NCBI GenBank assembly: GCA_900088475.1
Contig: FLMG01002540.1
Coordinates: 1 to 64,000, forward strand
DNA from: Hyphochytrium catenoides
Lineage: Eukaryota; Protista; Hyphochytriomycota
Length of the DNA stretch: 64,000 bases
Direction: 5' to 3'
In this document: positions 1 through 64,000 of the stretch, piece by piece
Layout of the letters: each line of letters opens with the position of its first letter
How positions within the stretch are numbered: position 1 is the stretch's first letter
The notes under the pieces: model-generated
Databases searched by the model: none
The model's input: the letters and a program-made list of their open reading frames with translations, nothing else
Told to the model about the DNA's origin: nothing
Position numbers and translations under genes: made by a program

Positions 1-135
1 GTATGGATTCCTGACCCTAATTTACCGCAAGAAGGAGAGGTGGCTCCGGACGATGTCCTTGGCAGCATGATAGAGTTTGTACCAAGCAAATGGGGCTTAC
101 CAAGTTACCCAGTAGTCAATGACAAAGTAGCCTAG
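1..135 (+). CDS. 3' end of a HAD-superfamily hydrolase, pseudouridine-5'-phosphatase (HDHD1/PUDP)-like; partial
   Basis: Frame 1 reads VWIPDPNLPQEGEVAPDDVLGSMIEFVPSKWGLPSYPVVNDKVA* (TAG 133-135). This matches the HDHD1-type C-terminus VxVPDxxL...VLxSLxDFxPExFGLPxY. Confidence 0.7.
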   Translation, partial: VWIPDPNLPQEGEVAPDDVLGSMIEFVPSKWGLPSYPVVNDKVA

Positions 136-956
136 GGACTGGAAGAGTACCTTCGAAGCTTTTCCAGCTATTTATTAACTCTGACCTTGTACTGTACAAA
201 AAGAAAAGGGGAAAAGATTGTGGAGAGTAGTCAAGAAAGAGACATGTGCAGCGCCAGCAGGGAACTGGCCCTAGAGCCAGCCAAGGCTGAAAAGAGAGAT
301 GCCTTGCTTCGATGTTTGGTGAGGTGTTTATCGACCTGCAGACAAATAAAGTTAGTGTTGAGCAACTTTTTGTAAATGATTAGCACTTGCCTTATTCGGA
401 ATAACTCTGGTAGGATGATACCTATCTATAATAAGGTAGCTTTTTATCTCTGACAGAGGGCAAGTGATGCCATGTAACGCCTTTCTTGGTTCTGATCACA
501 GACGGTCTCGAGCTCTCACGCAGGGGCAGGTCCCAAGGAGTGATGCTCCTCTCTTGTCTCAGCTCTCTCCTCCTCTAGTCCAGTCTGCTCGTGTCTCTCT
601 CTTCCCAATGTCCCTCGTAATGCGTCTCTCTTCCTCTCATCTGCCTCTGTGTGTCCAAGAATTGATCCTACTCCGCTAGATCGTAGGGGTTGTCCTCCTA
701 GTGATCTCACTCATCAGCTATACGAGGCCTAGGTGTGTCGCAGGTCACGGTGTGAACCTTTCCACAGTTCCTGCCCTATGAGGCACAGGTTTTGGAGGAG
801 TCTAGTTAGACGGGAAGGCGCAGAGAGAAAGAAAAAGCGTGCCCAAATTGTAGTAGAAAGAGAGATGCTCGAAGTCATGTCTTGTCAGACGTAGCTGTTC
901 CTTCTCTCACCTGTCGAGGATTGACGACAAGTTCGTCGTTAAGCGGACTCGAAAGC

Positions 957-3900
957 ATGTTTGGCAGGGAGGAGCCGGTACCTGAAGGACAAAGAGGTGG
1001 AGGAGAAGTGAGTGGTGCGCCTCAAGAGATGCGATACGCCGACGGAAAGCCAGCTATCTTGCTTCATGAGGATGGCTCAGGATTCTGCTAGTATGACCCT
1101 TAACATTCCCCACCTCTTCCTCACTCTTTCGCTGTCCTTTCTACGAGCTCTATCATATAAAGCCGCTCTATCTCCTCTTTAAACTCATTCACGATGACCT
1201 ACCGTTTATAGGGTTCGAGAATACCTCGTAGACTCCTTCTTGCGGTTGTTTATAGCCCCTTCGCCCCTTACTACCACTCGTTTTCCCTCCTCCCTCCTCT
1301 TCCTGATTCACCCTTGGTTGCGTGTAAATAGATCTTCAGGTCCCTCTTTCTTTGCCTGTTCTAATGGAATCCTCGACCGCACCGTCTGTCTTGCTGTCTG
1401 TCTTATCTTTCCATCTCTATACCTGTCTTACCGCAGGAACTTTTCTTTCCTACCTATTTGAGTCTCTCACCCTCCTTTCTCTCCCTCTCCTCTCTCCGTA
1501 GCTATAAGTCTGGAAGGGTGGCGGTCTGCATCAGCAGAGTGAACTCGTTTCAGAATCAGTACTATTTCTATGAAGGTCAGATCGTCCACTGCCTCGCCCC
1601 GGTCTCTCTCTCTCTTCCCGCATTGTCTTCGACCTTCCACCCTCACCAATGTAGCTATTAGAGCGCCCTGTTCGATGCCATCTCAATCTATTTCTTTCTC
1701 TAGACGACAAGAGCAAGACGCTTCTCTGCTGCATAGATCACAACGTGGTAAGCAGTAGCTGTCCTCGCTCTCTGGAGGAGAGATGACAGAAGCAGCATTC
1801 CATCTAAACTCTCTTCTCTTGGCGTCCTCCTAGTTTTTCCTGGATTCCTTAGCTACTGCTCCTGCCAAACGCTCTCAATTGCTGTGCTTAATCTTTCAAT
1901 TGTGAGACCTTTCCATCCTTTAATCCGCCACGTACGCCTACTTTGCTACCCTCACCTATTATTCCATGACTGTAATGTCCTCCTCTGTGTGTCTATCCTC
2001 TAATCTCTCTTTTTCAACCTAATGCTGGCGCTGTATTCTTTTGCTTAGGTTGGCTTCGCAGGCGGCAAGGGCAGCTCAAAGAAGGTGATCTTCACTATGG
2101 CAGGCGTCAGAGTACTTGATGCTGCTAACAACGTTATAAAGGTAGCCTCCTCTACTTGCGATGTTTAGAATGAACGACCTGTCTTACCTCTTCATGCCTT
2201 TTGATTCTCTTACTCTATTTGTCTTTGGTCAAACTCGCAAGTGTTACGCCAGGGTGCAAGGGCTCCCCTAACATTGACCGCGCGATGCCTCAGTCTCTTC
2301 ATACATACATTTCCCCGGCCCCTTAAATGTCAATCTCTGCCCTTATTCAATCTGCCTCCTCTTCCTGCATCTTGTCTATCTCCTTTGTTCTTTGTTTGGT
2401 ACTGACGGTCTCGTTTGCTAGGAGTGGAAGTGGGACTCCAAAGCTCCTCAGGCTGGAGAACCTCCGACGGAACCTTTGCAGCTGCAGCTCAACCGCACTC
2501 TCACCTTCAAGTTTGTCTCTAGAGACGACATTCTCGTCACCTTCATTTGCGACGGGGTTAGTTTGTGCTCCTTTCTTGCCAGTCTTACAGTTTTCTTCTC
2601 AGGCTCTCAACAATTTTTTCTCTTTCTCTTTCTCTTTTCCCCACATCTTCTCTCCTGACTCTCTATCTTGCCACCTTCAATAACTTTTGGCCTTCTACTT
2701 TGATGGTGCCTGTGGCGTTACCTTGAAGATCTCCAAGGAGATCAACTGTGGTCGGAAGTACCTGAGGACCGATACATACATGGACCATGGAGAGAAGTGA
2801 GTCTCAATTCCTTCGTTCCCACACTCGCTACCTCTTTTCTCTTCTTGCTTCTGGTAGAGTGATAGAGATAGAGCCTTAGAATTGTTGGGCTGTCACATTG
2901 GAAGACAATCGTCAGCAAATCCTGCGGGACATTGAAGTTAGATTCTGGGATGGCTGAAGGTAAACTAGCGAGGTCCTATGAAAGCGCAAAAGCCGATGAA
3001 GGGCCAAGGACTTGCCAGAAGTTAGATTCAATCCGAGAGAGGGCTGCGCGACCACACGCACCCAGAAAGACTAGCTAAGATGGTGTGCAGGATCACATAC
3101 GGTGCTTTAAGGGGCAAGATAGCACTGTCTCCCTCGTCACCTTCTTTAATGGAGAGACAGAAGGAGATGCTGAGGAAAAGTCAAGAGAAACGAACTCTCA
3201 ACCATCCCCGGAGCTCTGATCTGTCCAAGGAGGAGATCAGGGACGTTGTCTCTTCGCTCGAGAACACACTAGAGAGGTTCAGCAGGGTGAGGTCTTCTTT
3301 GCTTCTTCCATATTGGCTCTTTCTGTGTGTTTGACGAGGTCTTTCTCAGCCTCTATTTTGCTTTCGGCTAACATCTCATTGTTCCAGGAGTTCAGCGAAA
3401 GTTCGCCCAATGCTAGAAATTGGCAACATGAAGCAGAGGCAATGACCCGTGCAGAGGTGGGAAAGACGCTCTGTCTAATTTGTTCGTCTCTTTCTCGCTT
3501 ACTTCCGGGACTGGCTCGATTTCAAAGGTTCTCTGTCACTGATCTTGTCGGTCCATCGTTTAAGCTCTTTTTCACCTCTGTCACTGCTTTTAAGGCAAGC
3601 TACATGCCACGTTTCCCCTTCTACTTTCACGCCTCACTTAAGCTCACTCTTAGTTGGCGACAATCAAGCGCGAGGTCTCTAAGAGCGGAGGGTATCTTTC
3701 AAAAGAGGATAGCGGGGAGAAGCCAAGAGACAGCAGTTCAGTGAGGAGACTGCAGGATAACAAGGGAGATTGGCTGGGCCAAGTAGAGACAAAGAACCTG
3801 GTACGGCTTTGACCAAGAGTAATCTCTATGGCTATGGTGAATCTCTCTCTCTTCCATCTCCTAGGTTCTCTACACTCGCGCATTCCGTTTCTCCGCCTTC

Positions 3901-6900
3901 TGTGGCTCACCCGGTTCTTCTACCCCTCTAACTGCCCTTGACAACCTTTTGTTTGACATCTGTTGCCACCTGCCCATACCCTTTTTGGACTCTATATCCT
4001 GTCACCAAGCTGCAAGCAGAGAATCCTCCCCTACGGCGATCGACGGTGCTGATGATGTCAAGCGGACGTTACTCTGGACAATTAGAGGTTGAAATCCAGA
4101 TACTCAGACGTCTGGCTCTTTCTACTGTTGAGATGGATCTGCTGTGTTGAGGGAGAGTGATGATGTCTTGGAGTGGAGCTAGATTCCTCCATGCCTTTCC
4201 TTCACGTTGCAGCTGGCCCTGACCGACCACTCTCCCTTCGCACTCTTCTCTCCTCCCTTTGTTGCCGGGTCACTACCTGCATCAGGTTCCAAGCCATGTG
4301 AAGGTCAAAGGTGGAACAAAGCTCTCAGTACTAACGGCCAACTCGTTTGACGCCGCGTTAAAGGAGAAGGGCAAATTGGTTCTTGTCGCTTGTCTTCGAG
4401 CTGACGACAGCGTCTCCAGGTAGGAGAATAGATAACCTCGAGAGAGTTGGAGGATGGGAAGGGCAAAGAAAGAGTGCCACGCAAAACCTAAGATTACGTC
4501 GTCGGCAAACTAAAGCCAGGGAGGAAAATAGGGTCAATGTAGGCATCAATCGGTCTCCTTGCCCTTTCTTTTCCCTCTTAGTTAGCATCCGACGACGTAT
4601 ATTCTATTTCCAAAATACTAGTGCTTCCTCTTCGTGTCAATAGGTAGCTTTCTACACCTCGTCTGCCGCTCATTTGCCTCACGTCTAAATCTGAGATTAT
4701 TTCTTCTCTACGAGTCAGGCGTGCAGAGGTGGTGCTAGAGGCTGTAAACGCGATGCTGGAAGATGGGAGAAAAGATAGAGACAGCTGGACCTTCAAGGAC
4801 CTGGAACCTGCCTCTGCACTTCTCTACAAGTTCGAAATGACCCAGAGCCCCTTCATCACCAAGGAGTACAACGTGACAGCCGTCCCGACTTACCTTATGT
4901 AAGAGCTTGCTTTTGTCAATTGAGCTTCTGCCTCTCCCTAACAGTACTCGGTATTCCAGGTTCTACGATGGCCTGCTCGTACACCGTAGCTGCTTAGGAG
5001 GAGAAGCCTTGAGAGTGTATCCCACTCTGAAGAATGCAAGCCTATCCCACCTCATGGCAGAGCTACCAAGTGTTCTGGTAGTAGAGACAGACTTCAACCA
5101 CCTGGTAAGCACTCATCGCACAAAAAGCAGATGATGTCAGACAGGAGACGGCGGCAGAGTCAACTTAGAGTGATAATAATGGGAACCCTTCTTCACAGAT
5201 CGAAATGGAGAAAGTCCTTAAAAAAGAAAAGTTCCAATGGAACTCAGCACTAAATGCACAGGTACAGCTTCTTGTCCTCTTCGCTATACTCTGCCCAGCA
5301 ACTTTTCTAATGAACTTCCATAATCTGTCGGCTACCGCTCTGCAGGAAGCCTCTGCTCGAATAAAGGACTCTGCAGACCCTAAGGGTCGCTGCAGCTTTG
5401 GGTTCGCGTTAATTAGTGACATGGTAGGTCTCTTCACAGCTCTGTCGCGCACTCTCTCGTAACTTCACCTCCAGCGAGATGTGAGACTCTCATCTCCATT
5501 CTGATTGACTCCCTCCTCTTCTACAGCTAGTTCTGTTGTCTGGGATTCTGGCATGCTCTCTTCCTGGGCAACTTCTTCTTACAAAAGTCTCAGCATTAGC
5601 CTGCCGCGACTAACCACTTCCGCCTCCCTTGACTGTTTGTCGTTTTGCCCTCTAGGTTTCAGAGGTCGAAGTATTAATGGCGAGACGGGCGCTAAAGTCT
5701 GGAAGAGAAGCTCGGAAAGGTATATAAACCGCTCTAGCCACAGTGATTATGGTTCCTCGGTGACTCAGCGATGAAACGTCCCCACCTTCTTCTTAGGTCT
5801 GGAACTTCCTGAGCCACTGAAGGTTAGCTCTCAGGAACAGACCTCACTCCCGCTAGTTTGTGGTAAGCACGTCATGATTATCTGGCATAGTTTGGAAGGT
5901 TGAGCCAGTTGATAGTCAGAAATAGCCTAAGAAATTAGTGATAAGGGGACTCTACAGGTTGTGGCCTCTGGAGAGAGACAGCTAATGTAAACTAAAGTAG
6001 GGAGCCGTACGGGACACTAGGAAAAGAGGACAACTGCCGGCAGTGTACTGCTTCTACTAAAGAATTGCAGATGGAAACGCACTCTTGACCAATTTGTGGT
6101 TGTCTTCTGCTCGTCTGTGCGTTTGCTGGCGTACAGGCATGGTCTCTCGCTCCTGCGGCATTCCGCTGTCCCGCGTCATGTGCCAGCTCTGCCAGAACAG
6201 CCTGGGTAAAAGAAAAAGTAGGGAACAATCATACTTGGAAACTCTGCTCTCTGTTGGAGTTCAGTTGCTGGCGCTGCGTGAACAATTCTACTCTCTATGA
6301 CCCCATTCCCACTCACTGCATTCAATATCTCGTAGGCCAGACCTCCAAGCAAGATGATGACCGTGCAACAGGGCGTCCTGAAGGTTGTTCGCACTGTGGG
6401 CTGATCTTCAACCCTGCTACCTTGGAGACATTAACAACTAAATTTGGCACGAATGTTGACATAGCGATCTTGAAGCCGATTAAGGTGTGTGCCACGGTTG
6501 TTGTTTGAGGGGGGAAGGGGGGCTTTGCCTGGGTGGCAAGAAGGAGAAGGACAGGGCCGAGGGTAAGTGAGTCAAAGGAGCTGAGATATAACTTCCGGAC
6601 CGGTGGATGGCGGTCGGGATTGGCAGTACTGGGAATCCCTGTCATTTTATAGAGATCGACGTGTCTCTCACTGTATCATGCTCCTATCGTTTCTTCTTGC
6701 TGTGCTTCCGTCTTCAAGGCTGCGGGGCTACATCGGTTAGCCGAATTGTATGGTCTCTTGAACCAGAGCGATAGTTGCACTGAGGTACGACTGATTCAGT
6801 TTGGTCTCGGCCATCAATTAGTTCGCCACGCGGTTATCAAAGCCCTCCACCGCTTGCTTTATGACTTCTAACGAGTTAGTCGTCCATCCTTTCAGCATAC

Positions 6901-7087
6901 CGAAGACTATAAGATCGGGCTCACGAAAGAAGCACTCCTCAAGCAGCTAGCTCTCTGTCTAGAACAAGGCCGCAGAGGTAAAGCTCTGCCTATGGACTCT
7001 CTTGAAGCTATCACTCTGTCGTCGGTAGAGACCAAAGTAAGGGGAATAAGTCTCCGAAACGTAAGCAGCCCTAAGCTGAGTCGATGA
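957..7087 (+). CDS. FAM194-domain (C3orf20/ERICH6-like) protein with C-terminal thioredoxin-like, receiver-like and Zn-ribbon modules; multi-exon, true start may lie upstream
   Basis: Spliced exons give LHEDGSGFCYYKSGRVAVCIS, WKWDSKAPQAGEPPTEPLQLQLNRTLTFKFVSRDDILVTFIC (FAM194 pattern), LTANSFDAALKEKGKLVLVAC...YKFEMTQSPFITKEYNVTAVPTYLMFYDG (Trx fold), SVLVVETD...ILKPIK (REC-like) and final exon GLTKEALLKQL...GKALPMD...SR* (TGA 7085-7087). Confidence 0.7.
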
Positions 7088-7198
7088 CAGCCTGGAGATG
7101 CAATAGCGTCTCGCTTTCAAAAGCCTAATTTATAATACAACATTATGTAAAGCCCAGTCATGAGGGCTTTTCCCCATTCTGGCCAGTCACTGTCATAC

Positions 7199-9228
7199 TC
7201 AATGCTTTGGACGCCGGCTCTCAAGAGGGTCATCATCTGCACGCCGCTTTCTACTACTCTCACTTGAAGTCATCTCGTCTCTCTGTCCAATGCCGGTAAC
7301 GTTTCTTTCTTCTTCACTTTCCGCTGTCTCTCTCGCTCTCTCCTCGCTCCTCGTTCTCCTCATCCCGTCCCTTTCTGGTCTTTCGGCGTCTGTATGCGAT
7401 GGAGGCACGGACAAGTCCACAAGCCCTTCTTCAGGAGGCCTCGATGACTGATCACTGTCTGTTTGGACCCCAGTCCCTGTTTGGCCTTTTGAAGATGGCC
7501 GCCCAACCTAGTAGCGAAGCCTACGTCAGTGCTCTCAATTTTTCAATTGATAAGAGAAGCTGTCACAGCACCTAAAAGGACGCGAACAGACACACGAACC
7601 ATGCAGAAAGAAGTAGTCTCCCACTGACAAAGATGATAGGAAAGTCGGGTTGAGAAATTCACGCGTCAGGTAAGATAGATGAGAAGAGCGAGGAAGCGAG
7701 GGGAGGGTAGATATAAACGGTATAGTTTGTGAGAGCAAGCCTACCTGATTAGGCATATTGTTGGCCTTGGAGACGTAGTAGGAATCTCTGTAGCTTACCA
7801 GGTCGCGTCGGAGAGTAGAGAACACCTTTAACATCTCAATCTCACCCTGCGCAAGCAATCGTGGTTGTCAAAATGAGGTGATGAGCAACCTAGCACAAGA
7901 ATATTTGCCTTGGAGAGCACCATCATAGTGTAATGAGGGTGGTGAAAGCATTAAACAAGAGGCTGTGGATCATGCCTATGGTGGTACCTGCAGCCTCAAC
8001 ATCTCCGCCTCCCTGTTTGCTATTTCTTGCTCTATTTCCTCCTCATTGGGATGACGCATCATATGCTCTCTAAGAAGCCATCTGTTCCGCAGATCGGTGA
8101 ACACAGCAAACCGACAAGCAGGCGAAGCAAACTTAGGTAAAGTTGAGGGCCAGCGGACACGACATAAATGAGAACATCACGTGTAAAAGATCGGAGAAGC
8201 TAAGGTATGAAGGAAGTAGAAGATGAGACCCGGCATCCACGAGTGCAAACAAAACATGGAGCTGGTACCTGTGCTTATACATAACCAGACAGCCCGGATA
8301 GGAGCAACTGAACTCCTTATTCTGCTGATGCGTGCGCATGTGCACCTTTAGGTTGCTTCTTTGGTTGAACGCCTGGAGCAAGAAATCGATCATGGCAGCC
8401 GAGGATGGACAGGAAACAAATATCTTAACAAGCTCTATTATGGGCGATACGACGTCAAAATAGACGAAGAAGGCAAGAGCGACCTCAGGGCCAGAAGAAG
8501 TCCGAAGGGTGGAGCAAGGAGACAACAGTAATTGGCAGAGGTGTTTGGCGCGAGAGACTGGAAGGAGTCAAAGGTAGCATGTTCTCAGGAAAACAGAAAG
8601 TCCTACCTTCTGACAGATTTCACAAACGAAGCTCTTCTCTCCTGTATGAACCACCATGTGCCTTCGCAGCTGACCTTTTGCCACGAATGCCTTATCACAT
8701 TGATCGCACGCATAGGGTTTATCTCCTGTATGCCTCCTATAGTGATTTGTTTTTTCTGTGGCTGTGGAGAACAGTCGTCCGCACCCTGGGAAGTCACAGG
8801 GATACTTCTTGGCTGGTGACACGAAAGGTCGGTAGATGAATGTTCAATATTGGGAACGACCAAACAGAGGTGGAGAACAGCTGTGAGAGTCAAAGAATGC
8901 TCCAATCCTTAAGTGCCGCGGGCGGACAAAGGCTGCAGTGGATAGGATGCGAAGCAGACGGACAGAGAGCAGGCAAGCAGGCAGGGATTGCAGAGACAAG
9001 TGCAGGTAAGCAGATAGAGAGTAGGCGGAATCCTCTGACCCCAAGATTCAAGGACCAGTAGTACTGACCTTTCCTGACAGAGGCATCATCATCCCCTGGA
9101 CCTGTTGTCCTATCCTGTCTATCATCAAGAGCACTTTTGCCAAACTTCCTTTCCGCGTCCGCTGATTCTTCTGTCCGGCTACCGGCTTCGGCCGTCGGGC
9201 TACCTATTGATAGCGTGGATCTCGGCAT
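7199..9228 (-). CDS. C2H2 zinc-finger transcription factor (4 fingers), multi-exon; start tentative
   Basis: Fingers are YPCDFPGCGRLF...HYRRH, YACDQCDKAF...HMVVH, FVCEICQK|AFNQRSNLKVHMRTH and FSCSYPGC...REHMMRH, with TGDKPY/TGEKSF linkers. The last exon ends ...SRRPKH* at 7199. Confidence 0.88.
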
Positions 9229-9911
9229 TTCGGGAAGCTGTGCAGAACGAAATAGCAGAGGATGTGCTACCGCAGTTTAGAGCCCAAATCACCCAGCACC
9301 CAGCGTCGACCTGCAGCTACTAGTTGCTCATCACCACCTTTGGGGTAAGGCAGTCATTCCAGGTGGCCCTTCCATCGAGTGAGCGACAGTTTGAGCTCTC
9401 CTAGCGTCAACATACAGGATAAAAGTCCTTAGCAAGCTTGAGATAAGGAGGCCCTGAATTCTACGCAGCTATAGCGCCATCTCTCAATAAGACTTTAGAG
9501 AGGAGGAGACCTATGACCATGGAGGCTGATCATCTGCTTCTGGAAGCTTCAGAACTCCGAACCCGAACATCTCTGTTCAGAAGACTGACAAACCTTCCCT
9601 AGATGGTCTCCAGAGGCACAAAAGAGAACAGACAGATCGAAACTCCGCTCAACTCCTCAGCTCCCGGGGGATGCCAAAGAGCGGTGATGACTAAAAGAGA
9701 ATCAATAACAATGATTCGTTTGGTTTAGTCCCAGAGTATTGATTTTTGTTGCAATGATTATCGTAAAGACTGTGACCTCCTTTCCCTCCTTCCTCTTTAT
9801 GGTGGTGTTCTGATTGTTGATGGCTTGATGGCTTCGCTTGTGGGCTTTGGACTTGGTTCTTGCCTTGTTTGCCTGGTGCTTGCTCTCGTGGGGACAGTTG
9901 CTTCTCCTCAG

Positions 9912-10619
9912 CTCACGTCGAGGTCCATCAGCATTCAAGGGGTCACTGCTAGACTCCCCGCTATACCGATAGCAGAGGCAAGGAGAAGAAGTAAGTTTGT
10001 TGAGCTCCCTGATAGGGGTCGGAGAAGGTCGGAGACTAGTATTCTGCTAAAGCGTCGCCATAGCTGCCCTGGTGACTCCTCTCTAACCCTGGCAGCAGCT
10101 CCACTGATTTATTCATCAGTCTCGAGATGGAAAAGGTAGACCCCGCTAAAGCAACGCTCCCGATAGGGAAAACTTGTCTTGCTCCTCCTCACGTTACGAT
10201 GATGGTATTACCTCTGTCTAGGGAAGCTCTGCTTCTGAAAAAGGGACGATGAGCGATGCGTCGACAAGTGAACTTGAAGCGCAGTTGAAACGTAGAAGAA
10301 GACAAGACCAAAAGAATGCTGCTTCTAGACGCTCACGGCAAAAAAAGAAGGTAGGCTATTCACGTCACAGAGGGAACTAAGCGGGGCTGCGCTGGCTCAT
10401 TGCTGTATTGGTTTGACATCCTAGGAGGAGCTTATGCAGCTTCGAGACCGCTATCAGAAACTACAGAAGGTCAACGTTATCCAGTTGCAGGAGAAGCGAA
10501 CTTCTTTAAGCAAAGAGGTACAGAGACTTGAAGAAATTGCGAAGAATCTCTTTTTAGCTGCAACGGCCCAGGGTTTAGATGTCCTACCCCCTCCTGACAC
10601 ATCAGAGAAGTTGCCTTAG
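9912..10619 (+). CDS. bZIP transcription factor; 5' exons uncertain
   Basis: Basic region LKRRRRQDQKNAASRRSRQKKK (exon about 10222-10350) is spliced to the zipper EELMQLRDRYQKLQKVNVIQLQEKRTSLSKEVQRLEEIAKNL, with stop at 10617-10619. Confidence 0.8.
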
Positions 10620-10796
10620 GACAGAAGAAAGTGCCTGGTAGCGCGGCTGCCACTAAGCTCTTTTCTTGCTTTGTTCTCTGCTTTACTCATCTTGTGATTT
10701 TGCTCATGCACAACCTGTGAGAGCATGTATTCTTGTGCCTTGCACAACTATCACTACTTTCAGCGCGAGATATTGTAAATACTCTCCCCAAAAGAA

Positions 10797-12471
10797 CTAT
10801 CTCCACACATTGTAGCATAACATAGCCACAATAGTAATCAAACAGTACATAGACTCTCTCCTGGGTAAGGATTGTACGCTGTTTACCCCCGACAACGAAG
10901 GCTTATATCCATCTTGGGGCTCGGCGTTGATGTTCTCTACAGCTTGCAGGCTGCAAAGGTCGTTGTCCATGGGAGCATCTATGTAAGAGTCTATCGACTC
11001 CGAGTAGACTGTGGTCTCCAGCTTCACTGTGTAGATAGTAATAGCACATGTTAGGGCCGTTCCGGTATGGCTGGAGTCACTATTACTCGTTCTCGTCTCG
11101 CTAGTAGATCTGAGAGCGCTATACAGTGGTGTCGACCTTCTTGGTAGGCCACAATTCCCGGTCTTCCTTCCACCCCCACCCCCACCCCTGTGAGCGTTTA
11201 TGACTGCGTCCTCCAAAGGTTCAACAATCTTGGATCTACCTACCTTCATTTGAAAGCGCCCAGTTGCCTGTCTTAGTAAGAGATAACCAAGCGTCCGCCC
11301 GAGTGGAAGCTTCCCTCCAGGCTTCTCTTGTCTTCGGGTCAGTTGCATTTAAAAGGACCATTTTCCTGATGTCGATGAAGCGAAGGGTCCATGTCCTCTC
11401 ATCTAGCCCTGTCCGCGGAGACCCTGCCAGCTCTTTGGTCGTTCTATAATGACAAGGGTTGATAGTTGAAGAGAGCAAGGCAAGTGTTAGGCTTTGTATG
11501 ATGGCACAGAGGGAGAGCAAAGAGAGGTAATGGTGTGTCGGCCAGCGTCGATGGACAGACATAGACCCGTCGGTCACTATACGTCTGTATAGTGACGTGT
11601 GATATGCGGTTAAGGCCAAAATGCCATACTGTAGCTCCCAACCTTGCTGCGATGCTTGGAAGAGAGTCTGGGTCGTCGCCGTCGCCATGTNNNNNNNNNN
11701 NNNNNNNNNNNNNNNNNNNNNNNNNNNNTTGTGCCTTGATAAAATCGGGCTTTTTCTTTGCAGCCCTCTTCCACGCCTTGCAATAAGCATCATCTTTACT
11801 CCACGCGGTATCGCCGGAATCAGCTGAACTTGAAAGCTAGCAAAGGAAAAGAATTAGTAAATGGAGGTTGAGGCCCAGCGATGAGGTTCATGGATCAGCC
11901 CATAGAGACAAAGCCAGTGGAGATTCTGACGATTGCCTGCGATTTGATGAGCGCTGCCGAGGACTCAAGCGTAATGACTAGGTCCACTAAAAAAACTACC
12001 TTCTCCAAATCTGGGATAAACTTGACTAAAGGATCATTGCCCTGGCTCGCTGCATACTTCTTTATCACTAACAAGGCGTCCCCTGTTCCGGTGCAGAAGC
12101 CCGCACGACCTATGGGTCGGAAGAAGCTTAGCCGGGTTGGAGAGGGTGAGTGTACTCATAACTTCCCATGGCAACAAGAGTCTGAACAGACAGGAAGAAG
12201 GCAAAGGCTGCTGACATCGTGGTAAAGGTGATTTGCGGTTACCTGACGTGAAACCTCGTCCGTCATGGATATCTTCGCAGTAATCGTACTGTAACTTGAT
12301 GACTCCGTTCTCAAAGATGCTGGTTAACTTCTCGGCCACAGTCTTCACCTTCAGAGGCATTTGGCAGACCGCTCCATTTCCTTGGGACTGAGCAGTCGCA
12401 AGGTGAACGATTGCCGAGCTCACGAACATGTAGAGCATTGCCATGGCACAACAGTAGATTCTCTTCCACAT
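10797..12471 (-). CDS. csn: Glycoside hydrolase family 46 chitosanase; signal peptide, possible GPI/membrane tail; interrupted by an assembly gap
   Basis: Exons give MWKRIYCCAMAMLYMFVSSAIVHLATA, LTSIFENGVIKLQYDYCEDIHDGRGFTSG|RAGFCTGTGD, AWKRAAKKKPDFIKAQ, HGDGDDPDSL, GSPRTGLDERTWTLRFIDIRK...GNWAL and a hydrophobic end MYCLITIVAMLCYNVWR*. The GH46 catalytic Glu/Asp and the DGRGxT motif are intact. Confidence 0.88.
11691..11728. other. Assembly gap (38 N) inside the chitosanase gene
   Basis: N run. GH46 homology implies more missing coding sequence between DFIKAQ and HGDGDD than 38 nt. Confidence 0.95.
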
Positions 12472-13292
12472 TCTTTTAGTAATGAGGCATGACGTCCTTA
12501 GATGAGAGCTTTCCAATGGCGTGCGTAGGCAAAGAATAAGCAGATGGTTCCTGCTTAAAGGGCTTCTTATCTACTCTCTCTTTTACCGTGCCGCATCGTG
12601 CCAAGAAACATATTACAGCGAGCTCGAGACCTCTGGGGAAAGTGGAGCACCTCCCCACTCGCTGCTTCTCAAATAGTGTCTTTCAAGGTCCTATTCTCAC
12701 TTTCAACCACCGATGTACCCTTCTTGCTTCAGGGCCGGCGCGAAGCTGTGTGAGCGAAGTATGATCTTCACCTCCTGAGGCCAGCTTGCTGCGTACTTGC
12801 TTCCTCACATCCATCGCTGTCTGTTCTGCTTGTCACTGCTGCCTTTGGTTGCTGAAGACCGCTTCTTCTTCTTCTGCCTTTCTATCTGGTTGTTGCCCGT
12901 GATGACTCCTCTTCCTCATCTGTTGGGGATGCTCCATTGTGGCACCTGAGAAGAGCGCACATTCCTCACAAACTAGGTCATCTATGTGCGTTGCCAATTC
13001 TGGACGTAGCCTAGGAGTTCGCTAATCGTGATGGTTTGTACGTACATTAGTAGAAAAAACCTCGAATATAGTAAAACTGACTCATCCCGGATGATGTAAC
13101 ACCACTAGGTAGCGCACTATTACCCTACATCGCGTTACTCACATTTTTCTTCTTCTTCCCTTCACCTTCCTTCATCATGTCTTGTGCCTTTTATTTGGGC
13201 CCGTTCTATCGCTAGTCCGACGCTCAGTTCTGGTCCTGCTGCTGCGTCTATGGCAGATGATGATTGCTCTTCATCATGGGCCTTCTACATCA

Positions 13293-13319
13293 CCAGCAGA
13301 AGCAGCAGCAGCAGCAGCA
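13293..13319 (+). repeat. Short (GCA)n microsatellite
   Basis: cagcagaagcagcagcagcagcagca tract. Confidence 0.6.
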
Positions 13320-14080
13320 TCGCCTGTCTGCCAGGTAGAACTAGAAAGATTTACTCCGAAGTATGGAAGAGGACCAAGCAATTGAGATCGTCATGAGCCC
13401 TCAGTTCAGCGCCATGTTCGGCATGATCCTTGCAATCCAGATGAATCAAGGCCGTGGAAGTCTGGTTGCCAGATACATAGCAAAAGGGCGAGGTAGTCCC
13501 TGTATGTAAGTGCTGGAAGCTATGAACCAGGAAGCCACTCTTTGGTGGCTTGCAAGCACTATCAGTCCTTACAAGGTTAGCACCGAAACGAACAACAAAA
13601 CCTCTAGCACACTTGCGCTCGGTGATGTTTCCCGATACATAGAGATAATGCTATTTGTTGAACCTCTTCCCTCGGATTCTTTTCATAGCTTCTGCTATCC
13701 CTAGCTTCTCCGTCAATGTGGCTATTGATGGTAAACGAACTCAGCCTCGAATGTTTGGGGAGGGATATGGAGGGATATCTCTGCAAAAATATCTGTTGGC
13801 AGTTCTATAGAACGGCTGTCAAGCCGCTGGGAAGACGATAAATCATGGCGTAACAGGCTTTCCCGATGACTAGGTATAAAGGCTTAGTAGCGAAGGTTAA
13901 TCTTAATACTCTCTGCGCTACTTTTGAGGCGGGAGCAGACAGGGCATCACAAAGAGCCTTACATCCTCGCCCTCCCCTCTGCCAGATCCTTGGTAGACGT
14001 AGACCTTTGAATCGCCCTTTGAACAGACGAGCAACGGTTTACCAAGAAGTGCAGAGCAAAGGGTTGATGGTGACCACGGC

Positions 14081-17000
14081 CTAGTCATTTTTAGATGAGC
14101 TTGGCTGGTGGTGGTTCATTGCTGGGGAGGCTACTGCTGATGAAGCAGCTTCTTGCTGCTGTTTGACAGATGCGGATGGAGCTCCCCCATTGCCGCTCTC
14201 TGCCTTGAGGCTGCTGGACGTGCTTTCTGGCTTCTCGGCTGCTACTCTTGTCCGGGTGGAGCCGAGCGTTGGGCTAACTGAGGAGAGGCGGCCCGTAGCA
14301 GCTATGGAGGGGTGGTTCCTGCCTGTCATATCGATACTGGCTCTTGGCCCATTCATACCAGCTGTAGGAAGAGCAGACGACGGCTCCAGAGCTGAAGCTT
14401 TCTTAGTGGACGTCCGAGAGCCAGGGTTCTTATAGAGGTAAAAGAGCTTTGGTGTCATCACCAGCACCACACAGATGACAGACACCAAACAGCAAGAGAC
14501 ACTGAGTAGCACCACTTTAATGTCTGCAGCGGTGTCTATCCCTAGCGTCAGAAGTAATGTCAACCCACCCATCAAGGTAGCGTTGTACAAGCCAATAGCC
14601 AGTTGCTTAGCCTCAGAATAGTCCTCCACGATATGCCAGGACTTGACGGCTAAGTACACTCCCACGCCTAAGATAACGCCCTTGTATGCCAGCATCACGT
14701 AGAGACCATTGTTGTTACCATAGTCACAGACTTCCCTCGGGACGTCGCCTACTATGTCAATGGACTCTAGTGTCGTGGTGGATGACATCTTACTAGCAAA
14801 CTGCCACGAGAGAAGAATGATCAGGTCCACCAACAGGAACACTAAAGTCTCTCCCGCCACTCGGAGGTTTGAGACCACCATGCGCCTGATAGTCTTTTGA
14901 CCAAACAGCATGTATACGCGTTTGAGCTTCATCAATAACGGTGCGAAGAGGACAGAGAAGCTCAGACTGAGGGCCCAAGGGCGAAGGACGCAGTTCTGGT
15001 CATTGTTCTCTCCTAAGAGAGAGAGAGAGGATACCGCAAGCAATATGGCGCCAACTATAAAAAGAAGTGTAAAGTTGATCTGAGATGCCACCAGGGCTTT
15101 GGAGAAGCGATAGTAGTAGGTGAAGACCATAAACGGCAGAAGAAGGAGACAGGACAGGATGACCAGCGCGACAATCCCGATGCCCATGGACGAATCGACA
15201 GGGACATGCTCGCAGCCAAACTCAATATCATCCTGCAGAGAAAGACCTCCAAGACAGGCCCTGTCTTCTTCTTCTCCATTTTTCCACCTGAAGCTTGCAG
15301 TGACCACCTGTCGCCGGCATGTAGAGAGAGAGAAGACCATATCCTCTCGTGTACAGGGAGGCTGAGGAGACAAAATGGAAGTTTTACCAAGAGAGACGGA
15401 GTTCACTATGGGCTGGCTTAAAGCTACCCCGAGCTCTGGTGTCAGCATGGCTAGATGCTTGTACATTTCGCTCGTATAGATCCAGTCCATAAATCTGGCA
15501 ACCTTCTTTGCGATGACCGAAGCATCTGCGGTCCAGACCCTCTTTGCCATGACATTATATTCAATAGATAAAGGCCAGCACCCCATCTGCGTGACATGAC
15601 GAAATGCGCTGCCATACTTTGAAATCTTCTGCACTGCCTCCATCTCCAGGCTAGCGATACAGTTCCGCATAGTAGTGAGATCAGGATTGATCACCTTCTT
15701 CCCCGTTGCGCCCCGTTCACCCTCTTCGATTGCCATCAGCACCAGGGAAGTGTCTAACTGCTCACTCTCTCGGGTCCAAACGAAACCCATGGCACCTTGG
15801 ACAGTGGCCACGGTTCCTCGAACTCCAAACTCTGAAGTTAGTTCAAGCACGTTAGATCGGAACGTCCGCAGAATGTTGAGGTTGCTAGGGCCGAAGACTT
15901 TCGAGAAGTCTGCGCTGACGTTGCTTAGGTATCCGCTAACTAAGTAAGAAATCTCAGTTGCTCCCACGTCGATAGCAATGATGATAGGGGCCGATGGTAA
16001 GGTCTTGTCCGGATTGAGCTCTTGAATCTTGGGATCATTCCAAGTGCTAACGTTCCCTAGGCATATTTCAGCGAGGAGGTTGGGCGTGACGGTCACGTTA
16101 CGGATAGTGGATCCAAGATTCATTATCATCGACACCGTGCCCACGAAGAATGGGATAATAGCAACCTTCCCCTCTGCGACAAGGGTCTGGCTGGCATTGT
16201 CCATAGATAGAAATACTGCGCTAGGCATCAAGCCTACGCTAAGTTCGCTATCGAGGTCCGAGCCCACACTTGAGATCATGGTAACATCCTCCATCCAAGA
16301 TGGAAACGCATGCACAACGTGCGAGCTGTTAGCCCTAAAATTATCAGCCATCATCTCAACAGAGCTCTGCATGTATGGGGAATATCCGAGGTAGAGCTTC
16401 GAGCCCATGTCCGCCACAGTGCTTACTTGGACACAGCGCCTACCAGACCCCAGACAAGTGCAGACAGCCTTATCCACACCGATACAGTTAGGAACACAGC
16501 TCATCCTCTCAAGCATCAACTGGACAACCGCTCGCCGCGAGAAATCGCTGAGGACAGCATAACCAGCAGATCGTGCTACATCCGCGAACTGCGGATCAGT
16601 GAATGTCGACCGAAAGAACTCGACTACAGCACTCCGGTGCTGACAGCTATTGATATGAGTCTTCGTTCTCAGAAGAATATAGGTCATGGCGTTGATGGGC
16701 CAGCCAAGAGGAGAGTGAGTGTCGATTACGCTGGCGTTGAATCTGGAGTCGAATGTGCCTTCAGCAACCATCAAGGCGGCTGTAACTGAGTCCACTGAAG
16801 CCGTCACCAGAGCATTAGCACGATTGAAGAGCTGTACTGGAAGGAAGTCACGTTGCACGGCTTCTGAGTAGAACATATACGTGAGCGAGTACGGAATCAG
16901 GTTGAACTGCAAGGGGCCAAAACGAAGGGAGGGTTATTAGTGCAAGTAGAGGACGATGATGCTTGTAACAATATATATGGCAGCTCGCCGAAGGAGTAGC

Positions 17001-17925
17001 AGATACCAACTGCGAGTAGGTTCCAGGCAATTTAAGAGGGGCAGCATCACCAAAGAAGAGAAACATGAAGAGCATCAGATAGAATAAGGTTGAAACAAGA
17101 TGAAAGAGGGCTAACGGGCAGAGGCTATTGGGGCAAATTATGGGACCATTGCCTAAGTTCAGAAGGTAACATCTGGGCCACAACGAGATGAGGACTTACT
17201 GCGGCAGTGACGCCTGGTATCTCTTTGGCAGTGAAGTATGTTCGTGTGACATTCCCCTCTGCACAGCTTACTTTTTGATAGGGAAGCGTAGGGTCAGACG
17301 TCACATTAGTGGTCCCTTGGCACCATCTAGGGAAACTGGAGATTCCGATAGTTGACGCGAAGTCTGCACTGAAGGAACTGAGAGCGGTAGTGAAGATAGA
17401 GCTGACAGCTAGAGAGACGCTTGGTACAATGATATTTATGGGCTCTGGAGGCAACGAGATGGAAGGGTTCAATGCAGTGATGTTGGGATGATCCCATCTC
17501 GTGATCCTTCCCATGAAAATATCTGCAATGGCGTCTCTGGACAAAACCAAGTTATCGCCCTCGACCAACTCTGCGATATTTACGACGGGAACGACTGCTG
17601 TCACCACAAAGGGAACCATAAGAAGGTCCCTGTAGGCTTTAAAGTCTGACGGCGGAAGCATGACGTCCAGGGCTCCGTAATGGGTGGTAGCAAGGTCCAG
17701 GAGTTCATTTCTGGCCTTCATGGATGTCTTACTGTGGTGCTGGAGGATGATCCTAGGCAGCCCTCTTGCATCGGCCGCCGTGTTATAGATGCGATCCAAC
17801 CGAGGGAAGAGCGGTGCACTCATGGTGCCACCGGTACCAAGCAGTGTAAAAGCTTCATCTGCAACAACGTTGCGGATAAAGCACACCAGCGACGGCAGCA
17901 GTAGTCCCCATATGCAGCGCAGCAT
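14081..17925 (-). CDS. Class C (GABA-B-like, 7tm_3) GPCR with two tandem PstS-like type-2 periplasmic-binding domains; about 1183 aa, 2 exons (17925-17200, 16906-14081); alternative ATG at 17955
   Basis: Signal peptide MLRCIWGLLLPSLVCFIRNVVA. PstS-type motifs LVLSRDAIADIFMGRITRWDHPNITALNP, GWPINAMTYIL and a second copy LAEICLGNVSTWNDPKIQELNPDKTLP. Cys linker CTREDMVFSLSTC...CLGGLSL. 7TM with ASQINF, CVLRPW...LFAPLLMKLKRVYMLF, YKGVIL...YSEAKQL, PKL. One in-frame GT-AG intron at 16907-17199. Confidence 0.88.
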
Positions 17926-20900
17926 GACCCTGTCAGAAGCAATAACTTTTATCATTTCTCTTCTTTTCTGTGGCCTTCTCGCTGAGGAACGAAAGGAGCA
18001 GGACCGCCCTGCGTGGTACAGAGCTTTCTGGCAAATGGTGGAAGACTTCTTCGGAGCAAGATGATATTTTAGGGCAACGACATCGCATCTGGAATTATAC
18101 GGATGAAGACGTCTATCTGCACAGACTCTTCTCACCCCAAGCCGTTAGCTCGCCTTGAAGTTAGGAGTCGATTGTTCTCCACTCAGCAGAAAGGATGATG
18201 ACTGCCATACACAAACCAATAGTATTCTTGCAGTCCAGAAGCTATCAGATTTTTGCTAGACTAAGCTCCTCTTCCATTGTCCCTTTGCTCGGCCTTCCCC
18301 CATCACTCTCACTCGACTCTCTGAGATTCTTGGTCTTAGTTCCTAAGCATAAGTCCTTGGACATCCTCAGTCGTCCGCGGTTTTGCTCCGGAGAAACATG
18401 TACTGAACTGGTCTGAAAGAATGAAGGGTAGGCAGCCGATCTTATCCACTGCTGTCTATAAAACCATGACAAAATCGCACCACCACATTATTGGGGAGGA
18501 CGCAGAAGAAGATGGTCTTTGATGGGCAAAGCTGGACAAGAAGGCGCCATTTGGCATCGGTTATTCGCCATCTTCTCTCCCTCCTGCTTGTCTGTGACCA
18601 AACATCTTTGCTCCAAGTTGGAAGAAGAGATACTTGCCACTCCTTGATGAGAACAGAAGAGTGGCCTAAAAGTGAACAATAATACTGAGGTGATAAAGGC
18701 ACTAGTGATGGGAAGGTTTGCTGTATGATCTGTACCATGCCGTACATTTGCCTGGCTGTCCTCTCGTAGTTGGTTGTTACACAAGCACCTTCTACCCCTA
18801 GCATGACTCCAAGAGTCTCTTCTTCGCCTTGTAACGGACAGACAGTGGTGTCGGCTGCCGCAGCATTCCTCAAATAGGAGCAGACAACAAGCGCGAGGAT
18901 GACGGGAAGTGCACAGACGAGACTGTGAGCGCATATTTTGAGCAGCACTTCAATAATACTTTCTCCCAGTTGTCATCTCAGGGTCTGTGGCGCGCCGCCC
19001 TTCACAAGTTCCACCACGAGAGGACAGACCTCCGAGTTGCATGACATTGCGGACGGAAGTGTACTAGGTGAGGAAGGGGGCGATGGATGGGCTTAGCTTT
19101 GAGTAACCAATAATATGACAAAGATTTGATAGGACAGTTTCATTTTTCCTGCTCGTGATGAGCTGCACTGGATTGTATGATGATGAACAGACAGACTGCT
19201 ATCCTCTGAGGAGGACAAGACCTATTTATTGATTATGCAGTATCAGGACTGTGCATTGCTTTTCGTACCAGAGACACAGCAGAGCGCGACAACTCTGCAA
19301 CAGCACAACCTTGTTTTTGAGCAGGTAGGGTAGGCAACAAGGGACAAAAAAAGAGCAGGAAACCGCCGTGGACGGAGGTGCGACTTAGAAGAAGCCCGGA
19401 CGTGAACGAGTCTTTTCTTTCCGGCCCGACCACCAAGAATGGGACGAGGATAGGTAGGCGAGGCAAACCTTAACGACCAAGAAACAAGACTGCAGGGAGC
19501 ACACTTGGAGGAAAGGGAAGGAGGTGAGGGAAGGAGGTAGCCTAGGAGGAAAAGCCACAGCGGGCCGAAAAAAAGAGAGGCAGAGACGAACAGAAGAGAC
19601 AAGAGTAGTACAGTAGCAGATAGCACAATGACTACCCATCAGTAAGAGGGAAATTGAGGATGGAGGACGACGTCCCAGCTGTTAACAAAGACTGGAATGG
19701 AAAGCAATGAAGGCATCAATTCCCTCCTCTGTATACGCGGAAGGGGGTTCCTGGCTGCACATCAGTGAGTGCTTGGTAATGTCTTCCGTCGGAGTAATAA
19801 TACAGGAGGGTCGTATGTAACGGACGTCAAAGGCAGAGCTTCAGAGTGACAGAGGTATTGATGGCTGATAGTAATAGTGCCAAGGTGGTCGTGGATAAGT
19901 CAGATTGGTTTGGCAGTGAGGAGGGTCAGAAGGCAATGATAAACAAGAGAGAAAAAGAAAGGGGAAGGCAGAGGTCAGGATGCGGTAGCAATGACAAGAA
20001 TACTATGGATCACGACAGCGTAAGTGTAGAGCTTTCTGACAGTTGCTGTTAGCTAAGGTGCAGTCGTACGGGAGCCGCTAGTAGGGCAGTGAAGAGAAGG
20101 GTTGACAATGAAGAAGCATCAGAGCTGTCATTAGAATCCGAGAAAAAAAATTGTAGGAGGTGGAAGAAAGAATAAGAAAGAGAAATAGGTGAGAAGGAAG
20201 GTGAGAAGAGAAAAAGAAAGAGAGACACAGCAGCAGAGGCAAAAAGAGGAGTGTCAGAAGAATAGGGTGAGAGAACCAAGTCCGCCATTTCCCGAAAACT
20301 CACATACTTTTCATGGCACAGTGCGCCTTAGAGCCTGGTAAACATTTATATCATCACGTAAATTAAAGGTCAAGCCTCTTCCATACATTGGTGACAGTGA
20401 ACCTTTCTGTAGCAGTTGACAAGGCTTGGTTATGTACACCACGTTTCTCTTCAACTATCATCTTCTGCCCTTCCCTTTTTCAGCGCTTATCGATGTAACT
20501 TCCTGCTTGGGTCGCTTTCTTCATCACCCTCAGATCTTCGTTGCGCGCCTGACACCCACAGCACCAACAAGAACCAGCACTGGTTTTGTCAGGTCCACTA
20601 CAGGCGGTAAGGATAGTAGTATTCTCCCTCAACCGACGTCGTCATGAGAAGACATGAGGCACTTGCTTAGGTCGTTGTCCAACAGCGTCAATAAACATTT
20701 TACCTTACTATTACAAACACTAATCTTCTGATGGCAACAAACAAAGACTTCGAGCTTCTCAAAAAATCTAACTTCCTAGTAAGTTCTTTCCCCTATAACG
20801 TATCATCCTTCACGCGGAGCATTGTGAATCTTCCATTGCAATATGAGGAACGATGGGGCCGCGTAGTCAGGATGCAGTATAATATAAGGCCTATTTCTGT

Positions 20901-23900
20901 CCTTACTGGTCACCAAGGGCCGGGGCCACGATGGAGAAAAACCTGTCGAAGAGAAACTCTAGGTCGTCAGCGGTCAAATGGACCTGGTCCCTGATTTTTC
21001 TGCATCTATCACTTACGTACCTCCTCATGCAACCTGCAATCGCGACGGTCATGGCATCAAACATATCCATGCGGCGAGAGACAACTTGCATTCAACAATA
21101 AGGCTGCAATTATGCATCAACACCACCAATCATCATTTCCACGGATCTCTTTGCCATGGAAGAAGACGATGATAATTGCACATCTTTTATTTGAATTCAA
21201 CTACCTTTGTAACAAGAATAATTAGGAAGTTAGAGCGCAGGGAGTAGCTCGCTTGCCGTCCTCTGAGATTGAGCGGAGGCCGTAGTAATTCAGCCGATGG
21301 AAATCTTTAGACACTTATTATCGGCGTGCTGAAAGTCTTCACTAGGAACTACTAAGTATGGCGCCTTGTTATTATCTTACAAAAACCCTAGAAGTACCTG
21401 GTTCATTTTCTTCCCAAGAATTGTGCTTCCTTACAGCGCGGTAGGGTCCAACGTTCTAGATGATCAAAGGATCCAGAGGATGTCATCAAACAGATGGAGC
21501 CACTCAGGAGTTTAAATCAGTGGTCGAACACCTGCTGCGGGAGAAGAGCACCAATGACAAAGAACATGAAAAGAAGCGCAAGCGACCACAAACTCCCTTC
21601 AATGATTGATGCGCCATTAGGTTGATGCTGCAGAGGTGTACTCCTGAACCCACCAACGAAGATGATGATGCTAAGAACTATTCAACCTCGGGCCCTCTTC
21701 TGTGGGGCGACGGACTGGACGGAAGGGGCGGCAAGACTGATTTCTCGGTCAGAGCTCAACCATCATTGGCGATAGGCACGCGCTCGGAACTTTGTGGTGT
21801 TATAACACATCATCAGAGAACGAGGACCTAATTTATCTTGGAGCTTGATACTCGATCTCTTCTCTGGCAGTGACCATCGTGTATTCCCGTTTTCAATCGG
21901 GGAACCAAGAGGTAGGCAGCCTGTACTGCTTGAAGATCAATGACCCACAGGGGTTCAGATGGATCGGTAGCAACCCTTCAACGATATGGGGCGACCGCCA
22001 GAAACCTGACTAACTCCCTGCGGGTGTCCAGGCCCAGCTGGGCTTGCCGCCGTGAACAAAAGGCGACTCTTCCCGCCCTGCTAGAAGAAGAACTGAATCT
22101 ATCCACACTTATTACTTTGACCCTTGTTGTTGGTTGCATTTATACTGTCGTCTCAAGAGTCGCCCCACAAAAGCGGGGCCGGTAAGGACCACGGCATCCG
22201 ATGGCTCCGCATCTGCAGGGAAGTTGGTGACAGTGGCTATGCGGTGGAAACCCAAACAAGACTTCAAATATACTCATCTATTATGGTAGTAAGCTGCAGT
22301 ACAGACTCACAAGCAAACTGACTGTGGCTACAGAGCACACTTAGGGCTACGTCTAGAACTACGTCGTACTTGTACAGAGAATGAGCAACTCTGGAAAAAC
22401 CATGCTCAACCACTGCCCCTTTCTCTGGCATAATTGCTGATGGTGATAGTATGGCACGTAACAGGGAGATACACCGCAAATGTAGCAATAGCTTGATGAA
22501 TGTTCCCAACTGCAACTCACTTATAGACCAAGTACTTGTAATAGTTCTACCTTCCACAGAGGAGGCCGGTGGATGGGATTTCCCTACATCATCAGCGGCA
22601 GAATGTGCTTCCACTTGCAGAAGATGCTTAGCTTGTGGGTCTACACGCGGGCTTTCAGTTTAGAAGTTTAGGAGGGTCCATCGACGTGGAATCGCATTTT
22701 GCATGAGTTTTTGAAAAAGAGTTGAGACAATATGGCGCATCAACACCTTCTTTACTAACAACCTAAAGGGAAGTGATGGCGTCGATGTTAGGCCCTTCCG
22801 TCTCGAGGCTTTGCTTGGCAGGGGCTCAAGCTTGGAATAATGGCCGAATGAAGGCGCCATTAGCAAGAGATTGAGGGCGTGACCTCATGGCCCATTTGTA
22901 CCTTGAAAGAGGACGGATCTACTTCCACTTGCATCTACACTTTCTCCCATAGTTTAGCAACTACATATCAGCTGCCCCGGGAGCTTTCAGACAAAAGAGC
23001 GGTTGTCATCTTGATTTGGCTCTGCAACTCTACTGGAGGTAGTCCACTTATTCAGGGACCAGGTGATAGAGGGGATCATAGAACCCTCTATTATTGGGCT
23101 CTAAACTGTTGCTAGGAGGCACTTTGGCTGGCTTGGTCATTCCATTGAGTTGGGGCCAATGGTGTCCGTTACAAAGCACCATACGCGTGCCTTTCCTGCC
23201 TTGCCCAAAGCTTCTTCTGCTGGATTTCCGTCCTTATTGCCGCGCGTCACCCCACAATGGGCGAACACAAGGTCACAAGCTGGCACAACTTGCCCTGCAG
23301 CTATAACGCAGAGACAGGGTAGTTCTACCCGACTCAGCTCACAACGGTGTTATAGAGGAGAAAGAACCCTGCCTTATGATACTTCGTCTGAGCAGGTGTT
23401 GTTACCGCCATGTATAGAACCACTCTACACAGCCTTCCCTTCTGACCAATACCTACACAAACCGGATCGTTTCAATCAAGCTTGTCTGGTTTACCCTTGC
23501 TTTGCTTGCTTCATCGTTGACCAAGAAAAGCCTTTCCTTTTGCAGGAGGGTTGTAGATCTACGAGTTCTATCTCTTGGTCATTGATAAATTCTGAACCTG
23601 AGCTTGGTCGATATTGGACCTCTAATGAGGGAATTATTTGGTCCTGAACTCGCCACTTTTGCCCTGGCCCTCCCCTCCGATCCTCGCAGCTGAGTTGACA
23701 CCACTGTTCGCCAATACAATGTGGCGCAGGGGATACAAGGAGAAAGGCCACAATGGGCAAAGGGTCCAAAGCATAGGCTAGCTAACGGATGAAGGCCTAA
23801 CATCCTCTTAACCTCAAGATAATCTGAGGAGGTGGAGGTGGTGGCCCCGCATATGAGAAAAGACTAAATAGACTTTATTATACCCAATGAAACGAGTAGG

Positions 23901-25321
23901 CCTAATGGGGAGGGTGGGGCAAATCTTTACCCAGTAATAGCTAGTAGATTACCAGGGCGGATGGGCAGGCTATGCCAATGAGCGACATGTCTGGCACCAA
24001 TGGCCTTCTTCTAACATTCTGCCTAACTTTCCCAAAGGTTCCTATCTTATCTCCTCTTTGACCGGTCCTCATATCTCGATGCAATGAACTAGCCCCTAAA
24101 ACTATTCAATGTATGTCTCTGTCTCTCCTTGGTTGACTCTTACTTAGCATATCTCCCCCAACTCTAGCTAGTACTTGTACCTTGGTGTCTCTCAAACCAA
24201 TCTCTTTCCTCGTAGTTCCACCATCGCTCTTTTCTCCCTTGTCCTATCCCACTCTGTCTCGTCCCCTGCCTGTCAGGTTCTTGTCACCCTATTTTTGGCC
24301 TGTCAATAAGCTCGTACATAGGGCAGGTGAATGAGAACAGAGAACGAGGAAGAAGAAGCGTTCTCCTTTCTCTCCAGTTCTCAGTCGCTCGGGCTCGTTG
24401 TTCCTGTCTCTCTTGTTGCCTAGGACGCTGTCACTTTCTAGTTAAGTAAGCTACTCTTTCTGTTCTGGTAGGTCCTCTCTTCCTCAATCTGTCTGTTTGG
24501 CTTGGCGAAGCAGAGAGCGGGAACGTGGGGTACAAAGGTCTTCTTCGAACGATGATGAGGGGCTTAGGGCCTGATATGGCGAGGAAAGGGAGGCTAGGAG
24601 AAAAAGGGATGCGAGAGGATTACAAAAGGAGGTGATACAAATAGACCGCTCAGCCAGAGAGACAGAAAAGTGTGGCAAAGCTGAATGAGAGGACCAAGAG
24701 CCAATAAATCAAGAGAGAGAAACAGGGAGAGAGAAGGTGGTGGAGAAGATGAGAAGAAAGAGTCCCTTCTCCTTCTCTCACAGTCCCACCACACAGCGTC
24801 TGGCTATAATTAACGTCTGACAGTACTGAAAACGTGGAAAAGCTACCTTTCTACATCCTTCTATCTTACTCTGGCCACACTGCCTCCTCTTTCTCTCTGC
24901 TTGCTGCCCCCACCTCTATTGTCCTACGAAAGCCGACATCTTTTCCATCCCTATCTAGCCTGCTCTAGCCTTCTCCATCCTTCTTGTGTCCTCTCTTCAC
25001 TTGTCTCTTTCAACACTGATTTGCCTCCTGGCCAGTCCTGTCCACAACTAGACTTCTTGCAGACTAGGAGGAGTACAACTCAGCCGCGCCTGCCCTAGAA
25101 GCAGAGCGCAGTTTCTTTTTGGGACAGAAAGGGAATTTTGTAAGGATTGTGGTCCCTGTCTTGTCGATCGGCGTTGTAGCGAGCAACTCTAACTCTCACT
25201 TTTACATTGGGAGGCTGAGGAGTTTTTGAAGATTCCGAGCTCACGCTATTTGACCATGATTGAGACATTGAGTAGCCACTATCATCACCGTCACCAGATC
25301 CTTCCAGGCTCACACACAATC

Positions 25322-26434
25322 ATGAACAGCGATCCCTCATCAGTTAGATTTGAGGGCTATCGTGGACCAGGAGTTCAGGAGTACGTCCCTCCTCTACCTA
25401 AGCTTCTCTCTGCTGGCCCTGGAGGCAAGCTTGCATCACGATCTCCAGGCCTCACTATCTCAACCTCAGCCCCACCCATGGCTTCGACGAATCCATCTCC
25501 AACAAGTGTTAGCAGCCTAGATGACCGTAGCCTGAACAGCTCTGACGAGATGATGATCCGTGCCAGGGTCAGCAGCACGCCATCCTCCTCGTCACCTGTC
25601 AGTTCTTCGTCGCCTTCTAAGACTAGAAAGCTATCGACTACCACACCCAGCAGCAGCAACGAATCTAGGACTCAACTCTCAGCCAAGAAGCAGAAGACTG
25701 GCGATAAGCCTACCAAGAAGCATCCAAAGTGCCTCTACGAGAACTGCACCAAGTTTGCAAGGCGTGTTGGCGAGTTTCAGTACTGCATGCGCCATTTGCC
25801 GAAGAATATGAAGCGGTGGTGTATTGTGTGTAACGAGCACATCGCTCAATACGCTGGCAGGAAGTGTGCTTCGTGCGCAGGCAAGGCTTCCACACCTGTG
25901 GCAAGCACCGCTATTAAGAAGGTCGAATACCTACCCAAGCAATACAGCCCGATGTCGGGAATAACCCACGGCGTGGGTTATCATCATCCCACACAGCCTA
26001 CATCCTCTCCATCCTCTCGATCAGCCTACCATCATGCTCACCAAATGGTGAATGGCATGCCGTCTCCCATGGCCCGAGGTCATCATCACCCTATGCCATC
26101 ATCATCCGGAGCTGAGGACTGGTACTACGGAAGTACTTCTATGGCTGCGGCTGGCCGTCCGATGCATGGGCACACTGGGGTTGGGTATGGAGAATATTTG
26201 AGCATGATTCATGAGCTTTCTGCGTTTCACGCTCAGAATGGGCTTCCTAGCCCGACATACCGGGAACCAGCGGGCCACATGTGGATGCAGCCCTCTCATT
26301 GCAAATCTGTTCAACAAACAACACACGGGTACCATCATCCAGCGGTGCATCCATTCGCCGCCACCAGCAGTGGCATCTACGGGGCCCCACAAGTTGCGCA
26401 ACAATGTCAGGTTGTCAATCAAGCGCAGTATTGA
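25322..26434 (+). CDS. Single-exon low-complexity protein with a Cys/His zinc-finger-like region; putative transcription regulator (370 aa)
   Basis: Long ORF with an S/P-rich N-terminus, basic KKQKTGDKPTKKHPK, CLYENCTKFARRVGEFQYCMRH plus CIVC...CASC, and an H/P/M-rich C-terminus. Confidence 0.7.
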   Translation: MNSDPSSVRFEGYRGPGVQEYVPPLPKLLSAGPGGKLASRSPGLTISTSAPPMASTNPSPTSVSSLDDRSLNSSDEMMIRARVSSTPSSSSPVSSSSPSKTRKLSTTTPSSSNESRTQLSAKKQKTGDKPTKKHPKCLYENCTKFARRVGEFQYCMRHLPKNMKRWCIVCNEHIAQYAGRKCASCAGKASTPVASTAIKKVEYLPKQYSPMSGITHGVGYHHPTQPTSSPSSRSAYHHAHQMVNGMPSPMARGHHHPMPSSSGAEDWYYGSTSMAAAGRPMHGHTGVGYGEYLSMIHELSAFHAQNGLPSPTYREPAGHMWMQPSHCKSVQQTTHGYHHPAVHPFAATSSGIYGAPQVAQQCQVVNQAQY

Positions 26435-28197
26435 TGGGCTGAAACCGGATGATGCTAGTGCTACGTGTCGTTATCAAAGAAAGATGCGGTCGCTTGTCAA
26501 TGGAGACACGTTCAACTCATGCACACTCTGGGAGAAAAGACAAGCATGGCGACTAGTATTATTTATTATGGACCTTCTTAGGGAAGCCCATTGTAGCACA
26601 TTGACGTTTGGGATTAGCCCCACAATTTTTGCAAGAGATCTCGCGATCTCATCTGCTTGCATCCTATCGATCCCCACCACTGATGGCAAGAATCTTCCTC
26701 GTTATTCTGCCATTTTTGTTCAGTGCGTGGCTTAGGCTTTAGTTTCACCCTCTTTGATGAACATTAAGACAGTCATTGTAACCAACGCTACCGTTTCCTT
26801 TTACATCTATCTACGTCCAGAAGGATGCCAACAAATCGTTGCTGTTCTTTCCGCTTCCGCGTTGATTGATGTTGAGCTGGAATTGAGAGCATCTCTTTGT
26901 TGCTCTCCCATTTGTTAACAACCATCAGGAAGGGAGTGGACGAAGGACAAATGAAGCTTGTGTGACCAATAATAAATGGTGATTACTACTGAGACCATAA
27001 TAAAAGCAGGAGGGGAAAAGAAATACATCATTATAAATGATGATGGTGATGTCCCGACCACCACCACAACATTCGTTATTCATTCATTCATTCTTCGCGG
27101 CCAGCGCGGAGCTCCACGTAGCAGCAAGCACGACGACGTCATTGATAGTCGTCCCCTGTTAATAACGAACGCGGTTGGGACTCTGTCGTCGTCCAATTCA
27201 TCATGGGACGTAGTTCCGTCGGGTATTGTCCATCGCCCTGAGGATCGTAACTAGCTAGTTGCAACTGCTTCTTCAACCTACCAACAAGGAGTTGAAAGAT
27301 GCAATGATTGATGCTGCTGCTGATGAATGATGATAAATGAAGATGAGAACGAAGGAGTATGGTGCCTGAGGTACACGGGTGCTAATGTTCTTGGTACACT
27401 TATCCTGGTATCCGAGCCCCCTTATTATGAAAGGCAACCAGAACTATAAAAGTTGCGACAAAGTCAGGTCAAGCAAGTTGGTGGGGATTTTAGCTCCTTC
27501 TCCGGTTACCCCAGATCGGAAGCCTAGCTTCATATATATATAGCAAGTAACCTTATTGCCTCCTTACTAGGGGGAATTAATGCGAGAACATTTGGACAGA
27601 TCGCTTTGAAAAGCGTCATTTTGACGATCCTGCACATTTCACCCTCAAATCTTTCCAAAAGCTTCTCTGTTCCTTGATGCTATCAGTTCTTGTGCGGTCA
27701 CCCAATCATCACCCTCAACAAGAAGACATCACTCAGATGAGTGTCCACGCACCACAGGGAACCAGAAACTCCGATGGACTTGAAACACAATACGAAGCCG
27801 TTGTTAAGTGTCGGACCAGCAGGCGGCTCTGCTGAGGGTTGAAACCCGGATTGTTTTTCATTCTCAACGGGACGTGTAGAAAACAATTGGTAGTCACCCA
27901 CGACTTCCATCAGTGCCATTGTTTGACGGAGGTGGGGTCTACGTTCCACCAGCCACTGATACTGGTGGTACCCCACGTCGGTCGTGGCGCAGTCTTCTTA
28001 TTATTATAGAGAACCACAACAGTTTAGTGAGATATTTCGTTTGGCGCAACGTTCTTCTCTACTGTGGCTAAGAAGGCGCCTTCTTTACAGACGTCTTTAC
28101 AACAAGAAGGACAGGGCATCCTCCAACGCTCGCGTGATGACGACCAAGTAGCTCAGTGAGGCCTTCAACCGGCGCTTTTAATACTAATAAGCGTAGA

Positions 28198-28890
28198 ATG
28201 GGTTCCCTAAATGCAGAAGTATCAAGTGCTACAGCACCTAACGGGCTCCATGATGACGAATACATCCAACGACCGGCAACCCTGTCAGATAATCTCTCGG
28301 CGATCGTAGCTCAGGTCAACGGTTGCTACAGAGGGGATGGCAGTCGACTGGGTTGGACGACTGAGGCGGACCTCATAGATGGACAANNNNNNNNNNNNNN
28401 NNNNNNNNNNNNNNNNNNNNNNNNNNNNNNNNNNNNNNNNNNNNNNNNTCGCAGAAGATCAGCCCAAACTGAGCTTGGCGGCTCTACTGCTGCTACTACT
28501 GACGATGGAGGAGATCAGCGTGAGCAAGAAGAGGAGAACGAGGGGATTGTTGTTGTTGGGACAGTGCTCCTGGAGCACAAGGGTGACAAAGCTTACCTTG
28601 GTATGTTGACGGTTCGGCCCAACATACAGCGGGCGGGTCTCGGAAAGAAGCTACTGGCAGCTGCCGAAGACTATGTAGCAACGACTTGGCACTTAAATCG
28701 AGTGGAAATGTTTGTAATATCAACCAGGGCAGAGATTATAGCCTTCTATGAGCGCCGAGGTTATGTTATGACATCAAGAAGAGAGCCGTCGTTCCCTTAT
28801 GGTGATCCAAGGTGCGGAATGCCAAAACGTGATGATCTCCAGTTTGTAGTCATGGAGAAGAGACTAGAAAGTTCTCCGTCAACGTCATAA
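28198..28890 (+). CDS. GNAT-family N-acetyltransferase, bacterial-like, no intron visible; contains an N gap
   Basis: YRGDGSRLGWTTEADLIDGQ, AYLGMLTVRPNIQRAGLGKKLL (motif A QxxGxG), AFYERRGY, FPYGDPRCGMPKRDDLQFVVMEK. Confidence 0.88.
   Translation: MGSLNAEVSSATAPNGLHDDEYIQRPATLSDNLSAIVAQVNGCYRGDGSRLGWTTEADLIDGQXXXXXXXXXXXXXXXXXXXXXRRRSAQTELGGSTAATTDDGGDQREQEEENEGIVVVGTVLLEHKGDKAYLGMLTVRPNIQRAGLGKKLLAAAEDYVATTWHLNRVEMFVISTRAEIIAFYERRGYVMTSRREPSFPYGDPRCGMPKRDDLQFVVMEKRLESSPSTS
28387..28448. other. Assembly gap (62 N) inside the GNAT gene
   Basis: N run. Confidence 0.95.
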
Positions 28891-31693
28891 GGTTAAGAAG
28901 CATGCATAATATTATGGCACAGCAGCAAAAAACGATATCATTGAGTCTACTACTAGGCCCCGACCAAACCCCTTGACCTAATAATTAGCAACCACCTGTC
29001 GTGTTTTATTATTATACTTGCGGGTGACTTTTCTTCTAGCCTGCCTGGTGGCCTGCTTGATCCGCTTAACAGCCTGTCAGTATGTCGAGCTCCCTTCTGC
29101 CATTCGAATTCACCTTCAAATAGACATCAGCACTCTTCTTTTATGTATGCGTGATAATTCCCCCCTGCTGCCCTTCTGCTTTCCTCAGATGCGAAGGCAT
29201 CCAACCAGGAGGGACGTACGCTTAGTACTGGGTCAAAATCTGCTCTTTTTCCTCGACGACAGCTCTACATCGACCACGAGGGACAGAGAGATACTCGATC
29301 TTCTGGCTCTCGTTTCGCAACATCCTTGCAAAAGTTGCTTCCAGAGCTCCTTGCCTTCATAGCTACTATTATCCTGTAACCAGGAAGAGGAGGAGGTGAT
29401 AATAATACTCCGGAGTATTATAGTCCGTAGTCGACCAGGATTTCCGTTGAACTGCTGCTGCATCTTCTACTACATCTGTACGAGTCCGTCCATAACAGGC
29501 ATGACAAACAGAGCTACTGCCTTCTCCACGTCCTCCGGGGCGGCCTTTGATTTGCAGACACAGAAGCACGTCAAGGTCATCTACTCCATCCATTATTGTT
29601 GACCACCCATCGAGGATGTCACCACAGTTGGTTTGTTGTTGGTGACAAGGGGACATGATGATCATCGTTACCAGAAGAGATTCTAACTGAATAATGTTAA
29701 TGCATGATGATAAACCGCCGGCGATCTGATAATGTAGCAAAATTAGTGATAAAGAATTTGATGGTGATGGACACTACGACAGGAGAGACTGCGTAGTAGA
29801 GGGAGGGTAGTATATGTTTGTTGTGTGCGGATAATGATGATGGGGTCACGGTGGACGGAGGCGAACAAAAACGTTAAAAAAAAAACGGCAAAGGCGGCAA
29901 AGCTGCTGTTACTTACTATAAGAGCAGAGCTAACTAAATCTCCGCAAACGAAGGGAGAATCCTTATATGTAGGTCTTCTCGCGATTCCGGGTTTTCGAAT
30001 AAAGCCTGGTGGCATTACTGCGATCCAGCCCCAGATGGATCTTCATTGTCGCCTGCTATTATTATTTGTGGTGTGTTTCTGAGACGGATAATAGATGATG
30101 GTTGGATTGTTGGCCGTAGTACTGTAAGAACTAAGCAAAAGAGCTGCTGCCTTGTCCATAACCAAAAATCACAAGGGAAAGAACTAACTAAGTAAATTAA
30201 GAGAAATGATGATGATGATGCGTCATGGCAACGTAAACAGACCCACATCGGCGACGCTCGTTATGAAGATTACCAAGAAGAAGAAGATAGAGACATTGAC
30301 TAGGAACTAGCAGTAGTAAGAAAAATTATATAGGGAAATAGGAATGATAGAAGTTTCTACGACGAAGGTTTTGCTGATGTCTGATCACAAACCACCACAA
30401 ACCGCAATTGTGTGTTGACATTGGACACTACTTCTTGCTGTTCATCATTCAGCTCACTCACGGGTAAAAGGATAACGATAAAGCACGGAATAAGAATAAT
30501 CTTCACTCTTTGTCGTCTCTAAAACTTCATTGACCGTCTACAGTACAGTTCCATAAGAACTGAAGGCCTTATTATTAGTTTTAGGAACTTCGTAGAGATT
30601 TGTTAGCCTTCTCTAGGGCCTTACTCTAATTATTGCGCCGTTACATGATTAGAAGACCAAACGGGAAAGAGCATATTAGTCGTTAGCGACTATCTAGGGG
30701 TATCAGGGAGCGGTATTACTACAGCCTTCCCCACATGATAGTTGCGACACTAGCTCAGTCGACTAGCTAGTCTGAGACGAGCGCCACAGGGGCATATTAT
30801 TACTGCAAGGTTTGCTGTAAAACTTTATGGCAAGAAGCCAAGCCAGAGAATTTGGTGCTGGCTTTTACTTGCGGCAACCCCCTGGAGTTGGTCTGTCTAA
30901 AAAATATATATCTGTGAGTTTTCAGTTCCCTACCTCGGGCATCCTCTGTCATCTAGCTTACTCAATTTCACTATTGCCTTACTCACACCTCTTACCACTC
31001 TGTCTTGAGTTGCATTACGCTTGCATTATTTCTTTTTCCTCGTTCCTATTCTCTAACTACTAGTTCCTACTCATCTCGTTTCGCCTTCCTTTTCTTGGTT
31101 TCCTGCACTTCCCATTTCCCGCTTCCCACAACATCTAAGAAGGACTCCCGTCTTGAACAAAAGCCCAATAAACAAGCAACAAACAGCGACCCTGATTCTG
31201 CTCAATCTGGCCCAAATAACCTCGAGAAACAACGGAGTAGAGTTACATAAAACACTGTACTTTTCACAATCGGATGGAAGACAGAGTATGACAGAGAGAT
31301 GGCTCAGCAGTGAGAACCAAGGGAAGAGTAAATATGTGCTCTTGAAGAAGAAAGAGCGTAGCGCAAGGCGAAAGAGACAGACGCACAGGCTGGTCTGGGA
31401 CAATCGCCGCCTGCCATCACACATTGATCGTACTAGCTGTCATCGGTAAGCTGAGAGCTTCATGAAGCTTTGTTGCTAGAGGTCCAAACAACTCTGATAG
31501 AATAGACATTCCTGTTCCGTGCAACCCAGCGCTTCCTCGAGGCACAAAAGCTGTCAGATCAGCCTGATTGTTGACAGACGTTTGGAGCTTCTCAATTTCT
31601 CTTGCAAGCGGGGTTCTGTGAGAAAGATAAGAAACTAGGATGAACTCATTCCTTTGCCGCTTTTAGAGGCGTATCCCTATATACCAATCCATC

Positions 31694-34600
31694 ATGGGGA
31701 ACGCCCCAGCGACAATGAAAGGGTTACCTGACAGCCCCGCAGAAGAGAAGGCGGATGACTCCTTTACGATGCAGGTAGGCGGGTTCTTAGGTGCTAGAGT
31801 ACAAAGCTATACTTAGCTGCACTTTACCTTTCTACAGCTTCATTGGTCCTCGAAGATCTCAACGGTCTCATTGCGTCTTCACGAAGTCCCTCACCTCCCT
31901 TGATATGTCTTACGCCTGAGCACCGCTGCCAAATCTTGTGCGTCCTCGTTCTGCTTTGCACCTAACTAACTTCGCAACCCCACATCACCTTACGTTTGCA
32001 TTTCCGGCATATTTTCCACCGCACAATGTTCCTTACACTAGAACATTATGGAGGATCTCCGCTTGGTGCAATGGGAAGGCTATGTGGAAAAGCAGAGTGA
32101 AGTGCTTAAGCAATGGAGGCAGCGATACTTTGTCTTGGAGGGCAGAGTGCTCTATTGTAAGCCAGCTGCCCACAAGGCTCCTGCCAGTTTCCTTGGACAA
32201 GTCCACTTGCCCTTCTGGTCTTCTCTCTCCTTCACCTTAGGCGTGTCGCACCTGGCTAATTGTGTCGTATTCTTGTAAACGATGCTGATTACTGTTCTAC
32301 CCAGACTATGCTTCCAAGCAACAAGCGATGGATAAGAGAACAAATAGGGGCCAATTGTATATAACAAATGTACGATCTCTGATCTCCTGGAGTGAGTATT
32401 GTCTCCTCAACCTTGTTTCCGTGACCTTTCAGGCTTACGCTGAGGACTATGCTGCTCCTAATCCTAATGCTCGCCCGCTTTACGGCTTTGCTGTGGAACT
32501 GAGCAGCAAGAAAGTTTTGCATTGTGCAACCTACGGAGAGTTTGAACGATCCGCATGGGTTCAGTGGATGCAGGTACGCCGATCGCACACTGGCCACCTG
32601 CAGTCATATGAAGATTAAATAGAAGGGAAATAGGATAGAAGATTCCATCTGGGCCCCTGTGCTAAGTCGTGCTAGAATGACCGGCGTTAATATCATCTCG
32701 GGTTGAGTTGACTGCCCAGACTGACCCTTACTGTCATTCAAGATTGCCATTTCGGCGTCGAAGGCCGAAAGACTTGAAGCAGAGAGTGCACTTTCTGAAG
32801 TCTTTCAGTCCATGAAAGCAGCTTATGATCAGTTCTCCCCGGAGGAAAGAAGAGAAAAGCTCACAGCCCACTTTTTGAAGGAGGCTCTATGCTCTCGGAA
32901 GCTCTGCATGGAGCTGTTACCTCTTGTCAATAGAGGTTAGACAACTTAGACTTTACTCTCTTCGCTTTGCCCTGATAGAATCAATCCACCTTATCCGCTA
33001 CTTACTCCCTTCCCTCCAATTACTTCTTATGCGTCCAGCTGGTGCCGTCTATCAATTCTAGGTAGTCTCTGCTTGTTGCTGACTATTGTCCTGTAGAAAT
33101 TGTATTGAAGCAGAACTATCCCAAGTCTGTACCTTTCTCTGGTACTTTTAACGGCCGAGAGGGCCTCGTTTGCTTCTTTGAGCTTTGGACAGGGAATCTC
33201 CATCAGAAAGATCTGGCACTAAAGCTGAAGAAGGTGTGTGCTGGTTTTAGGGTGGAAATTTTAATAGGTGGTAGGACGTACTTGAGTTGCTCGCGAGTGA
33301 AGGAGCTGAGCTGAACTTCTATCTATGCCTGGAGATTGTTTAGGGGCACGTCGGCGGATGTCGTGCCAAGCGATAGCGAAGGACTGACGCAGAGCCGTAA
33401 CTCTGCACAGTTATGGTTTAGAAGTCTGATCCTCGATAGCTTCACAGGGGCCACGTTCTTTAGCAAATATATAGGGGATAGACGAACGAAAGAAGCAGGG
33501 AATGCCTTTTAAGTGCGTGGCGTGATATCTCCACCCAAACTGACTACATTCTAACGCAGTGTAAGGACAATGAGCTTCTATACGAGGGCAAAGAGACTAT
33601 ATTTTTGGAGCAAGTAACAGTTCAAGGTCCCAAGCTTATAGAAACTGAGCAGCGATTTGACCTTCTTGTCACTGTTGATCCCTTTGGCCTTCCACTCATT
33701 GTGGAGAAGGTGGTCGGACCAGATCTCATACAAAGGTGAACAAGCCTGCCTTAGCTCCCCGCCGTCCCCTAAATACTTCGTTTGGACCTCAATCTTTTCG
33801 TCTTGACGTGATCACTGTTTATAAGACAAGCCTAACTGTAGCGCACGACTACCTGCTGCCGCTCTTATATCGTAGCATTTGGCAAAACAGTTTGGTGACG
33901 GGGCGCTGCACATACAATCCATACTCCCACGCACGAGAAGGAATCAATCCAGCCTTTCATACTCCTGTGGATATTCAGTCTTTTAAAACTAGGAGAACTC
34001 TAAGCCTGACAATGGCAGACTTCGAACCTATCAGACTAATAGGGAGAGGATCTTTCGGAATGGTAGGCTCGGGCGTGCTTTGGTCAAACGCTCTGCTTTG
34101 TTCGCCAATTACCTTGACGATCTTGACATTGACGCTCGATTCTTGTCTCTATGTTTGAGTATATACCTGCTGTGCAGTTATTGGAAAGTGCATAGTGTTT
34201 ACTTTGAAGCATCCTCCTATCTCTCTACTATATTGTCAATTGGAAGAGAGCTCAAACATACTCTACCCTGTCTTGTATACTTACCATCTGATCTGAAGGT
34301 CATTCTCGCACGGCGAAAGCGCGACAAGAAGCTCTACGCTATCAAAGTGATAGACAAGACCCGACTGGATGAAGACAGTATATCGCGCCTAGAGACAGAG
34401 ACCTTAGTAGGGATGTACAGTCGGCATCCTTATCTTTGTGGTGTGCAGTTCGCTTTCCATTCACCAACCAAGATTTTCCTGGGAATGAAGTTCTACTGTG
34501 GAGGAGACTTACGGTACCACATCTACCATGAGGTAAGCTTTTAGGAAATAGAACGGTGGCGAGGTATCGTTTCCAGAGATTGCATGCGACCTTTGCGCTC

Positions 34601-37125
34601 TCTGCTGGGAAACGCGTCATGCTGAGGCTCTTTTTTTCTCTCGTCAATCTAGGACCAAAACAGCTCGGCGCGATCCCTTTTACGAGGTTCACTATTTTCC
34701 AACAGTAAGAATGTGGTTAAGAATGGTCTAGAGCTAGACCGTGTTAGGCTCTATACCGCTGAAGTAGTCCTCGCGCTTATTGATCTGCATTCCCGAGGGA
34801 TCATATTTCGGTAGGTAAAGCTCAAGAGTCGAGAGAAATATCACCGTGCATCATCTACTACATGGGTGATTTGAATCATCCAGCGTTGCCCCTTCTATCT
34901 CGGGCTCTTGAACCTCATACTTGTTGTCTTCGCAGTGACCTGAAGCCGTCGAACATCATGATAGATAATGATGGGCATATAGCCCTTGTAGACTTTGGCC
35001 TATCCAAATGCAATGTCAAGTTCTTAACTGGGGCGCAAACCTTCGCTGGCTCGGCATACTACCTGGCCCCTGAGCTCTTAGCGTCGGATTGGGAGAGAAG
35101 GCTTTACGGATACGGTTACGCTGCTGATTGGTGGTAAGTTTATTATAGCATCTCTCCTCTCACGCTACTACCGCCCACACCCACGTTTTACCTATCGTCA
35201 TGACTTCGCCCCATCCTTCCTCTGCCAACTCCTTCGCCTAAGCATCTTGTAGCTGTTTCTGTAATTTCAGTAGGCGCGACTTCCCTGCTCTTCCGCGTGG
35301 TGGTACTTCTTCGTCACTACCTTTTCTTATCAAACAGCCATGTGTCTCCACAAAAATAAATCCATTATCTGCTTTTCCTCGGCTTCCTATGCTAACCTTT
35401 CCTCTGGATGAATGACTTCGACGCTCCTATCGATTGGCTCCCTCGTATTTAACGTCTTCGGTTTCAATTTTGCACGGCAGGAGCTTGGGTATCCTGCTTT
35501 ATGAGATGTACTACGGTACTCCACCTTTCTACCACGAGAATAACCAGGATGTATTCAAGGCCATCCTCGAGAGGCAGGTTATCTTTCCCGCAGACGATCC
35601 TGGCCCCGCCGAGCTGCAAGACCTGGTTAAGCAGGTATAGTCAACCAGTCAGGCATACAGGAGACTTTTACCTTGCTGCGTAGAGGTGTTGATTAGTCCT
35701 GGACTCACGAAAAGTGACTAGTTTGCTGCATGCCGGTAGCTCAATCGCTTCCAGCGCATCATGGGGACTAATGCTGTTTGTTCCTCCAGCTGCTGGTAAA
35801 GGATCCTAAGGAGAGGCTGGGTAGAATTACTCGGAAGGTCTTGGACCATCCATTCTTTGCCGACATTAACTGGGAGGAGCTCCTCGAGAGCAAGGTTACT
35901 GCACCCTGGATCCCTTCAATGGTAGGCCATCCTGAAATGTCGTTAGTCTGCACCAGATGTAGAGACTAACTATCATGAAAATATTCTCAACCTCTGTCTC
36001 TACTTCTCTCCTTTCAACTTTCGTGGGCGCTATGTCACACAGAAATCTGAAGATTCGGCGGATTACATATCTAAGCAAAAGTATCGCGCCGGCGATCGCA
36101 GAATGTTAAGGGGTGAGAAGAGAAAGAATGAAAGGAAGCGCGCAGAGTCAACCCGTCCGAGTGGGCGCAGTGCAATCGAGATGGAGGCGGAGGATGAGTC
36201 CAAATACCGGATGTTCAACTTTGATACGGCACTGAAGAAACCGGAAAACGACTACGATCCTTTCATTGAGAATCCGCAGGACTTCAATGAGGTGGAAACG
36301 ATCAACGGAGATGTCGCGTCGCTCCGTCAATCACATCTCTTCTCTCCAAGTCACTCCCTAGCCCTTCCATCTCCCACCTACTCGCTCTCAGCCTTTAAGG
36401 AACCGGAGCAGGATCCTCCTTCTGGTGGACGAGCACGAAAGGCAAGACCTCAATCCGTGAGCGGACTTGACAGGAGGACATCTGACCTGACCGTCGCTAG
36501 CGAGGGAGTTGTGAGTGAAGGAGGGGACAGAGAGAAGCCGGGAGGCAAAAAGAAGCCTTGGAGCAGCGTGGGCCAATCTTTGAAGAAGTTCAGTTTGCCT
36601 TTCCAGCGAAAGCGAAGGCACTCGCCCGCTCCTGCTGGACAATCAGCTACACCTCATAGCCCGTACTTCCCACAGACACCTTCCGCTGAGGCTTCGAAAG
36701 TCTCTCCTGCGGCAAAGCCTATCAGTTTTGACGATCTACCGCCTAGTGACCTAACTTCTATTCTATACCCAGAGAGGAGGTCTTCAAGGGCTCTCACTCC
36801 CCCAGCTCTGCCTACCTCGGCCCCTGGTGACGCTTCTAAGGACAAGCATAGTGAAGCGGATCCGAGTGACCGCATGAAGGGATTGTTGTTCACCTTGAAT
36901 GAGGCGAATGACGCTGCAAATCGTCTTCGTGCCTTTAGCGAACACTATGCTCAGCTCTATGGAGACCAGATCACGGCCACAGATGATCGTACAACTGCCT
37001 CTACGCAACACAAGCGTGCGCCAGTCTACCCCGAGAACGGGAAGAAGACAGATATGGCGGGAGAAGAGAATGGAACAGCACTAGCGTATCAACAGATGGG
37101 ACTTCTGAATCTGCAAGAAGCCTGA
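31694..37125 (+). CDS. AGC-family Ser/Thr kinase (Akt/SGK/S6K-like) with N-terminal PH domain and NTF2/SnoaL-like insert; multi-exon
   Basis: MGNAPAT start. PH domain: WEGYVEKQSEVLKQWRQRYFVLEGRVLY...ERSAWVQWMQ. Kinase: DFEPIRLIGRGSFGM, YAIKVIDK, DLKPSNIMID, DFGLSK, TFAGSAYYLAPE, DWWSLG, HPFFADINWEEL...APWIP. Long disordered tail to TGA at 37125. Confidence 0.88.
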
Positions 37126-38444
37126 TAGCAAGACAGTGGGCAAGGAGAGCGTATCTTCGTTCGCGCTTGTCCACTACTATTTATTGAATCAAAGTAAAAA
37201 CCAATAACACCAACTGTACTAGAACAGGTATTGTTCAGCTCGAATTGTGATGCCAGAGTGTCATACCACGGTCCTGGACTGAAAGTATGACTGGAGGCCC
37301 CTGCAAGCTCCCAATGCCCTATCCCTCTTTCGCCTAACGTTCTCACAGGAACCCATTTCCCCTAGGCGTTGACGTATAAAAGGCATAGAGTTCAACGTCA
37401 TCCAAACTGATCCTGGAGCTCTGAACAACCTTAATCCATACCTTCCACTGCCCACAGCGTCCCATGCTGATGCCTATCCCACTCCGCATACATCACAATC
37501 TGCAGTCTGTCTCAGTCTTCAAATAACCTCGCAAGTGGAGCTCCTGTTCATGTGTCCGCTCCCTTTTGGCCCATGCAAGGCAGCAGGACAATTTTGACGG
37601 TTCGCGTGGGGCCGCCGCCGCGTGGTCCCCCGAGCTGCCGAACAGCCATTGCAAAAGCAGGAATTTTCTGCAAGTGTCTTGCCCTTTTGGCCCTGAACTT
37701 GTGAATATTTACACAATATTCACGCTTTGCAGCTTTTGTACCTCACTACTGTGGCACTTTTCCCAGTCGTATGCTGTCATTTGTGGTGTCAGACATAATT
37801 GACACGAGGGATGAAGACAGCGTGTTTGTGTTATTTCACAGGAGCCATGATGTCAGTTTAGTTCGACTTTCATCACTCTGTTCAATGTAGGTAATCCGGG
37901 TTAGGAGGTGGGTGAATAGGGTGGGTCAAAGCTCGCAGAGTTATAGAGAGAGATCATAGATCCCATGTCTGAGACCCGTATCTGGGTCACCCAAGTCCTG
38001 AGGTGTCTGCACTTTCTTTCTTCCGTTCCTCTGCTTTTCCTGGTTGCACGGCCAGAGTTCCGAAAGCTCATTGCCGCCGCTCTGTGAGACCAGTCCACAG
38101 CCCTCCAGACATCCTGCAGCTTTGGCTCCGTCAGACCAGAGTTCAGGGTCTTCACAGATTGTGAAGCCTGATTGGGATCTTTCCTTCTGTCTCCGTCGCT
38201 CCCCCGCTTCTTCAGTATTCTCGCGTTAATGCTTGCGCCTAACAGAGCGTGATACTCAGTGTGAGACGTGGAAGGTGGAGGCTTTCTTCTTAGCCCCATC
38301 CTCTTTGCGAAGAGGAAGAGAGTGACCTTCACTCCTGAATGGGCTAGTTCTGGTGAGCGTTAGCTCAAAGAATGTCATCAAAGTGACAACGAACAGCGCC
38401 TTCCCTTGGAGCACATAGCGATACTTCTTTCCGTCGGAGGAGTG

Positions 38445-41400
38445 ATGAGTGTAACTGGGCGGCAGCAGCGAATTCGCATTGGGAAGGGAATCTATCGGTA
38501 GGGATTTTATGTGGACAAGGCCATGTATGTGGTCCGCACTGATCCTGACCTCCTGTGTCTAGGGTTGAGGAGCAGATTGGCCGAGGTTCCTATGGCACGG
38601 TAAGGTCCCCCAATGACAACTGACGTAGTGAGAAACCTCACATAGAGTGCCGCTAGGTGCATAAAGCAGTTGATGAGGAGACTCTTGAGACTGTTGCCAT
38701 TAAGGTCATTCGTAAAGATCGCGTAAAGAAGGACCATGAGCGACGAAGCATCATGAAAGAAATTGCGACTATGAAGGTGGCGGTGGAGCAATTTGAGAAT
38801 GGCCACCCAAACATCGTCCGTCTCATCGACACCTCCATGTCGGAGAACCACATCTACATCGTGCTGGTACGTAGTAGACATGTAAAGATGGGACAATCGA
38901 GCATAGACTATCAAATTTAGGCGTAGAGCTGCCACACAAACCTCTTTTAAACCATACTAAGAGGGAAAAGGAAGAGAGACAAAGAAAAAGAAGGGAAAGG
39001 AGAGAGCTGCCACACATGGGCTTAGAACTCAAAGATAATCAGGGTTGGAGCCGAGATGGAGTTTGGAGCAATGGAGCCTGTGTTTGGTGACTGTCTAATG
39101 AAGAATCGGATGAGGGCTTACACGCTGCAGGCTCCGGGATAACTGAAAAACCTCTCTTTCTTAGGAGTACTGCGGTGGTGGTGACATCTCAAGCTATATA
39201 AAAAAACATGGCAGGCTTAACGAAGAACAGGCCAAAAAGTTCCTGTTACAGTTGGGTACGTACAGTCCATCCTGACTTGGTTCACGTCAGTTCCATTCTT
39301 GAATAGTGGGCTGAGACGTTGCATCTGTCCTGGTCCCCGGTCCTGTGGCTTTTTTTCCTTCTGTGTTTATCGACTACCTCATCGCAGCGTCCGGACTCCA
39401 GTTCCTCCGTTCCCAGAGCGTCGTTCACAGGTAGGACGGAGAGAATGTACCAAGAAACCGTATCTAAGACTAGTTCGTACGGGCGCCTACTTCTTCGTTA
39501 TTAACGCGTACGAGTGTGCGTGCTTGTGTCTTACATACCTCACTTTCCTTGACAGAGATTTGAAGCCAGCTAATCTCTTGCTATCAAGCACCGACTTGGA
39601 GGGGGCAAAGCTTAAAATAGGTAATACGTAGCTGTAGCTGTCGATCTCCCCGGCGGACCCGGATATAATTCCCTTCACTAAACTCTTGCCTTTCCCTGCA
39701 GCCGATTTTGGCTTTGCTCGAGAGCTAAAGTCGGACTCCCTCGCAGAAAGCGTGGTGGGCTCCCCTCTATATATGGTGGGTCTGAACATTAGAAGAGCAT
39801 CTTGCACATGGATTCACAACGAGTTGGACCGGCCATTGTAACGCCTTGCCTCTTCACTTCTTTTGTGACCATAGGCTCCCGAACTCCTAGAGTTCAAGAG
39901 CTACGATGCGAGGGCTGACCTATGGTCGGTGGGAATCATTCTGTACGAGATGCTGACGCGGGACCACCCCTTTCTGACAGTGGAAGGTATGTGCTTGCCA
40001 TTGACGAAAAGATTGTATCCCTACCACGGTCCCATCATTGTGTGTAATTACGACGCTTTTTGTCAGTCGAAATGGTTTTGTGACCTACATCCCACATGGC
40101 AATAACCGCCTCCTGTTTACTACGTCTACAGGTGTCCATGCAACCAATCATATGGCCCTTCGCAGAAACATCAAGCGCTACTTTGAACTGTACGGACAGC
40201 TTACTCTCCCCGCCGACGTGGAGGTCAGTGAGGCCTGCGCCCATTTGCTTGAGGTTAGTCCCATCGTCCTGAATTGGCACTTGTCACTTAGTCCTTGTTA
40301 TTCTTCGATAACCGCAGTCTGCTTGCTCGGGTGATAGTAAGGCATTCATGCCCTCCCCATTTGAAATGGCAATGGCTGCATTACAGCTCCTTATGTATGC
40401 ATGACTCGGTCAATACGCGACTTCCATAAAGCATGGTTGAGCATGTTGGCATTCAAGCCTCCTTTTCTCTTTGTCGGGCCAGGATGGGAGACCCATCCGA
40501 GCCTATCTATTTCCCACTTTCTAACGTTACTGAAATCTCTCGATTGTCTAGGGTCTGGTACGGTCTGACCCCAAGAGAAGACTGAGCTTCGAAGACTTCT
40601 TCAGTGATCCGTTCTTACTCCCACCTCGCCCAGAACCGGACGAGCTAGCGCGTACAGCAGTTTCTGACTCTCCACCTTCCCAGTCAATGCCCACAGTGCC
40701 TGAGGACGAAGGTACGTGGAACGATGTGACCATAATTGATAGTAGACAATATCGTCTGGCGGAGCGAAGTTCAAATCCCCTTTTGTCTCTACACATAAAC
40801 TCCTTCCTGTCCATTGGCAAGGCCGCGTTACCTGTCTCTTTCCCACTTTCCTACTGAGCGTTGAGGCTTTCGAGCTCCATACGCAAATTATTCCCAAGCC
40901 AGAACACCCATTTCAAGTTATTAGTTCTTGCGGTTCTTGATGTAGCCACCCGTTCCTTTGGCCTCAGAGGGTTTCTGCTCACCTACTTTTCCTTTCTCTG
41001 CAGAACTGGAGATGAGCGATGACTTTGTCTTTGTTGATGACGAAGAGAACGCCGCTTTTCCCAGCCACCAAGAGAGCCAGGTCATCGATGTAGGTCCGGG
41101 CGTGACAGGAGATGTTGATGGCCATGGGACCAACGAAGGTTCCGCTTCAGGAACTTCATCCTCTCTCCACAGCGAAAGGCGAAGAGTCAATTCTGACGAG
41201 TCACTACCTTTTGAAGAGGATACTCAGCCACTGAGCCCTTATGCAAACAACGAAGGAGCAGGAGATTCTCTGAAGCAGCGCGATGCTGTTTGGAGCACAG
41301 GACTGGGTGGCAAGGACAAGAACACCACCCTTCTCCAGACCGCATCGCAACCCCCGACAACTTCTAAGGTTGAATCCTGTAGTGGCGGAACGACCAACCC

Positions 41401-43255
41401 CGAGATGGGTATAGGACTTCTTTCCTTAAACAGTATTCCATCTTCTATACCCTCTTCCATGGACCGCGATTTTAATGGAACTCGCTCGAAGATATCACAA
41501 ATGATTGATGATTGGGCAATCTCTTTCAAAAGGTAACTCTATGGTATCTGCTTTCATCTGTCTTTCCGTCTCTATCTTCTCCCGAGTGCTGCACTTAGAG
41601 TATCTATTAAGGACCCAAAAGAATTGTCCTTGCCGCGTTTGCCGTCTGCCTGATTGCGCCTCCTTTTGCATGGCATTTCCTCTATGCTTTCACATTCACT
41701 CTGTTACTCTCTAATAGCGTTATTTGTAAGACCCATGGTATTTGCTGCTGACCTCTTTACTATGCTAGTTTCCGGGTAGGCTCTCTGGGGCTGTTTGTTC
41801 CTACCCCGGCAGGGGATTATTTAGCTTTCCATGAGCACTGCCCGCATTATTATCTGTCAAGAGAGTCGATAGAGGCAGCCTCACAAGGGTCCACGTAAGC
41901 CAAGAGAAGCTCTTAGTTCTTCTGTTTAACATTTTACGAACGTAACGTGTCTATGTCGCTGGTTCGCTGCTTTATTTGTCCAGACGCCCTCCGTACGTGC
42001 TAGGAGTCATTGTCTTCGTGGAGGACCGGACGGCCACTGAGGTAGTCATGTACTGGCAAGAGTCATTGGAGTTTTTGTCCCTTGCGTCGTTCATAGCTGC
42101 TTTACAGCTCTTTTGTCAGTTGCTGTGAGGATTGGCTCTGCGTCCTTTTGCTCTTACACCCCCAAGCCTTCTCTTCGTTGTCTCCACGACGCTGGTCTGT
42201 ACTTGGATTGTGATGCTGGGATTTACTTGCGGAAATGTTCATTTTTATTGACATTCACAAATATCGCGCGCTGCTTGTGTTCTTTTGTTCTAATGCTGTT
42301 CCCTGCGCGACAGGCTGATAATCCCTTTAAACTTCGCGCCGGCACTTTGTACCATATCGTCACCGTCAGTCTAATCTCCCCTAATGCCGACACAACGCCC
42401 CCGGCCCTCACTTCCTTCAGACGAAGAATGGTAGAGCCAAAAATAGCCTTTCGAGGGTAAGCATGTCAGGTCCTTGGCCACAACGCTCTCAGGCTTTGTT
42501 GTCATCCCTTTTGCCATGGTTGCGGAGCCAAACAGTCTTCTTGTAGTTTGTCTTCTACTCGTTTGCTTAGCCTCGAGCTTGGATTACACGGTTATTGCGC
42601 TCTCTCATTGTAGGAAGCCGTTCTTTTGGAGGGGGAAGGGGTTTCTGGGCGATTCTTCATCTCCTTGTTAGCGGATGATTGGACTTAGACGCTAAGTAAC
42701 TTCTCGTGCCCTGCCGCCATATTCTTAGGTTTGAGGTGGGCGATGTTGCACTCTTTTTCCAGACTCCAGTACCCAGCCAATACGTGGCTTTCAATGAGGG
42801 CTGTCCCCACTACTTCTTGTCCGAGGAAAGTGTAGAGGCTGCACAGGATGGAGAAAGGTATGGGTCGCCTCTTCCCTTCAGCTGTGATTGGTCTGCCGTA
42901 GTTTCCTCTATCTGTCCTAGAGTTCTCATGTCGTCGAGTAAGAGGGGTCTAGGTTGGCCCAATATGCTCAATCGTATTGCTCCTACCATTTGTTCTCCTT
43001 TTGCCTGCAGCGACTTTCCCGCCTACATCTGTGGCGAGATTATATTTATGGATGAGAGGGTAGCAGCAGAGGTAAGCTACTTATTTGCTGTTTTGCCGCG
43101 ACTTGGGCACTATTGGCAGCTAGTCTCCCAACCGTACCTATGGATGAATTACTCACTATTCTGCAAACGCACTTATTTAGGGCGATAACCCATTCAACCT
43201 TCCACTTCAAACCGTTTACCACGTGGCGACTGTTGCTTCACCAAAGCGCAGATAA
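38445..43255 (+). CDS. ATG1: ATG1/ULK-family kinase fused to two C-terminal Atg11/FIP200 Claw-like domains; multi-exon
   Basis: Kinase: [105 protein letters not shown]-like DDFVFV. Then two repeats of ISF/IAF-F.VG..LF.PT...Y.AF...CPHY.LS.ES...Y..G.I.F...DNPF.L...T.YH..TV. Stop TAA 43253-43255. Confidence 0.88.
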
Positions 43256-43466
43256 TCTACAAAGATAGGCTTTGAGGGACGTCCCTTCCCTCAGTCTAAA
43301 AATGTATATTAGTTAATTTTAACTACGCCAGAACCCTAAGCGCCCGCTGTTCAATAGTGTTTGGTCTTACAAGGCAATGGATCTTACTGCTATCTTGCGC
43401 TTTCTAGGACCCTTCCTCTTGCACTTTGACGTTCTGGCTCCTTGTCCTATCGGTTCGCAGCGCTTA

Positions 43467-46400
43467 TTAACACGTAACATGTCGCTGGACAGCCTTCATA
43501 ATCTCTCCTCTCTGCAAGAGTAAGAGAGCTGCCTGTATGTCTGGGGCCATATAGCGGTCGCAGTCCCAGAATGGAATCTGAACAGGCAGAGACAAAGGAG
43601 GCGCCATGAGGCCAAAGTAACAAACTGCAATAACCAATAGGAGGGAATGAATGGAATTGACCCACGAAATCATACCAATCTATCAAATGCAAATGATGAA
43701 GGCGCTAGGGCGGGACCGAAGGTCATGTGAAGTATATGGCACTTGCAATTAAAGTGAGATGGCATAGTCAATCTCTCAGAACTTGTACCTTCTCTCGCAC
43801 AACCCCAATGACCTCCTCCAGAGGCCTTGTCGTCTTTAATGGTCGCTGGAGGTCAATACCCTGGCAGGCGGCTAGCAGCTCAATAGCAACAACCTGAAGA
43901 GTAAATTCATTTGTCTGTTAGTTCCGTCCCTCTCATTTCCCAGAGTTCTTTTTCTGTCTCCGCTTTCTTCTAATCAGACAACGCCAAAACTCTCGGACAT
44001 CTATAAGCTTCCCTCATATCCTCAGGCATGGATAAGAAGCAAGGCCACTGACCGTCTCTACATGTTCCACGACCTTCAAAGCCTTTCTTGCTGCCCAGCC
44101 TCCCATTGAGACATGGTCCTCCTTCGCAGCGCTAGTAGATATGGAGTCTATGGACGCTGGGTGGCAAAGTACCTGTTCAACGACAAAAGATAGTTAACTC
44201 CTTTCCTGATCGCGCATTTACCTCCTTTGACTGTCACGCTCTATATTTAAGCATTGTGAAACCTCATTCCTCCTTTGCGACCTTCCCTTTCGTCCTTCTC
44301 GTGTCAGGAGAGATGGGATTACCCTCCGATCCCCTTGCTGCCAATACTAGGAACCCTCTCCCTTTCTTTTCTTGGACTGATGTCGTGATACAAGCCGCTA
44401 TCTGTGGTTACCTTGTTCTCTGATACCAATGCCGCAGCCGTACAATGTGCAATCATGAACCCAGAGTTTAATCCTCCTGCCGGCACCAGGAAAGCAGGTA
44501 GTCCACTAAGTTGTGGGTTGCAGAGCCTTTCTATTCTTCTTTCGCTTATATTGGCGATCTCTGAGATCGCAATAGCCAGATAATCACACGCTTTGGCAGG
44601 ATACTCCCCATGGAAGTTCCCTCCAGATAGAGTGAAGCCAGATGGGGAGAACGGGAAGGAGTCTATTGGAGGAGGGGAGACTAAGGTGGCTTCATCACCA
44701 TCCTCTCCATCCTCTGGCCCTAGGAAGACCATTGGGTTGTCTGTGGCGCTATTCATCTCTGTTTGAATAATTCCTCGTACGAAGCGGAGGGTATCATGGG
44801 TCACGCCGTGTACCTGAGGAGAGCAGCGAAGAGTGTACGAATCTTGGACCTGATACAAACCGGATAGACGACGTAAGTTAAGATACACATAGACCGCGGC
44901 ACGAAGATGGTCCAGACTAAGTGCAGAACGATACGGAGTCATGTCTTTGGAATACCATGCATAGGTGTTGTCACTACCATGGGATCTCAAAAGTCAAAAG
45001 GGCCGAAAAGGTCCATGGCCTATAACCTATGCCATTCAGTTTGATCATGCCTTACCCTTGAACAATTAAAATGGCTGTGCGCGATTTCGCTTCGGTGCTG
45101 ATTTGAGTGTAAAACTGCCCTCATTCTTCCTGCAGCTTCCCCTTGCCCTTTATGAGGACGCGCGTCGTGAATTCTAGGATGCATGGCTCTGACTGTCCCT
45201 TTTAAGGCTTCTAGGGTAAGGGCAGTGACTATGTCAGCCTGAGACAGAGAGTTGCATGTGTAAGCCACTGATTGATCTCAACCTTTAGGAGCTGGTTTAA
45301 AGAGCTGGTAGAAGTAGGATGGCGACATACATAACAGCCAGCGTAGATACAGAGGAACCAGGAAATTGGTCGACCTAGAGGTTTCCAGGATCGTGTCGTA
45401 TACTCCAAGGTAAACGTGTAACCATCTACAGACGATTATTGTTACCTGTTTTGCAATATTTTCTGCCCTTACTAGAGCCTCTGCAGCTAGAGCCGTGATG
45501 AGCTGCGTCCCATTGATCATGGCCAGCCCTGAAGTAAGGGACAGTACCAATGCACAAGCTTTAGGTGAGATAGACCGACGTGATGAGGTACGAGCACTGA
45601 GTAAAGGAGGTAAGCCAGGGCGATGACAATCTTTTAAGAAAGAGATAGACACCATGTGAACTAAAGCTTTCAAGATCTGCCACTGGATTACTAACATTAC
45701 CTTCCTTAGCTTCCAGCTGTATCGGAGTCAACCCATTCTCACTCAGCACCGTTGCAGCGCTTCTCTTCTTCCCCTCCGGGTCCCACATCTCACCCATTCC
45801 CATAAGACCCAAGGCTAAGTGGGAGAGAGGAGCCAAATCACCTACGCATTTTTTGAGGAGAGGCATAAGAAATGGCAAGCCTGAAGGCATACAAGGGACT
45901 AATTGGCCCAGAGAGGACTTGAAAGCAAATAGCGCTCTCTACGTCGACGAGGCATGTTTAACAACAAGTACCGTCCTACAAGGAGCCGGTGAGTGTCCGG
46001 TGACCGTTCGACAAGAAACCGGTGAGTGTACTTAGTATCAGGGCAAATGGGCCTAGTCCTTCTATTCTTTCAAAACCCTCACCAGAAGCACCGACAGTCC
46101 CTTGCTCGGGAACGACCGAGAGGCAGTTCGCGTTAAAGGCGTCGATGATCTGTCGTAAGGTCTGGAGCCGGATGCCTGAATGGCCCTTGCACAAAATGTT
46201 GGCACGCAGAGCGAGCAACATGCGGGTGCGAGGTATCGAGAGCGGTGCTCCAACACCTGTAACGTAAGTATGGGTCAACCTGACGCTTGAACCGCAAAAG
46301 GGAACACAGATCAGTGCAAATGTCGCCACAGGGAGAATATAGGTGGAGATCCAACGAGAAGGAAATAAGAAAAGGGGGATGAATACTTTAAACTTTTGTT

Positions 46401-47120
46401 CTGACCTGATGAGTGGGAGATGATAAGGTTCCGCTGCAGCTCCGCCAGCTGTGAGATGACCACATAGACAAAAGGAACAGAGGGGAAAATCAGAATTTCC
46501 AAAGACTGTAGGACAAGAGATGCTATAGAGCTACAAGCTAAAGAAAGACCATGTAGAAGTGATTTCTCAGAATGCACAAGGAAAGGGGTTAAGGAAAAGA
46601 GGCTGAAGCGACGGAGCGACGGACAAAGCTGGCAAGACGAATCTAAGGAGAGGGGGGATCAAGACAAGAGACCAAGGGAGACAGGCAGTAAAGTATAGAC
46701 ATCTACTTAGACAAACCTTGTCTCTTGCAATGACGACATTGCTGAAAGACCCAAAGCCGGTATTGATGCCATATACCACTCGATTGCTCTGAAGAATCTC
46801 CTCGATAACCTTCCTGCTTGCCTCCACACGAATCTGACCATGAAAAGTGAGCTTTAAGGTTGTCTTCTCATAGCGTTTCTTGAAGTCTCTCTTCTCTTGG
46901 TCATTGCTTACTCCCGGACCCTCTCACCTCCTTCATTTGCTCCTTTCCGCACTGCCTCTATTCGTTTCTGCCTCCCAAATTGTCTCTAGATACTGTGTAG
47001 ATGTGTTTTTACCTCTGCTTCTGGACTAATCCTTAGCTTCACTGATCCAGTTGAGAGTAGGACCAGGTCCTCAGGGCTGAGGTTGTCCCCATCAAGTTCA
47101 ATGTACCTTACTTCCGACAT
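43467..47120 (-). CDS. HAL: Histidine ammonia-lyase (histidase), multi-exon
   Basis: [52 protein letters not shown] (MIO-forming ASG), [62 protein letters not shown]. Confidence 0.96.
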
Positions 47121-48370
47121 TGCGCGTGTGACAAGATAGCTTTCACAAGAGAGAAAGCGGCAGGCGAGGATAAGGTTGAAAGGAGCGAAGGGAAGAGAGG
47201 ACAGCTGGAGAAAGCTAGCGTATTTGGGACAGGCTAAAGTAGCGTGGCGATGGCCATTGGCAACCTAGGAACAAAGATGTCAAGTGAAGAGAGCCACCGA
47301 ATGCTAGGCCGTTGTGTCCTTCCTTCTTCCCGCCAGCCCAGCCAGCGCTCGACAGCTACTAGTCCTAGTCCTTGCTTGGCATCGCAGCAGGATGCACCAG
47401 AAAGAGGCAGAGGCGGGGGCTAGCCGGAGAGGGCAGGGTTGGCCGCAGAGAGAGAGAGAGAGAGGAGGCAGTAGGAAGCGGGAGGAGACCGTAGCAGAAA
47501 GTTCCCCACCATAGAACTGCAGGGTGATTACCTTCCTCTCTCTTCGCTCTCTTCTTGTATCCCGCATATCTCTATTAACTCTAGCTCGATTGTATTGCGT
47601 ATAAAATCATTATATACCTAGATCTCATGTGAATCTGTCTCAATCCGGCCTATCTCTCGTGCTCTCGGTCACTGTACCTCGTCCCTCAGTTTGTCTACCC
47701 ACCAGAAAGACGAAAGCAACTTCAACTTGACAAGCATCAAGGTGATTACCATTACTCCTTGATTTCATGAAGGATCACTTTACAGATAATCTGACAGCTT
47801 TGATTCTATATGAGAACGATTATAAAGTGACTTAGATCCTTGTAGTAATCGCTATTGGTTGAGCGTAGCGATTATCAGCCGCAAGAGTCTGCTTCATTCT
47901 GATGTCCGAAGGCGATTACAAGGAGTTGTGAGGGACGAAAGAGAGAGAGAGACACAGAGACAGAGACAGAGAGGAGAGAGAGAGACAGAAGGAGACAGAG
48001 AGAGACAGAGACAGAGACAGAAAGAGAGAGAAAGAGAGAGTGAGAGACAGACAGCAGACCGACAGACAGCACAGACAGAGAGGAGACAGAGAAGAGTGAA
48101 AGGAAGAATGGGGAGGTGGGGAAAGAGAGAGAGGATGCGAGACAGAGGGTGAAAGAAAGAAGGTGTGGGCAAAGAGAGAGCTTGCAGCTTGTCAGAATTC
48201 CCAGGTCACTTGAGCCTTCAGAAATCTGTTTGTCGCTTCAGAAAGAGCCCCAAGCGAAAGTGATCTTCCATTGCTTCTCACTTTTCTTCCTTTCTCGTTG
48301 CCGTGAAAGGAAACTATTGACGGGATACTGTCAGTCGCTTGCCATCCTTCTTCTCTTTGAAAGCTAAGAG
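47121..48370. promoter_or_regulatory. Putative bidirectional promoter between HAL and urocanate hydratase
   Basis: 1250-bp spacer between divergent ATGs (47120 on minus, 48371 on plus). Its core (47520-47920) has clustered GATTAY motifs and inverted repeats. Confidence 0.55.
47940..48150 (+). repeat. (GA)n/(GAGACA)n purine-rich microsatellite
   Basis: agagagagagagacacagagacagagacagagaggagagagagagacag... tract. Confidence 0.85.
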
Positions 48371-51300
48371 ATGGCTACTGCTACCACCACCACGACGATG
48401 ACACGCAGCCAGCTGGCTTCTCTGTCGGAGTTGCGGCGTCCTGACCTAAGTGTCTTGAGAAGGGGCCTTCCAAGCGATCTTCCTCCACCCCCACGCCTGG
48501 AGAATGAAGGGGATGTCCCGCATGCCCCTAGGAGACCTATCAAGCTTTCCAAAAAAGAGTTCAAGGTACTGCACGAAACAAGAAGAAGAGTAGCGTAGGC
48601 AGAGGAAAGAGGTTATATGGAAAGGGGCCCTAAGGAATCGCAAGCCTTCAGCGTGCCCGTAGGGAATAAGGAGAGCAAGATGGAGAGAGACATGAACGTG
48701 GGGAGCGAGGTACAGTCCTAAAGAGAGAAGAGATATTCGTCTACAGCGAAGAGACAAGAGTACGGGCGATGGACTGTGACTGCTTCTGGCGAGCTAAAGC
48801 TTGTTGGCCTTTGCCTTGCTATACGTTCAGCTTGCATTGAAGAATGCTCTTCGTTACTTCCCGGAGGAATGGCACCAGGAGCTCGCGCTGGAGTTTGCTG
48901 ACGAGCTGGAGAGATTCGGGCACATCTATATGCACAGGTCTGTTGGGATGGCTACTAGCGCATTATGAGGGTCAACATGGAAGGACGGCACTTTGTAACC
49001 TTAAGTAAGGGGTAAACGTCGATGGCAGAGAGGGTTAAGGGCCAGAGAGAGGCCAAACTGTAGGAAGAGCCCAGATGTACCACGGAGTGTAGTTCACGGT
49101 GCCCGCTTGGCATGGGCTGGTCTGTACAGGTTCCGCCCTCAGGAGTACGAGATGCGCGCCTATCCTATAGATCTATATCCGGCCAGAACCAGACAGGCAG
49201 CAGCCATAATGATGATGATTATGGTACGACGCTATGCTTCAGGTTCCCCTTTTTTGAACGTTACTCACGTGCTTCCTTTGGCGGTAACCTTAAGGTTGGA
49301 CACTCCAAAAATAACTTCTATCTTGTCGCGATATGTCTTCTTTGACCATGGGTGTGATCTACCTTGGCTGGAACCCAGCACTTGTTCTCTGTCATGTTCG
49401 CAAGTTCTGGATCCTTCTCACAGTCTTCCAAGAAACATTGGATCTTCAAGTCTAATATTATCGTAATGTCCCAGAACAACCTCGATCCTCGAGTTGCACA
49501 ATTTCCCCATGAGTTGATCACCTATGGAGGGAACGGATCCGTCTTTCAAAACTGGGCGCAATACTTGCTGACAATGAGGTTTCTTTCAGAGATGGAGGAG
49601 GACCAGACCCTGGTAATGTACTCAGGCCATCCGCTTGGGCTATTTCCCTCAACGCCGAATGGGCCCAGGTAGAATAATAGTCTTACACTTTCTCCCTGTC
49701 CTGACTCCCATTTGGGTCTACAAAGAGTATGCTTAACCCTATGCTAATGTCACTCCCTTGGACTGAATGTCTACATCTAGACGGCCGTTCACGGCCCGGC
49801 GTGATGCTTGCCCTCTTCAATGTACCGGTTTTTTATGACCCCTTACTGGCAGCTCAGGAGTTACTCTTTTTTAAATCTAAAGTCTTTCTTCTTCGTGCCT
49901 TCGTTAACGGCAATATATTATTCTCCCGCCCTTTACCTTGTAGGGTCGTGGTGACAAACGGCCTTGTAATCCCGAATTACTCTTCTCGAGAGATGTATGA
50001 GCGACTGTACGCCCTTGGTAATTCCCAGTATGGACAGATGACGGCAGGGAGCTATTGTTACATAGGTGAGTCATGAAACATGGGTGTCCTGCTAATAGGA
50101 CGGTGGATCATGACCATTTGGACGGTGGCAAGGGTGGAGAATTAGCTAAAATATGAGCTTTATTATCTTACTAAGCATTTTTTAGGTCCACAAGGCATTG
50201 TACATGGCACGACCATCACGGTACTGAACGCTGGTCGGAAATATCTGGGGGCAGAGGAGCTGGCAGGGGTGGTCTATGTCTCATCTGGTCTAGGAGGAAT
50301 GAGTGGTGCTCAGCCGAAAGCTGGCGTGATTGCGGGAATGATATCTGTTACTGCAGAGGTAGTGCTTCCTGCTTACTCCTCTACTTCTCTAAATCAGAGG
50401 AAGATGTGTCTTATCTGCGTCTTCGAGCCTTCATACCTGACAGTGACGTGACGCCGAAGCTCGTTCAGCCTTCTTCAGGCACTCACGCCTATCCGCACTA
50501 AGTGTCACACCTGATCCCTTTCACTAACCGCCTACAATTGATGTAAGTAACTCTCCGAGACCCTCCTCTCATACTCCTCCTGTAGGTTGATGAAGCTGCA
50601 GTGGTGAAGAGACACAATCAAGGCTGGGTCAATGAGGTTGTGCGGGGAGTTGACAAGTGCATAGATAGGATTCGACGGTGAGGAGTCTTCTTTCCTATCA
50701 TCTTTAGACAAACAAATGATCTTGCCCACCCCCTTGGCCTCCATTTGCTCATCCGTTGCTGCAGTGCAAGGGAAGAAAAGATATCCGTAAGCATCGCCTT
50801 CCATGGAAACGTGGTGGAGCTGTGGGAGAGGTAAGCTACCTTCCTGATCTGTCATCCGTCATGCTTTCCTTGGCGTTCTGTATCTGTTTGTTGCTATTAG
50901 TACTTTAGCTATCTTACTCTTTTCGATTGACACAATAGATGATGTTCGCTTAGAGATACTTCTATGTACTCTGCGGGTAAGACTGAAGTAGCTGCCACTT
51001 ACTAGGCTCGCGGAAAAAGCGGAGGAGGGAGAGATGCTAGTGGAGCTCGGCTCCGATCAGACTTCTCTACATAACCCCTACACAGGAGGATACTACCCTG
51101 TGCAACTTTCATTTGATGAGGCAAGAAGGATGATGGTAGAGGTAAGGTACCGACGTTGGATAGAGAGTGGATAACGGGAGGGCGGCATGTTGAGAGACAA
51201 GTGAGGAGCACTTTGTGGGGAAAGTAGGTGCGCGAAACTCGAACGAGAGAGAGTTGGTTTACTTCACCTGACATAGGTGAGCTAATGAAGGGATGGGTGC

Positions 51301-53767
51301 CTTGAATTGAACTATTGAGAAGGTGACTGACTTTGTCCTAGGATCCTCCCCAATTCAAAGAGCTTGTTCAGGAGTCGCTGAGACGACAAGTTACTGCCAT
51401 CAACAAGCTAGCCTCAAAGGTATCATCTCTTTCATTTTGATAATCCACTGTCAGTGTCTTAGCCATTTTCGACGTTGCATCATAGCTCACGCCCAATTCG
51501 GCTCACCCTGTCAAGTACTCATCTCCTTTGTCCCTTCTCTTATGTCCCGGTTTCGAAGGGTATGCGATTCTGGGACTACGGTAACTCTTTCCTGCTAGAG
51601 GCTAGTAGGGCTGGGGCGGATGTGCTTCGGAGTAAGGATCAGAAACCTGCGGAAGATGTAAGTCAATTGCCAAGCAGGGGGGCGGAGACAACTTCAAAAT
51701 AGAGTAGGAAATTTATTGAAGGAGATAAGTGAGTCTTCATGATCAAGGAGCGCTGGGTGGAGCCAAGTAAAGATGGCACACAATTGAGGGGAGCAAGAAC
51801 CGTGAGACCGTTGACGTCCTTGACACAGTTGTGTTTCTCATCCCATTACTTCTCTCGGCTTGTTGATAGGAGGATGCCACAGACGATCTTTTGTTTCGGT
51901 ACCCATCGTATGTCCAGGATATCATGGGAGACATATTCTCCTTAGGCTTTGGTCCGTTCCGATGGGTGTGCTGCTCAGGAGAAGAAGAAGGTGATAGGCC
52001 ATCGGCACTGCGAACGCCAAACATACCTTCGAACGCTTTCCACCTGTTGTTTAATGCGTCCTAAAGAGCTGGCGTAAAGAGCTGGCAGATTGCCGTCTTC
52101 GGGTATCAAGCTATCCTTTGCCCCGCCGATTGACTAACAGATATCTTGCCTTGAATATAGTTCAGCCCTAAACCTGTAACTGTGCTTGATCCAAAAGACG
52201 AAGCATTCTCACACTAATCGGACGCTTTCTTTGTGCCTTGCTCTAGATCTGAGACTGACGGATAGATTGGCAGAGGAAGTTCTAGTCCAGCTACTAGAAG
52301 CGGCGGACAACCGAGTTGCGGCTCAACTCAAAGATAATATCAAGTGGATTAGACAGGTTAGTTCCTTCCTGCTTCTTGTTTTCCTGGCCCTTGGATAAAG
52401 AGGAGGAACGAAGTGCCTGCGTCAGCGAAGAAAGCTACATATGTGTATTAAGTGAACAACAGCAGTAAGCACATAGGCCGAGATGGATTCCAATAGGCAT
52501 GGCGTACCAACTCGGTGATCAGTTACGGAAATAGAACTCAAGAAAGGAGAAACTTCACCTGTGTTTTCTATATCAGCTTCTTTCTCGAGGTGAACTCTTC
52601 CTTATCGTCGCCATTGATTGCCACTGGCAGGCGGAAGAGAACAAGTTGGTCGTGGGCTCGATGGCTAGAATCCTTTATGCGCATGCAGAAGGCCGGGTCA
52701 AGATTGCCCTTGCTATGAATGGAGCGATCCGCGAAGGAAGACTAAGGGGACCAGTGGTAAGGAGGCAGCTTTAAAGCACGATTTTTCGGCTGTTCCATAT
52801 TCTACTACTTTTGAAAAACAAGTCTAAAACGAGCGTTGGCCCGTCCCCAAGGTCCTGAGCCGTGACCATCATGATGTAAGTGGCACCGACAGTCCATTTC
52901 GAGAAACTTCGAATGTCTATGATGGCTCCGCCTTCTGCGCAGATATGGCGGTGCAGGTAAGGACCCAGCCTTTGCAGCCCCCGTTTCGTTTCTTGGCTCC
53001 CTCCATCCCTTTTTTTCCATGCCGTAGCCGTACAAGATCACCCCTCCTACCACCCTTTTCCTTCGCTAGGCATATGTATATCTCTCGAGCTAGCACTATT
53101 CAGTTTCAACCGCCAACCTTTCCTTGTGCTTTCCTGCTTCACAGAACTGCATCGGCGACGCATTTCGAGGGGCCACCTGGGTAGCATTGCATAATGGAGG
53201 AGGTGTCGGCTGGGGAGAGGTGAGATGCTAGAAGAGCCATACAAGACGGCGATCCTTCCTTCTTGCCTCAAATTAGCTAGTCTCTGATCCTCATCACTGT
53301 CAATGATCCCTGCAGAGTGACACATGTCTCCCCTCTACTTCTGCAACAACCCGTGGTGCATCAGTTATCTTTGCTTCGTCTTTTCGCTTGACTCTCCCAG
53401 ACTCTATGTGGTTCATCTGAAGCCCCTCCATCTTCTCAACCTTGGTAGGTCATGAATGGCGGTTTTGGCCTCGTTTTAGATGGCACCGAGGATGCTGGAA
53501 GGAGGGCGGAGTTAATGCTGGGCTGGGATGTTAACAACGGAGTTTGCAGGAGAGCATGGGCTAGAAATGAAAATGCTGAGGCAGCCATCAGGCGGGAAAT
53601 GGATAAAGACCCGAAAGTAAGATCATCAGGGCCCAAGTTTCTGTTTTATTGCTCTCCATCCCCTAACTGCAACGCGCCATTTCAATGGTAAACAGCTTCG
53701 CGTTACACTTCCTGTCCACGCCAGTCGTGATTTATTGGACTCAGTGGTCGCAAAAAAGTTTGAGTAG
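48371..53767 (+). CDS. UROC1: Urocanate hydratase (urocanase), long eukaryotic type, multi-exon
   Basis: VPHAPRR, ALKNALRYFP, GHIYMHRFRP, NNLDPRVAQFPHELITYGGNG, MYSGHPLGLFPS, YGQMTAGSYCYIGPQGIVHGT, SGLGGMSGAQPKA, FWDYGNSF, YPSYVQDIMGDIFSLGFGPFRWVC, SRDHHDVSGTDSPFRETSN, HNGGGVGWGE, NGGFGLVLDG. Stop TAG 53765-53767. Confidence 0.96.
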
Positions 53768-53913
53768 TCATTTTTCGGTTTGAACCATATCCATCGATAG
53801 CATGGTCTTCATCTGCAGATCGAGCAGAAGCCCGATAATGGCTGCTGATTCTCTGGAGTTAACCTTACCAGGATACGCTTTTTATCAATTGGAGGCAGAA
53901 TAGCCTTCCATAA

Positions 53914-56900
53914 TTAACTACTCAGAGTTGCTGGATTGTCTGGACCAATACCTTTGTCAACCACATTAGGAATTGGATTGGAGCGCAGGGCCGCCTCTAA
54001 GAGATTTATACACAGCTCCTGGTTATCGCTGCATTGCGATAGCTTCACTACCGAGCTAAAGATGGAGTCATTTCCCTCTTTTGTTAAAGGAGAAGTGGAC
54101 CTAAGGAGAAGGTTTGAGGTTGGGAGTGGGGCATTATTAGGGGAAATTCCGGGCCTAACATGTCAGAGAGGAAGAATAGCGCCAGGAGTTGTATGCGGTA
54201 CCAAGAGCTAGACGGTAGTACTAGCTTGCGACAGAAAGTCTTCATGAGAAAAACCTGAAGCCTAGAGCACAAAGTTAGCCTCTTCCTCACCAGTTGACAT
54301 GAAGTAAGAGCTCTCTTGCAATGCGCAACGTGTACTTCGATGGAAAGGCACATTCGCCACGTAAGCGATTGTCTAGAAACTAGTTGTGTCAGGTTTGAGG
54401 GACGGAGTGAGATACTTGACCACATTCACAGCAGCATACTCTCAGTTTACCTCGAACACCATGGTATGGTCGTCAACGTCCAGAATTTCCATCATCTTTT
54501 GTGCTAATGATGAAAGGAACTGCCCCGACTCCTGGAACTTGCGGTCGATTACTCCCTGGAACACAGCGCCTAGTGGCTCGCAGCCTTGTTGGAGGCAGGC
54601 AGATCGGAAGGCGGCGGTTTCCTGTAGTTCGCAAACCCGAGGAACGAACGTTATAAATGACGCTCAAAGGGCAAGTGGCAATGAGCACCAACGACCTCTC
54701 AAGCCATCACCAGCGATTCATCAAATTGTTTCCACCTTCCAATGACAAGCCAATGAGCTGAGATGGACCCCAAAGACGAATCAACGGTACAGCGAGGCAT
54801 TGCCATCAACAAAGACTAAGACTTGTCCTCCACAATGAGCACACTGTTGCGGAGAATCCCGGACCAAGAGCAATGCGGTAATGGGTTATTACCTGTAAAA
54901 AAGCTGAGCACTGCTGCTCCTCATAATCCGGCGCAGATGGTAGTCGAAACAGCTGATCCATCTTCTGAAGAAAACGTGGGAGAACACCCAGGACATTTAA
55001 AACAAAGGCGCCCGTGGGAGTCTCCATGGCTGGGTAAATCACCTCGGAAAGGTGCGGAAGGCGTAAGAACCTGGTTCGTAGCCAAACAACGGCAAAGTCT
55101 TGTTAGCGTTATGAACGAGCTAAAGGGCATAGGGACTCAGGTTCTTACAGCTCCAACAGCTCATGGGCAGTATCCTGAGTAGCTCTAAAGTCAAGGCCAA
55201 GTAACACGCGAGGGAGGAGAGACGAATCTTCGGAGGCCCAACCATTCGGACGACACGAAAGTACAACGTCTAGCGCCAATTCTTCCTCATGCCCTTCAAG
55301 CTTCTGAAGGATGAGGCTGACAAGCTTTAGACTTAGAGCAAACAGTGAGGCCAACGCTTCCCCTTCCCCTGGCTGTGCCTCTACAACACTAGCTGATGAG
55401 GAGCCAAGCAGGGCGACCGCGGCCCACAAGATCTTTGGGAAGACAAGAATGGAGGAAGACTGCATGGCCGTCACCATTTCCTGCAGAGTGAGAATTATGT
55501 CCTCTACCTCTTGCTCGTCGACGACATCATAGCTAATGGCCTGCAACTCTGAAGTCAGCAAACGAAGCTGAAGTACCATATAGATAGAGAACAAAAAAAG
55601 CACCCAGAAGTGGCAGTATGCGCAAAACCTGGTATGATGTAAATGAATAAGCAAAGAGGAAACCGACCTGCTGCAGGCTCTTGAGAAGCCTATCACAATG
55701 TGCGGGGTTGAACTCAGGTTTCAGACTCCTGTAGATCCGTAAGTTTGACCTTTGCAGTATTCTTAACTCTTTGTCTTTGTAAGATCCTGTCCCTAGATGA
55801 GCTCCTCCTTCAGAAAGAAACCACTGCGAGACATCGTGTGCCCAAAGCTGGACAATTTCCTTATTCTAAGATGAAAGATGGCTTAGTTGGGCATATGTCA
55901 TAGGACACTGTAGAAAGAGCAATGGTTCTTTCTCTTGGCAGGAAAGGAAGAGTGGCACATTACCCAGGCCATCAATTCCTTGATATTGCGAATAAAGCCA
56001 TCCACCGTCATCTCCTTCAAGGTCTCGACTACATCACTAAGTGAAGCCTCTTGCGCTAACAAGGAGAAAGAGATAGGGGTTTAGTACGTCAGGATTACGG
56101 TGAGTTACTTGAAGGAGTGCCACGCCTGGCGCAAGCGCAAGCCAAAGTAAAGCAGCGAAAGCAGTACTGGTCTTCTGTCACATTTTCTCCGAGCTGAGAT
56201 CTCCATCATCTATTCTCTATAAGCTCGGAGAGAGGTCTAATCTGTTTCTCCTACCTCTAGCCTTATTTCTTTCGATTGATTTCCGCGCCCGCGGCCTCCC
56301 GGTGTGCTCATACTCCTGTGGAAATTTGCACATGCTGTATAGCAGGTACCCAGCACAGGTATGGCAGTGCTGGATGAGGAGTTCCCGCACTACGGATGAA
56401 TGGATCATGCTGTAAACATGCTGGTTTCCCTGCGTGAGGTAGAGGCGCAAGGGTTACGTCGGCAGACTGATACTAGGAACAAAGACTGAGCTCTCGTCCT
56501 TGGGGTGGTAGGTTGAATCAAAGAGCTCTGCTTTAAGGACTAGATTTTATGCCCGCGAGAGCGTTGGAGGAACATATTGCAAAGAGCTCAAGACTATAGC
56601 GCATATACAATAAAGGAGCGATTCACCCGCCGCAGTCCGGGATAACATTCCCTAAAGAGATGACGTGGTTTTGGTACCTGGTCTGCTGGTTCCACAAGCG
56701 ATAGACTCATTGCGCAGCAATGTAAAAGGTAGATACACCATTGCGCGAAGGCTTGGGGATGATTTAGTGAGTGGCTAGCAAGCTCACTGAGAAGGAGGGT
56801 TGCAATGCAAATGTCCTAGTCAACCCAAACATTAGAGAGAACAGTAATCGACCCAATGATAACGGCTGTTCCATTCTCAGACTTACTTCTCCTAACGTTG

Positions 56901-59900
56901 GAGCTCCTCCAGGCAATCCTAGACATGTAGAATGAGCTCTTGACTGGAAGCAAAGAAAACTCATCCCATATTCTTACTCCTCTCCCAAAGTAATAGCAGT
57001 GGAGGAGAGTATGACTTGAAAGTACTAATAGAAACCAGCTACGAATATGATTTGAAAGTACAAACAGAAGCCAGCTTCGAAAGAGAGCATTGAAAACAAT
57101 TCATACCATGATGTTCCTCCGAAACACTATTTTGAGATGAATGAGACCGGCCCTTCTCCCTGGCAGGGTCAAATTGGTTCGACTCGACTAGAGGCCGCAC
57201 CAGGGCTGTCGAAAATAGGGAGATGGCGAGTTGAGTGTGAGGCTAATGAAAGGACGGACCAGAGCACAAAACGATTCTCGAATGAACCAGTAAGCAGTGG
57301 ACACGATGAATCTGTTCACTCCTGCCAAGTATAGGTAAAGGACCGTAGATTAAACCTCAGGGGGAGGACTAGAGCAACTTAGCCAACTCTAGAGGATACC
57401 TGCCGCCATTGATCTTGGTAATAGTGGAGATAGTGCAGTCTCCAACACAATGTCCAGTGCTCTTTCCGTCTGACCTATCCACCATAAGATGACCTTTCCT
57501 ACCCCGAGGGATCTCAATAAAGTCGAAGTCGAAGGGATTTGCAGTGACAATGTGCTCCGCAGCTGAGAGTGGATCTTCTGTTGAATATACAGAAAGATCA
57601 TGGCTGTATTTGCCCCTCTCTCTTCCTGCGCTAATGCTCTCCAAAGAGCACAAAGAGGAAGGGCGAAATCTTCTTGTGACTGCTCCAAAAATGACCCTGT
57701 GACTTCAAAAAGGAGCTCAAGAAGAGCTCCCTTGTCTGCTTCCCCTTTGTCTCGATTACATGCATCTTTTTCTTCTTCCGTTACCTCTGTGACCAAGGTA
57801 ATGTTTGAGACCCAGGGAACCATTGCAACCATCATACGGCGTACTGAGGGAGTTGGGAGGTACTTGAGACAAGAGAAAACATTTGTGACCAGGGCTAGGC
57901 TTTCATCTGGAAATACCTCCGCAATGTCGGATGAGGCCATAGCCTAAGGAGCATCAGTAGAGTCAGACAAAGCAGACAGCGATATTAAATTCATGTAGCG
58001 AATACTAACGGGTTCCATGAGACATAATGCGACGGTAAAAAGCTCACGAAGCGAGTGAGTTTGAAAGGACCCCAACGATGCCTCACTGAAGGCAAGAACT
58101 ACCTGAGTACGGCTTAGTAGGAGATCCTGTAGCAATAGGCACTGTGCACTGTCTGGAATGACCTCAGGGAGCTTTGGAGAGATGTGTCCTATTCCATGCG
58201 CTATTAAAGTAAGAGCGCCTTGAAAAGAGGAGGAACTAACATGCACAAACCTTCCATTAGCGACGAAGTCCGGCAGCCCTTACTCTTCCTCGCCCTTAAC
58301 ACCTTCATCACTCTCAAGGCAGCATTCCGCAGTTGCTCTCTGCCCTCGCCAGCGTAGTAGATAGAGGAATGAAGAAGAGCTGGGACTGCCAGGGGGACAT
58401 CAAGAATTCGATCCTCTAATTGAGTGATGAGCTCCGAGAGGACAACGTAATATTTCTCTTCGACTATGGAATCTGGCGATACATCGGGGGCAGCAGAGGA
58501 AAAGGACCGTCATATAGAGTAAACCGAGAGCTACTGAAACGGGATGATCAATGTCAGAGAAAGGCCGCCTCTAATATGGCGATTATGCAAGAAGAGTTCA
58601 CCCTTTTGAGCATACGAGACCTGACTTCAGTTAGGTAAGCTAAATTTGAACACGTACCATGTGTGACCAAGGCTTCGGGATTAATGACAGGACGGGTACG
58701 ATAAATGACAGTCGGTATTGCCATCTTATTGTTCAAAAGGAGATGCTTCAAACCTTTGGGAGCAAAGAGACTTTAAGGTGAGGCCCTACTTCATCGTAAG
58801 ATGGTTTGTCAGCCAAACATATACAACACTGAATGAACGAAGATCGCGAGGATGAGGTATATATTTCTTCTGTTTCCAAAACAGAAGCAAGAATTATCCC
58901 TTGGCTTATATATTTGTCCCTTCACGCACCTAAGCAGGCCGCAATGTGTAGATGCTCTTCTAAGATAGTCCTTGACCCTTCGCTGCTCCTAGAAGTCACT
59001 TCAAATATCATATCTATCCAAGTTAAGGCAGGGCTGTTCGTGTCAAAACCTGCCTCCTCGCATTTCTCTTTCGCACTTAGAGGTATGCGCAAGAGAAAAG
59101 AGAGGGCAGATGATGAGCATAGAGCCAAAGCAGCACTTCTTCTTTCCCTTCGTAGTGCCTCCTCATCTTTCCCGGTGGAACTTGCGGAGTCTGACGCCGG
59201 AAAGACGACTCCAAGTGCTTGTTTCAGCGACGATCCAAGGTCAACCTTGTCTGTATGAGACGTTAGGAGGATGAACAACAGTCAGGCTTCTGAATGATAC
59301 AGACGATGAAGTAGGTTGAGATGCGATAGTATCATAGTATCGACCTAAAGTTGGCGAGAAATGTTTGGGTTGGTTATGAGCGTAAAGATATCTTTCGTGA
59401 TTACCTAGTCTTGGGCAGTCTCCAACTCTCTTGACCTCGCATGGTCCAAAGGATGCTATCTCCATGATAGAGAATTTGGATTCCCGCAGGTCTCCGCACC
59501 AAGAGACCAGGGTCTCCAACCAGAGCTGTTTTAGGTCCTGTTCCACTTTAAAGTGTTCACCTAAGAAGAGACGAATAGGTAAAGAGAAGAGCACGTTGGT
59601 ATAGCACCCGGAAAGTACTGAATATCGTTTTGGATCATTGACCTGATAAGGTATGGAGCACCACGCTTGTCAACAGACTGCAATAGTCGATCACCATGCG
59701 ACACAAGAGGGGTGAGAAAGGATGGTTCTGAATATCTTTCTTATTGCGCGGGAGCTCCTGTCTCGCTCGCTTCATGTAGGCTAGGACGCGTTCCCTAGTC
59801 GTACGTAGCTCCCTGCTCGACAAGGAAATAAAGAAGTAAGATATCGATTCTTACATTCTTAGGGCAAGATGGATTCACAAGGGTCAGTAACAAAGTAAGC

Positions 59901-62900
59901 TGATCGAGAAGGATCTAAAAGTAATATGACAAAAACCGCCTACGACTATCACGACAACGATCTTAGTAGGTGGAGAAAGATTTTTGTATGAAGAGGAGAA
60001 AGGTGGTGGAGAGACAGTGTATAGACGTTGGGGGTTTGACCAGTTTGTCTTTTCAAGTCTTTCCGCGATGCGTGCAAAGCATTGACCTACGGCGGCCCTC
60101 AAGTTCAGTATGCTAATTGTCCGCAAGTATTTTGACTTTTCTGCCTTTGAGGCCCTGCAGATACATACAAAGTCAGATGTTCTGTCTCTAGATACGCAAG
60201 GTACCCATAGGAGAATAAAGAGTGTCTCAATCGGGTGGTCGCTCTTGAAGCCTATAACGTTCTCTTTACCTTCGACCCACTGATTTTGCGTGATGTGATT
60301 CAGCCATCCCACTGTCGGCTCCAGGCTCCATCGGATCTAAAGAGAGAACGATGAGGCTCGCAGCTCATGTAGAAAGATACCAATGCTTTTTGCTCTCAAC
60401 CTGCTCCCTAAGCTATAAGTCCCTTCCCATTCCCGCTCTCGATCTTACTCTTTTTGTAGGTCAATGTTCTTCTCTTTATCAGCACCCAGCACATCACTTG
60501 CCGACGTCTGGGGCTCATTCGCATATGGATCCTGTCGATCAAGTCTTTCTAGCTCTGCAATGTACACTTCTTCCTACCGGGATTCTGAGAATAGGCTCCT
60601 ATTTCATGGGCTGCAAGCGCATCTATCGCCAGATCTTGCACGGAGAAGTGACAGAAACCGAGCGCCATGGTGGCCGCTTCTCGCTGGAGCCCACAGCCGG
60701 AGTTGAGAAAGGTGCTCACCCTATGAAAGAGCTCCCTTATAGTAGACGGGTGTGGGGCACCGTCATCCTCCCATTCCGCGGATTGATTATTACTGAGCTT
60801 GGAGGCTAAGAGGGACGAAATTCGGCAAACGTATGGCTCAATCAGGATCTCCAACGAGCAGAGCAGAAGCCACGACACAATTTTACAGATACAATTGAAG
60901 ACAGACGCAAGCCAATATAACTCATCAACATTTGAGGAGAGGACTGGAAACCGGGAAGCCAACATTACTGTCAAGAAGCTCCACGAAGATGTTGCTTACC
61001 ACTTCGTCCTCTGGAAGGCGAAGCTGGAGCTGGTGGCAACTTACCACCCGCTGAGGACGGTGATTGGGGGGAGGGGGTCTTTCTAGGGGATAGAAGACGG
61101 TGGCGCACGGAGGTCGCGCAAGCAAAAATTGCGGTATTGCGCCAGCGCCAGATGCGCTGTATCCCAGCCTCATCTTCCGTCTGTTGGCCTAATATCACGA
61201 CATGTGAGCAACTAAACCTCATAGGAACATGCGGCAAGCTAGGTTCTAGTGAGGGCAATGTGCAGAATAGAGAAAGCAATAAGTTGCGTGGAAAAAAAAG
61301 CATAGTAAAATCAGGTCGAGGACCCTAGGACTAGGCGGCTCGGCTATCACTACTTCACAGAGACAGATAAACCTCCCTCAAGAGGATAATGGTAAACCTC
61401 TAACCGCCTAGCAGTATTTACAAATAGCATGGCTACTTCATGACGTTTCGATTGGACCCTACCCGCAGCAAGAAGCTCCGGTTCCAGCTGATAGACTTTG
61501 GCGCACATCTCTGTCCAGTTTCCCAGCACTTCTTGGGGGCAGGCCTTGCAGACCTGCGAGAGAAACAACCCCAAGAACTCGGACCAACGAGAGTGGTGGT
61601 AGGCATTCGATCCCTGGTAAATGGGAAAAGCATAAAGTTCAGCCATGAAGGAGGGCGCGCTCAAAAACAATTGGAAAATGACCCCGCTGATCTCTCGCAG
61701 ACACCAACTACAGGATAAGGAGTAGTTGTGTGCGTTATATTAGAAAACCCAATGCCATGTCACGAAGAGACTTTCACTAGTCCATCTCCTTACTTCAGCA
61801 AGCCACCATGTCGTGCCCTTCGTGCATTTAGCAGCCTTTCCATCTTCTGGTGACAGACAAAATCGCTGATAGAGCGCCGCCTCCAAACCGTCAAGGGTAG
61901 CCATCACGCTCTCTTCTTTGTTTTCTGGCTCTGCTGTCTCATTCCAGGATCTAAGATGGCGAGCCACCAGAAGGCGAATACTTCGGATTTTGTCCAGAAA
62001 AGTCAGAGTGCGCAAGCGCAGAGGTGGAGCAAGCTCACATAAGAGGCGTAGGCCAAGATTTTCTGATTGAAGGAGGGTTTGGCGAAGAACCCTTTCTCTT
62101 TGCTCCCAGCTACCCTTTCGCCTTGCCACGTCTTCCAGTAGCTTCAGCCACGACGTTGAGGGAAGAAGAATTGGCAGAAATCAACCAAGGCTGTCAGCAA
62201 TGTGACCTACTGGTCCAGTGATGGTCCCATTGTAACCGAAGGAATCAAGCTTACATTTACTGCCCCAGCTTCTAATATCTCTTCGAGGAGACCCAGCTCC
62301 ATTACACAGGCGCCCTCATCGCCCTCATGAGAAGATAATATGTGGTCCATCAAGCCCTGTCGAGGACACGATCAACATCAGACAAACCAAGAGGCACAGA
62401 GTTAGCGAATATAAAACGGAAACGAAAGGAGGGAGCGCCAAGTAGAGCTTCTTCCTACCCGCCCAATCTCTCTTAAGGAAGTGGCCTCCCTATCAACAAT
62501 AGTCCTCAGGACAGCAGCTGTCCTTAATCTGCGGCATCAGTTTGACAGGGAATGAATTTAGAACTAATATCGAGGCGGGAACAAGACACTTTAGGGCCAT
62601 GAAGGCGCAATGGGACTCCTTCTCTAACAGGCCACACGTTTGGATCCCACTTACCTTATCTCTTCATCGTGGTGTACAGCGGAGCGACCAAGGATGATCA
62701 TCAGCTGTTGATAGCTTAGCTGGGAGGGTATTAGGTACATCAATGTTGCAATAGCAGCCCGGTAAACCTGAGTGGAATTTGACATGAATTAAGTCCAAGA
62801 GTTGACCAAGCGATAAGGTGCGTTTTAGTTACGTGCTCTATTAATGCGAGAACAGCATAGGCAAAGAGAGATGCTAAGCCCATGGTACTACCTGAAGACC

Positions 62901-64000
62901 TATCGGAAGGACGTTATCGTTATGCGCCTTCGTAGTGTTGTTGGTTCCAGAAGTAGCCGTCAGCGACAGACCGCCTGAAGAGTTCAAGGGTCACATTTAC
63001 TTTCGTTTCCACAATCTTCCTATCGTACCCAATACCTTACCGATCTCACTATCACAAGCAGTAAGGATGTGACCGACAGTGCTACTCAGCTTTGACTCAT
63101 AAAGGGCAATAGCATCTTTGTCGACGTGGTGGGAAGAAAGTGTCTGGAGATGTAGGACTTAATAATGGAAGGATACAGGTGGTAATGAATGTATCGCCTA
63201 TGGCAGAAGAGTCAATGAGGGCAACCTTGGTAACTCCTAGAAGGGACGGAAGGGGATTTGCAATGAAGGATTGAGGTTGAGTCCACTCCTCCTTCTCCCA
63301 AACGACTCTGCGGGGTGCATGCTCTGGCTCGGCCTGGTCTTTTTCAGATCTCCTGTGTTGGCTAAGCTATTATGAGAGGCAGATGAAGGGAGGACAGAAT
63401 CTTAGACCGACCGGCCCCATGAAGTACAAAGTATGGAAGCAAAGGGATGCCTGAGACGGATAGTATGGGCCTGAATGTGCCATTCATTCGAATATCCAAA
63501 AAAATGGTCAAGCCTACCTGAAGGACCGTCAGCAGGGAGGACAGACCCAAGAGAGTCCTTTCAGAGATAACGTGTTCCTTATCCTGAAGAAGAGGGAGTA
63601 GGAGCTGATGGACTAGGAAGTCTAAGTGGTGTTCCGCACAAATGGCCGTGAAGTCCACTATGGAGCTTGTCAGGGTAGCGAAATTGTTGGCCGCTTGTGT
63701 TGCTGCTTTAAACCTCGTTGATAAATAGAGCTTCTGAGAGACCTTTTGCAGAAGAGAAAGAGACTCCGCAGCTGTCTTGGCGTCTACATGGGCAGATCAT
63801 GCACATGGTACGGAGAGCGACTGATCAGCACACAAGAGCGCCAACGTTAAAAGTCTAAGACTTTGGTATCATGAAGAAGCCAGCTAAAGTGCAGGGGGCG
63901 TCTCAGGACAATACCTGGGACTTATGGGCCTGTAACGGCTTACCATCAATATTTTGTCCTTCATCTGCCTTTCTTATCATAAAGGCCCTGGTGAGGACAT
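53914..64000 (-). CDS. Furry/Tao3/Mor2 (MOR2-PAG1) cell-morphogenesis scaffold; 5' part lies outside the window; multi-exon
   Basis: Helical-repeat exons with family-like motifs: ICAEHHLDFLVHQLL...ERTLLGL, WRWRNTAIFACA, RELFHRVSTFL...REAATMALGFCH, MVPWVSNITL, FPKILWAAVALLGSS, LLPRVLLGL, LNVLGVLPRFLQ. The last exon ends ...NPATLSS* at 53914. Confidence 0.8.

Follow-up and report, generated by a model that had tools for sequence, protein, structure and literature searches.

The window analyzed here is a stretch of 64,000 nucleotides of Hyphochytrium catenoides DNA (contig FLMG01002540.1, positions 1 to 64,000). From 17925 to 14081 its minus strand carries a two-exon gene whose 1183 codons are uninterrupted and whose splice sites are clean. 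The encoded protein would run from a signal peptide through two PstS-like domains and a GABA-B-like seven-transmembrane (7TM) domain to a Ser-rich tail, an architecture already proposed in a preliminary description of this DNA; all of its elements were recovered at the positions given to them there. The features, in the order of transcription, are as follows.

17925-17200, minus strand: exon 1, 242 codons, encoding the signal peptide and the N-terminal ~55% of PstS-like domain 1
17925..17860, minus strand: start ATG (17925) and hydrophobic, signal-peptide-like N terminus, from translation and hydropathy
17838-17317, minus strand: PstS-like domain 1 (distal), exon-1 part, TIGR00975 profile positions 3-171
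17199-16907, minus strand: intron, 293 nt, GTAAGT...GCAG, phase 0
16906-14081, minus strand: exon 2, 941 codons plus stop
16906..16550, minus strand: PstS-like domain 1, C-terminal part at the start of exon 2, TIGR00975 profile positions 188-299 at 16897-16550
16498..16433, minus strand: inter-domain Cys knot with 5 Cys (exon-2 aa 137-158), from Cys positions
16399..15407, minus strand: PstS-like domain 2 (membrane-proximal), whose ligand site is degenerate, TIGR00975 profile positions 64-287 at 16180-15467
15355..15212, minus strand: four-Cys beta-hairpin linker from domain 2 to the 7TM (Cys518, 530, 551, and 565)
15199..14429, minus strand: class C 7TM (7tm_3), from Pfam, PDB, the structural model, and Foldseek
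14428..14081, minus strand: cytoplasmic Ser/Thr-rich tail (28% Ser+Thr) and stop

An alternative in-frame ATG is located at 17955, and the paralogues of the gene likewise open with signal-like segments. Several observations support the predicted splice between exon 1 and exon 2. The coordinates of the PstS profile TIGR00975 continue from 171 to 188 across the intron, residues 4-28 of exon 2 align to residues 187-211 of E. coli PstS, and the distance from a Gly to the PYS..Y motif is 15 residues in both the spliced window gene and the intronless paralogue C3424. In addition, the open reading frames of five paralogues are broken at the intron site. We place the splice in register by means of the exon-2 alignment and the spacing of intronless C3424, rather than by the tail of exon 1, for which a short local alignment to E. 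coli PstS proved spurious and was discarded. Splicing of 16907-17199, which would join the two parts of domain 1, had been presumed in the preliminary description, and profile continuity, C3424 spacing, and the paralogue breaks are all in agreement with it. Bacterial contamination was rejected, since the gene contains a spliceosomal intron and encodes a 7TM of eukaryotic type.

The two exons were searched separately. Exon 1 matched PBP_like_2 in Pfam (E 5.9e-7) and the NCBIfam PstS profile TIGR00975 (E 2.2e-24, profile positions 3-170), and residues 1-502 of exon 2 matched TIGR00975 in two stretches (E 1.7e-31). Because the profile thus aligns in three stretches when placed in genome coordinates, we deduce two tandem PstS-like domains, the first of which is split by the intron. 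PDB sequence searches returned PstS for both the domain 1 region in exon 1 (3.3e-16) and domain 2 (2e-9). The TIGR00975 scores of 86.1 and 109.5 bits did not reach the equivalog cutoff of 205 bits; judged from these profile matches, the window gene is homologous to PstS but is not a PstS equivalog. A Pfam search gave no match at E<=1 to ANF_receptor, Peripla_BP, or NCD3G; class C receptors usually carry a type-1 Venus flytrap (ANF_receptor) and, in the majority of subfamilies, NCD3G as well.

An AlphaFold model of domain 2, the linker, and the 7TM had a pLDDT of 91.4 (about 90 for domain 2), and the top Foldseek matches for the domain-2 model were PhoX/PstS (E 2.8e-14, TM 0.75-0.77). With domain 2 modeled and domain 1 assigned by sequence, the ectodomain is predicted to be a type-2 periplasmic-binding (PstS) fold. 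The same fold had been claimed before, together with the statement that a model of any other fold would overturn the claim; with PhoX/PstS heading the Foldseek matches, it stands. A full-length AlphaFold model of C3424 built with a 9-sequence alignment reached a pLDDT of 53 and was set aside. The window gene shares with bacterial PstS/PhoX, besides the fold, the conserved WNDP...LNP core motif, but differs in being tethered to a GPCR, in its tandem duplication, and in the loss of the anion-binding loop R-x-D-x-S-G-T. Bacterial PstS serves the PstSCAB ABC importer, whereas a PstC/PstA-type permease was not found in the H. catenoides genome: a search with BPD_transp_1, the ABC-importer permease family, gave no match in this genome, although it matched in all control genomes (14 of 14). 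Hence there is no importer for the PstS-like domains to supply.

The Cys pattern of the inter-domain knot, C..C......C.C......C, is conserved in the paralogues (consensus of alignment A1). Likewise, the Cys pattern of the linker that leads to the 7TM, whose strands lie at residues 359-400 of the model, is kept in the paralogues. The preliminary description called this linker Cys-rich; it contains only four Cys and has no match to NCD3G, the Cys-rich domain that is absent from the window gene as it is from GABA-B.

The 7tm_3 profile matched residues 570-820 of exon 2 along almost its entire length (positions 3-251 of 251; E 3.7e-34, 119 bits against a cutoff of 33.5), and GABA-B2 was the closest solved 7TM by sequence in the PDB search (1.1e-17). 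Seven helices with pLDDT above 90 are present in the AlphaFold model, and the Foldseek 7TM matches that followed PhoX/PstS were GABA-B, GPR156, mGlu, and CaSR, with a probability of 1.00. The class C microswitches (GABA-B2 numbering) are the ionic lock between a TM3 Lys and a TM6 acidic residue, the TM3-ECL2 Cys pair, and a PKxY-like motif in TM7. In the window protein, a Lys aligns with the GABA-B2 TM3 Lys, the TM6 Asp is matched by a Glu, and TM7 carries PKL; across a 72-sequence family alignment (A2), conservation is at least 90% at the TM3 Cys, the ECL2 Cys, and the TM3 Lys (C475, C563, and K496 of the alignment). We conclude that the membrane domain is a class C GPCR 7TM, closest to GABA-B2. 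By sequence and fold, its closest solved relatives are GABA-B (GB1/GB2) and GPR156/GPR158, which share the TM3 Lys/TM6 acidic pair and the TM7 PKL. The extracellular part sets the window gene apart from GABA-B, which has one type-1 Venus flytrap per subunit, whereas the window gene has two tandem type-2 domains per chain and a 4-Cys hairpin linker. A type-2 ectodomain is a known noncanonical variant of the class C layout.

The gene is not alone in its genome, in which we counted 19 matches to 7tm_3 and 29 to PstS, co-located on at least 10 contigs; at least 10 paralogues have the layout of two PBP_like_2 domains and 7tm_3. In a word-index protein search, exon 2 by itself retrieved only one metagenomic relative, and a search of the same kind with the paralogue alignment detected only bacterial-type PstS of ~350 aa. 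Since these searches yielded so little, an exhaustive profile search was used, which returned 645 cluster representatives at E<=1e-30; a search for the architecture beyond the locus had been among the checks proposed earlier. Dozens of these matches cover profile positions ~9-890 in one stretch, that is, the C-terminal part of the distal domain, the proximal domain, the Cys linker, and the 7TM, and Pfam confirmed two PBP_like_2 domains plus 7tm_3 in all seven of the matches checked. Named members include Plasmodiophora PBRA_005806 and proteins of Mallomonas annulata and Chromosphaera perkinsii, and atlas clusters with the tandem layout occur in Chlorophyta and Discosea.

The fusion of PBP_like_2 to 7tm_3 had already been described in Spizellomyces (SPPG_06488; Krishnan et al. 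2012, PMC3251606) and in Plasmodiophora (Rolfe et al. 2016, PMC4815078), and another type-2 combination, OpuAC with 7tm_3, is reported to be conserved across distant eukaryotes (PMC3971589). The window gene is an ordinary member of a eukaryotic family that has already been catalogued, and its layout is shared with other lineages and was known before. The suggestion of an independent recruitment is not supported as a discovery of this locus, in view of the paralogues in the genome, the hundreds of relatives in other eukaryotes, and the published fusions. The literature that we searched contained no functional study of a PstS-type GPCR, and neither the eLife 2025 GPCR survey nor the IET 2014 paper contributed anything further. 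Among the relatives, Plasmodiophora P0046 (family profile E 7.8e-92) resembles the window gene in that its distal PstS-like domain is followed by another PstS-like stretch and by 7tm_3.

Unlike the Spizellomyces and Plasmodiophora relatives, the window gene belongs to a lineage-specific subclade of six closely related copies, supported by SH-aLRT values of 100 and 99 in the domain tree and by 95/99 in the 7TM tree. The separation of distal from proximal domains in the tree received moderate support (84-87 SH-aLRT), with the proximal group itself unsupported. Synonymous sites are saturated within the subclade and dN/dS is unusable, so dN and identity are given by region. The 7TMs are 71-76% identical, with a dN of 0.19-0.21, in contrast to 40-48% identity and a dN of 0.44-0.61 for the ectodomains. 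Among the paralogues, the tail is the least conserved region (31-36% identity).

We next consider the phosphate-ligand site. The PstS ligands are Thr10, Ser38, Asp56, Arg135, Ser139, Gly140, and Thr141, plus Asp137 (E. coli numbering). In the alignment of domain 1, T, S, and D still occupy the N-lobe positions 10, 38, and 56, whereas Arg135, Asp137, Ser139, Gly140, and Thr141 are replaced by P, V, L, A, and V. The corresponding C-lobe positions of domain 2 read D, G, T, E, and I, and its N-lobe could not be aligned. No basic residue was found in the altered C-lobe loop of the window gene in the ligand-column alignment, and Pro at position 135 is common to the subclade members in which the loop was aligned. 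Across the family, the full E. coli ligand set occurs only in the distal domain and only sometimes; all seven side-chain ligands are kept there by C3424, by at least 13 family representatives, and by the Plasmodiophora protein, but not by the window gene. Both the distal-only retention of the ligand set and its half-destroyed state in the six-gene subclade appear to be new observations. Since the C-lobe half of the ligand set has been lost, the window copy is probably not a canonical phosphate sensor, and C3424 would be a better candidate for such a sensor. Phosphate or another anion may still bind the window protein in a shifted or alternative mode. The proposal of a nutrient or anion sensor, made in the preliminary description, is thus plausible for the family and weakened for this copy, in which neither domain keeps the canonical phosphate residues.

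These data bear on what the receptor could do. It could be a true extracellular orthophosphate sensor, in which one PstS-like domain binds Pi and the 7TM signals to G proteins; both domains have clear PstS homology, domain 1 keeps its three N-lobe ligands, and the full distal ligand set in C3424 and at least 13 representatives makes Pi the probable ancestral ligand of the family. We nevertheless regard this as unlikely for the window gene, given the replacement of all five C-lobe residues in both domains, the lack of a basic residue in the loop, and the Pro at position 135 of domain 1 that is common to the aligned subclade members. Loss of the canonical site from both domains would instead suit a ligand-blind subunit, like GABA-B2 or T1R3, that pairs with a ligand-binding paralogue and supplies G-protein coupling. 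The similarity of the 7TM to GABA-B2, its strong conservation among the subclade copies, and the site-competent C3424 in the same genome would all be consistent with such a role, but six copies would be unusual, and the rapid divergence of the subclade ectodomains, with fold and cysteines kept, more closely resembles that of diversifying chemoreceptors; a blind subunit is, in our estimate, improbable.

Plasmodiophora proteins combining 7tm_3 with SBP/PBP domains have been named "novel putative transporters" (PMC4815078), and P0046 belongs to the same family as the window gene. That the window gene encodes a novel solute transporter, composed of a bacterial binding protein and a membrane domain, is nevertheless very hard to reconcile with a standard class C 7TM that has the ionic-lock residues, the TM3-ECL2 cysteines, and PKL, in a genome in which the BPD_transp_1 search found no ABC permease. 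To our knowledge, the class C 7TM fold is used by no transporter. A decaying or nonfunctional duplicate could explain the lost ligand residues, and a family member in the same genome, C3421, carries an in-frame stop; the window gene itself, however, has an intact reading frame and splice sites, conserved cysteines and 7TM microswitches, a confident model (pLDDT 91), and, throughout its regions, dN values that stay well under the saturated dS, which makes decay a highly improbable explanation.

We consider it likely that the locus holds an intact two-exon class C GPCR gene of a eukaryote-wide family, in which a tandem PstS-like ectodomain replaces the type-1 flytrap and the ligand is probably not canonically bound orthophosphate. 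On the residues present, the window copy would have either a new specificity or the role of a nonbinding partner subunit. In the mechanism that we envisage, a small ligand would close the membrane-distal domain; the proximal domain, with its degenerate ligand site, would pass the movement on together with the 4-Cys linker, a relay suggested by the conservation patterns; and the 7TM would then activate a heterotrimeric G protein. G-alpha genes are present in the H. catenoides genome. It is conceivable, and we suggest this only tentatively, that the tandem PstS ectodomain corresponds, within the receptor itself, to the flytrap dimer of class C, with a distal domain that senses and an always-degenerate proximal domain that relays, and that the six genes of the subclade, in which the N-lobe half of the site is retained and the C-lobe half remodeled, may be chemoreceptors for non-orthophosphate ligands such as phosphorylated or other anionic organics.

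A PstS-type class C family is an obvious candidate for the sensing of external phosphate in eukaryotic microbes. Within this family, the distal-only ligand retention points to C3424 rather than the window gene as the phosphate-sensing copy, and comparison of C3424 with the rebuilt site of the window-gene subclade could reveal how a PstS scaffold changes its ligand specificity in evolution. If the subclade does recognize ligands other than orthophosphate, an osmotrophic stramenopile would have built a chemosensory repertoire through the diversification of a phosphate sensor family.

A similar plan is found in other class C receptors of the same genome. In those on contigs C2740, C2594, C203, and C3894, two binding-protein domains in tandem likewise precede 7tm_3; however, their ectodomains are of type 1 (two Peripla_BP_6/ANF domains), and their 7TMs group apart in a clade of their own (100/100 support).

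The receptor gene comprises two long open frames on the minus strand (17925-14081), separated by 293 nt; the gap runs from GTAAGT to GCAG, with the two exons in phase 0. The NCBIfam PstS profile TIGR00975 matched exon 1 (E = 2.2e-24) as well as exon-2 residues 1-502, the latter in two stretches (E = 1.7e-31). In genome coordinates, these stretches delineate two tandem PstS-like domains, the first (membrane-distal) of which is cut by the intron.

Features of the receptor gene
17955, minus: alternative in-frame start ATG (window 17926-17955), 30 nt upstream of the 17925 ATG
17925-17200, minus: exon 1, 242 codons, with a hydrophobic signal-like segment at its start
17838-17317, minus: PstS stretch, TIGR00975 positions 3-171
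16906-14081, minus: exon 2, 941 codons plus stop
16897-16550, minus: PstS stretch, TIGR00975 positions 188-299
16180-15467, minus: PstS stretch, TIGR00975 positions 64-287

Initiation at 17955 would lengthen the n-region of the signal peptide by ten residues. Exon 1 has a Pfam PBP_like_2 match (E = 5.9e-7), and 7tm_3 spans exon-2 residues 570-820, with the entire profile covered (E = 3.7e-34); in sequence searches of the PDB, both domains matched PstS and the 7TM matched GABA-B2 best. The linker preceding the 7TM contains four Cys and is without any Pfam match, an extra 5-Cys knot lies between the PstS-like domains, and Ser and Thr make up 28% of the tail. Open frames, Pfam, TIGR00975 and PDB matches thus confirm the gene anatomy given in the preliminary description.

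That description made the attachment of domain 1 to the rest of the receptor dependent on splicing of the intron. Database searches and modelling were performed per exon, and three sequence-based lines agree that the intron would be removed. The PstS profile is continuous over it, passing from position 171 to position 188. Exon-2 residues 4-28 align with residues 187-211 of E. coli PstS, so that exon 2 begins at position 184, and the exon-1 tail, as judged by eye, is in register at positions 179-183. Finally, the spacing between a conserved Gly and the end of PYS..Y is 15 residues both here and in the paralogue of contig C3424, which has no intron. Just upstream of this motif the ORF is interrupted in five other paralogues, and three are intronless.

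A structure model covering domain 2, linker and 7TM (exon-2 residues 165-830), built from a 72-sequence family alignment, had a mean pLDDT of 91.4. Its top Foldseek matches in the PDB were the PhoX/PstS protein of Xanthomonas and the PstS proteins of Burkholderia and E. coli (E from 2.8e-14 upwards; TM on the target 0.71-0.77), followed, for the 7TM, by GABA-B, GPR156, mGlu and CaSR. The model therefore points to a type-2 periplasmic-binding fold for domain 2, as had been proposed. The 7TM retains several class C hallmarks: a TM3 Lys and a TM6 acidic residue align with the ionic lock of GABA-B2, the TM7 PKL motif is present, and the TM3/ECL2 cysteines show conservation of 90% or more in the alignment. 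G-alpha subunit genes are present in the genome. BPD_transp_1, the ABC-importer permease domain, had no match in the genome, with controls positive in 14 of 14 cases; the PstS-like domains therefore cannot serve an importer.

Since word-index searches were nearly blind to this receptor family, an exhaustive profile search was run, which yielded 16,527 proteins with E ≤ 1e-3, of which 645 had E ≤ 1e-30. Most of the best 150 matches were 850-1600 aa long, their alignments starting at the end of domain 1 and extending over the 7TM. All seven search hits checked with Pfam had two PBP_like_2 stretches and 7tm_3. Members include Plasmodiophora brassicae PBRA_005806, proteins of Mallomonas annulata and Chromosphaera perkinsii, and one on a TARA ocean scaffold, and, in the ESM Atlas, both Chlorophyta and Discosea have clusters automatically named "7tm_3 / PBP superfamily domain". 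PBP_like_2 with 7tm_3 was described in Spizellomyces, and other type-2 fusions in Allomyces, by Krishnan et al. 2012 (PMC3251606); de Mendoza et al. 2014 (PMC3971589) found OpuAC with 7tm_3 conserved across distant eukaryotes, and Rolfe et al. 2016 (PMC4815078) showed the Plasmodiophora proteins, terming them novel transporters. Our literature search found no functional study of PstS-type receptors. The architecture is thus already known, its function being putative, and the earlier suggestion of an independent, noteworthy recruitment has been overtaken by these papers and by how large and widespread the family is.

Some relatives depart from the two-domain layout. Four consecutive PstS-like domains occur in P0027 (Chromosphaera perkinsii, 2386 aa) and in the cluster of P0044 (~2270 aa, JGI metagenomes). 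For one set of these, the annotation reads PstS plus Ser/Thr protein kinase, so that fusions of the PstS module extend to other signalling outputs. In the marine relative P0050 (L018 and L019, from TARA and another ENA metagenome), the pre-7TM linker matches Ephrin_rec_like (Pfam, E = 1.3e-6).

Within the assembly (61.0 Mb, 4759 contigs), 7tm_3 had 19 matches and PstS 29, co-located on at least 10 contigs, including C3424, C1638, C3832 (three clustered), C2229, C2629, C788, C2457, C4239 and that of the window. The H. catenoides genome paper (PMC5795050) does not mention GPCRs. Pfam analysis of full-length ORFs distinguished two kinds of class C receptor, with 7tm_3 preceded by either tandem PstS-like or tandem type-1 (Peripla_BP_6/ANF) domains, and the type-1 kind forms a separate clade in the 7TM tree (support 100/100). 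Four receptors, on C2740, C2594, C203 and C3894 (loci L011-L014), carry Peripla_BP_6/ANF twice before 7tm_3; both kinds therefore have a binding domain duplicated in tandem. The window gene, C2229, C788 and the C3832 cluster make up a six-copy subclade (95/99). The cluster itself (C3832:1-23000, L003-L005) holds at least three of these genes in ~20 kb, on both strands. The intronless paralogue (C3424:6326-9889; L001:1326-4889; plus strand) has 1188 codons and the architecture of the window gene. At C3421:28882-30587 (L016), several small frames, one with an in-frame TAG, share PstS-like matches.

In a tree of 143 PstS-like domains, domains 1 and 2 of the window gene each grouped with their subclade counterparts (SH-aLRT 100 and 99). 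Most distal domains (84), most proximal domains (unsupported) and the 16 bacterial sequences (87) formed three separate groups, which fits one old tandem duplication, with moderate support and a small bacterial sample. Amino-acid identity among subclade copies is 71-76% in the 7TM, 54-63% in the 4-Cys linker, 40-48% in the C-terminal part of domain 1 plus domain 2, and 31-36% in the tail; dN is 0.19-0.21 in the 7TM versus 0.44-0.61 in the ectodomains, synonymous sites being saturated. Fast evolution of the binding domains around a constrained signalling core matches the pattern of diversifying chemoreceptors and argues against a pseudogene.

The phosphate ligands of PstS, which we take to be Thr10, Phe11 NH, Ser38, Asp56, Arg135, Ser139, Gly140 NH and Thr141, plus Asp137, were mapped onto the family using the E. 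coli K-12 PstS record. Among 86 database matches with at least two PstS-like domains before the 7TM, 13, including the Plasmodiophora protein, have the full set in the distal domain, and 84 score at most 3 out of 7 in the proximal domain. The distal domain of the window gene retains Thr10, Ser38 and Asp56; Arg135, Asp137, Ser139, Gly140 and Thr141 are replaced by P, V, L, A and V, as reproduced in HMMER alignments to PDB chains, and Pro at position 135 is common to subclade members with an aligned loop. Domain 2 has D, G, T, E and I at these five positions. Ligand residues are thus replaced in both domains, which makes canonical phosphate binding by the window copy unlikely. The phosphate or anion sensor envisaged for this gene would accordingly suit the family, and the C3424 paralogue especially, better than the window copy. 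In C3424, the canonical ligands are all kept in the distal domain (T, S, D, R, D, S, G, T), and on these residues this paralogue is the genome's strongest candidate for a phosphate sensor.

What the first reader, a model, noticed from the sequence alone, without database searches (positions are those of the whole stretch)
38445..43255. ATG1/ULK kinase fused to two tandem Atg11/FIP200 Claw domains: a possible one-polypeptide selective-autophagy initiator
Seen: after the ULK-type kinase and a disordered linker, the spliced frame continues into two roughly 90-aa repeats. Copy 1 reads [40 protein letters not shown]...[12 protein letters not shown]...[17 protein letters not shown]. Copy 2 reads [19 protein letters not shown]...[17 protein letters not shown]...[12 protein letters not shown]...[17 protein letters not shown]. 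No tandem-MIT (EAT) domain is evident. Established: this pattern is the C-terminal Claw of Atg11/FIP200, which binds cargo receptors, whereas yeast/animal/plant Atg1 ends in MIT domains and reaches Atg11/FIP200 as a separate subunit, largely through Atg13. Inference: this kinase could dock directly and bivalently on cargo receptors, bypassing the Atg13/scaffold layer. I cannot tell how widespread this architecture is or whether it has been described.
Basis: partly seen in the sequence, partly recalled or inferred. Interest (0 to 1): 0.88.

Follow-up and report, generated by a model that had tools for sequence, protein, structure and literature searches.

The report
ATG1-type kinase with two Claw domains
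This is one real 17-exon gene for an autophagy-type (ATG1/ULK) protein kinase that ends in two cargo-receptor-docking "Claw" domains instead of the usual Atg13-binding tail. The layout is a new member of a family already present, and briefly noted in 2017, in water moulds (oomycetes), and its function has never been tested.

Summary
A clean 17-exon, all GT-AG model (38445-43255, + strand, 695 aa) encodes:
- an intact Ser/Thr kinase;
- a roughly 195-aa Ser/Asp/Glu-rich linker;
- two tandem Claw domains, 51% identical to each other, each passing Pfam PF10377 (ATG11) on a single exon.

The model aligns end to end with oomycete proteins that have Pkinase plus two PF10377 domains. Two metagenomic relatives carry kinase and Claw in one uninterrupted ORF, so the fusion is real.

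The Claw-bearing kinases form one clade (98/98) inside the ATG1/ULK group. The window's gene is sister to all sampled oomycetes. The Claw duplication predates that split. An AlphaFold model of an orthologue's tail matches only the FIP200 Claw (Z about 11, next hit 4.7). No MIT/EAT tail is detectable. An ULK1-like LIR motif sits just after the kinase throughout the family.

The architecture is not new. Chen et al. 2017 (PMC5431975) noted oomycete "Atg1a" with an Atg11 domain, and dozens of database entries carry it. P. sojae also keeps Atg1b, Atg11 and Atg13, so "bypassing the scaffold" is not supported as a replacement.

Added here: the conserved doubling of the Claw, the LIR motif, and the extension outside oomycetes. 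Function is untested.

The parts
38445..43255 (+). Whole gene: 17 exons, 695 codons plus a stop at 43253-43255.
   Evidence: Splice model with all GT-AG introns and an intact frame. It aligns end to end (aa 1-694) with 615-786-aa oomycete orthologues.
38445..40629 (+). Ser/Thr kinase domain, exons 1 to 10 (aa 1 to about 295). Motifs: GRGSYG (aa 24), VAIK (43), HRDLKPAN (144), DFG (168), APE (192).
   Evidence: Pfam Pkinase on exons 3 and 8. Catalytic motifs found by pattern scan. 60-69% identical to oomycete orthologue kinases. Placed in the ATG1/ULK clade.
40630..41512 (+). Linker of about 195 aa rich in Ser/Asp/Glu/Gly/Pro (end of exon 10 plus most of exon 11), probably disordered.
   Evidence: No Pfam hit. 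Composition. All three non-synonymous variants seen between haplotypes fall here. The equivalent inter-domain segments in the orthologue model have pLDDT of about 40.
41015..41047 (+). LIR/AIM-like motif [11 protein letters not shown] (core F330-V-F-V333) about 35 residues after the kinase.
   Evidence: The pattern [DES][DES][FYW][VIL]x[VIL] occurs at the same place in the window and in 28 of the 29 full-length kinase-plus-Claw relatives scanned, plus two partial proteins (P0001, P0003); P0126 lacks it. Human ULK1 has its LIR at 354-366, with D355 at position X-2 (PMC6499816). Binding was not tested.
41513..42370 (+). Claw domain 1 (aa 493-579), from the last codons of exon 11 through exons 12 and 13 to the start of exon 14.
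   Evidence: PF10377 on exon 12, 26.6 bits. Sister to oomycete Claw-1 with 99/95 support. Its first strand lies in the same exon as the linker.
42371..42439 (+). Short inter-Claw linker of about 23 aa inside exon 14.
   Evidence: Alignment. Orthologues have 45-90 residues here, modelled with low confidence.
42440..43237 (+). Claw domain 2 (aa 603-690), from the end of exon 14 through exons 15, 16 and 17, followed by a conserved tail ending PKR-R/T.
   Evidence: PF10377 on exon 15, 34.1 bits. Groups with oomycete Claw-2 at 82/82 support. The same C-terminal ending is seen in orthologues.

Best explanation
The locus is a single gene for a member of the Claw-bearing ATG1/ULK kinase family, called 'Atg1a' in oomycetes.

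Shown here:
- An intact ULK-family kinase.
- An ULK1-like LIR-type motif directly behind the kinase.
- A disordered linker.
- Two tandem Atg11/FIP200-type Claw domains in place of the tandem-MIT (Atg13-binding) tail.
- The whole layout, including the Claw duplication, is conserved from this organism (sister to oomycetes) across all sampled oomycete orders. It also occurs in at least two uncultured eukaryotes.

Inferred mechanism:
- The two Claws give one chain the bivalent docking surface that FIP200 and Atg11 obtain by dimerising. The kinase is therefore recruited directly, and with avidity, to proteins carrying FIR/Atg11-binding-type motifs (cargo receptors, or core factors that use such motifs).
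- Crowding on a multivalent cargo brings kinase domains together and activates them by activation-loop autophosphorylation. A Ser occupies the position of ULK1 T180.
- The LIR motif then ties the kinase to ATG8-decorated membrane.
- It most likely runs beside the canonical Atg1b-Atg13-Atg11 complex as a dedicated selective-autophagy arm, rather than replacing it.
For: One gene:
- The splice model is clean.
- It is collinear end to end with intron-poor oomycete proteins.
- Relatives P0113 and P0126 are uninterrupted ORFs carrying kinase plus Claw.
- Exon 10 joins kinase to linker, and exon 11 joins linker to the first Claw strand.
- Independent DNA contigs bridge 39506-41402 and 40467-43300.
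- 8 of 8 indels between haplotypes lie in predicted introns. Of the 12 exonic substitutions, 9 are synonymous. These include all 8 in kinase exons or in Claw-encoding exons 14, 16 and 17 (7 inside the domains, one 3 residues past Claw 1); the 3 non-synonymous ones are in the linker.

Kinase family:
- Best solved-structure hits for the orthologue kinase are ULK3 (179 bits), ULK1 (163) and ULK2 (162), then SIK3 (147).
- The nearest non-orthologous database kinases carry ATG1 MIT domains.
- In the tree, Claw-kinases form one clade (98/98) inside an ATG1/ULK clade (100/99) set against CaMK-type outgroups.

Claw:
- PF10377 is found on both copies. Orthologues have two stretches each.
- An AlphaFold2 model of P0104:380-615 has two folded domains with pLDDT 80-92.
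- Foldseek: all 24 significant hits are the FIP200 Claw.
- VIA-align: Z of 10.6-11.3, against 4.7 for the next fold.

Avidity and dimer logic:
- The FIP200 Claw is a dimer, and its authors suggested that dimerisation may serve to increase avidity (PMC6477179).
- Artificial dimerisation of S. pombe Atg1 bypasses Atg11 (PMC7511232).

The LIR motif is conserved.
Against: - There are no functional data for any member of the family, and no RNA run was listed for this organism.
- The FIP200 pocket residues R1573, R1584 and K1569 are replaced (NPF/NPY, Ile/Val, acidic or neutral) in both copies. Only the aromatic equivalent of F1574 is kept.
- The AlphaFold model gives no confident relative placement of the two Claws (pTM 0.54).
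- The position of the clade relative to ULK1/2-ATG1 versus ULK3 is unresolved; the tree is a polytomy and ULK3 is the best PDB hit.
- The structure was modelled on an orthologue, not on the window's own protein, because the spliced protein has no reference.
Confidence: 0.6

Rival explanations
1. The Claws do not dock on cargo receptors. Instead they work as an assembly or regulatory module. They could bind FIR/LIR-like acidic-hydrophobic motifs in core autophagy factors (human FIP200 Claw also binds ATG16L1). Alternatively they could bind the kinase's own LIR-like motif, in cis for auto-inhibition or in trans for oligomerisation.
For: FIR motifs overlap LIR motifs, and Claw and LC3B binding to p62 are mutually exclusive (PMC6477179). 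PDB entry 9j54 is the FIP200 Claw with ATG16L1. An acidic LIR-like motif is conserved in every two-Claw member.
Against: AlphaFold2 of the LIR-to-C-terminus construct (P0104:322-615) leaves the motif unstructured, at pLDDT about 42-44 with no strand. It therefore predicts no docking. This is weak evidence because the alignment was shallow (21 sequences).
Confidence: 0.2
2. The kinase is ULK-family but does not initiate autophagy. It would be a ULK3-like or lineage-specific signalling kinase that borrowed the Claw fold for another kind of docking.
For: ULK3 is the best solved-structure match (179 bits against 163 for ULK1). The tree does not resolve the clade's sister group. The FIP200 phosphate-pocket arginines are absent.
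Against: The nearest non-orthologous kinases are MIT-bearing ATG1s. A ULK1-type LIR motif is conserved. Within what I searched, PF10377 was seen with ATG17-like scaffolds (P0044) or with these kinases, and a few hits carried PF10377 alone. P. infestans has only two ULK kinases (PMC3019232).
Confidence: 0.12
3. One reading: the fused kinase replaces the Atg13/Atg11/Atg101 scaffold, so this lineage initiates autophagy with one polypeptide.
For: No MIT tail is detectable in the window gene or in orthologue P0002. Dimerised Atg1 can bypass Atg11 in S. pombe.
Against: P. sojae retains Atg1b with the DUF3543/MIT tail, plus Atg11 (with an Atg17 domain) and Atg13, alongside Atg1a (PMC5431975). The rest of this genome could not be searched.
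Confidence: 0.06
4. Annotation artefact: a kinase gene and a separate double-Claw gene lie next to each other and were joined by the reading.
For: No RNA evidence exists for this organism. Several database entries are double-Claw ORFs without a kinase (P0004-P0006).
Against: Full collinearity with orthologues. Uninterrupted kinase-plus-Claw ORFs in P0113 and P0126. P0005 is the tail of the 767-aa P0113. P0004-P0006 sit on contigs of 912-1474 bp, so they are probably fragments. Exon 11 carries both the linker and the first Claw strand.
Confidence: 0.02

Closest known systems
Oomycete 'Atg1a' (Chen et al. 2017, Sci Rep, PMC5431975). In databases it appears as 'ULK/ULK protein kinase', 'Serine/threonine-protein kinase involved in autophagy' or, wrongly, 'Autophagy-related protein 11'.
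   Same: Same order of parts over the whole length: kinase, LIR-like motif, linker, Claw 1, Claw 2, and a PKR-T/R end. Identity is about 45% overall and 60-69% in the kinase. Each Claw copy is orthologous to the matching oomycete copy.
   Different: The window's gene branches outside all sampled oomycetes (99/95). It has 16 introns and the shortest inter-Claw linker. The paper mentions only 'an Atg11 domain', not the conserved doubling or the LIR motif.
Canonical ATG1/ULK1/ULK2
   Same: ULK-family kinase domain with intact catalytic motifs. A Ser sits at the activation-loop position of ULK1 T180. An acidic F/Y-V-x-V LIR-type motif follows the kinase, then a long disordered Ser-rich linker.
   Different: The C-terminal tandem MIT (EAT) domain that binds Atg13 is absent and is replaced by two Claws.
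Atg11 / FIP200 (RB1CC1) C-terminal Claw
   Same: Pfam PF10377. The fold matches the FIP200 Claw at Z about 11, rmsd 2.2-2.5 A over about 88 residues. The aromatic residue at the F1574 position is conserved. Two Claws per functional unit, as in the FIP200 dimer.
   Different: There is no Atg17-like scaffold and no coiled coils. The two Claws are in tandem in one chain rather than brought together by a coiled-coil dimer. The FIP200 residues R1573, R1584 and K1569 are not conserved. The NPF/NPY motif is shared with the other non-animal Claws in the hit list.
ULK3 (kinase plus two MIT domains)
   Same: Best solved-structure match of the kinase domain. A short protein with two small tandem docking domains at the C-terminus.
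   Different: The docking domains are beta-sheet Claws, not helical MIT domains. Orthology to ULK3 was not resolved.

Membership tests
ATG1/ULK protein kinase family | Kinase domain groups with ULK/ATG1 kinases rather than with other Ser/Thr kinases. | tested here: met
   For the orthologue, PDB hits are ULK3 179 bits, ULK1 163 and ULK2 162, against SIK3 147. In the tree the window kinase lies inside a 100/99 clade with MIT-bearing ATG1s and apart from CaMK-type outgroups. Sampling lacked human ULK1/3/4, yeast Atg1 and oomycete Atg1b.
ATG1/ULK protein kinase family | Catalytically competent kinase: Gly loop, VAIK Lys, HRD, DFG, APE. | tested here: met
   GRGSYG, VAIK, HRDLKPAN, DFG and APE are all present in the model.
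ATG1/ULK protein kinase family | C-terminal tandem MIT / EAT domain that binds Atg13 (PF12063, PF21127, PF24497). | tested here: not met
   No such Pfam hit on any window exon or on the full-length orthologue P0002. The same families are found in neighbouring canonical ATG1s.
ATG1/ULK protein kinase family | LIR/AIM motif in the region after the kinase. | tested here: met
   The sequence motif D-D-F-V-F-V is present at aa 328-333. An equivalent motif occurs at the same place in 28 of the 29 full-length relatives scanned; P0126 lacks it. ATG8 binding itself cannot be tested with these tools.
ATG1/ULK protein kinase family | Required for autophagosome formation. | not testable with these tools
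   I found no functional study of any Claw-bearing member. Chen et al. report that attempts to silence PsAtg1 gave no stable transformants.
Atg11/FIP200 Claw domain (PF10377) | Sequence match above Pfam's curated threshold. | tested here: met
   Exon 12 scores 26.6 bits and exon 15 scores 34.1 bits, cut-off 22. Exon 15 to exon 16 read through the in-frame intron scores 33.5 bits.
Atg11/FIP200 Claw domain (PF10377) | Claw fold. | tested here: met
   Tested on orthologue P0104:380-615, not on the window's own protein. All 24 significant Foldseek hits are the FIP200 Claw. VIA-align Z is 10.6-11.3, followed by a drop to 4.7.
Atg11/FIP200 Claw domain (PF10377) | FIP200-type phospho-FIR pocket (R1573, R1584, K1569, F1574). 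| tested here: not met
   R1573 aligns with Pro of NPF, R1584 with Ile/Val, and K1569 with a non-basic residue. Only the F1574 aromatic is kept. The non-animal single-Claw proteins in the hit list also lack these arginines, so this pocket is not a family-wide feature.
Atg11/FIP200 scaffold proteins | N-terminal Atg17-like domain and long coiled coils ahead of a single Claw. | tested here: not met
   The N-terminus is a kinase and there is no ATG17_like hit. Compare P0044, which has ATG17_like plus ATG11. The gene shares only the Claw with Atg11/FIP200.
Oomycete Atg1a-type (Pkinase plus Claw) kinases | Orthology of kinase and of each Claw, with collinear architecture. | tested here: met
   End-to-end BLASTP alignments. 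Kinase clade at 98/98, with the window sister to oomycetes at 99/95. Claw-1 clade at 99/95; Claw-2 grouping at 82/82.

The most novel reading that the evidence does not exclude
The tandem Claws form an intramolecular equivalent of the FIP200/Atg11 Claw dimer. A single ATG1-type kinase chain can then recognise multivalent cargo receptors and switch itself on by cargo-driven clustering, with no Atg13, Atg11 or Atg101. This would be a natural counterpart of the synthetic experiments that tether the kinase to cargo. It arose once in the common ancestor of oomycetes and their sister lineage, or earlier, given the two deeper metagenomic members.
Probability: 0.22. Interest if true: 0.65.

Novelty: new member of a known kind. 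Interest (0 to 1): 0.38.

Why it matters
Selective autophagy in yeast and animals depends on a chain of contacts: receptor, Claw of Atg11/FIP200, Atg13, and ATG1/ULK1. Here nature has shortened that chain by placing the receptor-docking module on the kinase itself, and has kept it that way across a whole group of organisms that includes major crop and fish pathogens.

The family offers a compact system for asking whether receptor docking plus clustering is enough to fire an ATG1 kinase. It is also a lineage-specific protein in oomycetes.

The gene in this window adds a sister-lineage member. That member shows that the double Claw and the LIR motif are ancestral features. The basic observation, however, is already in the literature and in databases.

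Tried and rejected
- Searching the PDB by sequence with single Claw exons (41-42 aa) found nothing. The orthologue's whole tail did find the FIP200 Claw at E of 3e-6.
- ESM Atlas search with one Claw exon returned only unrelated bacterial clusters at score 0.57.
- The first three-row alignment misplaced exon 13. I rebuilt it as A2.
- RNA evidence: no RNA run was listed. The runs that hold the locus are DNA contigs, so splicing could not be observed directly.
- The third homologue search (P0113 tail) returned nothing, not even the query itself, probably because P0113 is not a cluster representative. The taxonomic range beyond oomycetes therefore remains poorly sampled.
- Self-docking of the LIR-like motif on a Claw: AlphaFold2 of P0104:322-615 leaves the motif at pLDDT of about 43, which gives no support.
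- Intramolecular Claw-Claw packing: pTM of 0.54 with a disordered linker, which is inconclusive. The tools return no PAE or coordinates.
- The two-gene or misassembly reading was rejected.
- The spliced window protein could not be passed to Pfam, structure or homology tools as a whole because no reference exists for it. All whole-protein tests were run on orthologues, or locally in scripts.
Full report
**1. What is in the sequence**

Reading 38300-43500 and assembling exons by their GT..AG borders gives a 17-exon, 2088-nt coding sequence of 695 codons. It runs from the ATG at 38445 to the stop at 43253-43255. My first attempt placed the exon 12 donor one base too far. After correction every intron is GT-AG and the frame is open throughout.

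The product has these parts:
- A protein kinase domain (aa 1 to about 295, exons 1-10).
- A region of about 195 residues rich in Ser, Asp, Glu, Gly and Pro.
- Two repeats of about 87 residues (aa 493-579 and 603-690), separated by about 23 residues.

The two repeats are 51% identical over 86 aligned positions, and the alignment score is 22.9 SD above shuffled controls. Each repeat is split by introns at the same three positions and phases. That is the signature of a tandem duplication of a three-intron unit.

**2. Domain identity**

- Pfam Pkinase matches exon 3 (34.7 bits) and exon 8 (37.9 bits).
- PF10377 (ATG11, the Claw-containing C-terminal domain) matches exon 12 (26.6 bits) and exon 15 (34.1 bits). 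Both are above the curated cut-off of 22, from about 41 residues each.
- The linker exon matches nothing, and no MIT-type family appears.
- The catalytic motifs are intact: GRGSYG, VAIK, HRDLKPAN, DFG and APE.

**3. Relatives and proof that this is one polypeptide**

I built a small profile from the window's own Claw pieces (alignment A2) and searched it against 1.84 billion representative proteins. It gave 74 hits. The best had four matched stretches, meaning two Claws each.

- P0002 (698 aa, Phytophthora ramorum) has Pkinase plus two PF10377 stretches and nothing else relevant.
- A word-indexed search with its tail found 41 proteins. They come from Phytophthora, Peronospora, Plasmopara, Bremia, Hyaloperonospora, Pythium, Globisporangium, Lagenidium, Albugo, Aphanomyces, Achlya, Saprolegnia and Thraustotheca.
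- Nearly all of these carry precomputed Pkinase plus PF10377.
- Their names range from 'ULK/ULK protein kinase' to 'Serine/threonine-protein kinase involved in autophagy', and in one case, wrongly, 'Autophagy-related protein 11'.
- Local BLASTP shows that every complete orthologue has two Claws.
- The window's model aligns with them from residue 1 to 694, at about 45% identity overall and 60-69% in the kinase.

Two more distant relatives from metagenomes are each encoded by one uninterrupted ORF on its contig. P0113 has 767 aa and two Claws. P0126 has 809 aa and one Claw. The kinase-Claw fusion is therefore a real protein and not a gene-model artefact.

Within the window, exon 10 carries the kinase end plus the linker start. 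Exon 11 carries the linker plus the first Claw strand.

No RNA run could be listed. DNA contigs from three runs do bridge the kinase and Claw parts, at 39506-41402 and 40467-43300. These contigs also reveal allelic differences:
- All 8 indels lie in my predicted introns. Exons are 43% of the gene span, so the chance of that is about 0.01.
- Of the 12 exonic substitutions listed, 9 are synonymous.
- Four of these synonymous changes lie in kinase exons. The other four lie in Claw-encoding exons 14, 16 and 17 (three inside the Claw domains, one 3 residues past Claw 1).
- The 3 non-synonymous changes all fall in the linker.

This pattern is what the reading frame and domain map predict.

**4. Kinase family**

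- The orthologue's kinase finds ULK3 (179 bits), ULK1 (163) and ULK2 (162) as the best solved structures. SIK3 (147) and MARKs (about 138) come next.
- In the large protein database the nearest non-orthologous kinases (44-47% identity) are ATG1s with MIT-type tails. Examples are Balamuthia 'atg1' with ATG1-like MIT1 and MIT2, and green-lineage proteins with MIT_ATG1.
- A maximum-likelihood tree of 35 kinase domains puts all seven Claw-bearing kinases in one clade (98/98).
- That clade lies inside an ATG1/ULK clade separated from CaMK-type outgroups at 100/99.
- The window's kinase is sister (99/95) to a monophyletic oomycete group (99/93).
- The backbone inside the ULK clade is a polytomy, and my sampling lacked human ULK1/3/4, yeast Atg1 and oomycete Atg1b. 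Whether the clade is closer to ATG1/ULK1 or to ULK3 is open.

A further ATG1-like trait is a conserved acidic LIR-type motif. It reads D-D-F-V-F-V in the window, D-E-Y-V-M/I/L-V in oomycetes and D-D-F-V-L-V in P0113. It lies about 35 residues after the kinase in the window and in 28 of the 29 full-length relatives scanned; P0126 lacks it. Human ULK1 has its LIR at 354-366, with the core starting at F357 (PMC6499816). That its letters are D-D-F-V-M-V is from my own knowledge.

**5. The Claws**

- An AlphaFold2 model of the tail of an Aphanomyces orthologue (P0104:380-615, 27-sequence alignment) gives two well-folded beta-rich domains (pLDDT 80-92). They are joined by a low-confidence linker, and the pTM is 0.54.
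- By Foldseek, all 24 significant PDB matches are FIP200 Claw entries, with target TM-scores up to 0.76.
- With VIA-align the FIP200 Claw scores Z of 10.6-11.3 (rmsd 2.2-2.5 A over about 88 residues). The next fold scores 4.7.
- A tree of Claw domains places the window's copy 1 as sister to all oomycete copy-1 domains (99/95). Copy 2 groups with the copy-2 domains (82/82). The duplication is therefore older than the split between this lineage and oomycetes.

The residues that form the phosphate-binding pocket of human FIP200 are R1573, R1584 and K1569. Mutating R1573, F1574 or R1584 abolishes p62 binding (PMC6477179). These basic residues are not conserved here:
- R1573 aligns with the Pro of an NPF/NPY motif.
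- R1584 aligns with Ile or Val.
- Only the F1574 aromatic is kept.

The single-Claw, Atg11-type proteins in my hit list share the NPF/NPY motif. This is therefore a difference between animal and non-animal Claws, not a sign of decay.

**6. How it probably works**

Shown: an intact ULK-family kinase, a LIR-type motif, two Claws, no MIT tail, and deep conservation under purifying selection.

Inferred, drawing on published work:
- The FIP200 Claw is a beta-0/beta-0 dimer, and its authors suggested that dimerisation may serve to increase avidity for receptor condensates.
- Dimerising S. pombe Atg1 artificially is enough to activate it and to bypass Atg11 (PMC7511232).

A chain with two Claws would have FIP200-like bivalency built in. 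It could be concentrated on multivalent receptors or cargo, and thereby activated, without the Atg13 bridge. The LIR motif would then hold it on ATG8-positive membrane.

P. sojae keeps Atg1b (MIT-type), Atg11 (with an Atg17 domain) and Atg13 beside Atg1a (PMC5431975). P. infestans has exactly two ULK kinases (PMC3019232). The fused kinase is therefore best seen as an added, probably selective, arm and not a replacement.

I tested one alternative, that the protein's own LIR-like motif docks on a Claw. AlphaFold2 of P0104:322-615 leaves the motif unstructured. That gives no support, though the evidence is weak.

**7. Known or new**

Chen et al. 2017 state that in oomycete Atg1a 'the DUF3543 domain ... 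is replaced by an Atg11 domain'. I found no later analysis or functional work.

The window's gene is therefore a new member of a known but uncharacterised kind.
- The Claw is always doubled in the oomycete and sister-lineage members, and the doubling is ancestral.
- A ULK1-like LIR motif is part of the conserved design.
- The family extends outside oomycetes, to this intron-rich sister lineage and to two uncultured eukaryotes.
- The animal FIR pocket arginines are not shared.

Other notes of this scan describe the genome as a non-algal stramenopile with a kalium-channelrhodopsin-type gene. That fits the sister-to-oomycetes placement in my trees and suggests a hyphochytrid. I did not test the organism's identity directly.

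Noticed in passing
window 42858-43010: Intron 15 is 153 nt long, in frame and free of stops. If retained it would insert 51 residues into the variable loop of Claw 2 without breaking the frame. I used this property to obtain a stop-free reference for searches.
   Followed up: partly
window 33736-37125 (+): The upstream neighbour on the same strand looks like another multi-exon Ser/Thr kinase, with fragments such as IGRGSFG, YAIKVIDK and DLKPSNIMID...DFGLSK. It is followed by a 340-aa open frame rich in Ser and Pro. About 1.3 kb separates it from the ATG at 38445.
   Followed up: no
window 43467-44990 (-): The downstream neighbour is a histidine/phenylalanine ammonia-lyase-like gene on the opposite strand. 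It is arranged tail to tail, with only about 200 bp between the two 3' ends.
   Followed up: no
window 38400-43300: Contigs of the three DNA runs carry two haplotype-like versions. These include a 9-bp insertion after 42283 (intron 13) and 58 single-base differences, so the sequenced material appears heterozygous or mixed.
   Followed up: partly
P0077 (Phytophthora cactorum, 920 aa); P0096 (Lagenidium giganteum, 1004 aa); P0003 (Pythium insidiosum, 719 aa): Some database orthologues carry 250-300 extra N-terminal residues, or lack part of a Claw. One is named 'Autophagy-related protein 11' although it is the kinase. These are probably gene-model and naming errors.
   Followed up: no
L001 2372-4801 (P0126): A metagenomic relative has the kinase and only one detectable Claw (residues 697-800), with no LIR-type motif by my pattern. 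It may be an older or reduced form of the architecture.
   Followed up: partly
P0004, P0005, P0006 (247-353 aa): These are double-Claw ORFs without a kinase on contigs of 912-1474 bp. P0005 is the tail of the 767-aa kinase P0113, so these are probably fragments and not stand-alone double-Claw proteins.
   Followed up: partly
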